Assembly (NCBI GenBank): GCA_965207455.1
Contig: CBDBMJ010000003.1
Coordinates: forward strand, 384,001 to 448,000
Reading direction: 5' to 3'
Length of the DNA: 64,000 bases
Origin: Bdellovibrionota bacterium
GTDB lineage: Bacteria; Bdellovibrionota; UBA1018; CAIPTA01; JAALKR01
Shown one piece after another: positions 1 through 64,000 of the stretch. The notes under the pieces were generated by a model, which saw only the letters and a program-made list of their open reading frames with translations, ran no database searches and had not been told where the DNA came from. Numbering within the stretch: position 1 is the stretch's first letter; every line of letters starts with the position of its first letter. The position numbers and the translations under genes were made by a program.

Positions 1-179
1 AAATCTTCATTTTTTCCAAAACGAAAGGAACGGGTGGACCCTAAAAAAGAAACAGCCTCTAGGATAGAAGTTTTTCCAATACCATTAGGGCCTGTTATTA
101 TAGTAAGTTTTTGTTCCAGTGGAAAAGCTATTTCTGAATAGACCCTAAAATTTTGAATGCGAACTTCTTTTAAGAACAT
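1..179 (-). CDS. recF: DNA replication/repair protein RecF, 5' part (runs off the window edge; not in ORF track)
   Basis: Manual translation from ATG at 179: MFLKEVRIQNFRVYSEIAFPLEQKLTIITGPNGIGKTSILEAVSFLGSTRSFR. It has the NFR motif and Walker A GPNGIGKT and lies directly after dnaN. Confidence 0.93.
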   Translation of the reverse strand, partial: MFLKEVRIQNFRVYSEIAFPLEQKLTIITGPNGIGKTSILEAVSFLGSTRSFRFGKNED

Positions 180-185
180 TAAAAA

Positions 186-1295
186 CTACAAGCGCATGGG
201 CATCAGGACACAAAAATATCCTTCATTACCAGAAATTTTAATTACGCCAGATTTTTTTGAATCATTTAAAAACAAAGTTGCCTTTTCCCCAGAAAAACCA
301 TTTATACTATCCATCAAGTATTTTAAATTAAATCCTATTTCCATGGAATCTCCTGTAAACCCAACCTTTATTTTTTCCCTAGCAGTACCCATATCTGGAT
401 TGCTTGTTGATATTTCCATTTCATTTTTACTAATGGATAGTTTTATCGCATTCGTCTTTTCACTTACTAGTAAAGACATTCGTCGTAAGGCCACTAATAA
501 CTCTTCCTTGTTCATTTCAACCTCAAGTAAACTTTTCTCTGGAACTACTTTCTTATAATCAGGAAAATTACCTTCAATCAAACGTACGTATAAATTCGTG
601 TCTCCAGAATTAAAAATTAAATGATTATTTTTCAGGAAGACCATCCAGTTTTCATTATTGATGTCTAAAAGTTTTTTTAATTCTTGGGCACCTTTTCTTG
701 GAATAATAATTCCCTTTTCCCAAAAGTTTGGAACAGTCTCAAATAACTCTTTTTCACAATAGGTTAAGCGGTGACTATCTGTAGCTACCATAAAATATTT
801 ATTGCCTTTGCCCTTATCCAAATAAATACCATTCAAGTGATAACGGGTTTCATCGGTAGAAACAGCAAACAATGTGTGGCTCAACATTTCTTCTAATGGC
901 TTTACATAAATGGGGACAGCCTTGGTCATAGAAAAATCGGGGAGTGTGGGAAAATCTTCTGGTGAACAACCCATAATATTAAAATTAGCTGCTCCACAGT
1001 TTATGGAGACCCAATAATTCTCCTTGGATAGAATCTCCACTTCCTCATCGGGAAGCTCTTTCATAATTTCGAAAAACCTTTTTGCAACAATAGTAAAACA
1101 ACCCTCTTCACTAACTTCTACGGGAATGGAAGTTTCTACTGAAATATCTAAGTCCGTGGCTCTCATGGTTAGTCTTCCATCACTTGCCTGTAGATAAATA
1201 TTTTCTAAAATAGGGGCTGTGGTACGACGCACAGTTACAGAGACTACCCTCTGTAACCCTTTTAGGAACTCTTTTTTCGGTGCTTTTATATGCAT
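186..1295 (-). CDS. dnaN: DNA polymerase III beta sliding clamp
   Basis: 369 aa with ATDLD, STDETRYHLNG, VATDSHRL, LIEGNFPDY and C-terminal VLMPMRL; lies between dnaA and recF. Confidence 0.98.
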   Translation of the reverse strand: MHIKAPKKEFLKGLQRVVSVTVRRTTAPILENIYLQASDGRLTMRATDLDISVETSIPVEVSEEGCFTIVAKRFFEIMKELPDEEVEILSKENYWVSINCGAANFNIMGCSPEDFPTLPDFSMTKAVPIYVKPLEEMLSHTLFAVSTDETRYHLNGIYLDKGKGNKYFMVATDSHRLTYCEKELFETVPNFWEKGIIIPRKGAQELKKLLDINNENWMVFLKNNHLIFNSGDTNLYVRLIEGNFPDYKKVVPEKSLLEVEMNKEELLVALRRMSLLVSEKTNAIKLSISKNEMEISTSNPDMGTAREKIKVGFTGDSMEIGFNLKYLMDSINGFSGEKATLFLNDSKKSGVIKISGNEGYFCVLMPMRL

Positions 1296-1856
1296 AATTT
1301 TTTTCCCCTCTTTAGGCTTTTTACCCCATCTTCTACTAAAGTTTAATCTTTATTAAAATTTAATGGTTGTTATAGGCAATGTGGATATGTGGATAAGCAA
1401 AAAATATAATAAATAATAGGGACTTATCCAAAAAATGGGGAAAAAATGCTCTTGGATAATAAGTATACAATTGTGAGTAAGCTGACAGCATATAGAAAAA
1501 TAGAAAGATTCACATGGATATCCAGAATTTATATGTGGATAAAAACGAAAAGCCCGAGTTTTTCATTTCTCTTTTCAGAAAAAAGGCTCCAAAGGAAAGC
1601 ATTTTCCACTTTATCCACAAAAAGAAAGTTTTTCCTCCAGTATAGAGTCCGTATAGAGAAGAAAAGGCTGTGGTTTTTGGGGAATACTAACCTAAGTAAT
1701 TAAAAGTAAAGAAGAAAATAGGAGGATTTTTATTTATTTAGCAGGGCATAAATGTGGTGAAAAAGTCGGCCCAATGGCAAAAAAAGGAAGGATATCCATA
1801 CAAAAAGAAAGATATAAAGAGGATATCCAGAATGTATCTACAATGGGAATTTGCTT
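1296..1856. other. oriC: Replication origin oriC (dnaA-dnaN intergenic region)
   Basis: Perfect DnaA boxes TGTGGATAA at 1388-1396 and 1534-1542 and TTATCCACA at 1611-1619. Near-matches at 1380-1388, 1424-1432 and 1602-1610. AT-rich tract at about 1340-1375. Confidence 0.88.
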
Positions 1857-3284
1857 TTATAGTTGGAGCTTATTTTGGATACTTTCAATGGAATGACTAA
1901 GTTCGCTGTCGGACTCTTTTTCTTTTTCAATTTTACGTATTGCATAAATAACCGTGGAGTGATCCTTTCCTCCAAAAAAAGAGGCAATCTCCGACAATGT
2001 TTTTTCCCCATGCTTTCGAATTAAATACATGGCGATTTGACGCGGTTTTGAATATTTTCTTGCCCTGGATCGAGAATCCAAGTCCGAAGGAGAAATTTTA
2101 AAGTACTCACAGACCCCATCCTTTATGGATAGAACACTGGTCATCTTTTTTTGATTGTGATGGAAAAGTTCGGAAAGAATTTCCTTGGTTGTCTCCAATG
2201 TAATCTCAGTTCCGTTTATGGAAGCCTCAGCTTCTAGGCGAGTTAACGATCCTTCCAACTCCCTAATATTATTTTTTATATTGGAAGCAATGGTATGGCA
2301 AACGTCATCGGGCAAATATAAATCATCTTGTTCTGCCTTGGCCCTGAGAATGGAAATTCGTGTTTCTAAATCTGGAAATTTTATGTCGGCAACAAGCCCT
2401 TGTTGGAGTCGGGAAATGAGTCGCGGTTCTAAACCAACAAGCTCACTGGGTGGCTGGTCGCTAGTAACAATTACTTGAAAGTGGGATTCACAAAGATAAT
2501 TGAATGTATAGAAGAGCTCCTCTTGGGAACGAGTCTTTCCACCAAGGAACTGTATATCGTCGATAAGGAAAAGATCAAACTTCGAACGATAGCGATTTTT
2601 AAAATCACTCTGAGTTTGTTTTTTTGTGGCATCAATAAAATCCACAACGAACTGTTCAGCAGTTACGTAACAAATTTTTGCTTTGGGATTTTTCTTTAAC
2701 GTTTCCACAGCAATGGCATGGAGAAGATGGGTTTTTCCCAACCCCGAGTTTCCATAAATTAATAAAGGATTGTGCTTTCCATGGGGATTGGACACTACCC
2801 CTTGGGAAGCAAAATAGGCAAACTGGTTGCCCGATCCAATAATAAAATTATCAAAGCTGTACCGGGTGTCCACGGGCTGACCACGGGTCTTAATAAGACC
2901 ACTCGAAGATACCAAGGAGGAAAAGTCTTGCTCGTTATCCAGCGATGAGGAAGCCCTGGACTCCTTGTATGGAGTTACGGGCTTTGATTTAGAAGTGGTT
3001 GATTTTTCAGTGGAATAAATAATGGATAGGCGGTTCCCCGTAACAGTTTCCACCACACTGAAAATCTTTTTTTCCAGATTATTCTTCACATAGGTCTTAA
3101 AAAATTCATTGGGAACGGATAGGGTAAGGGTGGTCTTGTTAAAAGAAACCACGCTCAAGGGTTCCACCCAAGCCTGGAATTGGTCCGAGCCTATCGTCTT
3201 TCTTAAACGATCCAAAACAGACAACCAGAAGTCTGGTTGCTTGGAAGGAAATTTTTTATAAATGCCGTCTTTAAGAATTGCCAC
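1857..3284 (-). CDS. dnaA: Chromosomal replication initiator DnaA
   Basis: YSFDNFIIGSGN, NPLLIYGNSGLGKTHLL, IDDIQFL, NIRELEG and the domain IV signature GGKDHSTVIYA. Confidence 0.99.
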   Translation of the reverse strand: MAILKDGIYKKFPSKQPDFWLSVLDRLRKTIGSDQFQAWVEPLSVVSFNKTTLTLSVPNEFFKTYVKNNLEKKIFSVVETVTGNRLSIIYSTEKSTTSKSKPVTPYKESRASSSLDNEQDFSSLVSSSGLIKTRGQPVDTRYSFDNFIIGSGNQFAYFASQGVVSNPHGKHNPLLIYGNSGLGKTHLLHAIAVETLKKNPKAKICYVTAEQFVVDFIDATKKQTQSDFKNRYRSKFDLFLIDDIQFLGGKTRSQEELFYTFNYLCESHFQVIVTSDQPPSELVGLEPRLISRLQQGLVADIKFPDLETRISILRAKAEQDDLYLPDDVCHTIASNIKNNIRELEGSLTRLEAEASINGTEITLETTKEILSELFHHNQKKMTSVLSIKDGVCEYFKISPSDLDSRSRARKYSKPRQIAMYLIRKHGEKTLSEIASFFGGKDHSTVIYAIRKIEKEKESDSELSHSIESIQNKLQL

Positions 3285-3433
3285 TGTCTCTCTCTAATTT
3301 TAATAAATGGAACCTGTGAGAAGAATATTTAGCAAAAGCCGGCGATTTGGACAAGAAAAATTATAAAAATCATTCTTGACACATTGGCTGGATTTTTGAT
3401 AGATACATAGGAACATAATAGAGGAGACCCGTA

Positions 3434-3583
3434 ATGAAGCGAACTTGGCAGCCCAGTCGAAAAAAACGCATCCGAACCCACGGATTTCGGGAAAGAATGT
3501 CCACTCCAGGGGGTGTAGAGGTACTAAACCGCAGGCGTCAAAAAGGTAGAAAGCGCTTAGTCGTAACAACTGGCTCTAAATGA
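3434..3583 (+). CDS. rpmH: 50S ribosomal protein L34 (missed by ORF track)
   Basis: Manual translation [58 protein letters not shown] upstream; ATGA overlap with rnpA. Confidence 0.98.
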
Positions 3584-3936
3584 ATACTAGAAATAGTTTC
3601 GGTCCTAACCACCGCCTTTGCTCAAAAGAAGATTTCCATACTATTCACCAAAGGTCAAAGAGAAGGAATCTATCCAGCCTTTTTGTTCTCAGCCATAAAA
3701 AAAGCAGCCCCAACCCAAGGATAGGCATTAGCGTAAAACGAAGCGTGGGGTCTGCCGTCGCCAGAAACCGAATAAAACGGTTAATTCGAGAGTTTTTTCG
3801 AACAAATAAGAAAACTTTTTCCCATCAGGATGTGCATTTTGTTGTCAAAGTCCCCCAAAAAGGAATAAAAAGAGCCTATTACGAAAAAAAATTAAACGAG
3901 GATTTCGGAAATTTGGTTTTTCATGAAAAAAATTAA
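3580..3936 (+). CDS. rnpA: Ribonuclease P protein component
   Basis: [25 protein letters not shown] (RNR motif); follows rpmH. Confidence 0.97.
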
Positions 3937-4198
3937 ATATATAGAGCAATTAGTAGCACAGACAGTCCTTTTTTTTCTCTCCATATACAAATGGGTGGGA
4001 TCCCCATTTTTTAGCGCATTGGGAGTGGAATGTCGTTTTACCCCCTCTTGCTCCCAATATATGAGAGAAGCCGTTCAGGTACACGGTCCTGTAAAGGGAG
4101 TGTTGCTGGGGCTATGGAGACTCCTACATTGTCACCCTGCTGGAGGGTGCGGTCATGACCCCGTTCCGGGCCGAAGACTGGAGGAAAAAAATGGATAG
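3923..4198 (+). CDS. yidD: Membrane protein insertion efficiency factor YidD
   Basis: CRFTPSCSQY, RLLHCHP and GHDPVP motifs; lies between rnpA and yidC. Confidence 0.95.
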   Translation: MKKIKYIEQLVAQTVLFFLSIYKWVGSPFFSALGVECRFTPSCSQYMREAVQVHGPVKGVLLGLWRLLHCHPAGGCGHDPVPGRRLEEKNG

Positions 4199-5867
4199 AA
4201 ACGGTTTGATGGCAATCGTTGTCTCCCTAATTATTTGGGTGGGGTGGCAGAAAATGTATTGGGAGCCGTACCAAGAAAAACAAAAGCAATGGAACGCCTA
4301 TCAAAACAAACTAAAAAAATCTCAGGATGAAAAAAGCGACAACACGGGTGCACGGATCTCCAACACTGCCATAAAAAGTGCAGAGAACGTTAGTCCTGCC
4401 ATACAAAGGATAGAAAAACAAACCAAGGCACTGGATCTTTTCTCTCTAGTCCTTTCCAATACGGGTGGACTTTTAGACAGTTGGAAATTAAAAGATTTTA
4501 AAATAAATAAAGGAAAAGAAAAGGTTCTGGGACAGGGGAGCGCACCCATTGATATGGAATATATCACCGGGTTTTCCAACCAATTGCAAATTGCTTTTTC
4601 CGATACCAGCCTTATTCCAAAATCAAACAGCCAAAGGTGGACGGTCGACGATACTTCGAAAAATGTTTTGTATCAAGACAGACTTCAGAACAACAGAGTG
4701 AAAATAGTTCGCACGCTCTACCGACCGGAAAAATCCTATACAATGCCACTGAAATACACAATTTCTTTTCAACGGGAAGTGCCCGCATTTGTCTTCCTAG
4801 ATATCTTTGGTAGCCCCAAGAGAGAGCACGACACTTCAGGAAATATGTTAGGAGGAATCCCGGACAGAGTTGCCATCGCCTACCAAGATAGGTCCGAAAA
4901 AGAAATCTTTCCTGCCGAAGGATTAGAGAAACCCCAAGAGTTGGTAAACACCGGAGTGTACTGGCTGGGTGTGGACACAAGATATTTTCTATTAGCACTT
5001 ATTCCCGACAACCTAATTAAGCCCTTTACGGGAATACAAATTAGGCGGGTGGAAGAACAGGGCAAAATAGCTGTCCTAGGAAGACTTGCCATCTCTACCA
5101 ACGGACAAAAAGAACTTACCATTCCATTGGACGTGTATTTTGGTCCCAAAAGAATAGAAATATTGGAGCAAGCTAGCCCTGCTCTTGTGGGCACCCTCGA
5201 TTTTGGATGGGTATCCATCATTGCCCTACCCATTTTAAAAATGCTAAAGTGGTTTTACTTCTATGTGCATAACTATGGCGTGGCCATTATCCTTGTGACC
5301 ATTTTTGTAAAGTTACTCCTCTTCCCCTTGACCTATAAGAGCATGAAATCCCTAACGAAAATTTCAAAGCTCCGTCCCCAAATGCAGGTTATCCAAGAGA
5401 AGCATAAGGGCGACAAACAACGGCTCCAAAAAGAACTCATGGACTTATACCGGAACAATGGAGCCAACCCCATTAGCGGCTGCCTACCCATCTTGCTCCA
5501 AATGCCCGTATTCTTTGCCCTCTACCGTGTATTGTTCAATTGCATGGAACTATATGGAGCACCCTTTTTTGGGTGGATTCAAGATCTATCTGCAAAGGAT
5601 CCCCTATTTATCACTCCCATTTTGCTTGTGCTGTTAATGGTTATGCAACAAAAAATTATGCCCAATACGGTAACAGACCCCACCCAAAAACGAATTATGC
5701 AACTTATGCCCATAATATTTGGAGTGTTTATGCTTTTTCTACCCGCAGGACTTAATATATACATGCTTATTAATACGGTCATCAGCATTGCCCAACAGTA
5801 TTTTTTAAATAAAAGATTCAATGTTTCTCCCATAGAAACAACAAAGGCAGTTCCCAGTTCCGCCTAA
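4191..5867 (+). CDS. yidC: Membrane protein insertase YidC (likely start ATG 4191)
   Basis: YFGPK, DFGW, NYGVAII, GCLPILLQMPVFFALY and WIQDLSAKDP; GGAGG RBS before 4191. Confidence 0.97.
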   Translation: MDRNGLMAIVVSLIIWVGWQKMYWEPYQEKQKQWNAYQNKLKKSQDEKSDNTGARISNTAIKSAENVSPAIQRIEKQTKALDLFSLVLSNTGGLLDSWKLKDFKINKGKEKVLGQGSAPIDMEYITGFSNQLQIAFSDTSLIPKSNSQRWTVDDTSKNVLYQDRLQNNRVKIVRTLYRPEKSYTMPLKYTISFQREVPAFVFLDIFGSPKREHDTSGNMLGGIPDRVAIAYQDRSEKEIFPAEGLEKPQELVNTGVYWLGVDTRYFLLALIPDNLIKPFTGIQIRRVEEQGKIAVLGRLAISTNGQKELTIPLDVYFGPKRIEILEQASPALVGTLDFGWVSIIALPILKMLKWFYFYVHNYGVAIILVTIFVKLLLFPLTYKSMKSLTKISKLRPQMQVIQEKHKGDKQRLQKELMDLYRNNGANPISGCLPILLQMPVFFALYRVLFNCMELYGAPFFGWIQDLSAKDPLFITPILLVLLMVMQQKIMPNTVTDPTQKRIMQLMPIIFGVFMLFLPAGLNIYMLINTVISIAQQYFLNKRFNVSPIETTKAVPSSA

Positions 5868-5871
5868 GGCC

Positions 5872-7281
5872 ATGAAGGAAACCTACTTTAACGAAGATAC
5901 AATTGCAGCCATAGCCACTGCACCCAACACAATGGGAGCCATTGGAATTATTCGATTGTCGGGAGCAGAAGCGTTTCGGGTGGCAGGGGAATGTATTTGT
6001 CCCGGGTCTAAATTTCTCCAAGAGGGAGGTTGGGGAAAAGCACAAAGCCATTATTTATACCAAGGGAAATTTCACGACGGAAAAAAAGAAACCATAGACG
6101 AGGGCTTATTTGTTCTTATGCGGTCGCCTCGTTCCTATACGGGCGAAGACTGCGTGGAGATGCACATGCATGGAAACCCTGCGCTTCTTTATAGAACAAT
6201 GGAAACAATTTTGAAACTAGGGGATGTTCGTAAGGCAGAGCCGGGGGAGTTCACCTTTCGTTCTTTTCGCAACGGAAAAAGGGATCTATCTCAGGCAGAA
6301 GCCGTGACCGACTTAATTTCTGCACGCACAGAAAATGCAGCAAAACTGGCGATCCACGCTCTCCAAGGTGGAGTAAAAAATACCATGAACGAGCTAAAGG
6401 AAGAACTTGTAACTTTGCTAGCTCAGATGGAATTAAATATAGATTTTTCCGACCAGGATGTTCCCGCAGTGGACTACCATCAATGGTCGCAGGAATTAAA
6501 AGGCTGGTGTGTTCGATCCAGAGAAATGATAACTCGTTTTGAAAAATCCACGCCGTTTCGAGAAGGAATTCGCATAACCATTGTGGGAGCACCCAACAGC
6601 GGAAAGTCCACATTGTTTAATCGTTTTCTTGGAGAGGAAAGAAGTATCGTTAGCGATATAAAAGGAACAACAAGGGATATTGTTCGGGAAGCCGTGGTTT
6701 TTAATCATTTACTTTTAAATATATCGGACACAGCAGGACTTCGATCCACCACGAATGAAATAGAAAAAGAAGGAGTGATTCGTTCCTATGGGGAACTCAA
6801 AGGCGCGCACCTCGTACTTTTATTGGTGGATGGTTCTGAAGAGTTGGGGAGTGAAGAAGTGCTTTTTACGGAATGTTCAAAACATACGGTTGGGGCAAAA
6901 TATATTCTTGTTATAAATAAGAAGGATAGAATGTCCCTTGCTTTCCCCAGCAGTTCTCTAGAAATTCCTTCTGTTCTTATCAGTGCTAAAAATGGGGAAG
7001 GAATGGAAGAGTTGGAAGCGGTCATTTCTAATTTGTTTTCTCAAGAGTCTTTACACGGGGAAGGGATTGGAATTGCAAAAATACGTCATTGTCACCTTTT
7101 ACATACAGCCACCACTTATTTGGAGCATGCAATTGAAAAGATTGAACAAGGAGAACTTTGTGCTGATTTATTATCCTCCGACGTTTGGAAAGCCATCCAT
7201 TGTATTAACGAGGTCACAGGCGAAACAACGAGCGACGATTTAATGAAACATATTTTTTCTAAATTTTGTATAGGAAAGTAG
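5872..7281 (+). CDS. mnmE: tRNA modification GTPase MnmE (TrmE)
   Basis: DTIAAIAT, SYTGED, GAPNSGKS, GTTRD, DTAG, NKKD and C-terminal FSKFCIGK. Confidence 0.98.
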   Translation: MKETYFNEDTIAAIATAPNTMGAIGIIRLSGAEAFRVAGECICPGSKFLQEGGWGKAQSHYLYQGKFHDGKKETIDEGLFVLMRSPRSYTGEDCVEMHMHGNPALLYRTMETILKLGDVRKAEPGEFTFRSFRNGKRDLSQAEAVTDLISARTENAAKLAIHALQGGVKNTMNELKEELVTLLAQMELNIDFSDQDVPAVDYHQWSQELKGWCVRSREMITRFEKSTPFREGIRITIVGAPNSGKSTLFNRFLGEERSIVSDIKGTTRDIVREAVVFNHLLLNISDTAGLRSTTNEIEKEGVIRSYGELKGAHLVLLLVDGSEELGSEEVLFTECSKHTVGAKYILVINKKDRMSLAFPSSSLEIPSVLISAKNGEGMEELEAVISNLFSQESLHGEGIGIAKIRHCHLLHTATTYLEHAIEKIEQGELCADLLSSDVWKAIHCINEVTGETTSDDLMKHIFSKFCIGK

Positions 7282-7283
7282 GG

Positions 7284-9212
7284 ATGGAAAATAAATTTCA
7301 CACCATTATAGTAGGCGCAGGACATGCAGGAGTGGAAGCCGCACTGGCGAGTGCTCGCATGGGTTGTGCTACTCTTCTCTTGACGATGAACCGGAGTCGC
7401 ATTGGTTTCATGCCCTGTAACCCTGCCATTGGAGGACAAGCAAAAGGGCAACTAGCCCGGGAAATAGATGCCTTAGGTGGAGAGATGGGAATAAATGCAG
7501 ACAAAAGTGCAATCCAATACAAAAAGTTAAATAGTTCCAAGGGTCCGGCTGTGCGATCCTCACGCGCCCAATGCGATAAAAATATATATAGCGAAAATAT
7601 GAGAAAAACCATAGAGGAGCAAGTAAACCTCACAGTGTATGAAGCAGAGGTGAAAGAACTTATTATAGAAAAAAAACAATGCAGGGGAGTTCGCATCGCT
7701 AAGGGAGAAATCATTTCTGCCCACTCGGTGATTATAACCGCAGGAACTTTTTTAAAAAGCATTATGCATTGTGGAGAGTCGCAGTCAGAGGGAGGACGAG
7801 TGGGAGATAAAACATCAAACGCTTTGTCAGACACTCTTCGAGAAATTGGGTTTTCTCTTGTGCGATTAAAAACAGGAACGCCGCCAAGATTAAAAAAACA
7901 ATCCATTGATTTTTCTGTTCTCCAACCCATGCACGGAGATACTACGCCCACACCCTTTAGTTTTTATACGCGCTCCAATCCCTTTCCTTTATTGGAACAA
8001 GTGCCGTGCCACCTTACTCACACATCGACCAAAACCCACGAGATCATTTCAGGAGCTAAGGAACGTTCCCCCATGTTCAATGGGCAGATAACGGGTACAG
8101 GACCCAGGTATTGTCCCTCCATTGAGGACAAAGTGGTTCGTTTTTGGGAAAAGCAGAGTCACCAGATTTTTTTAGAACCTGAGAGCTTCTCCTCGGACGA
8201 GATCTATGCCAATGGACTATCCACCAGCTTGCCTGTGGATATCCAAGAACAGTTTTTGCACACGATCGTGGGCTTAGAAAAGGTGGAGTTGGTCAGACCT
8301 GGATACGCAGTGGAGTATGATGCTATCCAAGCCACGGGCCTCAAACACACGATGGAGTCCAAGGACATAGAAGGTCTTTTTTGCGCAGGTCAGGTGAATG
8401 GAACCAGCGGTTATGAGGAGGCCGCAGCCCAAGGACTGATAGCAGGAATAAATGCTGCATTGCATTATTATAAAAGACCACCCTTTGTTTTGGGACGGGA
8501 AGAAGCCTATATAGGTGTTTTAATAGATGATTTAGTCACAAAGGGCTGCTACGAACCTTACCGTATGTTTACCTCCAGAGTGGAATATCGTCTCCTATTA
8601 CGGGAGGAAACAGCGGATTTTCGTTTGGCAGAAAAGGGCTACAAGCTGGGACTTTTGGAAAAAGCAAAATGGCAGGTGTTTTCTGAAAAGCTAAATAACT
8701 TCAAGAGTGTGCAAAAAGCTTGGCAAACCTGTTACGTCAAACAGTCCGACTCCAAAAGAGAGGAATTAAAAAAAGAAGGGATAGCCAATATCCCCCAACG
8801 CACTTCCATATTAGAATTTTTAAAGCGACCCGAGGTTACGGTTATGAAACTCCAAAATGCAGGCTATTTATCCACAACAATAGAGGACTCTTCCCTGCCT
8901 GCTTGGATTCAAAAAGCAATTTTTTCTGAAGTAGAGGTTCATGCAAAGTACCAAGGCTATATAGATAGGGAAAAAATAACAATTGAGCGACTAAAAAAGC
9001 AGGAAGGCAGAAAAATTCCCCTCGACTTTAACTACTCGACCATAAAGGGTCTTTCCAATGAAGCTCAGGAACTATTGGGTCGAGTGCGACCCATGACCTT
9101 GGGTCAAGCGGGGCGTATTTCTGGTGTTACCCCGGCAGCCACAGCACTTTTATATATTTATTTGGAGCGAGCAAGTTCCCAAACAACGAAAGGAGATAGT
9201 CATTGCAGGTAA
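7284..9212 (+). CDS. mnmG: tRNA uridine-5-carboxymethylaminomethyl modification enzyme MnmG (GidA)
   Basis: IVGAGHAGVEAA, MPCNPAIGG, RLKTGTPPR, GPRYCPSIEDK and GQVNGTSGYEEAAAQG; probable start at the ATG of MENKF. Confidence 0.98.
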   Translation: MENKFHTIIVGAGHAGVEAALASARMGCATLLLTMNRSRIGFMPCNPAIGGQAKGQLAREIDALGGEMGINADKSAIQYKKLNSSKGPAVRSSRAQCDKNIYSENMRKTIEEQVNLTVYEAEVKELIIEKKQCRGVRIAKGEIISAHSVIITAGTFLKSIMHCGESQSEGGRVGDKTSNALSDTLREIGFSLVRLKTGTPPRLKKQSIDFSVLQPMHGDTTPTPFSFYTRSNPFPLLEQVPCHLTHTSTKTHEIISGAKERSPMFNGQITGTGPRYCPSIEDKVVRFWEKQSHQIFLEPESFSSDEIYANGLSTSLPVDIQEQFLHTIVGLEKVELVRPGYAVEYDAIQATGLKHTMESKDIEGLFCAGQVNGTSGYEEAAAQGLIAGINAALHYYKRPPFVLGREEAYIGVLIDDLVTKGCYEPYRMFTSRVEYRLLLREETADFRLAEKGYKLGLLEKAKWQVFSEKLNNFKSVQKAWQTCYVKQSDSKREELKKEGIANIPQRTSILEFLKRPEVTVMKLQNAGYLSTTIEDSSLPAWIQKAIFSEVEVHAKYQGYIDREKITIERLKKQEGRKIPLDFNYSTIKGLSNEAQELLGRVRPMTLGQAGRISGVTPAATALLYIYLERASSQTTKGDSHCR

Positions 9213-9909
9213 ATTAATCTTGGCAAAAAAGGATTGGGATTTTTTCTCCTCCTTTGTGCGTGAAGAAGAAAAGCGTAGAGGACTACCCGAGGGAGCTTGG
9301 TCCGGTCGAGAAGAAGCCTTTAACCGCAGCCTTTGTCTTTTTTTGTCCGTACTGCTGGAAAAAAATAAATATTTAAACCTCACAAGTATTCGTTCCTTTG
9401 GAGATGCAGTCTGGAAGCACCTCTATGATTCTTTATTTCTTTTGAAAGTAAACCCCCAAGGAGCCTGCCTCGACTGGGGCACTGGAGGAGGGCTTCCCGG
9501 TATCCCAATAGCTCTTTGGAGACTCCATATTCTTCAAAATAGAGAGCCAATTATTCTTTTGGATAGTCGAAGAAAAAAAATAAATGCTCTGGAAGAATTT
9601 TTACAAGCATTGGGCTTGGATTTTTGTTCCACCCAGTGCTTGCGAGGAGAGGCTTTTCTCTGTCAACTAAAAAAAGAAGAGGTTAATAGCGTTTTTCTAC
9701 GAGCTATTGTTCCCTCCCACAAAGCTATTTTATTGTTGGACCCTAAAATAAGGCAGTGGATATTTTTTTGCGGCCCAGAGGGATATAAGGACTGGGAAAA
9801 GGCAGAAAAGAAGCTAGAAAAAAAAGGCTTTTCCATGGACCCACCCTTACAATATAGCCTCCCCAAGGGGCTGGGCGGCAGGAGTATGGTTTCCCTACAA
9901 GCGAAATAA
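9202..9909 (+). CDS. rsmG: 16S rRNA (guanine527-N7)-methyltransferase RsmG (GidB); start uncertain
   Basis: NLTSI, KHLYDSL, LDWGTGGGLPGIP and LLDSRRKK; follows mnmG. Confidence 0.9.
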   Translation: MAGKLILAKKDWDFFSSFVREEEKRRGLPEGAWSGREEAFNRSLCLFLSVLLEKNKYLNLTSIRSFGDAVWKHLYDSLFLLKVNPQGACLDWGTGGGLPGIPIALWRLHILQNREPIILLDSRRKKINALEEFLQALGLDFCSTQCLRGEAFLCQLKKEEVNSVFLRAIVPSHKAILLLDPKIRQWIFFCGPEGYKDWEKAEKKLEKKGFSMDPPLQYSLPKGLGGRSMVSLQAK

Positions 9910-9961
9910 GTCATTTAAAAACAGTCACTTACAGAAATTTCCTAAAACCAGAAACTTTTAG

Positions 9962-9990
9962 TTTACTTTTTTAATTCGTTGTGTTATATT
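9962..9990 (+). promoter_or_regulatory. Putative sigma70-type promoter of cassette 1 (identical copies at 11232-11260 and 12261-12289)
   Basis: TTTACT-N17-TATATT with TG just before the -10, about 64 nt upstream of the ATG. Inverted repeat CTAAAA..TTTTAG just upstream of the -35. Confidence 0.6.
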
Positions 9991-10053
9991 ACGCAGTAAA
10001 TGGTTCCAAGGGATTTTTGAGACCGTAAAACTACAAAGAAAGAAGGAAAATTT

Positions 10054-11159
10054 ATGATGAAAAATAAGAAATTAAGCATTTTGTTTACAGCTATTGCTTT
10101 TTTGGTGCCTCAAAGTGGCTTTGCCGTAGATGAAAACTGTTATTCTCAAATGGACTATGAGATGGCAACTAAAAATATGAGAAACCTCTACCCAAACGCT
10201 AATCCTATGGAGAAGATACAGGGATATAGTTATGAATATATAACTATCGCTATCGCTTCTGGAAAACTGTGCGGCGCACATCTGAGCTATGCAGATTTGA
10301 GCGGTGCGGAACTGTGGCGTGCGGATCTGTGGCGTGCGGATCTAAGCGGTGCAAATCTGAGTGATGCGTATCTGACCTTTGCGAATCTAAGAAATGCAAA
10401 TCTGATCGGTGCGGATCTGTGGCGTGCGGATCTAAGAGGTGCAAATCTAAGTGATGCGGATCTGACCTTTGCGAATCTAAGAAATGCAAATCTGATCGGT
10501 GCGGATCTGAGTAATGCAAATCTAAGCGATGCAAATCTGCTCTATGCGAATCTAAGCGGTGCAAATCTGAATAATGCAAATCTGATCGGTGCGGATCTAA
10601 GCGGAGCAAATCTAAGCGGTGCAAATCTGTTCAGTGCGAATCTAAGCGGTGCGAATCTAAGCAGTGCGAATCTGAGAGAGGCAAAGCTGAACCGTGCAAA
10701 TCTGCTCCGTGCGAATCTAAGCGGTGCAAATCTGCTCAGTGCGGATCTAAGCGGTGCGGATCTGAGTAATGCAAATTTAAGCGGAGCAAATTTAAGCGTG
10801 CGGATCTAAGCGATGCGGATCTAAGCGATGCAAATCTGAATAATGCGTATCTGTGGGGTGCGGATCTAAGCGGTGCGGATCTAAGCGATGCGGATCTGTG
10901 GCGTGCGGATCTGACCTTTGCGAATCTAAGCAATGCAAATCTGCTCTATGCGAATCTAAGCGGTGCGGATCTGAGTAATGCAAATTTAAGCGGTGCGGAT
11001 CTGAGTAAAGCAAATTTAAGCGGTGCGTATCTGAGAGAGGCAAAGTTGGATAAAGAAGCTCGATGTGCGATAAGAAAATGGAATCAGATGGTAAGAGAGA
11101 TCAGGCAAGTAGAATTAGATAGTCTTGATGAAATCAAGGCATTTTTTCAGTGCCCTTAG
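10054..11159 (+). pseudogene. Secreted pentapeptide-repeat protein, copy 1 (52 repeats; 1-nt frameshift at about 10798)
   Basis: Signal peptide and A(D/N)Lxx repeats. The sequence 'agcgtgcg' lacks one base of 'agcggtgcg'. Adding 1 nt gives 368 aa with the same C-terminus (..KAFFQCP) as copies 2 and 3. Could be an assembly error. Confidence 0.85.
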
Positions 11160-11327
11160 GTTTGGGTTTAGTCAGAAAATTCCTATAAAAACGATCATTT
11201 ACAGAAATTCCCTAAAACCAGAAACTTTTAGTTTACTTTTTTAATTCGTTGTGTTATATTACGCAGTAAATAAATGGTTCCAAGGGATTTTTGAGACCGT
11301 AAAACTACAAAGAAAGAAGGAAAAATT

Positions 11328-12188
11328 ATGATGAAAAATAAGAAATTAAGCATTTTGTTTATAGCTATTGCTTTTTTGGTGCCTCAAAGTGGCTTTGCCG
11401 TAGATAAAAACTGTTATTCTCAAATGGACTATGAGATAGCAACTAAAAATATGAGAAACCTCTACCCAAACGCTAATCCTACGGAGAAGATACAGGGATA
11501 TGGTTATAAACATAAAACTATCGCTTCTGGAAAACTGTGCGGCGCACATCTGAGCTATGTAGATTTGAGAGGTGCGTATCTGTGGCGTGCGGATCTAAGC
11601 GGTGCAAATCTGACCTATGCAAATCTGAGTGATGCGGATCTGAGTAATGCAAATCTAAGCGGTGCGGATCTAAGCGATGCGGATCTGTGGCGTGCGGATC
11701 TAAGCGGTGCGGATCTAAGCGATGCAAATCTGAGTGATGCGGATCTGATCTTTGCGAATCTAAGCGGTGCGGATCTAAGCGATGCGGATCTGTGGCGTGC
11801 GGATCTAAGAGGTGCGGATCTAAGCGATGCGGATCTGTGGCGTGCGGATCTAAGAGGTGCGGATCTGAGCTTTGCGAATCTAAGCGGTGCAAATCTGATC
11901 GGTGCGGATCTGAGTAATGCAAATCTGATCGGTGCGGATCTAAGCGGTGCGAATCTAAGCGGAGCAAATCTGATCGGTGCGGATCTGATCGGTGCGGATC
12001 TGAGTAATGCAAATCTGATCGGTGCGGATCTGAGTAATGCAAATCTAAGCGGTGCGGATCTGAGAGAGGCAAAGTTGGATAAAGAAGCTCGATGTGCGAT
12101 AAAAAAATGGAATCAGACAGTAGGAGAGAATGCGCAAGCAGAATTAAGTTATGTTAATGAATTCAAGGCATTTTTTCAGTGCCCTTAG
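11328..12188 (+). CDS. Secreted pentapeptide-repeat protein, copy 2 (36 repeats)
   Basis: Sec-type signal [24 protein letters not shown], 36 consecutive A(D/N)Lxx-type units, and two Cys in each flanking cap. Confidence 0.93.
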
Positions 12189-12351
12189 GTTTGGGTTTAG
12201 TCAGAAAATTCCTATAAAAACGATCATTTACAGAAATTTCCTAAAACCAGAAACTTTTAGTTTACTTTTTTAATTCGTTGTGTTATATTACGCAGTAAAT
12301 GGTTCCAAGGGATTTTTGAGACCGTAAAACTACAAAGAAAGAAGGAAAATT

Positions 12352-13287
12352 ATGATGAAAAATAAGAAATTAAGCATTTTGTTTATAGCTATTGCTTTTT
12401 TGGTGCCTCAAAGTGGCTTTGCCGTAGATAAAAACTGTTATTCTCAAATGGACTATGAGATAGCAACTAAAAATATGAGAAACCTCTACCCAAACGCTAA
12501 TCCTATGGAGAAGATACAGGGATATAGTTATGAATATATAACTATCGCTTCTGGAAAACTGTGCGGCGCACATCTGAGCTATGTAGATTTGAGAGGTGCG
12601 TATCTGTGGCGTGCGGATCTAAGCGGTGCAAATCTGACCTATGCAAATCTGATCGGTGCGGATCTGTGGCGTGCGTATCTAAGCGGTGCGAATCTAAGCG
12701 GAGCAAATCTAAGCGGTGCGGATCTAAACGATGCAAATCTGCTCTATGCGAATCTAAGCGGTGCAAATCTGTTCAGTGCGGATCTGAGTAATGCAAATCT
12801 AAGCGATGCGGATCTGTGGCATGCGGATCTGACCTTTGCGAATCTAAGCGGTGCAAATCTGAGTGATGCGGATCTGACCTTTGCGAATCTAAGCAATGCA
12901 AATCTGCTCTATGCGAATCTAAGCAATGCAAATCTGCTCAGTGCGAATCTAAGCGATGCGGATCTGTGGCGTGCGAATCTGACCTATGCAAATCTGATCG
13001 GTGCGGATCTGAGAGAGGCAAAGCTGAACCGTGCAAATCTGCTCCGTGCGAATCTAAGCGGTGCAAATCTGCTCAGTGCGAATCTAAGCGGTGCGAATCT
13101 GACCTATGCAAATCTGATCGGTGCGGATCTGAGTAATGCAAATTTAAGCGGTGCGGATCTGAGAGAGGCAAAGTTGGATAAAGAAGCTCGATGTGCGATA
13201 AAAAAATGGAATCAGACAGTAGGAGAGAGCAAGCAAGTAGAATTAGATAGTCTTGATGAAATCAAGGCATTTTTTCAGTGCCCTTAG
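12352..13287 (+). CDS. Secreted pentapeptide-repeat protein, copy 3 (41 repeats)
   Basis: Same architecture as copy 2, with 41 repeats in a different order. Confidence 0.93.
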   Translation: MMKNKKLSILFIAIAFLVPQSGFAVDKNCYSQMDYEIATKNMRNLYPNANPMEKIQGYSYEYITIASGKLCGAHLSYVDLRGAYLWRADLSGANLTYANLIGADLWRAYLSGANLSGANLSGADLNDANLLYANLSGANLFSADLSNANLSDADLWHADLTFANLSGANLSDADLTFANLSNANLLYANLSNANLLSANLSDADLWRANLTYANLIGADLREAKLNRANLLRANLSGANLLSANLSGANLTYANLIGADLSNANLSGADLREAKLDKEARCAIKKWNQTVGESKQVELDSLDEIKAFFQCP

Positions 13288-13394
13288 GTTTGGGTTTAGT
13301 CAGAAAATTCCTATAAAAACAATCATTTACAGTATGATTAAATACTTTAACACCTCAATATTCATTTAAAAGCCTGAATTTATAGGGAAAATAG

Positions 13395-13610
13395 CAGGGA
13401 TATGCTTATAAACATAAAACTATCGTTTCTGGAAAACTGTGCGGTGCGAATCTGACCTATGCAAATCTAAGCGGTGCGGATCTGAGAGAGGCAAAGTTGG
13501 ATAAAGAAGCTCGATGTGCGATAAAAAAATGGAATCAGACAGTAGGAGAGAGCAAGCAAGTAGAATTAGATAGTCTTGATGAAATCAAGGCATTTTTTCA
13601 GTGCCCTTAG
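13395..13610 (+). pseudogene. 5'-truncated pentapeptide-repeat gene remnant, copy 4 (4 repeats, no start codon)
   Basis: Reads [41 protein letters not shown]...FFQCP*. It is preceded by an in-frame TAG and has no signal peptide or cassette promoter. Confidence 0.88.
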
Positions 13611-13731
13611 ACTAAGATGGGTTCAGCTACAAGATAACAAATCTCTTGACCTGATGGCGTGTGCGTCTAGGGTTGTTTTTGTGTGAATAGCTATTAACTT
13701 TAGAGGTCCATGGTACCAAGCTCTTTGCCCA

Positions 13732-13747
13732 TGTTCCACGTGGAACA
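13732..13747. promoter_or_regulatory. parS: parS centromere-like site
   Basis: Perfect palindrome TGTTCCACGTGGAACA matching the chromosomal parS consensus, 1.5 kb upstream of parAB. Confidence 0.95.
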
Positions 13748-13766
13748 TTTAAAATACGCTAGGTAC

Positions 13767-13801
13767 AAAAAAGCCCTCTCTATTTCTAGAGAAGGCTTTT
13801 A
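13767..13801. terminator. Probable bidirectional intrinsic terminator
   Basis: AAAAAAGCCCTCTCTA-TTTC-TAGAGAAGGCTTTT hairpin with A and T tracts, between convergent genes. Confidence 0.7.
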
Positions 13802-13866
13802 GTGCAATTATAATAAACTATATAGTTTATTGTCTATATCAAAACTTTCAGTATCTTTTCAGAGAC

Positions 13867-14196
13867 TTAATAGTCGCCTTGATCATTGTCATCAGCAGCG
13901 TTTGCTTTACACTCGTTCAATCTTTTTTTCGACGCAGTGTAAACATGATCATCAGACATACCACCAAATAGCCATGCTAAAGTTGTAGTAGGCAATGCAA
14001 CGTAACTAAGCCCAGGCCAAATAAGTAGAGTAGCTTCATCATAACACGGATTACTACCCGCACTGCGTTCTACTGATTGCCACATCACATGTGGATTTTC
14101 CCATTCCTGTTCCTCTTCATATTCACTGTAGCCGATTGTTGGTGATGCTATAGCAAAAGCCATTAGCATTATTGTTAGTATATTTTTATTTTTCAT
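13867..14196 (-). CDS. Small secreted hypothetical protein
   Basis: Signal peptide MKNKNILTIMLMAFAIASPTIGYS, two Cys, GGGGAG upstream. Confidence 0.65.
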   Translation of the reverse strand: MKNKNILTIMLMAFAIASPTIGYSEYEEEQEWENPHVMWQSVERSAGSNPCYDEATLLIWPGLSYVALPTTTLAWLFGGMSDDHVYTASKKRLNECKANAADDNDQGDY

Positions 14197-14651
14197 CTCC
14201 CCAATTGACTCATAAAAATATGTGTCAAAATAGCTTTAAAAACAATAGATTGCGACTCCAAGAAAAACTTAGCATACTAAAAGAGTATGTTACATAGAGG
14301 ATCCACAACTTTATCATAGCAGCAGAGGGGTTAATTTTGTGGTTGTGGTCTATTTATGCAACAACACGATATTAAATTTGCAACTATATGTTTTTATTAA
14401 ATTAATTTGATTGCTTGGTCTCAAAGAGAGGGGTCGCCACACGCTTCCATGCTCTGCGAGCTCCTCTCACGTCAGCAAAAACATGAAATAAGTTGAAGTT
14501 ATTATGGGAGTTCTGCCGTTATTTAGAACGGTTATCTAACAAAACTCGCCTGACCGCTCGTCGTTAGCGAGGCACGCCTTAAATTAGAAAAAACGAGGTT
14601 TGCAATTAATGTGACACCGAAAAGAAGCGCCACATCATATATTTTTTATTT

Positions 14652-15041
14652 CTAAAGCGCACTATGTATAGAGTCTCTCAGGCTTTGGGTTATATTTTTG
14701 ACTGCCCGAGTTCTTTGCTTTGCCGTCAACTCGCTTGCTACGATATCCATCAGTTTGAGTGTCTCAACGAGCAAGAGGAGTTTTCCTTCTTTTGAATTCC
14801 CGATGCCGTAAAGGAGAGCCATAAAATAATAACTCTCTTCCTTTGTTAATCCCTCCATGCTGTTTTTTAGTATTTGCATTGTTTTGCCTTTTTCGTCTAC
14901 AGCCTTGAGCATATTTTCTGCAGTCAACTCATTAGCAGAACACACCCCCTCGTCAGACAACTCATCTTCTCCGTACGTGGGCGAAGCAGATACTCCTATA
15001 GCAAGTACTATTGTTATTATTGTTATTATTTTTTTACTCAT
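14652..15041 (-). CDS. Small secreted hypothetical protein
   Basis: Signal peptide MSKKIITIITIVLAIGVSASPTYG; AAGGAG upstream. Confidence 0.7.
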   Translation of the reverse strand: MSKKIITIITIVLAIGVSASPTYGEDELSDEGVCSANELTAENMLKAVDEKGKTMQILKNSMEGLTKEESYYFMALLYGIGNSKEGKLLLLVETLKLMDIVASELTAKQRTRAVKNITQSLRDSIHSAL

Positions 15042-15172
15042 TGTTCCATTCTCCTTTTATTGTTCCTGTTAATTTTACTGCCAATTTGCGCTGTGCAAAT
15101 TAAACCTTGCGTTAATTTAAAGAGTGTGTCAAGCGTTATTCCGTTTTTTTCTACCGACAATCCGCTTCTTGC

Positions 15173-15201
15173 TTGAGGAAGAGGGGGAAAACTCGTATTA
15201 T
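15173..15201 (+). promoter_or_regulatory. Putative sigma70-type promoter of parAB
   Basis: TTGAGG-N17-TATTAT, 30 nt upstream of the parA ATG. Confidence 0.45.
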
Positions 15202-15230
15202 GAAGGCTTAAACGAGGGTTTCTCCTATAC

Positions 15231-16079
15231 ATGGCGAAAGTAATTGCTATTATCAATCAAAAAGGCGGAGTGGGTAAAACAACCACAGCGATAAACTTGG
15301 CAGCGTCTTTTGCTGTCGCAGAGCACGAAACTCTGTTGCTGGATTTTGATCCCCAGGGGAACGCCACCAGCGGTCTGGGAATGTCCGATAAAATTAAAAA
15401 TAATAAAACAGTTTACCAGGCTCTCATCGGAGAATGCTCTTTGGAGGAAACGTTATTGCAAACGGAATTGTCGGAACTTTTTGTCGCGCCAGCGGATCGC
15501 AATTTAAGTGGAGCAGAAATAGAGTTGGTGGGAGAACTGGCACGGGAGTTTAAATTAAAAACAATGCTGGAACCCCTGTTAGATAAGTTCGACTATATAT
15601 TGTTGGACTGCCCCCCAAGTTTAAGCTTATTGACGATAAATGCACTAACGGCAGCAGACTCCTATCTTGTGCCACTACAAAGTGAATATTTTGCACTGGA
15701 AGGACTGTCTCAGTTGGAGTCCACCGTATCCTCCATTCAGAAATCATTAAATCCAGAACTAAAGCCAGAGGGAATTTTATTGACGATGTTTGATTCTCGC
15801 AACAACTTAGCAAAAGAAGTTTGCCAAGAGGCCCGAACCCACTTTGGAGATTTAGTTTTTCAAACACCCATCCCCCGAAACGTTCGCTTGAGTGAAGCTC
15901 CCAGCTACGGCAAACCAGTTTTGCTCTATGATATTGAGTCCAAGGGAGCAATGGCGTATTTGTCTGTGGCAAGAGAAATTATTCAAAATCAAGTGTCGGA
16001 AAAAAAACAAGCATCAACGTTTACCGAAACAAATATGCCTGGAAGAATGAATACATTTGAACAGGATCAAAGACTATAA
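15231..16079 (+). CDS. parA: Chromosome partitioning ATPase ParA/Soj
   Basis: [26 protein letters not shown] and [14 protein letters not shown]. Confidence 0.98.
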
Positions 16080-16093
16080 ATAGGAGGTAAGCA

Positions 16094-17011
16094 ATGGAAG
16101 AATTTTCAAACCTACGATTAAAAAAAGGCCCAGAAAAAGAACTGAGGAAGGGCCTAGGAAAGGGCCTTGCGAGCCTATTACCCGAACATACCACAGCTAT
16201 TGGAACGAGCAATACGGTATCGGGAAGAGTGTTGGGCATAAGCATGGTCAGCACCGACGCCATAGAGGTAAATACATTTCAACCACGCCAAGAATTTTCA
16301 TCCGAGAAATTAAAAGAACTTGCTGCCTCCATTGAAGCCAACGGTATTATCCAACCACTGATTGTGCGTAAAGTGAATGGTGCGCTTCATTTAATCGCCG
16401 GGGAAAGGCGACTTCGAGCCGCAAAAATGGCAGGCTTACAACAAATCCCAGTGGTGATTCGTCAGGGTACGGATAGGGAAGCTCTCGAACTTGCTTTGAT
16501 TGAAAATGTGCAAAGGGAGGATCTGAACTGTATTGAAGTGGGCTTGTCGTATTTTCAGTTGATGGAAGATTTTGGGCTCACCCAAGAAGAAGTGGCAAAG
16601 AGGGTGGGAAAAAATCGTAGCTCTGTTGCCAACCACACCCGTCTTTTGAAATTACCCGAAGAAATTATCGAAAGCCTAAGAAAGGGAACACTCACCTTTG
16701 GCCATGGAAAGGTACTTCTCAGTCTTACGGATACAGCACAAAAAATTCAACTCTATCGCAGTATTATGGAGCATAGACTCTCCGTTCGCGATACGGAGCA
16801 AAGGGCTTTGGAAATCCTAGCAGGAAAACCCAAGAAAGCAGCCAAGGGCATGTCCCCCGAACGGGAAGAATTACTTCACCTTTCCCAAAGACTGGGTCGC
16901 ACACTGGACACAAAAGTTGCTATCCAAGGCAAAGCCCAGCGGGGTACAATTGTTATAAAGTATTTTAACCGAAAAGATCTGGATCGTCTCAGCGCGATCT
17001 TATTGCAATAG
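16094..17011 (+). CDS. parB: Chromosome partitioning protein ParB/Spo0J
   Basis: LGKGLASLL, QPRQEF, GIIQP, IAGERRLRA and ENVQREDLN, plus an HTH region. Confidence 0.98.
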   Translation: MEEFSNLRLKKGPEKELRKGLGKGLASLLPEHTTAIGTSNTVSGRVLGISMVSTDAIEVNTFQPRQEFSSEKLKELAASIEANGIIQPLIVRKVNGALHLIAGERRLRAAKMAGLQQIPVVIRQGTDREALELALIENVQREDLNCIEVGLSYFQLMEDFGLTQEEVAKRVGKNRSSVANHTRLLKLPEEIIESLRKGTLTFGHGKVLLSLTDTAQKIQLYRSIMEHRLSVRDTEQRALEILAGKPKKAAKGMSPEREELLHLSQRLGRTLDTKVAIQGKAQRGTIVIKYFNRKDLDRLSAILLQ

Positions 17012-17018
17012 GAGGAAC

Positions 17019-17408
17019 ATGGCAAAAGCAAAAAAACCATCCGCACTTGGGGGAAGCTATGATCTCACAGGGGTGATCGATAAAGGCTCAGAATTTGAAG
17101 GCACCCTAAGTTTTGAAGGAACGTTTCGTATCGACGGTATTTTTCGTGGCCATATCTTTACCAAAGATATTTTAATCGTGGGAGAGGGAGCCACCGTTGA
17201 AGCCGAGGTAGAGGTTGGAACCCTTGTTATCAACGGCGCCTTTGTTGGAAATATCCGGGCAAGGGACAGAGTGGAGATTCATCGCCCGGCATCATTTCGA
17301 GGAAATATTGAAACTCCAAGCCTTATGGTGGACGATGGAGTTATATTTGAGGGAACATCTCAGATGAACCAGGGCGAGACGGAGAAAAGTGCCCCTGGGC
17401 AGGTATAA
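17019..17408 (+). CDS. Bactofilin (polymer-forming cytoskeletal protein)
   Basis: VIDKGSEFEGTLSFEGTFRIDGIFRGHI...GVIFEG beta-helical bactofilin pattern. Confidence 0.9.
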   Translation: MAKAKKPSALGGSYDLTGVIDKGSEFEGTLSFEGTFRIDGIFRGHIFTKDILIVGEGATVEAEVEVGTLVINGAFVGNIRARDRVEIHRPASFRGNIETPSLMVDDGVIFEGTSQMNQGETEKSAPGQV

Positions 17409-17495
17409 AAAACACTCTTCTCACCTCCATTCCTATTTTTGACGTGAAAAATACATTCCATACCGGCGCATTTTATGCTTATATTGGGCTGAATT

Positions 17496-17945
17496 ATGAT
17501 TGGAAATATATTAGGTCAGCTGGGTGTTGATAAAACCTTGTGGTTTCAGTTCGCACTGTTCCTAGTGGTTTATTTTTTTCTGAGAAAGCTTTATTTTCAA
17601 CCATTTCTAGCCCTCCTGGAGTGGCGCAAAAGCAATACAGTGGATAAGGTTGGGGAAGCCCAAAAAAGTGAGGCCCTAGCCCTAGAAAAGGAAAAAGAGT
17701 GCGAGAAGCTTCTATCCGCAGTTAAGCAAAAGGCAAGGGAGAGTGGAGAAGTTATTTGGACAGAAGCAAAAAATAAAGTAAGCGCGCAGGCAGAGGAAGC
17801 TCGTAAGAAAAATAAAAAGAAAATAGAAGAGGCAAGAACAAATAGCGCTAGGAACGCAAAAGAATCTGCGCAAGAGTTGGAACCCTCTGTGCAGAAGATT
17901 TCCCATCTTTTTTTAGACAAACTTATTAAGGGAGAAACAAAATAA
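17496..17945 (+). CDS. atpF: ATP synthase F0 subunit b'
   Basis: N-terminal TM helix, YFQPFLALLEWR, charged coiled coil; first gene of the atp cluster. Confidence 0.8.
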   Translation: MIGNILGQLGVDKTLWFQFALFLVVYFFLRKLYFQPFLALLEWRKSNTVDKVGEAQKSEALALEKEKECEKLLSAVKQKARESGEVIWTEAKNKVSAQAEEARKKNKKKIEEARTNSARNAKESAQELEPSVQKISHLFLDKLIKGETK

Positions 17946-18412
17946 TGTCGGCCCTTCATTTAATTCCCTTTGGGATTAATTTCACAATAACAGTAACGGC
18001 TCTGTTTTTTATTTTGAGAAAACCACTAAGAAAGTTCGTTTACCAACGGCACGAGAAAATAAAAGATTTAGTTCATTTTGCAAATAAAAGTGAAAAGGAA
18101 GCGCAAGATCGATTAGAGCAGGCAGAAAAATTATTATCCACGATGAGCGAAGAGGAAAAAAGAATAACAGCCCAAGAAATAGATAAAGCGCAAAGAAGAG
18201 CCAAAAGCTTGCTCGAAAAAAATGAAGAAAGCGTTCGCCGGATGGAAGCAGATGCCCAAAGAATTATTGAAAACGAAGCGAGACAGTTGGAAGAAGCCCT
18301 TTTCCTTTCTCTATTGAATCGAGCAGAGGGAAGTGCGAAAGAAAAAATTTCCAGCACAGTGAAAGAAAAAGAACAAAAGGAACTGCTTAAAAAAGCAGTT
18401 AACCAATTGTAG
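17945..18412 (+). CDS. atpF: ATP synthase F0 subunit b
   Basis: INF-TM helix, KPLRKFVYQRHEKI, coiled coil; precedes delta. Confidence 0.82.
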   Translation: MSALHLIPFGINFTITVTALFFILRKPLRKFVYQRHEKIKDLVHFANKSEKEAQDRLEQAEKLLSTMSEEEKRITAQEIDKAQRRAKSLLEKNEESVRRMEADAQRIIENEARQLEEALFLSLLNRAEGSAKEKISSTVKEKEQKELLKKAVNQL

Positions 18413-18431
18413 GATTGAGAAAGAGGAGCGT

Positions 18432-18965
18432 ATGTCAGATCCAGCGGTAGTATATTCCAAAGCAATTTTTGGTTCTGCCCAAAAGCACGGGAAAGTGGAT
18501 AAGGTGGGCAAAGACCTTGCGAATTTCCATAATGTTTGTCTTCTCTCCAAGGAGCTGAGATCAGTTTTGTACTTTTCCGTATTTTCTCGCAAGGATCGCA
18601 ACGCCATAGTGAAGGAAATATGTAAAAAAATAAAAGTGTTGGACTTGAGCGAGAAATTTTTGTTAGTACTTATTGAGAAAAACAGAATGAACTTACTTGC
18701 CCAAATTTTAAACAAGTATATGAGTTTCGAAGATATGGCCTCCAATGCGGTTTCTGGAACCTTGTCTTCAGCATTTCCCATGGCCTCAAAAGAAGTGGAA
18801 GCTGTATGTAAGAAGATTGGGGAAAGATTAAACCGTAAAGTGAAGTTAGAAACAAAAACACAGGAAGCTCTTTTGGGCGGCTTTGTGGTAAATGTGGGTG
18901 GAAAGATATTTGATGCCAGTGTAAGCACACAACTGGCTCGATTAAAAGAACATTGCGTGCAATAG
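18432..18965 (+). CDS. atpH: ATP synthase F1 subunit delta
   Basis: YSKAIF, LIEKNR and LLGGFVVNVGGKIFDASV. Confidence 0.93.
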   Translation: MSDPAVVYSKAIFGSAQKHGKVDKVGKDLANFHNVCLLSKELRSVLYFSVFSRKDRNAIVKEICKKIKVLDLSEKFLLVLIEKNRMNLLAQILNKYMSFEDMASNAVSGTLSSAFPMASKEVEAVCKKIGERLNRKVKLETKTQEALLGGFVVNVGGKIFDASVSTQLARLKEHCVQ

Positions 18966-18982
18966 AATAGAGGAGAAATATA

Positions 18983-20491
18983 GTGAAACTACGGGCAGAA
19001 GAAATTACAGGTATTATTCAACGTCAAATAGAGAACTTTGAAACCAAGATGGAGATCGAAGAGACGGGTACGGTGCTAACCATGAGTGATGGCGTTTCCC
19101 GTATTTACGGCTTGGACAATGTACAGATGGGTGAGCTGGTGGATTTTGGCAATAACGTAAGAGGAGTTGTTTTAAATCTAGAGGAAAGCAGCGTTGGCGT
19201 AGCCATATTGGGAGATGAAACACTGGTAAAGGAAGGCACTGTTGTAAAACGTACGGGAAAAATTTTCGAGGTTCCCGTGGGAGAGGCCCTCTTAGGACGA
19301 GTGGTGAATGCCCTAGGAAAACCCATCGACGGCGGAGAGCCAGTATCCATAAAAGATTCCCGTAGGGTGGAAATCAAAGCTCCTGGTATTGTGGCCCGAC
19401 AAGGTGTGAGCGAACCCCTACAAACAGGCATTAAAGCCATTGATTCCATGATTCCCATTGGCAGAGGACAGCGAGAATTAATTATTGGCGATCGTCAAAC
19501 AGGAAAAACAGCAGTGGCTCTGGACACGATTATTAACCAAAAGGGAAAAAATGTTCAGTGTTTCTACGTCGCCATTGGACAGAAGCAGTCCACGGTTGCA
19601 CAAATTGTTAACCGACTGAAAAGGGAAGGAGCCATGGAGTATACAACGGTTATTGCTTCAACAGCATCCACGCCCGCACCTCTCCAGTTTATCGCACCCT
19701 ATACGGGGGTTACCATGGCAGAATATTTTAGGGACAGTGGTCGTCACGCACTTATTATTTATGATGATCTTACAAAACAGGCCCAAGCCTATCGTCAATT
19801 ATCTCTTTTATTGAGACGACCACCTGGACGAGAAGCCTACCCCGGAGACGTTTTCTACCTGCACTCCCGTCTATTGGAGCGAGCAGCAAAGCTTTCCGAT
19901 AAAATGGGAGGAGGAAGCCTTACTGCTCTTCCCATCATTGAAACACAGGCAGGAGATGTTTCTGCCTATATTCCCACAAACGTTATTTCTATCACAGACG
20001 GACAAATTTATTTGGAGTCCGATCTGTTTAACTCGGGACAAAGACCGGCTGTAAACGTGGGACTGAGTGTTTCCCGTGTGGGAGGAAGTGCCCAAACAAA
20101 AGCCATGAAAAAAGTGGCAGGTAGCCTTCGTCTAGACCTTGCCCAGTATAGAGAAAAAGCAGCCTTTGCTCAGTTTGGTTCTGACTTGGATTCAGCCACG
20201 CAAAAACAATTATCCCGAGGCGCCCGTCTTATGGAATTATTAAAACAAGGGCAATTTGCACCCCAAAAAATGGAGGAGCAGGTGGTGGGAATTTATGCCG
20301 CCAACCAAGGGGCCTTAGATCAAATACCCGTGAGCAAGGTTTTAGAGTTTGAACGAGAATTACAGGCCCACCTTAAAAATAAACACCCGGACGTTTTGCC
20401 GTCCATTGCTAAGGACGGAGCCATTGGAAAGGAAACAAAAAAACAGTTAGATGGAGCCATTGCGGTCTTCGCTGCTGAATTTAATAAGTAA
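18983..20491 (+). CDS. atpA: ATP synthase F1 subunit alpha
   Basis: GDRQTGKT and [24 protein letters not shown]. Confidence 0.99.
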
Positions 20492-20511
20492 ACCAAGAAC
20501 AAGAGAATTTT

Positions 20512-21369
20512 ATGGCATCAGGAAAAGAACTCAGACGAAGAATTACCAGTGTGAAAAGCACACAGCAAATCACGCGAGCCATGAAAATGGTGTCGGCAGC
20601 CAAGCTACGTCGAGCCCAAGATAGGGTTATACAGGCCCGACCCTATGCTAAAGAAATCAAGAAGGTGGTGGGCGCATTAGCCCAAGACACCTCCCTAACA
20701 GAGTCTAGTCCACTCCTAGCGCCAAGAAAAGTGAAAAAAGTAAACGTTGTGCTTCTTACCTCAGATAGGGGACTGTGTGGCGGCTTTAATTCTAACTTGA
20801 ATAAATTTGCAGAGAAATTATATAAAGAGGAATCAGGAAACTTTGAAAGCTTTACGTTTACCTGTCTAGGCAAAAAGGGTTCCGAGTATTTAAAGTTGCG
20901 GAACGTGCCCATAGCGAAAACCTATGTCGATTTTTATAAAGACGCTGATTTTTCTAAAACAGCTGTTTTGGGCGAGGGTCTGATGGAATCTTTTCTACAG
21001 GGTGAGTTCGATGAACTGCGCTTGGTGTATGCCGAGTTCAAAAGCGCCCTATCTCAAATTATAAAACAAGAAACTCTATTGCCAATACCCGTATCTTCCG
21101 GGGAGAGTGAGTCCCATGATTTTATTTTTGAACCCAATAGCAAAATTATTTTAAGAAAATTATTACCTCGTTATTTTAAATCTTTATTATACAGGGCTGT
21201 ACTGGAGTCCACCGCTAGTGAGCATGGTGCTCGTATGGCCGCAATGGACAGTGCCACCACCAATGCGGGTGAGGTGATTCGCAAGCTAACATTACTATAC
21301 AACAATGTTCGCCAAGCAGGCATTACAAGTGAGTTACTAGAAATTACAGCAGGTTCAGAAGCATTATAA
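20512..21369 (+). CDS. atpG: ATP synthase F1 subunit gamma
   Basis: ITRAMKMVSAAK, SDRGLCGGFN, SEHGARM and RQAGITSEL. Confidence 0.98.
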   Translation: MASGKELRRRITSVKSTQQITRAMKMVSAAKLRRAQDRVIQARPYAKEIKKVVGALAQDTSLTESSPLLAPRKVKKVNVVLLTSDRGLCGGFNSNLNKFAEKLYKEESGNFESFTFTCLGKKGSEYLKLRNVPIAKTYVDFYKDADFSKTAVLGEGLMESFLQGEFDELRLVYAEFKSALSQIIKQETLLPIPVSSGESESHDFIFEPNSKIILRKLLPRYFKSLLYRAVLESTASEHGARMAAMDSATTNAGEVIRKLTLLYNNVRQAGITSELLEITAGSEAL

Positions 21370-22821
<1,452 letters not shown>

Positions 22822-22852
22822 GAGTTTTCTATCTCTTTGTAGTTATATAATT

Positions 22853-23251
22853 ATGTCATCTATTATTTTAAATATCGTTACGCCAGAAAAAAAAATAACC
22901 TCCGATCTGCCGGTGGAGAGTGTTGTAATTCCTGGAGAGCAAGGACAAATGACCATTCTTCCCGACCACGCAGATCTTTTAACAAGCCTACGACCAGGAT
23001 CCTTTGCCTATAAAGCACAAGGCAAGTGGACATGGGCATTTTTAAACGATGGTTTTGCCCAAATCCATAAAAATACACTCACCGTTTTAGCCGAAACCAT
23101 GGAGCTAGCCAAAGAAATTGACAAGGCCCGGGCACAACGAGCCTTGAGTAATGCCAAAGAAATACTAGAAAAACCAGGTAGCGTCGAATATGAACAAGCA
23201 ACGCTTGCTCGAGAGCGAGCAGAAGCACGCATAAACGTTCTTAATCAGTAG
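22853..23251 (+). CDS. atpC: ATP synthase F1 subunit epsilon
   Basis: IVTPE, GQMTILPDHA, GFA and C-terminal helices. Confidence 0.95.
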   Translation: MSSIILNIVTPEKKITSDLPVESVVIPGEQGQMTILPDHADLLTSLRPGSFAYKAQGKWTWAFLNDGFAQIHKNTLTVLAETMELAKEIDKARAQRALSNAKEILEKPGSVEYEQATLARERAEARINVLNQ

Positions 23252-23415
23252 CATTTTTTCGTTTAGCTTATCCACTTGTATTTTTTGAATATCCATGACA
23301 AAGCTGTTTTTATCTGTTAAGAGGTAGAATTTTTTTTTGGAGTTCACTATTCATGAAGAAGTTCTTTCGATTTTTTGGATATTCGTTTACAATTACCTAA
23401 GAGGGCGATATCACC

Positions 23416-25461
23416 ATGGACGGGGAGATAAAAAGACAAAAGCACTATATTCAGCTATTTCTGTTGATCATTTTGACCAGCGTGTCCTTCGCCCTTGTTT
23501 CCAGGCACCACATAAACACAGTTTTTTTCAGCATAATTTCAGGATCGGAAAAAAAAATTACCCTATCTTTTCTAGAACCTTATCAGCAGTTTGAAAAGCT
23601 AGCATTAGAAAAAAGAATTATTAAAAAAGATGTGAGGAACATTGCCTTTGTATCAGAAGAGATGACAATAAATAGATATAAAAATCAATCAAGAACACAA
23701 AAGGTAGCCCAAAAAAGAATAGAGAGGCAAATACAAAGAAAAGTAAAAACCACTCGTATCTCTAAAAAATTAACGAAACAAGAGCGAGAAGAGTTGGACG
23801 GTTTATTGCTTGCAGATGCTAGGGAAGAAAAGAAAGAAGAAGCGGTGCTTATTGAAAAGCCCGTACGAATGGTATCTGCCGCACCAGAGAGGAATGGAGA
23901 CACAGCCGAAGAAAGGAAATTAGCATTTATCGAGGGAACACTTGGATCGGAAGCAGAAATGTTTTTAGGACATTTTGAAGTGGGTTTATACCAGTCCATT
24001 GATATATTGGGAAGACCCGTTGGTGCACCCATATCTAAGGTGATGGTAACGCCGCCAGAATTAACCTTTGCTCTTCCAGTATTGGATGGAGCCAGAGGCT
24101 ATTTATTTGCTCGTTACGAAGGAAGAAATAAAAGAAAAGAAACAACAGAATGGTCTGGGTACGCAAGAGAGCAAATTTTTTATGATGAAAACATGCCCTT
24201 TGTTGTTATACCAATAGAAAAAACTTCGCCATTTGGGATTGCCGCTACTAGAAAAGAATACAATGTTATTCGCGGCAAGGTTCGAGCAACATTTGTGGAG
24301 AACGGAGGACTTCTTCCCGTTACAGGAGCAAAAATTCGTTTGCGAGGAACAGAGGAAGAAACGTATAGCCACGGCGACGGTTCTTTTTCCTTAAATGTCC
24401 CAAAAACCAAGGGTCGTGTGCTTTTAGAAATATTAAAGCCCGGATACCTCCCTCGAATTAAGGAATTCGTTGTGGGAGGAAAGGAAGAGGCAGTTGAGTT
24501 AGTGAGCAGGAATGCTCTTGCGAGTCTAGCAGAAACATTGAGACTTAGTGTATCAGAAACAAAATCTGCACTTATCCTTGAGTCAAAAAGTGTTGACGGT
24601 CAGGGGCTCCCCGGAATCCGCTTTGATCTTAGCCTTAACGCCCAAGGGCCTTTCTATTTTTCTGCTGACGGCACGCCCGACAAGAGCTTGACTGCAACCA
24701 CATTTGATGGACGGGCCATATACTTTGATGTGGAGCCTGGTGTGGGTTTTGTGAAGAGCAGTGTTTTAGGAAAAGAAGTGGCAGCATTTGTTGTGTCCAA
24801 TATCGATGAAAATGAATTGTTGTATGAAGAAGTTTCCATTCGCAAAGGTAAGGTGAGCGGAAGACTTTTTGATCCAATTAATAAAAAAGACTCTGCACCT
24901 TCGCCTATTCCCTTGGCACAGGTGCGGATAGAAGGAAGTTCTGAGTGGACAGAATCAGATGCATTTGGTGCCTTTGAATTGCCGAACATATTTTTTGTGG
25001 AAAATAAAGAAATACTTATTGAGGTAAATGCCAAGGGTTACTATAAACATCGATATACTTTAAAAATTCCTCGAAAAAACGATAAGAACGAAAAAATACT
25101 CAATCAAAATCTTTATGCTTTCTCTCTACAGTATATAAATGATCTTGCTACAGCAGTGGGAATTAATTTAAATCCTAATAGAGGACTTCTGATGGGAAAG
25201 GTAAATAACAAGGAAAAAATTCGCATTGATGCTTTAAGTGAAAGCACAAACTATAATGAATCTAAAGACTATTATTTCAACAAGTCACAACTAATTCAAG
25301 GAGCTCATTCTTATACAGAACCGAAGCATGGGACATATGCCATATTTGATATGCCCCCAGGCAGAGTGCTCTTACAAGGAGTGAACAGTGCAGGGAAGCT
25401 CCGGTACTCGGAGATAGGCTATTTCAGCCCATCCACAGTAAATGTAATTCTAGGAAACTAA
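23416..25461 (+). CDS. Membrane-anchored hypothetical protein with repeated carboxypeptidase-regulatory-like (transthyretin-like) beta domains
   Basis: N-terminal TM segment; repeated patterns IRGKV..PVTGAKIRL..DGSFSL..GY and VSGRL..PIPLAQVRI..DAFGAFEL..KGY. Confidence 0.6.
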   Translation: MDGEIKRQKHYIQLFLLIILTSVSFALVSRHHINTVFFSIISGSEKKITLSFLEPYQQFEKLALEKRIIKKDVRNIAFVSEEMTINRYKNQSRTQKVAQKRIERQIQRKVKTTRISKKLTKQEREELDGLLLADAREEKKEEAVLIEKPVRMVSAAPERNGDTAEERKLAFIEGTLGSEAEMFLGHFEVGLYQSIDILGRPVGAPISKVMVTPPELTFALPVLDGARGYLFARYEGRNKRKETTEWSGYAREQIFYDENMPFVVIPIEKTSPFGIAATRKEYNVIRGKVRATFVENGGLLPVTGAKIRLRGTEEETYSHGDGSFSLNVPKTKGRVLLEILKPGYLPRIKEFVVGGKEEAVELVSRNALASLAETLRLSVSETKSALILESKSVDGQGLPGIRFDLSLNAQGPFYFSADGTPDKSLTATTFDGRAIYFDVEPGVGFVKSSVLGKEVAAFVVSNIDENELLYEEVSIRKGKVSGRLFDPINKKDSAPSPIPLAQVRIEGSSEWTESDAFGAFELPNIFFVENKEILIEVNAKGYYKHRYTLKIPRKNDKNEKILNQNLYAFSLQYINDLATAVGINLNPNRGLLMGKVNNKEKIRIDALSESTNYNESKDYYFNKSQLIQGAHSYTEPKHGTYAIFDMPPGRVLLQGVNSAGKLRYSEIGYFSPSTVNVILGN

Positions 25462-26684
25462 GAACAAAACCCTTCTTTTCTAAGCGTACTTTTAGCAGAG
25501 AAAAAACCAATACGAACAATTTTTTCCATAAATTTTACATTTAAACTAAAGTGTTTTCCAAAAAACATCTGGTAGTCTTTTGGCCTTGGATGTATATATA
25601 TATATTTTGTTTTTGAATGAATGGCAAGTTTTTCTTCCATTATGCCGGTGATTTTTTTTCTATGCTTGTCCTCTATATCGTTATCCTTACAATACTGATT
25701 CACGGTCTCCAGAGCCACCTTTTTTCTGTGTCTCGTTTGAATGGAGGTTTGTATTTTTCTTTCAATAGAAAGATAAATGGCTTGGATACCAATGGCAGGT
25801 ATCCCGAACTTAGTCAACGAGCCAATCTCTTCTGAATAGTGATAGGGCTGGTGAGTATAGCTGGAGATAATCAGGTCGGCGCCTGCTGTTTCTGCCACAT
25901 TCACGGATAGGGTTTCTCGGATTTCACCGTCAAAATAATAGATCACATCGTTCGATTTATTACGGATTCCATAAGGAGCAAAAATGGGAGGAAAGGCAGC
26001 GGATCCAGCAACAGCATCGGATATAGAAACACTTGTATCATAGATGCAACCAAGGTCGTCCTCTGGCGTTGGATACTTTTTTTTGCAAAAAATAATTCGT
26101 TTGGGGTGATTTAGTTGAGTGGCAACAACAAATAAATCCGCATTATAGTCTGCAAAATTATTGGATGGGAGCACCTCCTTGATATGGAGATCTATTCCTG
26201 CTGTTGTACAAAAACCAGGACTGGTGATTAATTTTCCGTTATTTAATAAATTGAGCGCATAATCGGCAATGCCGATAATTTTGTTCTTCACACCGGATCG
26301 TTCTGCTTCATGGGTCGGTTTTTTCCGGCTCAGTAAGGTGGAATAGGAAATAGGCTCAAAAGGACGATTTTCTTTTTTTCTCTGAGTATAGGCAGTAAAA
26401 ATATCATTTACACTGTAACCGGCAGCAAGATAGGCAGAAATGCAAGATCCGGAGCTGGAGCCCACATAGGTATCAATATTTAGAGGGGATTTTGGCTGAG
26501 TAGGCATGTCCATGGTTCCTCCCTGAAAGCTAAATCCGGTCTCCTGGAGAGCAAGACATACGCCCAAGTGAAAGGCAGCGGCCTTTGTGGCCCCTCCAGA
26601 GCAAACAAAAGCAATTTTTTTAAAAGAACCGTTGGTCTTTTGAGGCATACTTCCATTATGGTCTCCTAGAGAAAGGCTTGTCAA
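25458..26684 (-). CDS. Patatin-like phospholipase
   Basis: CSGGATKA oxyanion-like motif, GSSSG nucleophile, SAAFPPIF and YFDGE. Confidence 0.85.
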   Translation of the reverse strand: MTSLSLGDHNGSMPQKTNGSFKKIAFVCSGGATKAAAFHLGVCLALQETGFSFQGGTMDMPTQPKSPLNIDTYVGSSSGSCISAYLAAGYSVNDIFTAYTQRKKENRPFEPISYSTLLSRKKPTHEAERSGVKNKIIGIADYALNLLNNGKLITSPGFCTTAGIDLHIKEVLPSNNFADYNADLFVVATQLNHPKRIIFCKKKYPTPEDDLGCIYDTSVSISDAVAGSAAFPPIFAPYGIRNKSNDVIYYFDGEIRETLSVNVAETAGADLIISSYTHQPYHYSEEIGSLTKFGIPAIGIQAIYLSIERKIQTSIQTRHRKKVALETVNQYCKDNDIEDKHRKKITGIMEEKLAIHSKTKYIYIHPRPKDYQMFFGKHFSLNVKFMEKIVRIGFFSAKSTLRKEGFCS

Positions 26685-26763
26685 ACAATGAATTATAAAG
26701 AGCTTTACATTTGCCTATCCAATTTTTAAACTAAAGGTAGGTTGAATATTCAGGAGGAAGAGT

Positions 26764-27174
26764 ATGACAAAAGAAAAATGGCTACCACTTACACAGTTTG
26801 CGATAAGGGAAGGGGTTAGCGTCTCCACCCTGCGTCGCAAAATTAAATCCAATAAAGTTACGTTTCGTTTGGAAGAAGGGCGCTATCTCATTCTATCAAA
26901 CGATAATGATATGGGAAAAAAAACAGAGAGAGATATCTTTCCTGTTCAATCCCAAGACAGAACCACACCAACAGTAAAGAAAAAAACGCATAAGATTGAT
27001 TTGTTGGAAAATGAAAAAGTACAACTCACATCAGCCGAATGGGATTTAAAATGGAAAGCACTGGAGGTTCGAGTAAATGGGCTAGTGAAAAAAGTAGAAT
27101 ATTTAACAGAGCAAAACTCTGAGTTGAATATGTTGGTAAGGATATTTGAAGAGAAGTTAGATGTTTCGTTATAG
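26764..27174 (+). CDS. Small helix-turn-helix protein with C-terminal coiled coil
   Basis: WLPLTQFAIREGVSVSTLRRKIK (MerR/excisionase-like HTH), then a heptad coil LEVRVNGLVKKVEYLTEQNSEL. Confidence 0.7.
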   Translation: MTKEKWLPLTQFAIREGVSVSTLRRKIKSNKVTFRLEEGRYLILSNDNDMGKKTERDIFPVQSQDRTTPTVKKKTHKIDLLENEKVQLTSAEWDLKWKALEVRVNGLVKKVEYLTEQNSELNMLVRIFEEKLDVSL

Positions 27175-28861
27175 CGCCTTTTTGCTAATTGCTCTTTTAT
27201 TTTCTACTGTGGGGTGGACTCAGGTGGGAGATAAAAAACCCTCTCCTGTACCAACGGCTAATGGGTCTGCCCAGCTAGACAAGCGTCTGAGAATAAAAAA
27301 ATTATTTGTATTTCCAACCAAGGATACGTTAGGTGGAGTTTTAGGCAAGCGTCTTAGCAGGGTTCTTCTTACTAGTTTAGGAAAGAATGCTAGATTTACT
27401 ATTATAAGAGATAAAAATATTATTAATGCCATCGGCTTGGATGAAGGCACCTATAGGAAAATTTTAAATAGTCGTAAGGTTCGTGCACAAGTAGCAAAAA
27501 TATCGAAGGCAGATATTATTATCCGAATGGACTTAAAGCATATTGGTGATGGATTTAAAATACAGCAGGCTTGGTACACCGCAGATGGGCGACTGTTGTT
27601 TCTCGAAGAAGGTGAAGGCAAAGGAGGGAAAGAAGAAAAATACGATTCCCTAGTGACCAGCTTAACAGAAAAGATAATCCAACAAATTCCATTTCAAGGA
27701 AATATTACAGGCAGATCGGGTAATACGCTCACATTGGATTTGGATCGAACTCAGATGAGCCCTGGAGATGTCTTTGAAATAGTACGGATTGTTTCTGAAA
27801 AACGCCACCCACTACTGAAAACCTTGGTGGGTGTTGACTATGTGGTTACAGGCAAAGCCAGAATAACAGATTCCGATTCGGTTTTATCCTTTGCAGAAAT
27901 TATTACAGAAAACTCAAGCGATGGTATTTTTGTAAATAATAAAATTATTGGAACAAAAAAGATAATTGCCAAAGAGTCACCAAAAATAGAAACTATGGTG
28001 GAGGAAAGTGCAGTCAAGAAAACTATGGAAACAACAAAAGAAATGGAAGAGACACAAGAGGAGCCTTTATTAGATAAAATGTTCGTGGCAGGTGATGGAA
28101 GAAAAGAAGATGAAATGCCTAGTTCAGAGGCAACACCAATAGAGGAAGAAACAGCAGAAGAGCTAACCCTGAACCAGCCAGAGCAAAAAAGTGTTGCACG
28201 CTATATGCCCAAGAGGAACCCTAAGTATGGCCTTTTTGGATCTAAATTTTTATTTGGAAACATTTACCACGAAAGTACCGCTTCAGATGGAAGCAGCTCA
28301 TATACCTCAGGATTTGCTCAAGGGGTGGGGTTTTTCAATGAACTATGGATAACGAAATATTTAATTTTTGGCGCAGAATATGAGTTTATGTACGGCGACT
28401 TAGATGATGTGGCAGATGGACCAGAAATCCCAGATGCTTCATGGAAGGCGTTTAACGCTTTCTTGGGATATCGTCATTTTATAGGTAGTAATCATGTAAT
28501 GTTAGGATTGGGATTCCAGAACATTGATGTCACCCTTCCCTCCATTGCTATAAAAGAAAAAGGATATTCGGGGATTCTATTAAAATTTTCAGGGAACCTT
28601 CAAATAAGTGCGAAAAATGAAATAAAACTCTCCTTAAATATACAGCCTTTTTCGGCCTTCTCTTACGAGGGAGATATTTCAAAGGAGTCGGAAAATTCAA
28701 GTGTGATAGGGATTAGCTTGGATTGGCTTTTGCGTTGGAACAATAGGTTCTCTCTGCGGGTGAACGCTTATTTCAAATCCAGCGAAACTACGTTTACAGA
28801 CAGAGATACTGTTGCTGACTCTCGATTTTATATTAGCCCAGGGCTTTTATATTTGTTTTAG
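27161..28861 (+). CDS. Exported protein, probably with a C-terminal outer-membrane beta-barrel
   Basis: Signal peptide, acidic linker, amphipathic beta strands and terminal YISPGLLYLF. Confidence 0.6.
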   Translation: MFRYSAFLLIALLFSTVGWTQVGDKKPSPVPTANGSAQLDKRLRIKKLFVFPTKDTLGGVLGKRLSRVLLTSLGKNARFTIIRDKNIINAIGLDEGTYRKILNSRKVRAQVAKISKADIIIRMDLKHIGDGFKIQQAWYTADGRLLFLEEGEGKGGKEEKYDSLVTSLTEKIIQQIPFQGNITGRSGNTLTLDLDRTQMSPGDVFEIVRIVSEKRHPLLKTLVGVDYVVTGKARITDSDSVLSFAEIITENSSDGIFVNNKIIGTKKIIAKESPKIETMVEESAVKKTMETTKEMEETQEEPLLDKMFVAGDGRKEDEMPSSEATPIEEETAEELTLNQPEQKSVARYMPKRNPKYGLFGSKFLFGNIYHESTASDGSSSYTSGFAQGVGFFNELWITKYLIFGAEYEFMYGDLDDVADGPEIPDASWKAFNAFLGYRHFIGSNHVMLGLGFQNIDVTLPSIAIKEKGYSGILLKFSGNLQISAKNEIKLSLNIQPFSAFSYEGDISKESENSSVIGISLDWLLRWNNRFSLRVNAYFKSSETTFTDRDTVADSRFYISPGLLYLF

Positions 28862-28896
28862 CTTCAGCCTCAAAAAAGTATAGCAACAGGGAGAGC

Positions 28897-29975
28897 TTAT
28901 TCTCTAGTACTACAAGTTTTATTAAAGAATGTTGTTCCCGTACAGTACACAGCTAGATTTGTGTTTGTCTCAGAGAGGATTTCATCGTTGCTTGTTACAT
29001 TTGTGATATCCCAACTCGTGACATCAAGAGAAGTTAGGGAACTGGTCTCGTAAAACATATAGCTCATATCTTTGACTGCTCTGGTATCGAAGTTTGATAG
29101 GTCAAGAGAAGTCAGAGAATAAGCTCTTAGGTAAACATGTAATCCATATCTGTTACTCTACTGGTATTAAAGTTTGATAGGTCAAGAGAAGTTAGAGAAC
29201 TAGCTTCGAAAAACATGCCGTACATATTTGTCACTCTACTGGTATTAAAGTTTGATAGGTCAAGAGAGGTTAGAGAACTAGCCCAGGCAAACATGTCGTA
29301 CATATTTGTCACTCTACTGGTATTAAAGTTTGATAGGTCAAGAGAAGTTAGAGAACTAGCCAAGGCAAACATGTATTTCATATTTATTACTCTACTGGTA
29401 TTAAAGTTTGATAGGTCAAGAGAAGTTAGAGAACTAGCTTTGAAAAACATGTATGCCATATTTGTCACCCTACTGGTATTAAAGTTTGATAGGTCAAGAG
29501 AAGTTAGAGAACTAGCTTTGAAAAACATGCCTGCCATATTTGTCACCCTACTGGTATTGCCTTGTCCAATAAATTTTGTGATGTTTGAACAACCCTTAAA
29601 GGCAGATTCTAAGCTTACCCAACTCACATCACCTAGATTTTCCACCGTGTAAATTTTCTCTTTATCTCCCTCATCATTGAAATAAAAAGCCTCCATAGTT
29701 CCAGAGATGCGAATGGTATGAGTCCCCTCCTCTGCGTATTCATGAGTTTTATCAAGGTCAGCATCTGAAGTCACAGCATTGCTCGTTCCATCTCCCCAAT
29801 CAACAGTAAAATCGTAATTATAACCGTCCCTTAAAGGCAAGGTGATGGTTTCATTGGGAGTAGTTGTCCGCCATGTTGATACGAAATCAGTTGTTGGGGG
29901 TGGAGGGAGGTCGGGAGCAGCTTCTCCACAAGAGACCAAAAAAAACATAGCAAAGATAAGATACAAATTCTTCAT
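28897..29975 (-). pseudogene. DUF285/BspA-like 26-residue-repeat surface lipoprotein with PKD-like N-domain, frameshifted at about 29130
   Basis: Lipobox LVSC, FTVDWGDG, and 78-nt repeats NTSRVTNMxxMFxxASSLTSLDLSNF. After the TAA at 29127 the repeats continue in another frame to ...NKTCSTRE* at 28897. Confidence 0.85.
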
Positions 29976-30322
29976 AATTTTCCCCTTCAATTTTTACACT
30001 CAACTCACGTATATAAATTACAGCATACATCACGCTAAAAATAAAACAATAACCCCAATTAATCTAATCAATGCCTGGCGTTACCTGCTTTTGGTTTTAT
30101 ATTAGATTCCGGCAAATAAGCTGCGATTTATTAGGAGTTATTCCAAACACACAAAGCCTCTTTTAGAGATAAAGGGGATTAAGGCTGCTTTCTATTTGAG
30201 AGGGATTAGTATCTATGGCGAGGAGTGTATGGCAATGGAAGCTAGGCTGTTGTTTTTTTTATACCACTTATTTTAAAAAAACTTGCTGAAAAATACACAA
30301 ATACAGGTATATTTATAGTTTA

Positions 30323-32476
30323 ATGGCACTGGAAGAAATATCTGGAATGGCAAAGAAATCGAAAAAATCCGGGGTACCTGGAAAACTAGATAAATATATT
30401 AAGGAATATTATCCAAATGATCCACCCGTTGTTATTGATCCAAAAAAAGATATTGAGGAATATTGTTCACAATATATTTCCGATTATCTTTTAGATATAA
30501 AAAAACTAGATGAATATATCAAAGAATATTATTTAGACAACGCACCATCCGTTCGTGATTCAGAATATGATGCTCTTTTTAAAAAAGCACAGTCGTTGGA
30601 GGAAATTTTTCCCACACTCAAAAAAGATGATTCTCCCACACATAGAGTGGGAGCACCACCAGCGGAGGGGTTTAAAAAATATACACATAAAAAACCGATG
30701 CTTAGCCTTGCCAACGCGACCACAGAAAATGAACTAATGGATTTTCATAAAAGAATGGGAAAATTACTACCCGAGAATAAAAAAGAAAGTTCCTATTATT
30801 GTGAATTAAAATTTGATGGACTTAGTATTAGCATTATTTACGAAAATGGAAAGCTTACCCATGCGGTTACCCGTGGAAATGGAGAGGAAGGAGAAGAAGT
30901 TACAGCCAATGTTCGTACGATTAAAAATGTTCCTCTGAAGTTAGAGGCAGACAAACCACCAAAATATATTGAAATTCGCGGGGAAGTGATTTTCCCCATA
31001 CCAGCTTTTCGGAATTTAAACAAAGCACAGGAAGAATTGGGAAAAGAACCATTTGCTAACCCAAGAAATGCTGCTGCTGGCAGCATTCGTCAACTGGATT
31101 CAAGATTAACAGCTGAGAGGGATTTATCGGTGTTTGCATACACCATTGGTGGTGTGGATGGGTTTGCCCTGCCCAAAGGTCAAGATGACGTAATTGCTCT
31201 TTTGAAAAAATGGGGTTTTTCATCAGGCAAGCATGCCAGGAAGTGTGCTTCCATTGGAGAGGTATGGAAATATTATAAAGGAATCGAGAAAAAGCGAGAT
31301 AGTTTAGACGTGGATATCGATGGTGTGGTGGTAAAAATTAACGATCTGCAATTACAGAAAAATATGGGAGCTGTAGCTCGAAGACCCAGATCCATGATTG
31401 CCATAAAGTTTCCACCTCGAATAGAAGAAACGGTATTAAAAAATATTGAAATTCAAGTGGGCAGAACAGGAGTAATTTCGCCGGTGGCTATTTTAGAACC
31501 TGTGAATATTTCTGGTGTTATTGTTAGTCGAGCAAGTTTATATAACAAAGATGAAATAAAACGAAAAGATATTCGACCGGGCGACACGGTAGTTGTGGAA
31601 AGAGCTGGAGATGTAATACCGAAAGTAGTTCGTGTTGTAAGAGAGAAAAGAACAGGAAAAGAAAAAAAGTTTATTTTCCCCACAAAATGTCCAAGCTGCC
31701 TAAAAAAATTAAAACAATCCGATGGAAAGGTTGCCATTCTTTGTGTAAATCCAAAATGTCCTGCGCAAGTGCATGCCAGGATCGCGTATTTTGCCTCAAA
31801 ACGAGCAATGAATATTGAAAAAATGGGACCATCGCGCATCCATCAGTTGATAGAGGCCAAGATTATTAGTAAGCCATCTGACTTATATAAACTAACCAAG
31901 GATAATTTTTTAACCCTGGAGCGAGTAAAAGAGAAATCTGCAGATAATTTTTATGAAGCTATTGCAAAGAGCAAAAAAGCCTCTTTGCCTAGAGTGATTT
32001 ACTCCTTGGGTATTCCCCATGTGGGTGAGCAAGTGTCTCGACTTTTGAGTAGTCATTATAAAAATTTGGATAGCCTGATGAATACAAGCGTGGAGGAACT
32101 CTCTGAACTGGGTACCATTGGCCCTGTTGTAACCGGGGGTGTTGTAAGTTTTTTTAAAAAGAAAAGTAATAAAAATGAAGTAAAGCGCTTGATTACATTA
32201 GGGATTAATCCCAAAGATCGCTCTGCGCCAGAGGGAGGAAGGCTTTCTGGTAAACAGTTTGTGCTTACAGGTAGGCTCCCCACACTTACACGCAAGCAGG
32301 CGGCTGACTTTATTTTAGAAAACGGAGGAAAGGTATCCTCTGGTGTGAGTAAGAATACAAATTACCTTTTAGCAGGATCCGTGGAGGGCAGTAAAATGAA
32401 AAAAGCCCTCAGCTTGGGTATCCAAATTATCTCAGAAGTCGAGTTCTTGGAGCTTCTAAATAAAAAACAATATTAA
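30323..32476 (+). CDS. ligA: NAD-dependent DNA ligase
   Basis: DSEYD, ELKFDG, TRGNGEEGE, EIRGEV, NPRNAAAGS, a Cys4 zinc finger and a C-terminal BRCT domain. Confidence 0.98.
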   Translation: MALEEISGMAKKSKKSGVPGKLDKYIKEYYPNDPPVVIDPKKDIEEYCSQYISDYLLDIKKLDEYIKEYYLDNAPSVRDSEYDALFKKAQSLEEIFPTLKKDDSPTHRVGAPPAEGFKKYTHKKPMLSLANATTENELMDFHKRMGKLLPENKKESSYYCELKFDGLSISIIYENGKLTHAVTRGNGEEGEEVTANVRTIKNVPLKLEADKPPKYIEIRGEVIFPIPAFRNLNKAQEELGKEPFANPRNAAAGSIRQLDSRLTAERDLSVFAYTIGGVDGFALPKGQDDVIALLKKWGFSSGKHARKCASIGEVWKYYKGIEKKRDSLDVDIDGVVVKINDLQLQKNMGAVARRPRSMIAIKFPPRIEETVLKNIEIQVGRTGVISPVAILEPVNISGVIVSRASLYNKDEIKRKDIRPGDTVVVERAGDVIPKVVRVVREKRTGKEKKFIFPTKCPSCLKKLKQSDGKVAILCVNPKCPAQVHARIAYFASKRAMNIEKMGPSRIHQLIEAKIISKPSDLYKLTKDNFLTLERVKEKSADNFYEAIAKSKKASLPRVIYSLGIPHVGEQVSRLLSSHYKNLDSLMNTSVEELSELGTIGPVVTGGVVSFFKKKSNKNEVKRLITLGINPKDRSAPEGGRLSGKQFVLTGRLPTLTRKQAADFILENGGKVSSGVSKNTNYLLAGSVEGSKMKKALSLGIQIISEVEFLELLNKKQY

Positions 32477-32518
32477 ATAAAGGCTAATGTATTTTGACCG
32501 TGTTTCCGATATTAATTC

Positions 32519-33514
32519 ATGGTGAGCTTGAAAATAAAATATAAAAATTCACTAGTTATCGCAAGAGCTATTCTTTTAGGCTTTATGAATCTTTTGCCTG
32601 CAGCCCAGGCAGAAAATGGTCACGATTATTATTACACGACGCTTGCTGGAGATACTGTGTATAAAATATCACGAGCAATTTATGGTGACTCTAAAAAGAA
32701 AAATAAAATTTATGATATGAATCCTAGCTTAAAAGGTAAAATAAAGGTAGAGGCAGGTGTAAAAGTTTATTTTAATTTTTCTGAATTCAATTCGCCATCA
32801 GAAATGTTGACGAAGGAACTAATTTCTCGCTACAAAAAAGAGCTACTGCTTAAAATAGAACAAAGACAAGGAGAAAAGATTCTTAGTAAGGTGATTGTAG
32901 AAAAAGGAGATACACTACAAAAAATTGCCCTTCGTGTTTTGGGTACGGTTCGATTATGGACAGAGTTATATATTGTAAACCAAAAAACAATTTCACATTA
33001 CGATCATGTGTTTCCTGGCATGGAGTTAGTTTACTACCCCCCGACCAATACAAGAGTCATTCCTCCAGTGGCAGGCATCATGGGACCAGCCCCTGCACCA
33101 GAGAAAAAAACAGAAGTATCGAGAGAGATTGCAGCAGAGAAGGAAAAGATAGCCAAAGAAATAAAAAAATCGCCATCACCCCCCGTGCCCGTACAGTTAG
33201 CAACTGCCCTGCCTACAGAGGTGAAGAGAGTAACAAAACCGCCTCCAGTGATCAGCAAGGTAAGCAAGGCAGGTGTAAAGAAAGAAAATGCTTTCCGTGG
33301 GGAGTGGAATAAAACAAAAGAAACAGTTACGTCTGCCTTTAGTAATGAAAACAGAAATCAAGTTCTTTATGTGGTAGGTGTAATTGCTCTTATCCTTCTT
33401 GTTGGCTATGGGCTTACCCGCCCCGCAAAGAAAAAACTAGTTGTTACCACCTCTCTGCGACCGTTTCCACCTAAGTATGAAAAAGAGGATTTAAAAAGAG
33501 ATAAGGCAGCCTAA
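32519..33514 (+). CDS. Double LysM-domain protein with Pro-rich linker and C-terminal TM helix
   Basis: AGDTVYKISRAIYG and KGDTLQKIALRVLG..WTELYIVN; signal peptide; TM segment VLYVVGVIALILLVGYGL. Confidence 0.8.
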   Translation: MVSLKIKYKNSLVIARAILLGFMNLLPAAQAENGHDYYYTTLAGDTVYKISRAIYGDSKKKNKIYDMNPSLKGKIKVEAGVKVYFNFSEFNSPSEMLTKELISRYKKELLLKIEQRQGEKILSKVIVEKGDTLQKIALRVLGTVRLWTELYIVNQKTISHYDHVFPGMELVYYPPTNTRVIPPVAGIMGPAPAPEKKTEVSREIAAEKEKIAKEIKKSPSPPVPVQLATALPTEVKRVTKPPPVISKVSKAGVKKENAFRGEWNKTKETVTSAFSNENRNQVLYVVGVIALILLVGYGLTRPAKKKLVVTTSLRPFPPKYEKEDLKRDKAA

Positions 33515-33705
33515 GACAAGGGATTGTTTTGGATTTTATCTTTATGCGTTAGAAGAAGGGCCATACCATTCTTTTGCATATGGCCTTTCTGTAGTCAATT
33601 TCACTCACTTCGCGGATGGACAAACGTCCGTCCTATTTATATTCTGACGGACTCGTCTCTTCTAGTCAAGCCTAAATCTCCAGACTATGGTATGCCCAAA
33701 GAACT

Positions 33706-35097
33706 ATGGGAGGGAAGACAGCAAAGACACAGTATGCATGCCAGGAATGCGGCCATATCGCTTACCAGTGGTTGGGGCGCTGCCCCGCTTGCTCCAGTTG
33801 GAACACTCTGGTGGAAGAAAAGAACCATAGCGCCATAGCCAAACGAGACCCCCAAGGAATGATCGACACTATTCTTAAAAGTCGGAAGAAAAAAAACAAG
33901 GAAATCACCACACTTGAAAATCTAACCTTTGAAAACCACAACCGCTTATCCACGGGTATTGGAGAGTTAGATTGTGTATTGGGCGGTGGTGCCGTGGAGG
34001 GATCTTTTATTTTAATCGGTGGAGAACCGGGCATTGGTAAATCCACACTACTTATCCAAACATTAGATAACTTATCTCAACAGAAAAAAGTTTTGTATGT
34101 AACTGGTGAAGAGTCACTTTCTCAAGTGAAGTTAAGGGCAAATCGATTGGGGTTGGTCGGGAAAAATTTATTTATGGCAGCGGAAACCTCACTGGAAAAA
34201 ATATTGAGCATTGTAGAAAAAGAACAACCGGACATTTTAGCCGTGGACTCAATACAAACAATGCATACAGATGCTGTTGAGTCGGCCCCAGGGAGCGTGT
34301 CTCAAGTTCGTGAAACAGGGGCTAGATTAATGCATTTAGCAAAAGGAGCAGGGATACTTACTTTTATTGTTGGGCATGTTACCAAGGATGGCGCTATTGC
34401 GGGACCAAGAGTCCTAGAACATATGGTGGATACGGTTTTATATTTTCAAAGCGCTTCTGGAGGAAATTACCGAATTTTAAGAAGTGTGAAAAATCGATTT
34501 GGATCTACTAATGAAATAGGTGTCTTTGAAATGGAGAGAAATGGATTGTCGGAAGTAAAAAATCCTTCAACATTATTTCTTAGCGAACGGGATGAGGGGG
34601 CAGTTGGTTCCTCAGTTGTGAGCAGTTTAGAAGGCACCCGTCCTCTTATTGTTGAATTACAATCCCTTGTATCTCAGAGTTACCTGCCCAACCCCAGGAG
34701 AACTGTTTTGGGCGTGGACCATAATCGTGTTGCTCTGTTAATAGCAGTGTTGGAAAAAAAATGGGACTTGCGCATTGGAGGACAGGATATTTATGTAAAT
34801 GTTGTGGGTGGCGTGCGTCTTACGGAACCAAGCGTGGATTTAGGAGTTATGGCCGCAATGGCAAGTAGCTTTTTAAATAAACCCATTCCAAAGGGAACGC
34901 TATTTATCGGCGAAGTGGGTCTTTTGGGTGAAGTACGGGCTGTTTCCCAACTAGAGAGCAGACTAAAGGAAGCCAAAACACTAGGATTCAAACAATGTTT
35001 TTTGCCGGAAATGAATTATGAAAAAATAAAAAAAACGTGGAGCGGAATGGAGTTAATTAGTATTAAAAAATCTCAGGACATTTTAAATATATTGTAA
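33706..35097 (+). CDS. radA: DNA repair protein RadA/Sms
   Basis: CQECG..WLGRCPAC zinc finger, GGEPGIGKSTL, KNRFG and GEVGLLGEVR. Confidence 0.98.
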   Translation: MGGKTAKTQYACQECGHIAYQWLGRCPACSSWNTLVEEKNHSAIAKRDPQGMIDTILKSRKKKNKEITTLENLTFENHNRLSTGIGELDCVLGGGAVEGSFILIGGEPGIGKSTLLIQTLDNLSQQKKVLYVTGEESLSQVKLRANRLGLVGKNLFMAAETSLEKILSIVEKEQPDILAVDSIQTMHTDAVESAPGSVSQVRETGARLMHLAKGAGILTFIVGHVTKDGAIAGPRVLEHMVDTVLYFQSASGGNYRILRSVKNRFGSTNEIGVFEMERNGLSEVKNPSTLFLSERDEGAVGSSVVSSLEGTRPLIVELQSLVSQSYLPNPRRTVLGVDHNRVALLIAVLEKKWDLRIGGQDIYVNVVGGVRLTEPSVDLGVMAAMASSFLNKPIPKGTLFIGEVGLLGEVRAVSQLESRLKEAKTLGFKQCFLPEMNYEKIKKTWSGMELISIKKSQDILNIL

Positions 35098-35101
35098 GAG
35101 T

Positions 35102-36586
35102 TCATAGTCGGCAACGTTGAACAGCAATATTCCAACGGTTTTTTTGTCGTTGCCTTTCCTCTTCTGCCATGGAGGGAATAAATTTTTTATCCAATTGCCA
35201 CACACCTTTCAATTCTTCTAAAGAAGACCAAATACCAATGGCCAGTCCCGCAGCTAGAGAGGAACCCAACGCTGTGGTCTCTAAAATTTTTGGTCGAATA
35301 AGGGGAATACCAACAAGGTCACATTGTAGTTGTAGGAGGTAGTTGTTGGCAGCAGCGCCACCGTCCACTTTAATACTATGTAGTGGAGCATGGTAATCCG
35401 CCCTCATGGCAGCAAGGAGTTCATCATTTTGATGAGCAATGCCGGCTAGGGCAGCACGAGCCAAATGATTTTTATTTGTGTTTCGTGTAATTCCACAAAT
35501 CAACCCCCGGGCATTGGGATCCCAGTGAGGAGCTCCAAGACCCGTCATCCCTGGGACAAACGCTAAAGATCCCATATCTTCTTCTTTTGCTGATAAGGCT
35601 AGCGCTTCCACCTCGCTAACGTCTTTTATAATTCCTAGATTATCCCGTAACCACTGGATAGTAGCACCACCCATAAACGCACTTCCCTCCAGAGCGTAAT
35701 GGGTTTGAGAACCGATTTTCCATGCCACAGTGGTGAGCAAGCCATTTTTGGAAAAAAACGGCTTTTCCCCGGTGTTTAAAAGAAGAAAGCAGCCTGTGCC
35801 ATACGTGATTTTTGTTTCTCCAGGCTGAGTACATAACTGCCCGAAAAGGGCAGCTTGCTGGTCTCCTAAAATACCAGCAATTGGAATACCGTCGGGAAGC
35901 ACTCCTAGACCTTTGGTTTTTCCATACACTTGGGAACTGCTGCAAATCTCAGGAAGGGTAGATGGTGGTATATTAAATAACTCCAGCATTTCAGGGCACC
36001 AGGAAAGGTTTTGAATATCCATAAGCGAGGTGCGACTGGCGTTGGTGACATCTGTTTTATGAACAGCTCCCGAGGTTAATCGAGACAAAAGAAAACTATC
36101 TATGGTGCCAAAAGCTAGGGTTCCCCGTTTATGGGCGTCTTGTACTTCGCTTAGGTTTTCCAGCATCCACCCCATTTTGGAACCGCTGAAGTAAGGATCG
36201 AGTACAAGCCCCGTTCTTTTCCTTACCGTGTCCTCCAAACCCTGCTGCTTTAGCTTTTCACACCAGGGGGTGGTTCTCCGGCACTGCCAAACAATAGCTT
36301 TTCCCAGAGGAGCAAGGGTTTTTTTATCCCAAGCACAGCTTGTTTCCCGTTGGTTGGTAATCCCTATGGCAGAGATAGAGGGGCTACCGGCTTCTTTTAG
36401 GGCTTTTTCTATAGTCTGTAGGCTGCTCTTCCACACCTTCTCCAAATCATGATCCACCCACGCCTCCCTAGGGTATTCAGGGAGAACCTCCGTGGTTTGA
36501 CTGGATTGTATACAGAGATCTTCATCTACGATGAGAACCTTAGTGCTCGTAGTGCCCTGATCGATGGATAGGATGTATTTTTTCAT
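35102..36586 (-). CDS. glpK: Glycerol kinase
   Basis: IDQGTTS, GITNQRET, AIVWQCRRT, DPYFSGSK, GDQQAALFG and GLGAPHWD. Confidence 0.97.
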   Translation of the reverse strand: MKKYILSIDQGTTSTKVLIVDEDLCIQSSQTTEVLPEYPREAWVDHDLEKVWKSSLQTIEKALKEAGSPSISAIGITNQRETSCAWDKKTLAPLGKAIVWQCRRTTPWCEKLKQQGLEDTVRKRTGLVLDPYFSGSKMGWMLENLSEVQDAHKRGTLAFGTIDSFLLSRLTSGAVHKTDVTNASRTSLMDIQNLSWCPEMLELFNIPPSTLPEICSSSQVYGKTKGLGVLPDGIPIAGILGDQQAALFGQLCTQPGETKITYGTGCFLLLNTGEKPFFSKNGLLTTVAWKIGSQTHYALEGSAFMGGATIQWLRDNLGIIKDVSEVEALALSAKEEDMGSLAFVPGMTGLGAPHWDPNARGLICGITRNTNKNHLARAALAGIAHQNDELLAAMRADYHAPLHSIKVDGGAAANNYLLQLQCDLVGIPLIRPKILETTALGSSLAAGLAIGIWSSLEELKGVWQLDKKFIPSMAEEERQRQKNRWNIAVQRCRL

Positions 36587-36622
36587 TGATTCTTTTACGC
36601 TCCTTGTATAGTAATAAGTCCT

Positions 36623-37423
36623 ATGAAAGCACTTTCAGGTCGCCCTAAAAGCATCTCCGCTCGGAGACAATTATATCATAAAGATACTCCTAACTTTCTG
36701 CTAGAGATTGTTCGTAAATATTTTCGCCTAGAGGTGGAGGGGCTGGAGAATGTACCCAAAAAGGGCAGGGGGCTGGTGGTGTCCAATCACTCTGGAGTGA
36801 CTGCCTTGGACGGTGTGATGATAGGAAACGAGATTTCTCGCACCCATAAGAGAATAGCTCAAATCTTAGCCCACCCCCTGTGGTTTATGGGGCCCAATAT
36901 TCGCATACTGTCCAAAAACATGGGTCTGGTGGAAGCAAAAAAAGAGATTGGAGTGAAATTATTGCGTAAGGGAAGGCTTTTGATGATCTTTCCAGAGGGG
37001 GAGGCGGGGAATTTTAAACCGACCAACGACAGGTATAAACTCAAGGAATTTCGACGGGGTTTTGTGAGAATGGCAATGGAGGGGAAGGCTCCCATTATTC
37101 CCACCATTGTGATTGGAGCAGAGGAGACAAATATTAATTTATCTCAAATTAAACTAACAAAAAAACTTAGAGGGATTATTATTCCCGTTCCTCTAAATAT
37201 ACTGCCGTTGCCGGCAAAATGGAAAATTGTTTTTCTACCACCGATTGACATGAAAAAATATAGCAAAAAAGATACGGGCAACCGTGAGTTGGTACATAAA
37301 ATTTGCAATGAAATTCAAGCAAAAATTCAAGATAGAATTAACAAAGAAATTGCTAAAAGGGAATGGATATTTTTTCCTAAGAGAAAGCCCAGGAAAAGAA
37401 AGAAAAAATCTCCCAAAGCCTAA
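36623..37423 (+). CDS. Lysophospholipid acyltransferase (PlsC family)
   Basis: SNHSGVTALD (HX4-5D), IFPEG and APIIP. Confidence 0.85.
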   Translation: MKALSGRPKSISARRQLYHKDTPNFLLEIVRKYFRLEVEGLENVPKKGRGLVVSNHSGVTALDGVMIGNEISRTHKRIAQILAHPLWFMGPNIRILSKNMGLVEAKKEIGVKLLRKGRLLMIFPEGEAGNFKPTNDRYKLKEFRRGFVRMAMEGKAPIIPTIVIGAEETNINLSQIKLTKKLRGIIIPVPLNILPLPAKWKIVFLPPIDMKKYSKKDTGNRELVHKICNEIQAKIQDRINKEIAKREWIFFPKRKPRKRKKKSPKA

Positions 37424-37435
37424 GGAAGTTTTGTT

Positions 37436-39007
37436 TTATATCTCAAGCTCCAAACAGTTCCGAATGGATTCATACTCTTCAAATTTTTCTTCGCTCGCGT
37501 ATCGTATAAAAGTAAGCTCGCGAAGAGTTTTTTGGTATTTCTTTGCCGCTAGCCCGGCCATGGCTTCTTGTTCGTTAATATCGATTCTTAATTCTTCGAT
37601 AATAGCTAGGAGCTCTGGCTTTTTTAGTACTCGCTCTATTTTTTCTTTTATCGCTTTTGGCAGGTTGGTGCTTGCTCGCTTCATAAGTCTATAGTGATTA
37701 TCTGAGCTAGGGATGAGCCTCTGATAATTTTCGATCGATTTTTTCATTTCTACAATAGTCTTTTCCCACCCATACACAAATCTTAATTCTTTTTCCTTGC
37801 GAACCAGGTGGTTTAAAGAGTTCCTGAGCTTATTTATTCCATTAGCTGCAGAATAAAGTACTATGGCTTTATGCCTTTGTTCTGTGGGGAGCATTTCCAA
37901 TTCTAGTTTTAGCTGCTTATTTTCAAGGTGTAAGCTATTATATTCCTCCTTTAGGATGAGGTAGTCCTGCCGCAGAGGAAGGATTTCTTGCGATATTTCC
38001 CACTGTGATCCGCGTATGCTTTTTCTAAGTGCAGCGGCCTTTTCTGTGAGGTATTTTATATATAGCTGTCGCCTAGGATTTTGAGGTTGTTCAAGAGATG
38101 AGGAAGTCTTGTCCGAATTATTTAGCCGATCGTTGTCTTGAGGGGCTAGTGCATTTATCTCAATTTCGTTTTGTTCCAAGAGGTAGTCGATACTCGTCAT
38201 GTGAGTAGTATTTTTATGGAAGTCATACTGTCTTGCATCTTCAAAAGCATCTAGGAGAGGAATCTTGAGTTCTTTTGTATTATTAGATTTTCTCTGCCAA
38301 GTTTTTAAGCTAAAATATTCTTGCTTGTAATGATCAGGTCTTAAGACATTTCCTGTTCTAATAGCTCTTGATAATTTAGTGTTAAAAGAAGTTTGAAACC
38401 GATGGATCCACCCTAGGTTTTCAGCATCTGTTTTTGTTAAGAAACAGACGTTTTTGCTCGTCAGAACCTGAAATTGACCACTGTAGCAGATATCAGATAT
38501 TGTTTGCGTTGTCACCCCATCTGGCAATTTAGCAAGCTCATGCCGAAGATTTTTTGTAGAGAAATATTTTTTATTCCAAAGAGATAAACCGCTCTCACTG
38601 TCCCCGTGGCCTGTTATGTACAAAAAAACCCGATCACCTGGCTTAGATTTTTTTGCAATTTTATCAAAAGCATTTGAAATTGCTTCTGGCATTGCTACAT
38701 CAATAATATCTTCTATGCCATCCCCATCAAGATCATAGACAGAGCCATTAATAAGAGTATTTATGAATGTATTGCGATCGAAGGCAATTTCACTAGGGCC
38801 ACCTGCATTGAGGATGTGAATATTTGCTGCATCAAATTCTTTCTTATTAAGCGCTATAAAAATTCCCCTCAAATTGCTTTGGAATGCAATACTGTTTTGT
38901 TTCGGACTAGTCCCCCCATTGATCAGGAGTGCGAAGTCTGTGGCAAGAGAAAGAGGCGAATAAAATATGGCTATGGCAAGCAGGGGATTAAATAAAATTT
39001 TACCCAT
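37436..39007 (-). CDS. Secreted clan CD cysteine peptidase (C13/caspase-like) with C-terminal coiled coil
   Basis: FALLINGG, LYITGHG (His-Gly) and DICYSG (catalytic Cys); signal peptide. Confidence 0.75.
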   Translation of the reverse strand: MGKILFNPLLAIAIFYSPLSLATDFALLINGGTSPKQNSIAFQSNLRGIFIALNKKEFDAANIHILNAGGPSEIAFDRNTFINTLINGSVYDLDGDGIEDIIDVAMPEAISNAFDKIAKKSKPGDRVFLYITGHGDSESGLSLWNKKYFSTKNLRHELAKLPDGVTTQTISDICYSGQFQVLTSKNVCFLTKTDAENLGWIHRFQTSFNTKLSRAIRTGNVLRPDHYKQEYFSLKTWQRKSNNTKELKIPLLDAFEDARQYDFHKNTTHMTSIDYLLEQNEIEINALAPQDNDRLNNSDKTSSSLEQPQNPRRQLYIKYLTEKAAALRKSIRGSQWEISQEILPLRQDYLILKEEYNSLHLENKQLKLELEMLPTEQRHKAIVLYSAANGINKLRNSLNHLVRKEKELRFVYGWEKTIVEMKKSIENYQRLIPSSDNHYRLMKRASTNLPKAIKEKIERVLKKPELLAIIEELRIDINEQEAMAGLAAKKYQKTLRELTFIRYASEEKFEEYESIRNCLELEI

Positions 39008-39231
39008 TATTTTCTCCTTCCTTTAAGTTATCGCATCATATCAAATATAACGCTTAATATCAATATCTGTTTTCACTATGAGTCAATACGACGATACGAT
39101 GAGTTGGCTTATAAAAAAGCGCATTGAAATGGCTTTGAGCGCAATAACATACTAAAAAGATATATTATTAAAGAGGGCACAGCTCAATATTCGTTAGCTA
39201 TGTTTGACTAAATAGGAGGAATAACAGAAAC

Positions 39232-40674
39232 CTATCTAGCCCCATCAGTATCACTCCGGTTTTTCATTGGAAGTGGGCCCATGAACAGATCTGTAACTTG
39301 CCATGATTTTGGTTGGCAGTTCTTTGGCAAAAGCAGATGGGTATCTCTTATTGTCTTGTCTAAGTACTCTAAAATCTCTTTTTTCCTACCTTTTGGAAAC
39401 CTTTCAGCATTTATTCGATTGCTGACATGTTTTTTAACATTTTTGAGGGACTTATACTCTTCAATCTTTTCCCTCATAAAACTTTTTATATTTTCAAATG
39501 ATTTCAATTTACTAAGTGTTGTAGGTTTTTTCAAAAAATTTTCAGTTTCAGAATGAATATCATCCACCATTTTTTCGCAATAATTGTCCATCCACGCAAA
39601 TAAACCTACTCCAGCGTTGTGGGTCCATGTGGCTAAAAGAACGGAAAAATTTATCTCGGATGTAAGAGATTCTGTCTCCCCATTGTGTTCGTACTCTATG
39701 GAGTGCCGTATTGTAGGATTTTTAAACCAAGCAGCCATTTTTTCGAAAATTGGTGGAGATGGTCCAGCCGACGAGATATCGGCATACAAATTTTCAAAGC
39801 GATCCCTGCATTTGCTTAAAATTTTGTTTGATTTCTCCAAGTTTTTTTTAAAATAGCGCATGCTAAAGAGAAGACACAGATAGGGATTTTCTGTAAATTG
39901 ACAGCGTCGTTTTGAGTGTTTCCAGTCCCGGTGTTTATCTCCATTCTTGTCATAATATACAGGCATTTCATCTGGAAATTTTCCGTAGGACTCTAGTACT
40001 CCTTTTTTTGTGACTTCGCAATCAGAGGAGTCATTAAATCTCTTTTTAAAGTTGCTTTTCTTAGGTTCAAAATCAACCCGATAGACTTCATCAATAGAGG
40101 AGGAGGTGATTTGTCCCAAGCAAGAAGCGCCAGTTTCGCTTTGTGCATTCAGGCCTAGACGAGATTCATGGATTAACAGAGGAAGTATATCCTTGGGATT
40201 AACCTCAGTGCATTTGCCCACTTCTGTTAAAGCGCGATGTATAAGTGCCACATATTTCTGATCCGTGCAAGAAGCGTGTCGCCGTCTTCTTTTTCCGCTT
40301 CTCCAAGTTTCCTGTACCCTCAAGTTTTCTTCAGTAAAAGAACCATCCTTTTCTCTTCGAGTGGAATTCTTGTCTTTACAATAGACATATTTATACTGCC
40401 CTAGGGGAGAGTTCAAGGCAGGTAATAAACAAGCAAGCTCTTTACAATCCTCCTCCGTAAGAGAATTTTTGTACCCTTTTATTTTTGCATTATACTCTTT
40501 TATGACCTTTGTTTTTATACCGCAGCCCTTTGTTTCTTTGAACTCAAGATTTTCGCAAGCAGGTATTTCTTTATCTTCAGCTTGCACTAAGCTCAGGTCC
40601 AATAATAAATATACGCTCAGACCGCCCAGTAGGTAAAAAAAGAGAATTACTGTTTGTGTGTATTTTTTTCGCAT
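39232..40674 (-). CDS. Exported Cys-rich protein with a lytic-transglycosylase (SLT)-like motif
   Basis: LIHESRLGLNAQSETGASCLGQIT resembles the ES..A.S..GA.GLMQ motif; THNAG resembles AYNAG. Confidence 0.6.
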   Translation of the reverse strand: MRKKYTQTVILFFYLLGGLSVYLLLDLSLVQAEDKEIPACENLEFKETKGCGIKTKVIKEYNAKIKGYKNSLTEEDCKELACLLPALNSPLGQYKYVYCKDKNSTRREKDGSFTEENLRVQETWRSGKRRRRHASCTDQKYVALIHRALTEVGKCTEVNPKDILPLLIHESRLGLNAQSETGASCLGQITSSSIDEVYRVDFEPKKSNFKKRFNDSSDCEVTKKGVLESYGKFPDEMPVYYDKNGDKHRDWKHSKRRCQFTENPYLCLLFSMRYFKKNLEKSNKILSKCRDRFENLYADISSAGPSPPIFEKMAAWFKNPTIRHSIEYEHNGETESLTSEINFSVLLATWTHNAGVGLFAWMDNYCEKMVDDIHSETENFLKKPTTLSKLKSFENIKSFMREKIEEYKSLKNVKKHVSNRINAERFPKGRKKEILEYLDKTIRDTHLLLPKNCQPKSWQVTDLFMGPLPMKNRSDTDGAR

Positions 40675-40882
40675 ATTTCTTTCTCTATCCTCTAATTTAT
40701 TTTAATTCAATACACTTAATTTTATAAGGACAAAATTTTTATTACTCTTAAATATTATGTCAAATTATGATAAATTAAAATTATAAAGCGGCCTCTCATG
40801 ATGCCTGGAAAATAAAAAATCTTTTGGACCGTGTATTATTCATAAAATAAAAAAATTGCAGTGAGAAAAAACCGAGAAACAG

Positions 40883-41779
40883 ATGGAAAAGCCAGAAGCC
40901 TATAATTTTATTGAAACAGACGAGTCGAAGTATCGCTTCCTCGTGGTGGATGATGAACCGGATATGCTGGAACTAATAGCAGGTATGCTTAAGGAGCGCT
41001 ATAAAAAAGCTCAAGTTTTCACTGCTGAGGACGGCCTGCAGGCTATTATGAAATTCAAAAATAGCCCGCCTACAGTGTTAATCACAGACCTTTCCATCCC
41101 TAAACTCTCTGGCGACGAGTTGCTTACTAATATTTTAGCACAATACCATGGGGATAATTTATCCATTGTGGTGGTCTCTGGCCTATCCAGAGAAAACCGT
41201 AATATTAGCGAAATCCTCAACGGCCATTTTCGATTTCTCTCCAAGCCTTTTCGTGAGGCAGAGTTTTTGAAAATTATTGATACAGCCATAAAACAACCCC
41301 CACCCATACAAAATAAATTTAAATTGGATGCGGTTTTTCTAATGCCGTTTATACTCGGTCCCATGAAATATTCTAAGAAAGGACTTGAAGAATCGTTAGA
41401 AAAAGAACCGCCCTTTATAGCAAAAGATAATCATATTAGCGGAGATCTTAGCTTTAGTTCCACATTTACCACCAAAGACTTTCAAGGTTTTTTAAGTATT
41501 TGTTTTACAAAAGATTCTTGCCTATATATTCAAAAAAAACAAAACAACGGGGGAGAAGAAATAAATCAAAAAATCATCCAAAACCTGACAGATGATATTT
41601 TTCTATACATTGCGGATGAATTATTAGCGGTTGGCTTTATCGTAAAATTTGAGCATAAAACAAATTGTATTAACAAACCTCAACACCGGGCAATGCCGGC
41701 GCTTCCAGGCAATACTATTGTACTGCCTCTATGTAGTGATCATTGGAGACTACAGCTGGAACTCACCGTTAATTATTAA
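40883..41779 (+). CDS. Response regulator receiver fused to a CheX-like domain
   Basis: LVVDDE, ITDLSIP and SKPF. C-terminal FLMPFI..ISGDLS..FQGFLSICF resembles CheX. Confidence 0.75.
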   Translation: MEKPEAYNFIETDESKYRFLVVDDEPDMLELIAGMLKERYKKAQVFTAEDGLQAIMKFKNSPPTVLITDLSIPKLSGDELLTNILAQYHGDNLSIVVVSGLSRENRNISEILNGHFRFLSKPFREAEFLKIIDTAIKQPPPIQNKFKLDAVFLMPFILGPMKYSKKGLEESLEKEPPFIAKDNHISGDLSFSSTFTTKDFQGFLSICFTKDSCLYIQKKQNNGGEEINQKIIQNLTDDIFLYIADELLAVGFIVKFEHKTNCINKPQHRAMPALPGNTIVLPLCSDHWRLQLELTVNY

Positions 41780-41846
41780 AAGCTCCATGGCACCAAACGA
41801 TAGACAAGAATATCATTCTCCACTATCATAGTATCAGAGGTACATA

Positions 41847-42662
41847 TTGGCAATTAAGAAAATACAAGACAGGGGCATTATTTTAAAATCCCGACGCCAC
41901 AAGGAGCGCGATCGTTTAGTCTCTATCCTAAGCGAGCATCATGGCAAAATCACAGGAATTGCCAAGGGAGCCATTCACTCAAAACGCTTTGCTGGAAGCT
42001 TTGATCTCTGTGCCTGCATTGACTTTTCATTTGTGGAAAAACAAGGGCAAGAATTAACCTTTATAGATAGCGCTTCAGTAAAACATGGATTTATGGGCGT
42101 ACAAAGTAGCTTGGAAAACATAGGAGCCGCCTTCTATTTTCTCGATCTCTGTAATCACCTCACCCAAGATAAGTTGCCAGTAAGAAATATATTTATCCTA
42201 TTGAGCCATTATTTATATCTATTAGAAAAAACTCAGATAAACTACGCCCTGCTTCGCTCCTTTGAAATAAAATTACTGGAGCGCCTAGGATATTCCCCCA
42301 TATTCCATCAATGCGTGGTATCGGGAGAGAAAATTTCATGGGATACCCATGAACAGCTTTTTTCCATTGATAAGGGCGGCACTGTTTCTAGAACACACGC
42401 CTCACCCATGAATATAACCATCTCCAGAGAACTGGTTTCTTGGGTACAAGAGGTACTAAACACACCCATCTTGGAATTACCTAAATTGCAGACGATTCCC
42501 CATAGCACCATTGAGGATGTGGGTTTATTTTTAAAAAAATTTTTATCCTTCCATTGTCCTGGTTTTCGTACCTATACGCTGCCGTCTCAGACTTTTGTGG
42601 AATCCTTGCTAGAAGATTCTAGGGCCCAGTCCACTGCAGCCCTCAAGTCATCAGCAATATAG
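41847..42662 (+). CDS. recO: DNA repair protein RecO
   Basis: DRGIILK..ERDRLVSILSEHHGKITGIAKGA..SKRF and FEIKLLERLGYSP..C. Confidence 0.93.
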   Translation: MAIKKIQDRGIILKSRRHKERDRLVSILSEHHGKITGIAKGAIHSKRFAGSFDLCACIDFSFVEKQGQELTFIDSASVKHGFMGVQSSLENIGAAFYFLDLCNHLTQDKLPVRNIFILLSHYLYLLEKTQINYALLRSFEIKLLERLGYSPIFHQCVVSGEKISWDTHEQLFSIDKGGTVSRTHASPMNITISRELVSWVQEVLNTPILELPKLQTIPHSTIEDVGLFLKKFLSFHCPGFRTYTLPSQTFVESLLEDSRAQSTAALKSSAI

Positions 42663-43168
42663 TGGGGCTGTCTGTTATGAAACTTTTTTTCGGTACAAAA
42701 ACGCCACTCTGAATCCTTGCCCTTGCCCGTGCGAACCAGTATGGAGGTGGCCCCTATATTTAAACCTGCCTCCACATCGGATAGCTTATCTCCAATAAAA
42801 AAGGATTTCTTGAGATCTATACCCTGTGCCTTAGCAATATTTTCCATGAGCTTTGTCTTGGGCTTTCTACACTCACAATTTTCATCTTCATGGTGAGGGC
42901 AAATAAGAAAATCGTCAATGGAAGTTTGCGCTTTTTGAAGCAGAAGATTATTTAAACGTCTATTAATAAGAGGAAGTGCATCGGGAGAAATCAATCCTCG
43001 AGCAATTCCCGATTGATTGGTCACTACAAAAACTTTGTAGCCATGATCCTTAATACGCTTTATGGCCCGGGCAGCACCTTCGATGAGTTCCATGAGTTCA
43101 GGATTGTTGATATACACCCTGTCGAAATTAATGGTGCCGTCTCTATCGAGAAAAAAAGCACCGTTCAT
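42587..43168 (-). CDS. gmhB: D-glycero-D-manno-heptose-1,7-bisphosphate phosphatase (HAD IIIA)
   Basis: FLDRDGTIN, VTNQSGIARG, CPHH..CECRKP and IGDKLSD. Confidence 0.9.
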   Translation of the reverse strand: MNGAFFLDRDGTINFDRVYINNPELMELIEGAARAIKRIKDHGYKVFVVTNQSGIARGLISPDALPLINRRLNNLLLQKAQTSIDDFLICPHHEDENCECRKPKTKLMENIAKAQGIDLKKSFFIGDKLSDVEAGLNIGATSILVRTGKGKDSEWRFCTEKKFHNRQPHYIADDLRAAVDWALESSSKDSTKV

Positions 43169-44136
43169 TGACGTACATTCCAGTCCCAAGCGCTTTTAAT
43201 AATACTATCTAAACTATGCTTGGGTTTCCAGTTCCATAACTGCAAGGCAAGTCCCGGCGCTGCCACCAGTTTTTCCGGGTCACCAGCCCTGCGTGGTCCT
43301 ATGGGGATTTCTCCACAGTTATCTGTTATTCGTCCAATAGCTTTTATTACTTCCAGCACGCTATAACCCTTGCCAGAACCTAAATTTAAAAGAAGGGAGC
43401 CGCTATTTTTTTGTAAATGCTCCAAGGCCATAATATGGGCACGGGCCAAGTCCTCCACATGGATGAAATCTCGAATACAAGTTCCGTCGGGCGTATTATA
43501 ATCATTGCCAAAAATACAAACCTTACCTTGGTTGCGGTTGCTATAAAGTTGGAGTACTCGTGGAATGAGATGGGTTTCCGGCTCATGGAGTTCCCCTAGC
43601 TCACCCTCTGAATCTGCGCCAGCAGCATTGAAGTAGCGAAGTGCTGCAAAGGGAATCTTATGGGTATGATGGTACTGACTAATAATTTCTTCTACAATTT
43701 TTTTTGTGTGCCCGTAGGGATTCACTGGATTTTGAGGGTGATCTTCCGAAAGCTCTCCCTGGGGTTCTCCATATACGGCACAGGAGGAAGAAAATACTAA
43801 GGGCACCTTCGGTGAAAAGGATACCATTGCATCCAATAAATTCAATGTGCCGCCGATATTGTTTCTATAATATAGCCCAGGGTTTTCCACACTCTCCATC
43901 ACACAGCTAAGGTTAGCAAAATGAAAAACTGCCTCCGGCTGAAAGGTCTGAATACAATCTTGAATTTCCTTAGGCTCAAGAAGACAACCTCGATAGAATT
44001 CCCCATACTGTAATAATTTTTCAAATCCAGTGGAAAGGTTGTCGAAATTTAAAACACTATGACCCAATCGAACCAATTGCTTAGCCACATGACTGCCAAT
44101 ATACCCGGCTCCTCCCACTACCAATACCTTGCTCAT
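43165..44136 (-). CDS. galE: UDP-glucose 4-epimerase
   Basis: GGAGYIGSH, FSSSCAVYG, YGHTK, LRYFNAAGA and DGTCIRDFIHV. Confidence 0.95.
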   Translation of the reverse strand: MSKVLVVGGAGYIGSHVAKQLVRLGHSVLNFDNLSTGFEKLLQYGEFYRGCLLEPKEIQDCIQTFQPEAVFHFANLSCVMESVENPGLYYRNNIGGTLNLLDAMVSFSPKVPLVFSSSCAVYGEPQGELSEDHPQNPVNPYGHTKKIVEEIISQYHHTHKIPFAALRYFNAAGADSEGELGELHEPETHLIPRVLQLYSNRNQGKVCIFGNDYNTPDGTCIRDFIHVEDLARAHIMALEHLQKNSGSLLLNLGSGKGYSVLEVIKAIGRITDNCGEIPIGPRRAGDPEKLVAAPGLALQLWNWKPKHSLDSIIKSAWDWNVRQ

Positions 44137-44357
44137 TTTCCCCCTTTTTTTTGTTTTGCCTGCCTGGGGGCATGTTTGTGCAGGAGCTTTTTTACATCTT
44201 CTCCACAACCGCCGCAGCCCGTGTTTGCGTTTGTCGTCTTACGCACTTCCATAAGAGTGGTGGAACCCTCTTTAATGGCAGTTACAATTTCTTCCCGACT
44301 GACAGAGTAACAAAAACAAACTAGATCCTTTCGTTTTTTTCCTTTTTCATTGCCCAT
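44133..44357 (-). CDS. BFD-like [2Fe-2S]-binding protein
   Basis: VCFCYSVS...ANTGCGGC pattern. Confidence 0.88.
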   Translation of the reverse strand: MGNEKGKKRKDLVCFCYSVSREEIVTAIKEGSTTLMEVRKTTNANTGCGGCGEDVKKLLHKHAPRQAKQKKGGK

Positions 44358-44362
44358 TTTTT

Positions 44363-44983
44363 TCAGTCCAAAATTACGGTATTGCTGAGCTCATTTGTGT
44401 CGTCTTTTCTCGGCGGAAAATGGTTTTCCACAATAGCGCCACACTCCTCAATAGTGGTACACATGGAGGAGACTAAGGTTTTTTTACGAATTCCGTCTAT
44501 CAGTTTATCCAGCACCGCTTGCCAGTCTTCCTGATCTACTTTCGCTTGGATTCCAGTGTCGCAAAGTATTCTTGCTTTCCTTTCTAGGAGTGAAATAAAA
44601 ATCAAAATACCCGTGCGCTCCCTTGTTTTGGAAACTCCATGGGTCCAGAACGCTTCCAAGGCCCGTTGGTACACCTCTTCCTCCTTTTTATATTCAGCCA
44701 AAAAGAATCGCTTTAAAAAAGAAATCTGACTGAGTAGGTAGCCCGCATACAAGCTTGGGAACTGAGAGGTTAAAATCCATAGAGGCTCTAGAGTAGAGAA
44801 AGTGTAAAGGAGAAAGCTGGATAGGAGGGAGAAGGCCACGGCCATTCTCCAGCGCGCGCCGGGATAGTCGTCACTTTCTTGAAGAATGACGGGAACTATT
44901 TCTCCAGCACATTTTTTTTCCACCTGAGCCACACAGTCTTCAATTTGTTTTTTTTCTGCTTCAGAAAGCCTACCAACCGCCAC
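44363..44983 (-). CDS. TPM-domain membrane protein (likely GTG start at 44983)
   Basis: EKKCAGEIV, TRERTGILIFISLLERKA and NELSN; GGAGG before the GTG. Confidence 0.85.
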   Translation of the reverse strand: MAVGRLSEAEKKQIEDCVAQVEKKCAGEIVPVILQESDDYPGARWRMAVAFSLLSSFLLYTFSTLEPLWILTSQFPSLYAGYLLSQISFLKRFFLAEYKKEEEVYQRALEAFWTHGVSKTRERTGILIFISLLERKARILCDTGIQAKVDQEDWQAVLDKLIDGIRKKTLVSSMCTTIEECGAIVENHFPPRKDDTNELSNTVILD

Positions 44984-45722
44984 TAGCACCTCCTCCAGAA
45001 AAACCGCCGCCGCCACCGCCGAAGCCGCCGCCACCAAAACCGCCGCCAAAGCCGCCCCTGCCGCCAAGGCCACCCATGAGTACACTTCCTAAAAGCAAGC
45101 CGTTTACAAGGCCTCCTCTCCTGCCGCGTTTACCGAGAACACGGGGTAAGATGGCAAAAAGCAAAAAGAAAAGGAAGAAAATATTTCCCACCCCTCCACG
45201 ATGGCGACGACCACGAGAGGCGCGCCTGCTTGTTGTGGAAATACCCAAATCACGCCCCAGTTTTTTTGCCACTAATGCTAATCCCATTTGTATGCCTGTG
45301 AAAAACTGCCCTTGCTTAAAGTACGGCTCCATACCCTCTCGAATAATTCGCCCCACGAAAGCGTCGGGAAGATCTCCTTCCAAACCCCCACCCACCTCTA
45401 GGCGTATTTTTCTTTCCTTTACGGCCATAAGAAATAGCACACCGTCGTCCCTTTTTTTATCTCCCAGGGCCCACTTCTCTAAAACCTTTATGGAGTAGCT
45501 TTCCAAATTCTCACCCTCTAAGGACGGAATAATAAGAACACGCACCTGAGGACCCTGGTTTCTTTGTAGGACTTGTAGCTTTGCGCTTAACGTTTGCTTT
45601 TCTGCCCTGGAAAGAAGTTTAGCCTTGTCTACCACAAATCCTGAATTTGTGGGCACGTCCAAAGCAAAAGCTCCGTTGCTAAACAGAGGGAGTAGAAAAC
45701 AAAAAATAAATAGCCTGGGCAT
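44970..45722 (-). CDS. TPM-domain protein (YgcG family) with Gly-rich tail
   Basis: VVDKAKLLS, DDGVLFL, RLEVGGGLEG and terminal GGGFSGGGASGGW. Confidence 0.9.
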   Translation of the reverse strand: MPRLFIFCFLLPLFSNGAFALDVPTNSGFVVDKAKLLSRAEKQTLSAKLQVLQRNQGPQVRVLIIPSLEGENLESYSIKVLEKWALGDKKRDDGVLFLMAVKERKIRLEVGGGLEGDLPDAFVGRIIREGMEPYFKQGQFFTGIQMGLALVAKKLGRDLGISTTSRRASRGRRHRGGVGNIFFLFFLLFAILPRVLGKRGRRGGLVNGLLLGSVLMGGLGGRGGFGGGFGGGGFGGGGGGFSGGGASGGW

Positions 45723-45724
45723 AA

Positions 45725-46333
45725 TTACAGATCTACTTTAGGCGCATCTTTTAGCTTTTCGATATTTTCCACTGCAAACTGAGGCTTCTTTTTAAACTTT
45801 AAAAAAAGAGAGTTGAACCAGGATTCGGGAGGCACGGTGATATAATTATTATAAACTTTTATGGTTTCAATATACCTACGTCGAGCAATGGCCACCCGAT
45901 TTTCCGTTCCTTCCAACTGCACCTGAAGATCCCTGAAATTTTGATTGGCCTTAAGGTCTGGATACTTTTCCACCACTACCATTAAACGGGATAAAGCACT
46001 GGAGAGAGCGCCCTGGGCTTGTTGCACACGTTGCAGAGAATTTGCATCGAGCTTGTTAAAATTCACCGATGTTTGAGTAGCTTTTGCTCGAGCCTCCACC
46101 ACAGCCTGTAGGGTGTCCTTTTCATGTTTTGCATACGCTTTTACTGTTCTCACAAGATTGGGTATTAAATCTATACGACGCTTATACTGGTTTTGTACCT
46201 CTGCCCAAGAAGCCTCCACTTCGTTATGGGACGTGGGAATACTACGCATGCCACACCCAGAGAGCAAAAGAGTTAGGGTAACGGTTAGGACAAGAAATAA
46301 AGTTCGTACAGGATAGAAAAACAATTGAATCAT
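45725..46333 (-). CDS. lemA: LemA family protein
   Basis: WAEVQNQYKRRIDLIPNLV, YPDLKANQNF and EGTENRVAIARRRY. Confidence 0.95.
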   Translation of the reverse strand: MIQLFFYPVRTLFLVLTVTLTLLLSGCGMRSIPTSHNEVEASWAEVQNQYKRRIDLIPNLVRTVKAYAKHEKDTLQAVVEARAKATQTSVNFNKLDANSLQRVQQAQGALSSALSRLMVVVEKYPDLKANQNFRDLQVQLEGTENRVAIARRRYIETIKVYNNYITVPPESWFNSLFLKFKKKPQFAVENIEKLKDAPKVDL

Positions 46334-46388
46334 AAGATTTGGTTTAACAAGAAATAGACGGGGAAACAAGTCATTAAGCCCAATAGAT

Positions 46389-48119
46389 TCAAACATTTTC
46401 TTGCAACGATAGGGAGCGAGCGTATGCGCCATTTTTCTTTACAAGTTCAGTGTGCTTTCCCTGCTCCAGCACCCTTCCATCTTCGATAACCACAATGTGA
46501 TCTGCCTTACGGATGGTGGAAAGACGATGAGCCACGACTAGTGCGGTGCGCCCTTTGAGGAGTTGGTCAATTCCCGACTGTACCAGTTGTTCGTTTTCCG
46601 TATCCAGAGCAGAAGTGGCTTCATCCAGAAGAAGCACAGGAGTGTTTTTTAAAAACGCCCGGGCAATGGATAGGCGCTGGCACTCTCCCACAGAAAGCTT
46701 TTGTCCCCGATCTCCAATTTGAGTATTGAGCTGATTGGGCAAGCGCTCAATAAATTTCCACGCTTGGGCAGCCTTGCTGGCATCGATAATTTCACTTTCC
46801 ATACTTTGGAAATTACCGGCACGGATATTATTGCGAATGGAATCATGAAAGAGAAAAATGTCTTGGGTTACGATGGACATCTGATCCCTTACACTGGAAA
46901 TTTTATATTTTCGAATGTCCACACCATCAATGGTAATAGCACCAGCGTCTGGGTCGAAAAAACGGGGAATTAAACTCAATATAGTTGTTTTTCCCGATCC
47001 ACTGGGTCCCACCAGAGCCACCATCTCACCCTTATTAATGGTGAGGTTAAAGTCCTTGAGTATACTCTGACCATTGTTATAACTAAAGGAAACATTTCGA
47101 AATTCAATGGCTGTTTTTATTCTAGGTACTTCAAGGGCGCCAGTCATGTCCACAATGTCTGGATCCTCGTCAAATACCCGAAAAATTCTTTCTGCCGAGG
47201 CTAAACTCTGGTTGAGCTTTATATTTAATTCCCCAAAGTTTCGCATATTGCTGGCTAAAATAACTAAGGAAGCAAGAACAGCCACAACCACACCTGGGCT
47301 TGTTCCCCCATGAATCACAGCGTAACCACCATAAGATAGAACAATAACGGAGCCTGCGCCCGCAATTACTTCCATGCCCGGTCTTGCCAGTTCCTCTAAG
47401 CGAGTTGTTTTTATAATTCGACGACTCAATTCCCGATTGCGAACCATGAACTGACTTCGCATAAAATTTTCCAGATTAAATCCCTTAATCACACGCATGC
47501 CAGTAACAGTTTCCAACAATATCGAGGACAAATCGGCTAGAGACTCCTGCACTTTCAAAGCATAGCGCTTCACACGCTTACCCGCAAAACCCAAAAGAGC
47601 TCCCACGAGAGGAAGAATCGCCATGGATAGGAGGGCAAGCTTCCAGTTTAAAATAAAAATATAGGTTAGGGTAAAGGTGAAAATGAGCGGCTCACAGATC
47701 AACTTACTAAGGCTCGCAATCCCAACATTTAATTCGTTCACATCTAGAATTACACGAGAAAGGAGCGTTCCTCCCCGGGCTTCACTAAAATAACCAAGAG
47801 ATAGGCGCATAATGTGCTGGTAAAGGTTATTGCGTAGTCTTTGAATAATGCGAACTGCGGTGGCTCGCATAATATAATTATGAAGAAAGCGAACAAAAAA
47901 ACTAACAATCAAAATAGATAAAAATGCTAAAGGCATCCAAGAAAGGGCGTCTTGGTTTTTATTTATTAAAATTTCATCCACAAAATATTCAAACCCCTTT
48001 ACTAGACTCACCCGCAGGGCTGCAATGGGAACCGCTAGGATACTCACCAGCAAAATTGCGGGCCAATGGGGCTTGATGTATGGAAGTAATCGAAGGAGCG
48101 TATTTCGATTTTTTAACAT
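46389..48119 (-). CDS. msbA: MsbA-like ABC exporter (TMD+NBD)
   Basis: Multi-TM domain, GPSGSGKT, LSVGECQR (variant signature), LLLDEATSALD and VAHRLST; LPS-related neighbours. Confidence 0.7.
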   Translation of the reverse strand: MLKNRNTLLRLLPYIKPHWPAILLVSILAVPIAALRVSLVKGFEYFVDEILINKNQDALSWMPLAFLSILIVSFFVRFLHNYIMRATAVRIIQRLRNNLYQHIMRLSLGYFSEARGGTLLSRVILDVNELNVGIASLSKLICEPLIFTFTLTYIFILNWKLALLSMAILPLVGALLGFAGKRVKRYALKVQESLADLSSILLETVTGMRVIKGFNLENFMRSQFMVRNRELSRRIIKTTRLEELARPGMEVIAGAGSVIVLSYGGYAVIHGGTSPGVVVAVLASLVILASNMRNFGELNIKLNQSLASAERIFRVFDEDPDIVDMTGALEVPRIKTAIEFRNVSFSYNNGQSILKDFNLTINKGEMVALVGPSGSGKTTILSLIPRFFDPDAGAITIDGVDIRKYKISSVRDQMSIVTQDIFLFHDSIRNNIRAGNFQSMESEIIDASKAAQAWKFIERLPNQLNTQIGDRGQKLSVGECQRLSIARAFLKNTPVLLLDEATSALDTENEQLVQSGIDQLLKGRTALVVAHRLSTIRKADHIVVIEDGRVLEQGKHTELVKKNGAYARSLSLQENV

Positions 48120-48131
48120 GTGCTGGAACCC

Positions 48132-49070
48132 TTACTTTTGGGAAAGACTCTCGGACACAATACGGTACTTGTCGTTGCGTAATTGCAGGTAGAGTGTCTT
48201 CCTTCCCCTTACCTCGAAGGCTGTTTTACCATCAGGACGAGTGGATCGGTAGTACTGATTGAAGGTGACAAGATCATATTTCTCATGAAAATAAAATTTC
48301 ACATTCTCCATCCCCACCTCAATGGTCTGATAGAGCTTATTGAGGTTCTTCTTTTTCCGGTAGTACTGAATCCGATTGAGACCGTCATAGATGAACTCGT
48401 AGGCGTATGAGTCGATATATCGCTCTAAATCCTTGGAGGACCAGGCAGTCGACCATCGCTGTATAAAGTCTTTTAGTCGCTTTTGACGCGGACTATTAAT
48501 CACATGCTCTATGTTTTCCGTAACGATAACAAGGGTTTTTTTAGTTTGCACATAAGGCCATATACTCTCTATTTGCTCATTGCTTAACACTACGCATCCT
48601 TTGCTGTCGTATTTTTTTTGGAGACGTGCCGGATCATTGGTGCCATGAATCAAGATATCGAACCCTGTTTTATGCCCCCGCCTATCCAATACGTTCGGAT
48701 AGCCCAAATACAGCGCCATGGATCCAAACTTTGGTTTTAATCCCGTGGACGGCAACGATCGAAACTTTATGAGATAAATGCCATTGGGAGTTTTTAAATC
48801 CCCCTCTACGAGCTTATCCCCCTGGACTTGTCCAAGGGTGGTGGGAAATGTTTTAAATGAAGTGAGGCTTAGGCCGTCCTTGCTGTGACGGGTGAGGTGG
48901 AGTTGGTTGGTTTTTTTATCCACTACGATGATGACCTCTTCTGGCTGTTTTCCCGGCTGTTTCTTTGGCTTTTCTGTTGGCTTATCTTTTGTCGCATAAA
49001 TGGGATCAGCAGGGAGTGCCACAAGGATGAGGAAAAAGAGAAAAAATATGAATCGAGTTATCACTACCAC
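48132..49070 (-). CDS. YkuD-family L,D-transpeptidase/carboxypeptidase with C-terminal NTF2-like domain
   Basis: GDLKTPNGIY, LGYPN..D and ILIHG..SKGCV. C-terminal WSTAWSSKDLERYIDSY..VTFNQYYRS..KTLYL. Confidence 0.88.
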   Translation of the reverse strand: MVVITRFIFFLFFLILVALPADPIYATKDKPTEKPKKQPGKQPEEVIIVVDKKTNQLHLTRHSKDGLSLTSFKTFPTTLGQVQGDKLVEGDLKTPNGIYLIKFRSLPSTGLKPKFGSMALYLGYPNVLDRRGHKTGFDILIHGTNDPARLQKKYDSKGCVVLSNEQIESIWPYVQTKKTLVIVTENIEHVINSPRQKRLKDFIQRWSTAWSSKDLERYIDSYAYEFIYDGLNRIQYYRKKKNLNKLYQTIEVGMENVKFYFHEKYDLVTFNQYYRSTRPDGKTAFEVRGRKTLYLQLRNDKYRIVSESLSQK

Positions 49071-49144
49071 TTAGATTAAGAACCTTATTTTATTTTGTCA
49101 ATATAATGGAAAGGAGTATACAAAGAGAGTGGAAAGGAATTTTT

Positions 49145-50032
49145 ATGCCTGCACCAATACGGATCAGTGGATTTACATTTATACGCAACGGGCAAAAATT
49201 TTACTATCCCTTTGAAGAGTGTATCCGCTCCATGGCACCTGTATGCGACGAAATAATCGTAAACGTGGGAAAAGGGGAGGATCAAACCCTAGAGGTGGTG
49301 CAGAAACTCTCTCAGGAAATACCAAAAATTCGAATTATAGAAAATACCTGGGACGAAAGCCTACGGGAAGGTGGTAGGGCACTTGCCCACCAAACGGATC
49401 TGGCCCTAGCCCAGTGTCGGGGAAAATGGGGCCTTTACCTCCAGGCCGACGAAGTTCTCCATGAGGACGATCTGTCCAAAATACAACAATCCACACGGGA
49501 GGCAGAGAAACAGGATCATATCGACGGGTTACTTTTCAATTACCTGCACTTTTATGGTCACTACTCCATACTGAACCAGAGTCCGTCGAATTACCGAAGA
49601 GAGGTGCGACTGGTGCGTCTCGATCGAAAAGTATTTTCTTACCGGGATGCCCAAGGTTTTCGTATCGACGACGGATCTCCCAAGGGGAGAAAGCTGCGAG
49701 TCCGATGGGCAAATGCCAGGATTTTCCATTACGGTTGGGTGCGACCCCCTCGAATTATGAAAGAAAAAACACTGGCCATTCGCAATTACCACCAAGAGGC
49801 CAACGATACGGGAGATAGCTATACCTACCGTAATGTCTACGGTTTGAAACTCTATGATGGTTCCCATCCTAAGTGCATGGAGAAACGTATCGGTGCCAGA
49901 GCTGGGGAAAAGGTAACCCTAACGTTACAACGAAGATTTTCTTTGAAAGATATGGGGAAAATAATTCGTAGCTATTGTGTGAAGCTCACGGGTTGGCTTC
50001 CCTTTGAATACCGCAACTATCGCTTGGACTAA
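49145..50032 (+). CDS. Glycosyltransferase family 2
   Basis: ISGFTFIRNG, YPFEECIRS, YLQADEV and IFHYGWVR. Confidence 0.88.
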   Translation: MPAPIRISGFTFIRNGQKFYYPFEECIRSMAPVCDEIIVNVGKGEDQTLEVVQKLSQEIPKIRIIENTWDESLREGGRALAHQTDLALAQCRGKWGLYLQADEVLHEDDLSKIQQSTREAEKQDHIDGLLFNYLHFYGHYSILNQSPSNYRREVRLVRLDRKVFSYRDAQGFRIDDGSPKGRKLRVRWANARIFHYGWVRPPRIMKEKTLAIRNYHQEANDTGDSYTYRNVYGLKLYDGSHPKCMEKRIGARAGEKVTLTLQRRFSLKDMGKIIRSYCVKLTGWLPFEYRNYRLD

Positions 50033-50709
50033 TGGGAATGGCGACTTTTTAGAACCTGGTGCTGGGTCTGCTGCTTTAGGTATTCGTAGGATTGGCATCC
50101 TTCGGCAACAAGAAGAACCGTAAGCCCAAGGGCGTCGCCCACCTCCCCATCATGGTCCGTGTCTCCAACAAAAATTGTTTTTTCAGGAGGAAAACCAGAG
50201 GTGGCTAACAGTTCTTTTCCCCGGGCGAGCTTACTTTTTGTGTATTTTTCCGGGCTGCCAAAGATATGTTGAAAGTATTCCTGTATTTGAAATTGAGGCA
50301 ATATATAATCTAGGTGCGCTTGTTCTGCTAGAGATAGGATGGCTTGCTTGGAACCCAGGTCATGGATTGTTTTTAGTAGCGCCTTTGTGCCAGCAAAGAG
50401 TCCCGTCTCCGCAATGCGTTTTTCATATTTTATTAAAAAATCGTCGGAAAGGGTGGAAAAGGAAATTTTAGAGAAGTCAAAACCCAAGCGCTCATAGTAC
50501 GCAGAGACGGGAAAACAAAACTTATTGCGACAATCCTCTGGCGTGGGAACAGGGAGGCTGTGCTGCTCCAGTTGCGCCTTTAGTACTGAAAAAATAAGAG
50601 AGAAGTCATCTAAAAGGGTGCCGTTCCAATCCCATATAATATATTCAAAAGATTGTATTTTTGCTAATAATTCTTGGGGAATTTGATCCTTATTGCTATG
50701 GGTTTGCAT
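50029..50709 (-). CDS. HAD-family hydrolase (phosphoglycolate phosphatase-like)
   Basis: IIWDWNGTLLDD and FVGDTDHD. Confidence 0.88.
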   Translation of the reverse strand: MQTHSNKDQIPQELLAKIQSFEYIIWDWNGTLLDDFSLIFSVLKAQLEQHSLPVPTPEDCRNKFCFPVSAYYERLGFDFSKISFSTLSDDFLIKYEKRIAETGLFAGTKALLKTIHDLGSKQAILSLAEQAHLDYILPQFQIQEYFQHIFGSPEKYTKSKLARGKELLATSGFPPEKTIFVGDTDHDGEVGDALGLTVLLVAEGCQSYEYLKQQTQHQVLKSRHSH

Positions 50710-51853
50710 AGTCCTCCTCGTGTACCACTCCACGGATCCATCCCCCACCGAGCACACGATCGCCGTTGTAAATAACAGCAGCTTGACCGGGAGTAATGGC
50801 TCTTTGTGGTTCTTGAAACTCAATGCATACTTGGTTGCCAGCATAGTTTTGCACCCGAGCTTGCGTGGGCTTCTGTTGGGACCGCACCCGTACCAGCACG
50901 TCCTTGCCTAAAAAACAATCGTCTGCGACCATCCAATTGAACTTGTCCACAATAAATTTTGTGTGTAAAAGTGCCTTCTCGTATCCTAGGGAAACGGTAT
51001 TTTTGTCCGAATCAATTTTACTCACATAGAGATCGCTGGGGTCTAAATTTATTTTCGTTGCCATTCGGTATACAGAATTGGGAATTCCTTTTCTCTGCCC
51101 TATGGTGAAGCGATGTACTCCTCCAGGAGCGTTTAGCACAGAACCGTCGGGTAAAATAAAATCCACATTTTTCTTGATCAGATCGGGTGCCACCCTTTGC
51201 TCTATAAATTTTGCGTAACCAGCACTACCCACAAAGCAAATTTCCTGACTGTCGGGTTTTTTAGAAACACGGAGTAGACCAAACTCTTCTGCCATTTTTC
51301 GAACCTGTATTTTTCGCAAATCCCCTAGGGGCATAATTGTGTGGGATAGTTGTTCTTGGGTAAGCCCAAATAAATAATAACTTTGGTCTTTATGCTCGTC
51401 TGCGGCCTGTAAAATTCCAAAACGGTTTTCTTCTTTATCGTGGTAGATTTTAGCGTAGTGGCCAGTGGCTACATAGTTTGCACCCAGTTCCTTTGCTTTT
51501 TTTAAGAGGAAGTCGAACTTTATATAGTTATTGCACAGTACGCATGGATTGGGCGTTCGACCATTGAGGTACTCACTGACAAAATTATCAATAACAAAAG
51601 CATCAAACTCATCCACCGCATTGACAACAAAATGGGGAACATCTAAGGATGCACAAACCCGGCGTGCGTCGTCCATATCGGAGATGGAACAGCAACTGTC
51701 AAAGCGTTCCTTTTCATCCTTGCTTGCATCAAACGTTTGTACGGACATTCCAATAATATCATATCCCTGGAGCTGTAAAATAGCGGCAGCAACGGAACTG
51801 TCCACGCCACCGCTCATGGCAACCACCACTTTTTTTCCTTCCCCGATTTTCAT
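50696..51853 (-). CDS. mnmA: tRNA-specific 2-thiouridylase MnmA
   Basis: AMSGGVDSS, TPNPCVLCN, ATGHYA, KDQSYYL, DSQEICF, TIGQRKG and TPGQAAV. Confidence 0.98.
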   Translation of the reverse strand: MKIGEGKKVVVAMSGGVDSSVAAAILQLQGYDIIGMSVQTFDASKDEKERFDSCCSISDMDDARRVCASLDVPHFVVNAVDEFDAFVIDNFVSEYLNGRTPNPCVLCNNYIKFDFLLKKAKELGANYVATGHYAKIYHDKEENRFGILQAADEHKDQSYYLFGLTQEQLSHTIMPLGDLRKIQVRKMAEEFGLLRVSKKPDSQEICFVGSAGYAKFIEQRVAPDLIKKNVDFILPDGSVLNAPGGVHRFTIGQRKGIPNSVYRMATKINLDPSDLYVSKIDSDKNTVSLGYEKALLHTKFIVDKFNWMVADDCFLGKDVLVRVRSQQKPTQARVQNYAGNQVCIEFQEPQRAITPGQAAVIYNGDRVLGGGWIRGVVHEEDYANP

Positions 51854-51857
51854 AAAT

Positions 51858-52241
51858 TTATTCCTCGTTGTCGTCCGATTCAATATCTAACTTTTCTTCG
51901 AGACGCTCAATGCGCGCTTCTAAATTCTTCACCCGTACGGAAACCCATTGCTTCTCTTCCGAAGACACCAGCCCCACAACTTCACTAAATTCCCGAATCT
52001 GGGATTTAATGTTTTTCTTGGCAGTCATGCGCGCCAGCGTGGTGCCCACATCGATAATGTACGCTAAACGAGCCACGCCCTCCTTTTTTAGTACGTCTAT
52101 TAGGGATAGGGGTTCCCGGGCCTGACTTAAAAGCTTCGCAATTTTCTCCACCCCGTTGTTGTGCTTGTTGGAGTGTTTTGCGGCTTTCTTTCGCGCTTTC
52201 TTCTTTGGCGCTTTTTTTCTTTTTATTGTCTTTTTGTCCAT
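51858..52241 (-). CDS. Hypothetical protein with Lys-rich N-terminus and C-terminal coiled coil
   Basis: MDKKTIKRKKAPKKKARKKAAK...VKNLEARIERLEEKL; GAGGAG RBS. Confidence 0.7.
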   Translation of the reverse strand: MDKKTIKRKKAPKKKARKKAAKHSNKHNNGVEKIAKLLSQAREPLSLIDVLKKEGVARLAYIIDVGTTLARMTAKKNIKSQIREFSEVVGLVSSEEKQWVSVRVKNLEARIERLEEKLDIESDDNEE

Positions 52242-52252
52242 AGGTTCTCCTC

Positions 52253-53368
52253 TTATAACACACGTTTCTGGCAATGTTGCGCATACTTTCCTACACCCTT
52301 GGCCAGTGCTTTGGCTAGTGTTTGTTGAAATTTCTTGTTTTTGAGCAAGCGCCTATCCGCATTGTTGGATAAATAGGCCAATTCCACCAGCACCGCAGGC
52401 ATAGCAGCCCTTTTTAATACGGAAAAAGGAGCCTCCCGAACGCCCCGGTTCCCCTTCAGAGACCGTCCGCCTGCGTCGGAAATAAAACGCTCCCTAGCCT
52501 CCACCAAGGATTTCTGAATATTTGCAGCTAGATAGGCGCTATCTTGAAGATAGGCGGTTTGCCACACATCACGCAGTATATTTTTTATGGTTTGAGCCTG
52601 CTTGGGTTCCTCCTGTCCATTTTTCATGTTCTCAGAGATGGCCAGTTTTCTAGCTGCCCCATCACTGGCTTTAGAACTTAGAATATAGGTCTCCGTACCC
52701 CGTACCGCTTTTAAAGGGGAGGCATTGGCATGAATGCTAATAAAAACATCAGCTTTCCAGCTTTTTGCCAACTGTGTTCTAGCCCCTAGGGATAGCTGGC
52801 TGTCTTTTTGCCTCGATAGGAGCACAGAAAAGCCTAGTTTTTCCAGCTCTTTTACGGCCAAAAGGGCAAAATCTAGGACAATATTTTTTTCCTTGGTCTG
52901 CTTAGCAGTGGCTCCATATTCTCGCCCACCATGACCCGGGTCCAAGAGTACGCGAAACACAGGGCGCTCTAGGGCGCAAACGGGGTGGCGTGCCTTGGAG
53001 AAAATTGTAGAAATTTCCCTATTCGCCCACTGCTGTTTTTTTTCTTCTATCAGGGGTATCAGATAAGCCTTAATTAAAGCAGCGTCTATATAAATCTTCC
53101 CATTTTTTTGTTGGGGAGGAGTCCTAAGCTGCTGGAATTGTCCGTCGATAACGGCATAATTTTCCCAGGGTAGAAAAAAGGCTTGCTTCTTGTTAGCACC
53201 CTCTAGGAGTAGGCGATTGTTATCGTAATAAGTGCGTATGGAGAAAACTCGCTGTAGCTCCGAGATCTCTATGAGCGGACGGGATTGCACAAAAACCCAC
53301 TTAATTGTGGGGTGGGCATGGGCCTCAAAAGGAGCAAAGAAAAGAACGGCAGAAAAAAGCCACATCAT
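52253..53368 (-). CDS. N-acetylmuramoyl-L-alanine amidase (Amidase_3)
   Basis: LDPGHGG, EKNIVL, FISIHAN and PAVLVELAYLSN; signal peptide; start uncertain. Confidence 0.93.
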   Translation of the reverse strand: MMWLFSAVLFFAPFEAHAHPTIKWVFVQSRPLIEISELQRVFSIRTYYDNNRLLLEGANKKQAFFLPWENYAVIDGQFQQLRTPPQQKNGKIYIDAALIKAYLIPLIEEKKQQWANREISTIFSKARHPVCALERPVFRVLLDPGHGGREYGATAKQTKEKNIVLDFALLAVKELEKLGFSVLLSRQKDSQLSLGARTQLAKSWKADVFISIHANASPLKAVRGTETYILSSKASDGAARKLAISENMKNGQEEPKQAQTIKNILRDVWQTAYLQDSAYLAANIQKSLVEARERFISDAGGRSLKGNRGVREAPFSVLKRAAMPAVLVELAYLSNNADRRLLKNKKFQQTLAKALAKGVGKYAQHCQKRVL

Positions 53369-53499
53369 AAAAGAATTATACAAGTGACTAGAAACTAGAC
53401 AAGAATTAAGTGTCCATGGCATTGACTAAAAAATAGACGGTATCAAAAAAGACCAACAGTTTAAGGCATTTACGCCATTTTTACCTGTTTGCGGACTGT

Positions 53500-53515
53500 T
53501 GGCATCATTCTTGCT
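53500..53515 (+). promoter_or_regulatory. Putative sigma54 (-24/-12) promoter
   Basis: TGGCATCATTCTTGCT = GG-N10-GC, 50 nt upstream of the gene at 53566. Confidence 0.7.
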
Positions 53516-53565
53516 TTATAGAACTATGAAAGCAAAAGTTAATTATTAAAATAGAGGAGAACAAA

Positions 53566-54141
53566 ATGAAAAATATGAATTTACTAAGCCTACTGAGTGT
53601 TAGTTTGTTAGTACTTGGTTGTAACGGCATGTATGTATATGATGATGGAGCCAACGATGATGATGGACTCAACACAAATAACACCATCAATGATAACAAC
53701 ACAACAAACGCTAATGAACAATGGACTTGTACGCCACTGAACTACAAAGAAGGCTCTAAAGGACTGTCCAATAACAAGCTAAGAAATGTCACAGCTTGTA
53801 CTAGTAATCAGGACACTAGAAGAATTAAAGTAAAAGGTCTTGAGTATTCTGGTTATTCTTTGAATTTCTGTATTTTTGTTCTTAAAGTTACAGGACCAAG
53901 GCAAACAACAGTAGAGAAAGCAGATCAGAAGAGTTGTCAAAATATATCTTCTAGCAGTGGAGGTGAAGCTATTTTCATAGCCGATGCGTCCAGTGATTTT
54001 AATTTTAATTATGTTGTTGTGTTAAGTGCCAGCGATCGATACGCCTACATAGAGTTCAGAGCGAGCGGAAAGAGCTACTCGACCTATAGGAGCAACGACC
54101 ACCTTGAAGTTCCCCCAGGAGCAGAAGGAGACATTAGATAG
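53566..54141 (+). CDS. Hypothetical lipoprotein
   Basis: Lipobox VLGC, Asn/Asp-rich linker, GAGGAG RBS. Confidence 0.75.
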   Translation: MKNMNLLSLLSVSLLVLGCNGMYVYDDGANDDDGLNTNNTINDNNTTNANEQWTCTPLNYKEGSKGLSNNKLRNVTACTSNQDTRRIKVKGLEYSGYSLNFCIFVLKVTGPRQTTVEKADQKSCQNISSSSGGEAIFIADASSDFNFNYVVVLSASDRYAYIEFRASGKSYSTYRSNDHLEVPPGAEGDIR

Positions 54142-54189
54142 TTTTCCCCCCTAGCCTTTCACGCTCCTCTTGACCCTTTCCTTCCCCCA

Positions 54190-55074
54190 TTAGTGGACAA
54201 GTTGGAGCGTGCCCAGGCTTTCACAAACATTTCCCCGTCGGTATTTTTTCACTAGTTCCGCACTATTGGTGGGAAAGTGGTAGAGCACTCGCCAACCACT
54301 AACATTTTCTTTTTCATCATCCCCATCTTCGTCACTCTCTTCTGGAATACAAAGTACAATATAATGAAGTTTTTTCCCATGTTGAGAGATGAGTGTGAGC
54401 ATTTTATCTCCGTTTCCTTGCTCCAATTCCCAGGCCTCCTCTGGATTTTCCAATGTCTCACTCAACAAAGAGCTATGTTCCTCGAATTCCTTTAAAGGAA
54501 TGTCGCTACTCTTTCGGTAGGAAAGCATTTCTTCCTCCAACTCTTTTGTTCGTTCATCCACGGTGAGTGCCACATGAAAAGGAGTGTCACCTTCGCTGGG
54601 AGGCATACCTCTTTCCATGGGATCCACTTTTTCTCCTCGACGAAAAACGTCCACCAAATCCGGATCTCGGGTGGGAAAGGAAAGAAATATGTAAGTGGGC
54701 TCCCCCTCCATGCAGAAACACATGACTATATAGTGGAACGTTCCCGAGGTGTCCGAGAAGTTGCCAATAAAATAGAAATATTCCTCGCCATGTTCGCCTA
54801 AATCTCTCCATATCTCTTGAGGACTTCCGGTACAGGAGTCTGAATATTTTTCGTACTGAGGGAAGTCCTCTTCGGGAATATCATGGGCTTTTCGTAACTC
54901 CATTTGCTGTTGGTGGTAATAGTTAGATACGGGACCATAGTATTCCTGGATACAGGTTTTACTACAAAAATAGGCACCAGACTGCTCCTCTAAAAAGAAA
55001 ACCTTATCATTGAGTTCCACACTATTGCGGCAGGTATAACAAAAATGTCCATGTTGAATGGATTGGGGTTTCAT
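54190..55074 (-). CDS. Hypothetical protein: Cys4 metal-binding N-terminus plus two tandem homologous domains
   Basis: CYTC..FCSKTC. The pattern R...DIP...P.E.W...HYIV.C...FPT....LV...RRG occurs twice. Confidence 0.75.
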   Translation of the reverse strand: MKPQSIQHGHFCYTCRNSVELNDKVFFLEEQSGAYFCSKTCIQEYYGPVSNYYHQQQMELRKAHDIPEEDFPQYEKYSDSCTGSPQEIWRDLGEHGEEYFYFIGNFSDTSGTFHYIVMCFCMEGEPTYIFLSFPTRDPDLVDVFRRGEKVDPMERGMPPSEGDTPFHVALTVDERTKELEEEMLSYRKSSDIPLKEFEEHSSLLSETLENPEEAWELEQGNGDKMLTLISQHGKKLHYIVLCIPEESDEDGDDEKENVSGWRVLYHFPTNSAELVKKYRRGNVCESLGTLQLVH

Positions 55075-55101
55075 TTGTCCTCCTAAGAGGACTATAGCAC
55101 A

Positions 55102-55374
55102 CTAAGCCTTTTTCTTGACGGCCTGGCTAATTTCTTCCAGCAAAAACCGTAGTTTCTTTTGGGCTTGGGAAAGCTTTTTCATATTTTGCTTCAAACGAAG
55201 AAAGGGCTCTTGGGTGGTCCCATCTTGCTTGTTCTGATTTTCCTTTTGTGCGAGGGCTTCTTGTACTCCCATGGGTATGGGGAAGGGCTTCTCGCCGGTC
55301 TCTCTTTGTCGGAACAATTTGTCCACATTTTTGTAAACGAAAATTATTTTTTGTGATCTGTCTAACGTCGCCAT
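55102..55374 (-). CDS. Small hypothetical coiled-coil protein
   Basis: GAGGAG RBS; C-terminal LKQNMKKLSQAQKKLRFLLEEI. Confidence 0.7.
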   Translation of the reverse strand: MATLDRSQKIIFVYKNVDKLFRQRETGEKPFPIPMGVQEALAQKENQNKQDGTTQEPFLRLKQNMKKLSQAQKKLRFLLEEISQAVKKKA

Positions 55375-55424
55375 CTTGCTATCTCCTCAACTGTTTTACT
55401 GCTGTCTTCATCTATAATAAACAT

Positions 55425-55440
55425 TGCAAGGAAGATGCCA
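55425..55440 (-). promoter_or_regulatory. Putative sigma54 (-24/-12) promoter
   Basis: Minus strand TGGCATCTTCCTTGCA = GG-N10-GC, 50 nt upstream of the gene at 55374. IHF-like site at 55472-55484. Confidence 0.72.
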
Positions 55441-55627
55441 ACTTTCCAATTCCTGCTCCCAAGGCAGGAGGTTAGGTGTTGATTTTATTGAGGAAAAAAT
55501 GTTTTTTTGGAGAGTTTTTTCCATGTCGACACACTGTCCATTGTAGTTGTACAAAAAATTTTCTATTGTCTAAAAGTTACACAGTTTTTCTTTGCGCATA
55601 ACGGCTACATTTTGGGGAAATAAACGT

Positions 55628-57457
55628 ATGAATAGAAAATATTGTTTATGGATTTTTTTTCTTTTTACTCTTTCCGTGCCCACACTATGGGCTGCGGACA
55701 TTTCCTTGGAATATGAACCAAGCCCCATCCCTATAAAAGTAAGAGCAAACTCATGGGCACCAACGGGCGCCCCAAACTGGTTGGGTAGTGAAAAGTGCCA
55801 GGGCTATGAACTGGCCAATACAATTCAAGCATTGGGTGCAGATATCCATCGTCAAGGACAAGCAATAAAGAAATTATTTAGAGACTGTCGTGGTATACAC
55901 AGTAGTTATGGAAGTCATGGCATCTCTGACCTAACCATATTAGGACGTATCCGTTACGACTTTGTGAACCATCCTCTCATTCGTCCCGTAAAAATTACTA
56001 TTTCAGAAACATTCGAAAACAACAGAGAACACACAACAATTACTCGAGGACTACTCGCTCTGAAAAACGACGACAGGCCACGCCCAATGGTTGTGATAAA
56101 AACAGGGATTTTTTCCTCCACCTCGTCAGAAAAGGCTTTTTTACTTCCCATGTTTCTTATGCACCTCTTTGATGAAACTCCATTCAATGTGCTTTTACTC
56201 AACAGCGATACAGGAAATGAGTACCATATGGATAATAGGCGCCTGTCCATGGGAGGATTTAATGAGGGAAGACAAGTGGAGCAAGTGGCACGGTGGTTGC
56301 GAACCCCTCAATCAGGAGTAAGCGATCGTATTTCCAGTCTCCACTTAGTGGGGATGAGTAATGGAGGTCATGCTGTTTTGTACGCAGCTGCCTACAGCGA
56401 ACGGAAAGAGATGGGAGTGTTTGCAACAAACCCCATAGACAGTGTGATGGCCCTTTGTTCGGTCGTAAATCTCCAAAGATCCATGGAATATGCTTTGCAA
56501 CACTCCGGTTTTTTCATCTCCGGATATTTTCGCGCTCAAACAAAAAACTATTTGAGAAGAGCTGCCGGATATGTGCCGGGGCTTAGAGAGAGAATCGCGC
56601 GCAGTGGCGGTTTAGGTGGAGCTAGGAACCTCATCAATATTTCAATGGGACAGTTATTGAGCTACTACAAAACGCTTACTCCAGAATGGTACTTCTTCCC
56701 TTTTCAGAACGATCAAATTTCTCATACGAATAAGCTATGGAGTATAAACAATTTTATTGGAAAAAGCTCGCTAGTGAAAGTTCCCACCCTCGTGTGGAGT
56801 TCTCAAAACGACAAAATCATTGAATACTTTAGGAATGCTGGACAACTAAAAACAGAGAGCCAAGAGCAGGACTCCAACATAGCTGTATTGGGAACAAGAT
56901 ACGGAAACCACTGCATGCATTTACCCGCCTTTGGTTGGGGCCTGACTAGCAGAATACTTAAATCCTATATACTATCCCATAGCCCAGAGTTTTCCGTGGA
57001 AAAAAATACTATGCCCGTGAACTTCTCATCTTTGCCGTCATTAGTAGGAGGCGTAAAACATACTGTTCAGGAGTGGCGAGCTGCTAAAAACAGCTCGGGC
57101 CTAAAGCTAACTTTTTATACCACTAAGATGTCTGAATTCAGGGCTCTAGACGTAGAAGCACAAGCCAAGACCATAGTGAAGCACTTTGAGGAGGAATTAG
57201 AATCCAATGTAGCGGTCAATGTAATGGTGAGTATGGACTACTCCTTTATCCGCGACAATCTTTATAAACCATTGGCAACGATTGCTATTCCCTATACAAA
57301 ACTACTCCCTCTTAACATTACAGTTCCAACTTCAGATGCAGAAGCCGAGTCTCTTACTCGATGGCTCAATACAAACGTGGAACTCCTAACTTTGGATAAA
57401 TTCCGATTGCACGACTCTTCTGAAAAACCCATGTATATTCGTTGGCAGACCCGATAA
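55628..57457 (+). CDS. Secreted alpha/beta hydrolase, paralog 1
   Basis: Signal peptide, nucleophile elbow LVGMSNGGH, candidate Asp (SQNDKII) and His (GNHC). Confidence 0.8.
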   Translation: MNRKYCLWIFFLFTLSVPTLWAADISLEYEPSPIPIKVRANSWAPTGAPNWLGSEKCQGYELANTIQALGADIHRQGQAIKKLFRDCRGIHSSYGSHGISDLTILGRIRYDFVNHPLIRPVKITISETFENNREHTTITRGLLALKNDDRPRPMVVIKTGIFSSTSSEKAFLLPMFLMHLFDETPFNVLLLNSDTGNEYHMDNRRLSMGGFNEGRQVEQVARWLRTPQSGVSDRISSLHLVGMSNGGHAVLYAAAYSERKEMGVFATNPIDSVMALCSVVNLQRSMEYALQHSGFFISGYFRAQTKNYLRRAAGYVPGLRERIARSGGLGGARNLINISMGQLLSYYKTLTPEWYFFPFQNDQISHTNKLWSINNFIGKSSLVKVPTLVWSSQNDKIIEYFRNAGQLKTESQEQDSNIAVLGTRYGNHCMHLPAFGWGLTSRILKSYILSHSPEFSVEKNTMPVNFSSLPSLVGGVKHTVQEWRAAKNSSGLKLTFYTTKMSEFRALDVEAQAKTIVKHFEEELESNVAVNVMVSMDYSFIRDNLYKPLATIAIPYTKLLPLNITVPTSDAEAESLTRWLNTNVELLTLDKFRLHDSSEKPMYIRWQTR

Positions 57458-57474
57458 AACCTATCTCAGCCAGG

Positions 57475-59151
57475 CCCCTTAGAGCCAAAAGAATCGTGGG
57501 CGGGAGTTCTATACCGAACGAACAATGGAGAGTGCCACAGGGGCTATGATGCTAAAAAAATTCAAAGTCTGGGGGGCAAGCCCCATCGCCAGGTCCAAGA
57601 AATGGAGAAATTTTTTAAGCAATGTAGTGGTATACACAGTAAATCAATAGCACTGATTCCCTCGCTCCCTTGACAGAATACAGCATTTTTGCAGCTATGC
57701 GCTATAACTTCTTTAAAAATCCCCTCATTCGTCCCATAAAAATTACTATTTCGGAAACATTCAATAACAATGGAGGACACAAAGCGATTGTTCGCGGCCT
57801 ACTCGCCTTAAAAGATGACAACAGGTCACGCCCACTTGTTGGTTTCATCTGATCGGGCTGCCCTGCTTCCCATGTTTCTTATGCATTTTTTTGATGAAAC
57901 TCCCTTCAACGTGCTTTTACTAAACAGCAGCACAGCACCTGAGTACTTTATAGATAACAGGCGCCTGTCCATAGGAGGCTTTGAGGCGGGAAGGGAGTTA
58001 ATACAAATTGTAGAGTGGCTACGAACTGCTCAATCGGGACTAAGTGACCGTATTTCCAGCCTCCACGTGGTGGGGCTAAGCAATGGAGGGCATGCTGCTT
58101 TGTATGCGGCTGCCTACAATGGATATAGAGAGGTTGGATCGTCTGATAAAAACCCTTTGGACAGCGTAACCGCCCTTTGTCCTGTTGTAGATCTTCGGAT
58201 ATCCTTGAAAAATTCTTTACGAGGTGGCGAAGTACCGGATTATCCTGATTCTAAGCTCTTTAGTTTTCAACGTGCTGACGATCTTGAAATAAGTCATTGG
58301 ACCTCCATTTTTTTTCAGTTTGCAATACGCCAATATTTATATGGAGCCGCTAAATTTATACCAAACTTAGCGAAATCACTGAACGACTTTAACAAACTCC
58401 CTGAAAGAAAATATGTTGATGGGCTTTATATTAAACAGGCATTAAGTCAATATAAAAACCTGCCCACAGAGTGGTTCCTTTCCCCCCTTAAGAATGAAAA
58501 AATTTCCAATGTACGTGATCTATGGCGCGTGAATAATTTTGTTGGAAAAAGCTCGTCGGTAAAGGTGCCTACTTTAGTATGGGGTTCTCAAAACGACTTT
58601 ATTATTAAATACAGTAAAAATAGCGGAGCCTTGAAGGCGGAAAGCCAGAATTCCAACATCGCTGTATTGGGAACAAGATATGGAAAACACTGTATGTACT
58701 CCACCGTTTTTGGCTGGAGCCTCACCAGCAGAATACTCAGATCCTATATACTATCCAATAGCCCAGAGTTTTTAGTAGAAGAACGTACCATGCCCTTAGA
58801 TTTCTTGCCTATAGCGGATCTGAGAGAGGGCGAAAAATATTTTCTCAGAAGTGGCAAGCTAGTAAAGATGAGATAGAGCTAGAATTTTATACCGCTGGGA
58901 AAGATTATTTTTCCAGCGGCCGGTCTCCCCATATCTTTCCTCCACCACCAAAAAAGCCTATACATCAGGGTTTACAACGACTATTTCTTACAAGGAACTA
59001 TCACCGCTTGGAATTATACCCCCAACCCAGATGTGGAAGCACGGGCCCTCACTCGATGGCTCAAACAAATGTGGAGTTCCTAACCCAGGATAAACATCGA
59101 TTGCATAACTCTTCTGAAAACCCCATGTATATTCGTTGGCAGACCCGGTAA
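57475..59151 (+). pseudogene. Alpha/beta hydrolase paralog 2, degraded
   Basis: Homologous from GECHRGY to MYIRWQTR*. Lacks start and signal peptide, has a deletion near 57840 and several frameshifts. The central ORF 57815-58876 keeps GLSNGGH. Confidence 0.82.
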
Positions 59152-59225
59152 ATTATTTCCCTATTATTTGACAACGGCAGGAACTCAATGTATCGTGTCA
59201 AAAACTAAAGAAAGGGAACGTTTTT

Positions 59226-60934
59226 ATGATTATGGGTCGCTATATCTGGATTTTCTGCCTTCTGCTTCTTCCCACGAATACGCTACAAGCTGCAAGTATT
59301 TCCTTGGAATATACTCCCATCCCTACAGGGAAGAAAGAAAATCCATGGATCCCAACGGGTGCTTCCAGCAAAGTGGGAGAGTGCCACAGGGGCTATGCCC
59401 TTCCGAAAAAATTCAAGGTTTGGGGGGAGAGCCCCATCGCCAAGCCCAAGAAATGGAGAAATTTTTTGAGCAATGTAGTGAGATACACCATAAATCTAGA
59501 CACCATAGCCGCAGCCAGCAACATAATATCTATTATGGCCTCTTTGAAAATCCCCTCATTCGTTCCGTAAAAATTACTATTTCGGAAACGTTCAGCGATA
59601 ATAGTAAGCACAAAACAATTGTTCGCGGTCTACTTGCCTTGAAAGACGATAAAAAACCACGTCCACTTGTTATAATAAAAGTGGGACTTTTTTCTTCCCT
59701 TTCGTCAACCCCCCCTCCCATACTTTTTTTCATGCACCTCTTTGATGAAGCTCCATTCAATGTGCTGTTACTCAATAGCGACACAGGAGACGAGTACTAT
59801 ATCGATAATAAGCGCCTGTCTCTAGGAGGGCTTGGCGAGGGAAGGCAGTTAATACAAATTGCCCAGTGGTTACGGACTACCCAATCAGGATTAAGCAACC
59901 GTATTTCCAGTCTCCATATGCTGGGGATGAGTAATGGAGGGCACGCTGTCTTGTATGCGGCTGCCTACAATGGGCACAGCAAGGCTGGAGCATCGTCTAA
60001 TAAAGGCCCCTTAGATAGTGTAACTGCCCTTTGTCCTATGATAAATTTTCAACGATCCACAGAATATATTCTGCGAGATGCTAGCGTATTCCTTTCCGCC
60101 TATTTTCGTCGCACGATGAAAAAATATTTAAACCGAGCTGCTCAGTATGTGCCAAGTCTTGAGGAAAGAATCCGTCTTGCCGGACGCTTAGATAGAGCTA
60201 AGGATATCATTGGCGTTTATACTGGACAGTTATTAGGTGAGTACAAAGGATTTTCTCCAGAATGGTACCTCCCTCCCTTTAAAGACGGCCAAATCTCCAC
60301 AGCAAACCAACTATATAATGTAAATAATTTTATTGAAAAAAGCTCGTTAGTAAAGATCCCCACTCTAGTATGGAGCACTAAAAACGACTCTGTTATTGAG
60401 TATAGTAAAAATGCTGGACCCCTGAAAGCAAAAAACCAGAACTCCAAAGTTGCTGTACTAGGAACAAAATATGGAAACCACTGCGAGTATTCTGCCAGAT
60501 TTGGCTGGAGCCTCACCAGCAGAGTGCTCACATCCTATATACTATCCAATAGCCCGGAGTTTTCCGTAGAGAAAGGCCTTGCACCCATAGAACTAGATAC
60601 ACCAACTCTTCGAAAGGGCGAAAGGCACACCACTCAAGAGTGGTCCGCTAGTAAAAATTCTCCAGATCTACGGGTCACCTTTTATACCTACAGGAAGTTT
60701 AATTCTCCCTTTATTCCCTTTGGCAGTGGTGAAAAAGCCCATATATCACAATTCACTGTTACTGTTCCCTACACAAAGCTACTTCCCCTTGGTATTACAG
60801 TTCCAGCATCAGATGCGGAAGCGCAGTCTCTTACTCGATGGTTAAATATAAATGTGGAGCTACTAACCCAAGGTAAACTCCGGTTGCCTGGTTCTTCTGA
60901 AAGCCCCAAGTATATTCGTTGGCAGAGTCGATAA
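59226..60934 (+). pseudogene. Secreted alpha/beta hydrolase paralog 3, single frameshift in the A-run at 59406-59411
   Basis: The signal peptide MIMGRYIWIFCLLLLPTNTLQA is in one frame and the body (IQGLGG.., GMSNGGH, ..YIRWQSR) in another. One extra A restores colinearity with paralog 1. Confidence 0.8.
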
Positions 60935-60954
60935 AATCTATTCCTCCTCTGAGC

Positions 60955-60995
60955 AAAAAAAAATGCCGACTCGCTAGGGTTAGCAAATCGGCATT
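60955..60995 (-). terminator. Intrinsic terminator (probably for the minus-strand lipoprotein gene)
   Basis: AATGCCGA..GCTA-GGGT-TAGC..TCGGCATT hairpin next to an A9 tract. Confidence 0.65.
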
Positions 60996-61021
60996 GATTG
61001 TTTTTATATTATATCGAGATA

Positions 61022-61801
61022 TTAGAGATTCTTTTCAAGGTAGTTTTTAAGACCTTCTTCTATGTTCTCCACGTCAGTGTTTTTGAAGTTGCCATTTTGA
61101 ACTAGGTTTTTAGCACCAACACTTGCAGCAAGAGTGAAGTCGTTAGTGGCTACACCAGCTCCCAGAGCAGCGGCAAATTTTTGAATAGCGTTTTCACTAA
61201 ACCCTAAAGATGCAAGAAATATTGTTGAATCCTGCTCTGTAAGGCTATTGTCGTCCATTTTCTGTTGGAAGTTATCTACGGCAATAGCGAGGTCTCTTGC
61301 GTCCTGTGTACTAAAGCCAATATTTTCCAGTCTGCCTGCACTTCGCAATAGCGACGCTTCTTGGTTGAAAGCTGCTGCTGTTGCAAGATCCTTCATATAA
61401 GTACCCCCTGCTACATTGGAGCGTAGGTTATATACAACACCACTGCGGTCAATGTAGGTGCTACCAGTTCGGCTAACGCGATACCTGTCAGCATTATCCC
61501 AAAACCTGAAAATATTTCCACCTTTTCTGTAGTCATCCAAGTCTACAGCAAAATACTCTTCACCAATGTGGTCGTAAATAACAACATAGTCATATTGATG
61601 TGTTTTTTCTTTTACTAGTTCCACTTCATATCGTGTGTCGCTATTCGTTCTTTTTACAAAATCCCTTGCCAATTGGCTATGAGTATAGCAAGAGTGTCGA
61701 TTACAGCTACCGCTGCCACCACCACCACCACAGGCACTTATTCCAATGACGAGAGCCAGCCCCAAAAGACCAAGCATTGTTTTTTTGTTGTATGTTTTCA
61801 T
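61022..61801 (-). CDS. Hypothetical lipoprotein
   Basis: Lipobox ISAC followed by a GGGGGSGS linker. Confidence 0.75.
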   Translation of the reverse strand: MKTYNKKTMLGLLGLALVIGISACGGGGGSGSCNRHSCYTHSQLARDFVKRTNSDTRYEVELVKEKTHQYDYVVIYDHIGEEYFAVDLDDYRKGGNIFRFWDNADRYRVSRTGSTYIDRSGVVYNLRSNVAGGTYMKDLATAAAFNQEASLLRSAGRLENIGFSTQDARDLAIAVDNFQQKMDDNSLTEQDSTIFLASLGFSENAIQKFAAALGAGVATNDFTLAASVGAKNLVQNGNFKNTDVENIEEGLKNYLEKNL

Positions 61802-61920
61802 TTTTAATTTCCCTTTCATTTGTTTAGTTTATTTATTGTTCCACATGTTAAACATGTATCGTCATGACTAACGCAGCAGGCGACCCACGTCAACAAAAAA
61901 ATGCCTAAATATTCATTTTT

Positions 61921-64000
61921 TTATCGAATAGGGAGGATTTTTAGTATTTTTTCTCGACCATACGCGCAATAAAAGACAAAAGCCATGCTTTTTTCCCATG
62001 CCGCCGTAACTAATGCGGAGCAGCTTTTTGGGATATGAAGATTAAACTTAGTAGGGAGATATAATTTTTTGTTTCTATCTATTGTTAAAAGGAATAGGTG
62101 TTTTTTCGTAATGGGGGAATAGTTCACTATAAGGGCTGGGCGCAGCGGTCTGCCCTTTCCTCCAAAAAAAGATGGAGTAATCGTTGAATGGAAAAAAATG
62201 CCGGGTAAGAGAGAGGACTTCACCAAAGAAAAGCGGCTATAGACCGGTTCTCTTGAACCAGAGGCAGCCACAAGAACAAGTCCATCTGTTTCTTCAAAGA
62301 AGGTATAGGTTGACTCTTTAGAGGCGAATGAAACAAGAGAGGAATTAACGCTTCGAATTTGCATGTCTTCGAAGATCCTAAGGAGTGCACTACCTGGGCG
62401 CAAATTATAGTTGGAGTCCCATATAGAGGCAAAGGCTAGTGCTGGGCCTTGGATTTGGTACATTGCTAATGGCACGCCAGATTCAAAACTTCTATCCGTA
62501 AATTCAAAAACAGGTCTACCGAAAGATGCGTAAGAGCATAAATCAGGGGAGACGGCCTTGATGTTCTCTGCCTTTCGGTTTAGCAGATCATAATAGCTTA
62601 CGCTCAGTACATAGCAATCGCCATTACTAACTTTAAATAATAGTTCCGTAGTTCCCGTATAAAAATGTTTGTTGGATTGTGGGAGTATTTGTAGAATGGT
62701 ACCGTTTTTATGAAAATCTAGATTTAATTTTTTATCAATATGCTGTTTAAATAAGAAATTTTCAAAAGCATAAAAATTCATCCATCCATGTTTAGTGGGA
62801 TGGAAGTCTGCATAATAAACTCGCATTTGAGGTGATTCGGGATTTTCAGTGGAGAAAATAGAAGAATCCTTATCTGATTCTACTAGTGACCCGTTTGCAT
62901 AAAATACGGGAAAAGCAACTTGCTTGCCATTCTTTAATTCTTTTTTATAAAAAGAAGAAATTTCGCCAGGGTATTCCATCCCAAATGGTAATTGATAGGT
63001 TTGCTGATCCAGTAGAGGTGAGAAATCATGCTTTACGAAACTGTATTGTACTATGACTTTTGGTTTTTTTTGATCTTTAACCTTTGTTTCATAAGAGGAA
63101 ATTATGAGGTAATCGAGCTCACTGTCATAGTTTAAATCTATGCGGATAGTTCTAATGAGGTTAGATGCGCCAGAAACCTCAATGATACCAGCCTTTTTTA
63201 TTCCATGATCCATCGATCGAAAAACATGAAGCTCTAAATATTTTCTATCCTCTCTCAGAGGACTTAGAAACATATATTCAGGTTTAGTGTGAATATTTTC
63301 TGAATGAGTGCTAATAGTTATTGGCGTTATGTTTTTTATGTCTTCTCTTGCTTCCCAACCAACTGGGAATATAAATGGAAGGGAAATGAGGCCTGCATCT
63401 TTTTCAATGTTTCGAGATATATTTATTCGATGGATGAAATTCCCTTGAAATACATCGTTTGCCCAGACGGAAAGCTCAAAAGAAAAATGGCTCTCTCTTC
63501 CAATTTTTCTGATATCTACAGAAACAGGAAAAGTTTCCAGGGCTTCCGGATGTGAAAAATTAAATTCTTTTTGAGCGAATGTGTAGTTAGGTGTATTGCT
63601 TTTTAGCTTCACTCGAATATTTTTTGTTTTTTTCCATAGGCTTTTAATTTTTATATTTAATGGAGAAGTTTCTACCAAGTGATCATCTTTCATAAAAAAG
63701 ACTAATGTGTTTAGCCCTTTAAAATCTGGGCGAACCACTGTTTGTTCTTTTGCCGTTACAGCGTGCCATATTCTTGGCGTTCCATCCAATATGGGCCTGT
63801 TCTTGTTCACCAGTCTATTGGCTGAGACAATTAAGCGAGCCTGTAGTTCATCGGGAGAAATATCTGGATAAATACTTATGAGCGTGGCTGCCATGCCGGA
63901 AACAATAGCCGTAGATTGAGAGGTTCCAGACAGGCTATTATAGTTTCTCTGTGTTTTGAAAAATCTAGGACTGCGGGAGTGCTCTGGATAGGTACTTAAA
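61921..64000 (-). CDS. S8 (subtilase) serine peptidase with long C-terminal extension; 5' part outside the window
   Basis: The frame is open to the window edge. Upstream of the annotated Met it reads LSTYP...YNSLSGTSQSTAIVSGMAATL, the catalytic-Ser motif. Confidence 0.85.
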   Translation of the reverse strand, partial: LSTYPEHSRSPRFFKTQRNYNSLSGTSQSTAIVSGMAATLISIYPDISPDELQARLIVSANRLVNKNRPILDGTPRIWHAVTAKEQTVVRPDFKGLNTLVFFMKDDHLVETSPLNIKIKSLWKKTKNIRVKLKSNTPNYTFAQKEFNFSHPEALETFPVSVDIRKIGRESHFSFELSVWANDVFQGNFIHRINISRNIEKDAGLISLPFIFPVGWEAREDIKNITPITISTHSENIHTKPEYMFLSPLREDRKYLELHVFRSMDHGIKKAGIIEVSGASNLIRTIRIDLNYDSELDYLIISSYETKVKDQKKPKVIVQYSFVKHDFSPLLDQQTYQLPFGMEYPGEISSFYKKELKNGKQVAFPVFYANGSLVESDKDSSIFSTENPESPQMRVYYADFHPTKHGWMNFYAFENFLFKQHIDKKLNLDFHKNGTILQILPQSNKHFYTGTTELLFKVSNGDCYVLSVSYYDLLNRKAENIKAVSPDLCSYASFGRPVFEFTDRSFESGVPLAMYQIQGPALAFASIWDSNYNLRPGSALLRIFEDMQIRSVNSSLVSFASKESTYTFFEETDGLVLVAASGSREPVYSRFSLVKSSLLPGIFFHSTITPSFFGGKGRPLRPALIVNYSPITKKHLFLLTIDRNKKLYLPTKFNLHIPKSCSALVTAAWEKSMAFVFYCAYGREKILKILPIR

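What the first reader, a model, noticed from the sequence alone, without database searches (positions are those of the whole stretch)
9916..13610. Tandem self-promoted cassettes encoding length- and sequence-variable secreted pentapeptide-repeat proteins (best candidate for an undescribed system)
Seen: three head-to-tail units each carry their own promoter, RBS, signal peptide, Cys-containing N-cap and C-cap, almost identical at DNA level. They enclose 52, 36 and 41 pentapeptides in different orders, followed by a 4-repeat remnant. Inference: constant caps around a rewritten repeat core look like a recombination-driven diversification locus for an exported beta-helix rather than a passive duplication. 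No recombinase or reverse transcriptase is in the window, so host recombination or slippage would have to drive it.
Basis: partly seen in the sequence, partly recalled or inferred. Interest (0 to 1): 0.85.

Follow-up and report, generated by a model that had tools for sequence, protein, structure and literature searches.

The report
Shuffled exported pentapeptide-repeat gene array
A bacterium of the Bdellovibrio group carries three back-to-back copies and a remnant of a gene for an exported rod-shaped repeat protein whose middle is reshuffled between copies and between sequenced variants, most likely by ordinary DNA recombination under pressure to vary its surface, not by a dedicated diversifying enzyme.

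Summary
The array is real: three cassettes plus a remnant fill an rsmG-parA gap that is empty in 12 of 12 relatives; read-derived depth of the shared 5' end is 135.6 against 32-46 in the flanks. Two corrections: unit 1 has a 1-nt deletion in its core, and the remnant lost promoter and signal peptide to an IS1595-type end. Cores are built from one small pool of 15-bp modules in different orders, sharing only short tracts. Variation beyond the assembly is seen: run X1 holds cap alleles and junctions absent from the genome, and another public contig encodes a mosaic cap and a new core order. All 19 variable cap codons change the amino acid (P 0.04-0.13), hinting at diversifying selection. No reverse transcriptase was found in the genome; RecA is present, and many other repeat genes there are internally homogenised. 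Best reading: concerted evolution by ordinary short-repeat recombination in a lineage-specific exported pentapeptide family, a contingency-like locus of unknown target. The scan noted capped pentapeptide arrays before in phages, not this family. New variant of a known kind.

The parts
9202..9909 (+). rsmG (gidB), left boundary gene; start codon approximate
   Evidence: Pfam GidB E=1e-22
9910..10053 (+). Unit 1 upstream region: promoter-like site 9962-9990, RBS about 10041-10047
10054..11159 (+). Unit 1: signal peptide, N-cap (to 10275), core 10276-11039, C-cap 11040-11159; 1-nt deletion in module 10786-10799, ORF stops at 10809
11160..11327 (+). Unit 2 upstream region: promoter-like site 11232-11260 and RBS
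11328..12188 (+). Unit 2, intact 286-aa pentapeptide-repeat protein: core 11544-12068 (35 modules), Cys 29, 71, 256, 285
12189..12351 (+). Unit 3 upstream region: promoter-like site 12261-12289 and RBS
12352..13287 (+). Unit 3, intact 311-aa pentapeptide-repeat protein: core 12568-13167 (40 modules)
13288..13332 (+). First 45 nt of a fourth upstream region, broken off before the promoter
13333..13396 (+). Fragment like the left end (terminal repeat and leader) of an IS1595-family element; stands where promoter and signal peptide of copy 4 would be
   Evidence: blastn to C1:1071688, C1:877330, C1:674944, C1:611572; transposase Pfam PF12762/PF12760
13395..13610 (+). Remnant copy 4: end of a unit-2-type N-cap, 3 modules, C-cap identical to unit 3 (120 of 120 nt)
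13765..13800 (.). Hairpin-like sequence repeated at other places of the genome, probable terminator
13867..14196 (-). 109-aa ORF with signal-peptide-like start, one paralog at C3:146234; part of the same insert, not of the array
14652..15041 (-). 129-aa ORF with signal-peptide-like start, no family above cut-off
15231..16079 (+). parA, right boundary gene
   Evidence: Pfam AAA_31 E=8e-62

Best explanation
A young tandem amplification of one member of a lineage-specific family of Sec-exported, Cys-capped pentapeptide-repeat (beta-helix) proteins, evolving by concerted evolution. Shown: the unit of duplication is promoter + gene; all cores draw on one pool of 15-bp modules; shared tracts are short (mean 18-25 nt, longest 85); caps are mosaic; other alleles exist in public data. 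Inferred: two tiers of ordinary host recombination do it. Misalignment between the 15-bp repeats (slippage, template switching, short conversion) adds, deletes and swaps modules, and exchange between the 1.0-1.3 kb units (unequal crossing-over or conversion, RecA) changes copy number and mixes caps. Because each module is one face-step of the helix, an in-frame change keeps the fold but alters rod length and re-registers the outward residues. Inferred more weakly: selection favours new surfaces, as for a binding protein or decoy that meets a variable outside partner (phage, prey or host molecule) in the periplasm or beyond. The partner is unknown.
For: 128 whole modules use 9 first-half and 32 second-half DNA words; synonymous Leu and Ala codons are tied to neighbouring codons (MI 0.70 and 0.43 vs shuffle maxima 0.28 and 0.14), which means DNA copying. 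Module identity within cores 70-74% vs 48-56% in four dispersed paralogs, which share 1 of 174 modules with the array. Tract parse: 43/21/24 tracts vs 58/32/40 for shuffled modules. Cap sites are incongruent: all four combinations occur at N-cap codons 27 and 52 (units 1-3 plus P0004) and at C-cap codons 12 and 24 (units 1-3 plus the X1 allele). X1 C-cap allele (depth 56.7) has three amino-acid changes absent from the genome. 19 of 19 variable cap codons change the residue, about 24.5 replacement vs 1.5 silent steps by my hand tally, P 0.04-0.13; the four X1 differences in flanking mnmG are 4 of 4 silent. Beta-helix model pLDDT 82, Z 31.6 to HetL, rmsd 1.9, 223 aligned. RecA present. Short nearby direct repeats undergo RecA-independent deletion and expansion in E. 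coli (PMC7145654, passages).
Against: The selection signal is small and not clearly significant, and copies are not independent. One unit is frameshifted and one is a remnant, as in a decaying array. MutS and MutL are present, so no mutator background helps. X1 may be the sample the window came from, its contigs cannot be phased into whole alleles, and the two junctions with unique context have short sides (25, 28 nt) at a relaxed likeness; one other joint proved to be a paralog artefact and a second probably is. P0001/P0004 come from a frameshift-ridden contig. No expression data, no SignalP run, no partner.
Confidence: 0.6

Rival explanations
1. Passive by-product: a duplicated, dispensable or dosage-selected gene whose 15-bp repeats are unstable; variation is neutral and the array is decaying.
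For: Unit 1 frameshift and IS-truncated copy 4; many other unstable repeat genes in this genome; excess of replacement changes only P 0.04-0.13; outward positions of any pentapeptide repeat tolerate change (recalled).
Against: 19 of 19 variable cap codons are replacements, plus 4 of 4 new X1 cap differences, against 4 of 4 silent ones in mnmG; no stop codon in 128 whole modules, Leu invariant and Ala in 126 of 128; promoter-like site identical in all three units.
Confidence: 0.27
2. A dedicated, enzyme-driven diversifier (DGR, shufflon, silent-cassette conversion, or programmed shuffling) acting in trans.
For: Very fine scrambling against near-identical 5' ends; 9 tyrosine-recombinase and 1 resolvase matches elsewhere in the genome.
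Against: 0 RVT_1 matches in the genome (94.7% complete); all units direct, no long inverted repeat in 9000-14500 besides one palindrome outside the array; three copies have their own promoter, so no silent-donor layout; cap copies elsewhere are only distant paralogs; changes are not limited to adenines.
Confidence: 0.06
3. Assembly artefact: one gene, or a mixture of strain alleles, laid out as a tandem array.
For: X1 holds at least two haplotypes (bubble 15.7 of 39.3 at 9068-9122), no listed X1 piece spans the array, and the assembly's own unit-2 C-cap letters were not among the laid contigs.
Against: Shared 5' contig depth 135.6 vs 32-46 for six flank contigs, 2.9-4.2 fold; X1 contigs join rsmG to the first upstream region and the last C-cap to unique flank; apparent frameshifts in only 1 of 87 conserved genes, about 102 kb. 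The exact order of modules and the unit-1 deletion remain unverified by reads.
Confidence: 0.04
4. Qnr/MfpA-type DNA mimic protecting or inhibiting gyrase.
For: Same fold; acidic cores (pI 4.35 and 4.70); next to parAB.
Against: Signal-peptide-like N-terminus and four Cys point to export; NCBIfam Qnr and MfpA scores at most 82 bits vs cut-offs 240-500; variable length.
Confidence: 0.03

Closest known systems
Pentapeptide-repeat proteins (PF00805), exported Rfr type: Rfr32 (2F3L/2G0Y), At2g44920 (3N90); HetL (3DU1), Np275/276 (2J8K)
   Same: Right-handed quadrilateral beta-helix; Rfr32 has a signal peptide and a two-helix, disulfide-held C-cap (PMC8145042, passages), as the model suggests here (two C-terminal helices, one Cys in or beside each).
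   Different: Caps match no solved structure by sequence and no other genome among 126 of the class, bar one chance-level N-cap hit in an unrelated protein; cores are DNA-homogenised, multi-copy and shuffled.
High-internal-conservation (HiC) WD/ANK/TPR repeats of fungal NLRs (Podospora HNWD)
   Same: Repeat shuffling within and between family members, length polymorphism, diversifying selection on a binding face (PMC4986451, passages).
   Different: Bacterial, exported, no NOD or effector domain; unit of 5 residues; amino-acid identity among modules 55-60%, under the 85% HiC threshold; genes in tandem.
Periscope proteins (Rib, SasG)
   Same: Rod whose length varies through near-identical DNA repeats (PMC9704523, abstract and section 6).
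   Different: Periscope repeats were defined as over 50 residues, mostly wall-anchored stalks; here 5-residue modules, order as well as number varies, no anchor seen.
HYP effectors of potato cyst nematodes
   Same: Secreted, conserved ends with replacement polymorphisms, centre of short motifs varying in number and order (PMC4177990, abstract and section 8).
   Different: Eukaryotic and unrelated in sequence; analogy of layout only.
TAL effectors of Xanthomonas (recalled, no call)
   Same: Constant ends around a recombining repeat array in a multi-gene family.
   Different: 34-residue helical DNA-reading repeats, type III secreted; no such code is evident here.

Membership tests
Pentapeptide-repeat protein superfamily | [quoted passage not shown] | tested here: met
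   35 and 40 contiguous modules; PF00805 221 and 214 bits vs cut-off 20.2; criterion from PMC8145042 abstract passage
Pentapeptide-repeat protein superfamily | Right-handed quadrilateral beta-helix | tested here: met
   AlphaFold model, core pLDDT 92-99; Z 31.6, rmsd 1.9, 223 aligned to 3DU1. Prediction, not a solved structure.
Qnr / MfpA / AlbG gyrase-binding PRPs | Score above family cut-off | tested here: not met
   At most 82 bits vs 240-500
Qnr / MfpA / AlbG gyrase-binding PRPs | Cytoplasmic, no signal peptide | tested here: not met
   Lys-rich start, hydrophobic stretch (window mean up to 3.1), GFA before residue 25; judged by eye, no SignalP
HetL, PipB, PipB2 equivalogs | Score above cut-off | tested here: not met
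   142-144 vs 260; 110-130 vs 274/354
Alr5209 equivalog | Score above cut-off with one full-length match | tested here: inconclusive
   150 and 226 vs 125, but summed over 4-6 partial stretches of a 113-position model
Exported Rfr32-type PRPs | Signal peptide plus disulfide-bonded two-helix C-cap | tested here: inconclusive
   Two helices and two Cys predicted; no sequence match of the cap to 2F3L or 3N90; disulfide not testable
HiC concerted repeats | Over 85% amino-acid identity over 100 residues | tested here: not met
   Mean pairwise module identity 55-60% aa, 70-74% nt; my measure is per module, not the paper's exact procedure
HiC concerted repeats | Exchange of repeats within and between family members | tested here: met
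   Shared 15-mers and tracts, codon linkage, mosaic caps
HiC concerted repeats | Positive selection on defined surface positions | tested here: inconclusive
   Caps P 0.04-0.13; no formal test on cores
Diversity-generating retroelement | Reverse transcriptase | tested here: not met
   0 PF00078 matches in G000, 94.7% complete; control rang in 3 of 14 genomes
Diversity-generating retroelement | Template/variable pair differing at adenines only | tested here: not met
   Differences involve all four bases and module order
Shufflon / inverton | Inverted recombination sites around cassettes | tested here: not met
   No inverted repeat of 25 nt or more inside the array; shorter sites not excluded
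Silent-cassette gene conversion (pilE/pilS, vlsE type; recalled) | One expression locus plus promoterless donors | tested here: not met
   Three copies each carry promoter-like site, RBS and signal peptide; no close cap copies elsewhere
Periscope proteins | Repeats over 50 residues, cell-surface attachment | tested here: not met
   5-residue modules; no lipobox or C-terminal anchor seen by eye
Any of the above | Expression, export and binding partner | not testable with these tools
   No RNA holder listed

The most novel reading that the evidence does not exclude
A selected bacterial 'variable solenoid' locus: several co-expressed, self-promoted cassettes act as each other's donors and keep producing exported beta-helix binders with new surfaces and new cap loops within one population, an enzyme-free antibody-like repertoire built on the pentapeptide fold and aimed at phage, prey or host molecules. 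It would give a handle on the largely unknown function of exported pentapeptide-repeat proteins.
Probability: 0.25. Interest if true: 0.75.

Novelty: new variant of a known kind. Interest (0 to 1): 0.45.

Why it matters
Most pentapeptide-repeat proteins have no known biochemical function (PMC8145042, abstract passage). A locus where an exported one is amplified, shuffled at 15-bp resolution and shows only replacement changes in its caps points to a recognition role and marks which residues to test. It also carries concerted repeat shuffling, known from fungal NLRs and surface adhesins, over to a very short repeat unit in Bdellovibrionota. If neutral, it is an ordinary unstable repeat gene. My searches listed no paper on such an array; the library lacks most subscription journals and I read no supplements.

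Tried and rejected
N-cap homologue search: 0 of 5 candidates passed. Profile of 7 N-caps against 1.84 billion representatives: 3 hits, one a near-copy of this family (P0001), two unrelated. Whole-protein search: 245 hits at E<=1e-40 among 7999 scored, best 120 listed, covering 55-94% of the query at 38-68% identity, taken as generic repeat matches and not inspected one by one. JGI metagenome scan: 1 of 276 candidates, signal-peptide region only, not followed; the same scan with the alignment could not build patterns. Class-wide cap searches: N-cap 1 of 126 other genomes (E 7e-4, an unrelated 464-aa protein), C-cap 0 of 126: not found in those searched, and no genome of the same genus was among them. 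ESM Atlas: generic pentapeptide clusters, 0.92 at best. No RNA holder listed. X2: 0 records laid. Of five X1 joints inside the array, 10628->12679 is explained by the paralog at C1:1733390 and 12713->11632 was dropped by inference (same depth, 35.7); two long loose ends also belong to that paralog. Binned depth over the array was not used for copy number, since short overlapping contigs inflate it. X1's word share of 0.81 was not used as evidence of strain difference, since contigs drop variants. Whether the unit-1 deletion is real could not be decided: X1 lists no indel, and shows other sequence upstream of 10804 (depth 19.5). PMC7159879 (passages) mentions pentapeptides only as effector domains. 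No complex prediction was run, since no partner is in view.
Full report
Observation. The window holds three head-to-tail units starting at 10054, 11328 and 12352 and a 3' remnant ending at 13610. Each unit has an upstream block of 144-168 nt, a signal-peptide-like start, an N-cap ending in GKLCG, a core of 15-bp modules and a 39-residue C-cap. Units 2 and 3 are intact (286 and 311 aa). Unit 1 has one 14-nt module at 10786-10799, so its ORF stops at 10809. In the remnant, promoter and signal peptide are replaced by 64 nt resembling the left end of an IS1595-family element found at four other places of the genome, one with its transposase.

Is it real? Run X1 (contigs from reads; possibly the sample behind the assembly, so no independent sample) gives depth 135.6 on the contig of the shared promoter and N-cap, against 46, 40, 35.2, 32.9, 32.3 and 36.2 on flank contigs, i.e. 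three to four copies. Its contigs link rsmG to the first upstream block and the last C-cap to the unique right flank, with no other letters over about 3.8 kb of flank except one four-letter bubble. Conserved genes show an apparent frameshift in 1 of 87 cases over 102 kb (87 of 279 query ORFs qualified; a second two-frame case was a neighbouring paralog, and 3 had a stop inside a match). The unit-1 deletion is thus not a typical error of this assembly, though errors gather in repeats and reads did not settle it.

Context. ParA's best named matches are Oligoflexia, Bdellovibrionota and Bacteriovoracaceae. In 12 of 12 relatives rsmG ends 52-368 nt (from the end of the match) before parA with no pentapeptide match; here the gap is 5.3 kb. 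Among 80 wider loci, 31 showed rsmG and none a pentapeptide gene. The insert also carries two small signal-peptide ORFs of a kind scattered over the genome. The genome holds two dispersed single genes with the same caps (C1:1350758, C1:1733118), a more distant tandem pair (C3:327361, C3:329046) and two fragments. The caps were not found in 126 other genomes of the class apart from one chance-level hit, nor in large protein collections apart from one near-copy. The family looks lineage-specific, but no genome of the same genus was available.

The proteins. Pfam PF00805 scores 221 and 214 bits. The model of unit 2 is a beta-helix with core pLDDT 92-99, two C-terminal helices and a poorly predicted N-cap, aligning to HetL with Z 31.6, rmsd 1.9 over 223 residues. 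Qnr, MfpA, HetL and PipB cut-offs are missed. Four Cys (29, 71, 256, 285) could form one disulfide per cap (inference), as in the C-cap of the exported Rfr32 (PMC8145042, passages). In 128 whole modules Leu is invariant and Ala nearly so (126), while the three other positions vary (entropy 1.5, 2.3, 2.7 bits); that these three face outward is recalled knowledge of the fold.

How the cores change. The modules come from a small DNA vocabulary: 46 different 15-mers (which counts one read across the break), 9 first halves and 32 second halves, with silent codon choice tied to the next codon far above shuffles. This is copying of DNA, not convergence of protein. Module identity inside array cores is 70-74%, against 48-56% in four dispersed paralogs, which share 1 of 174 modules with the array: homogenisation is local to the tandem. 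Yet order is scrambled: only four shared runs reach three modules (longest five, at the start of units 2 and 3; 0.2 expected by chance), and each core parses into 21-43 pieces of mean 18-25 nt found in the others. Direct repeats under 200 bp within a few kb undergo RecA-independent deletion, with crossovers and expansions, in E. coli (PMC7145654, passages). RecA, MutS and MutL are present; no reverse transcriptase was found. Nine tyrosine-recombinase and one resolvase matches lie on other contigs, none on C3.

Variation beyond the assembly. X1 carries a 120-nt C-cap contig (depth 56.7) with four differences from unit 2; three are replacements not present in the genome. It also shows an N-cap replacement (10218, depth 19.1), a core variant (depth 11.1) and three module junctions absent from the genome as exact 14+14 matches (depths 45.5, 28.5, 19.5). 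Two further joints were dropped as paralog artefacts, one shown and one inferred, and the tool warns that short-sided joints at relaxed likeness are unreliable, so I rest on the cap alleles. A 6,545-nt contig of another public assembly encodes P0004, whose N-cap mixes unit-1 and unit-2 residues and whose shifted-frame tail reads as a run of the commonest module longer than any in the window (3 vs at most 2 units of the test motif), and probably P0001 too. That contig is full of frameshifts and may come from the same sample. Cap sites show all four combinations at two pairs of positions, a sign of recombination between copies.

Selection. Among the window's copies 19 of 19 variable cap codons change the residue (8 N-cap, 11 C-cap). 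My hand tally is 24.5 replacement and 1.5 silent steps with 17.9% silent sites, giving P 0.04-0.13, or 0.005-0.03 if 25% silent changes are expected. X1's four new cap differences are all replacements; its four mnmG differences are all silent. Five of the eight N-cap changes and the three new C-cap changes fall in segments that the dispersed paralogs lack. This hints at exposed loops under diversifying selection; the numbers are small and copies are not independent. Against it stand one frameshifted and one truncated copy.

How special. The genome has dozens of internally repeated coding stretches, among them RCC1, DUF285, Sel1 and Ig-like repeats (5 of 6 tested proteins had a family). An earlier AI note describes shuffled RCC1 repeats in this genome, and others describe capped pentapeptide arrays in phages (leads only). 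Concerted shuffling with diversifying selection is established for fungal NLR repeats (PMC4986451, passages), length variation for Periscope proteins (PMC9704523, abstract and section 6), and constant ends around reordered short motifs for nematode HYP effectors (PMC4177990, abstract and section 8). Searches listed no paper on a bacterial tandem array of exported, shuffled pentapeptide genes; I saw listings only for those, and read no supplements.

Verdict. Real, variable, probably selected, and explained by known host recombination. It works like a concerted-evolution contingency locus; it is not a DGR, shufflon, silent-cassette system or Qnr protein by the tests run. New are the fold and the fine grain of the shuffling, and the family's caps. 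Interest 0.45.

Noticed in passing
window 13320-13340 and G000 C1:1071700: Both IS1595-type left ends are preceded by a similar A-rich motif, also found upstream of each unit and of the paralog at C1:1733118; it resembles an IHF site (consensus recalled). Possible target preference.
   Followed up: no
window 13765-13800: Hairpin-like 36-nt sequence repeated at about ten other places of the genome, near small signal-peptide ORFs.
   Followed up: partly
window 13867-14196 and 14652-15041 (- strand): Small ORFs whose signal-peptide DNA recurs at more than ten places of the genome in front of unrelated-looking mature parts: a family of orphan exported proteins with a shared leader.
   Followed up: partly
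window 9068-9122: Four silent differences within 55 nt of mnmG in a 40% haplotype of run X1, with identical flanks: a short recombined tract or a second strain.
   Followed up: partly
G000 C3:483600-494900 (L155): A second tandem set: three 627-659-aa exported-looking proteins with 72-bp internal repeats, alternating with two 477-aa genes with the same start; the one tested had no Pfam match.
   Followed up: no
G000 C3:327361-329792: Tandem pair of exported pentapeptide genes (562 and 248 aa) with no DNA-level homogenisation; a natural control for the array.
   Followed up: partly
G000 C1:1746522-1746900 and C1:1788180-1788338: Two fragments related to the capped pentapeptide family, suggesting repeated birth and death of copies.
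   Followed up: partly
G000 C1:1070800-1071620 (L020): The IS1595-family transposase appears to stop just before its usual end, a likely frameshift; the only copy found.
   Followed up: no
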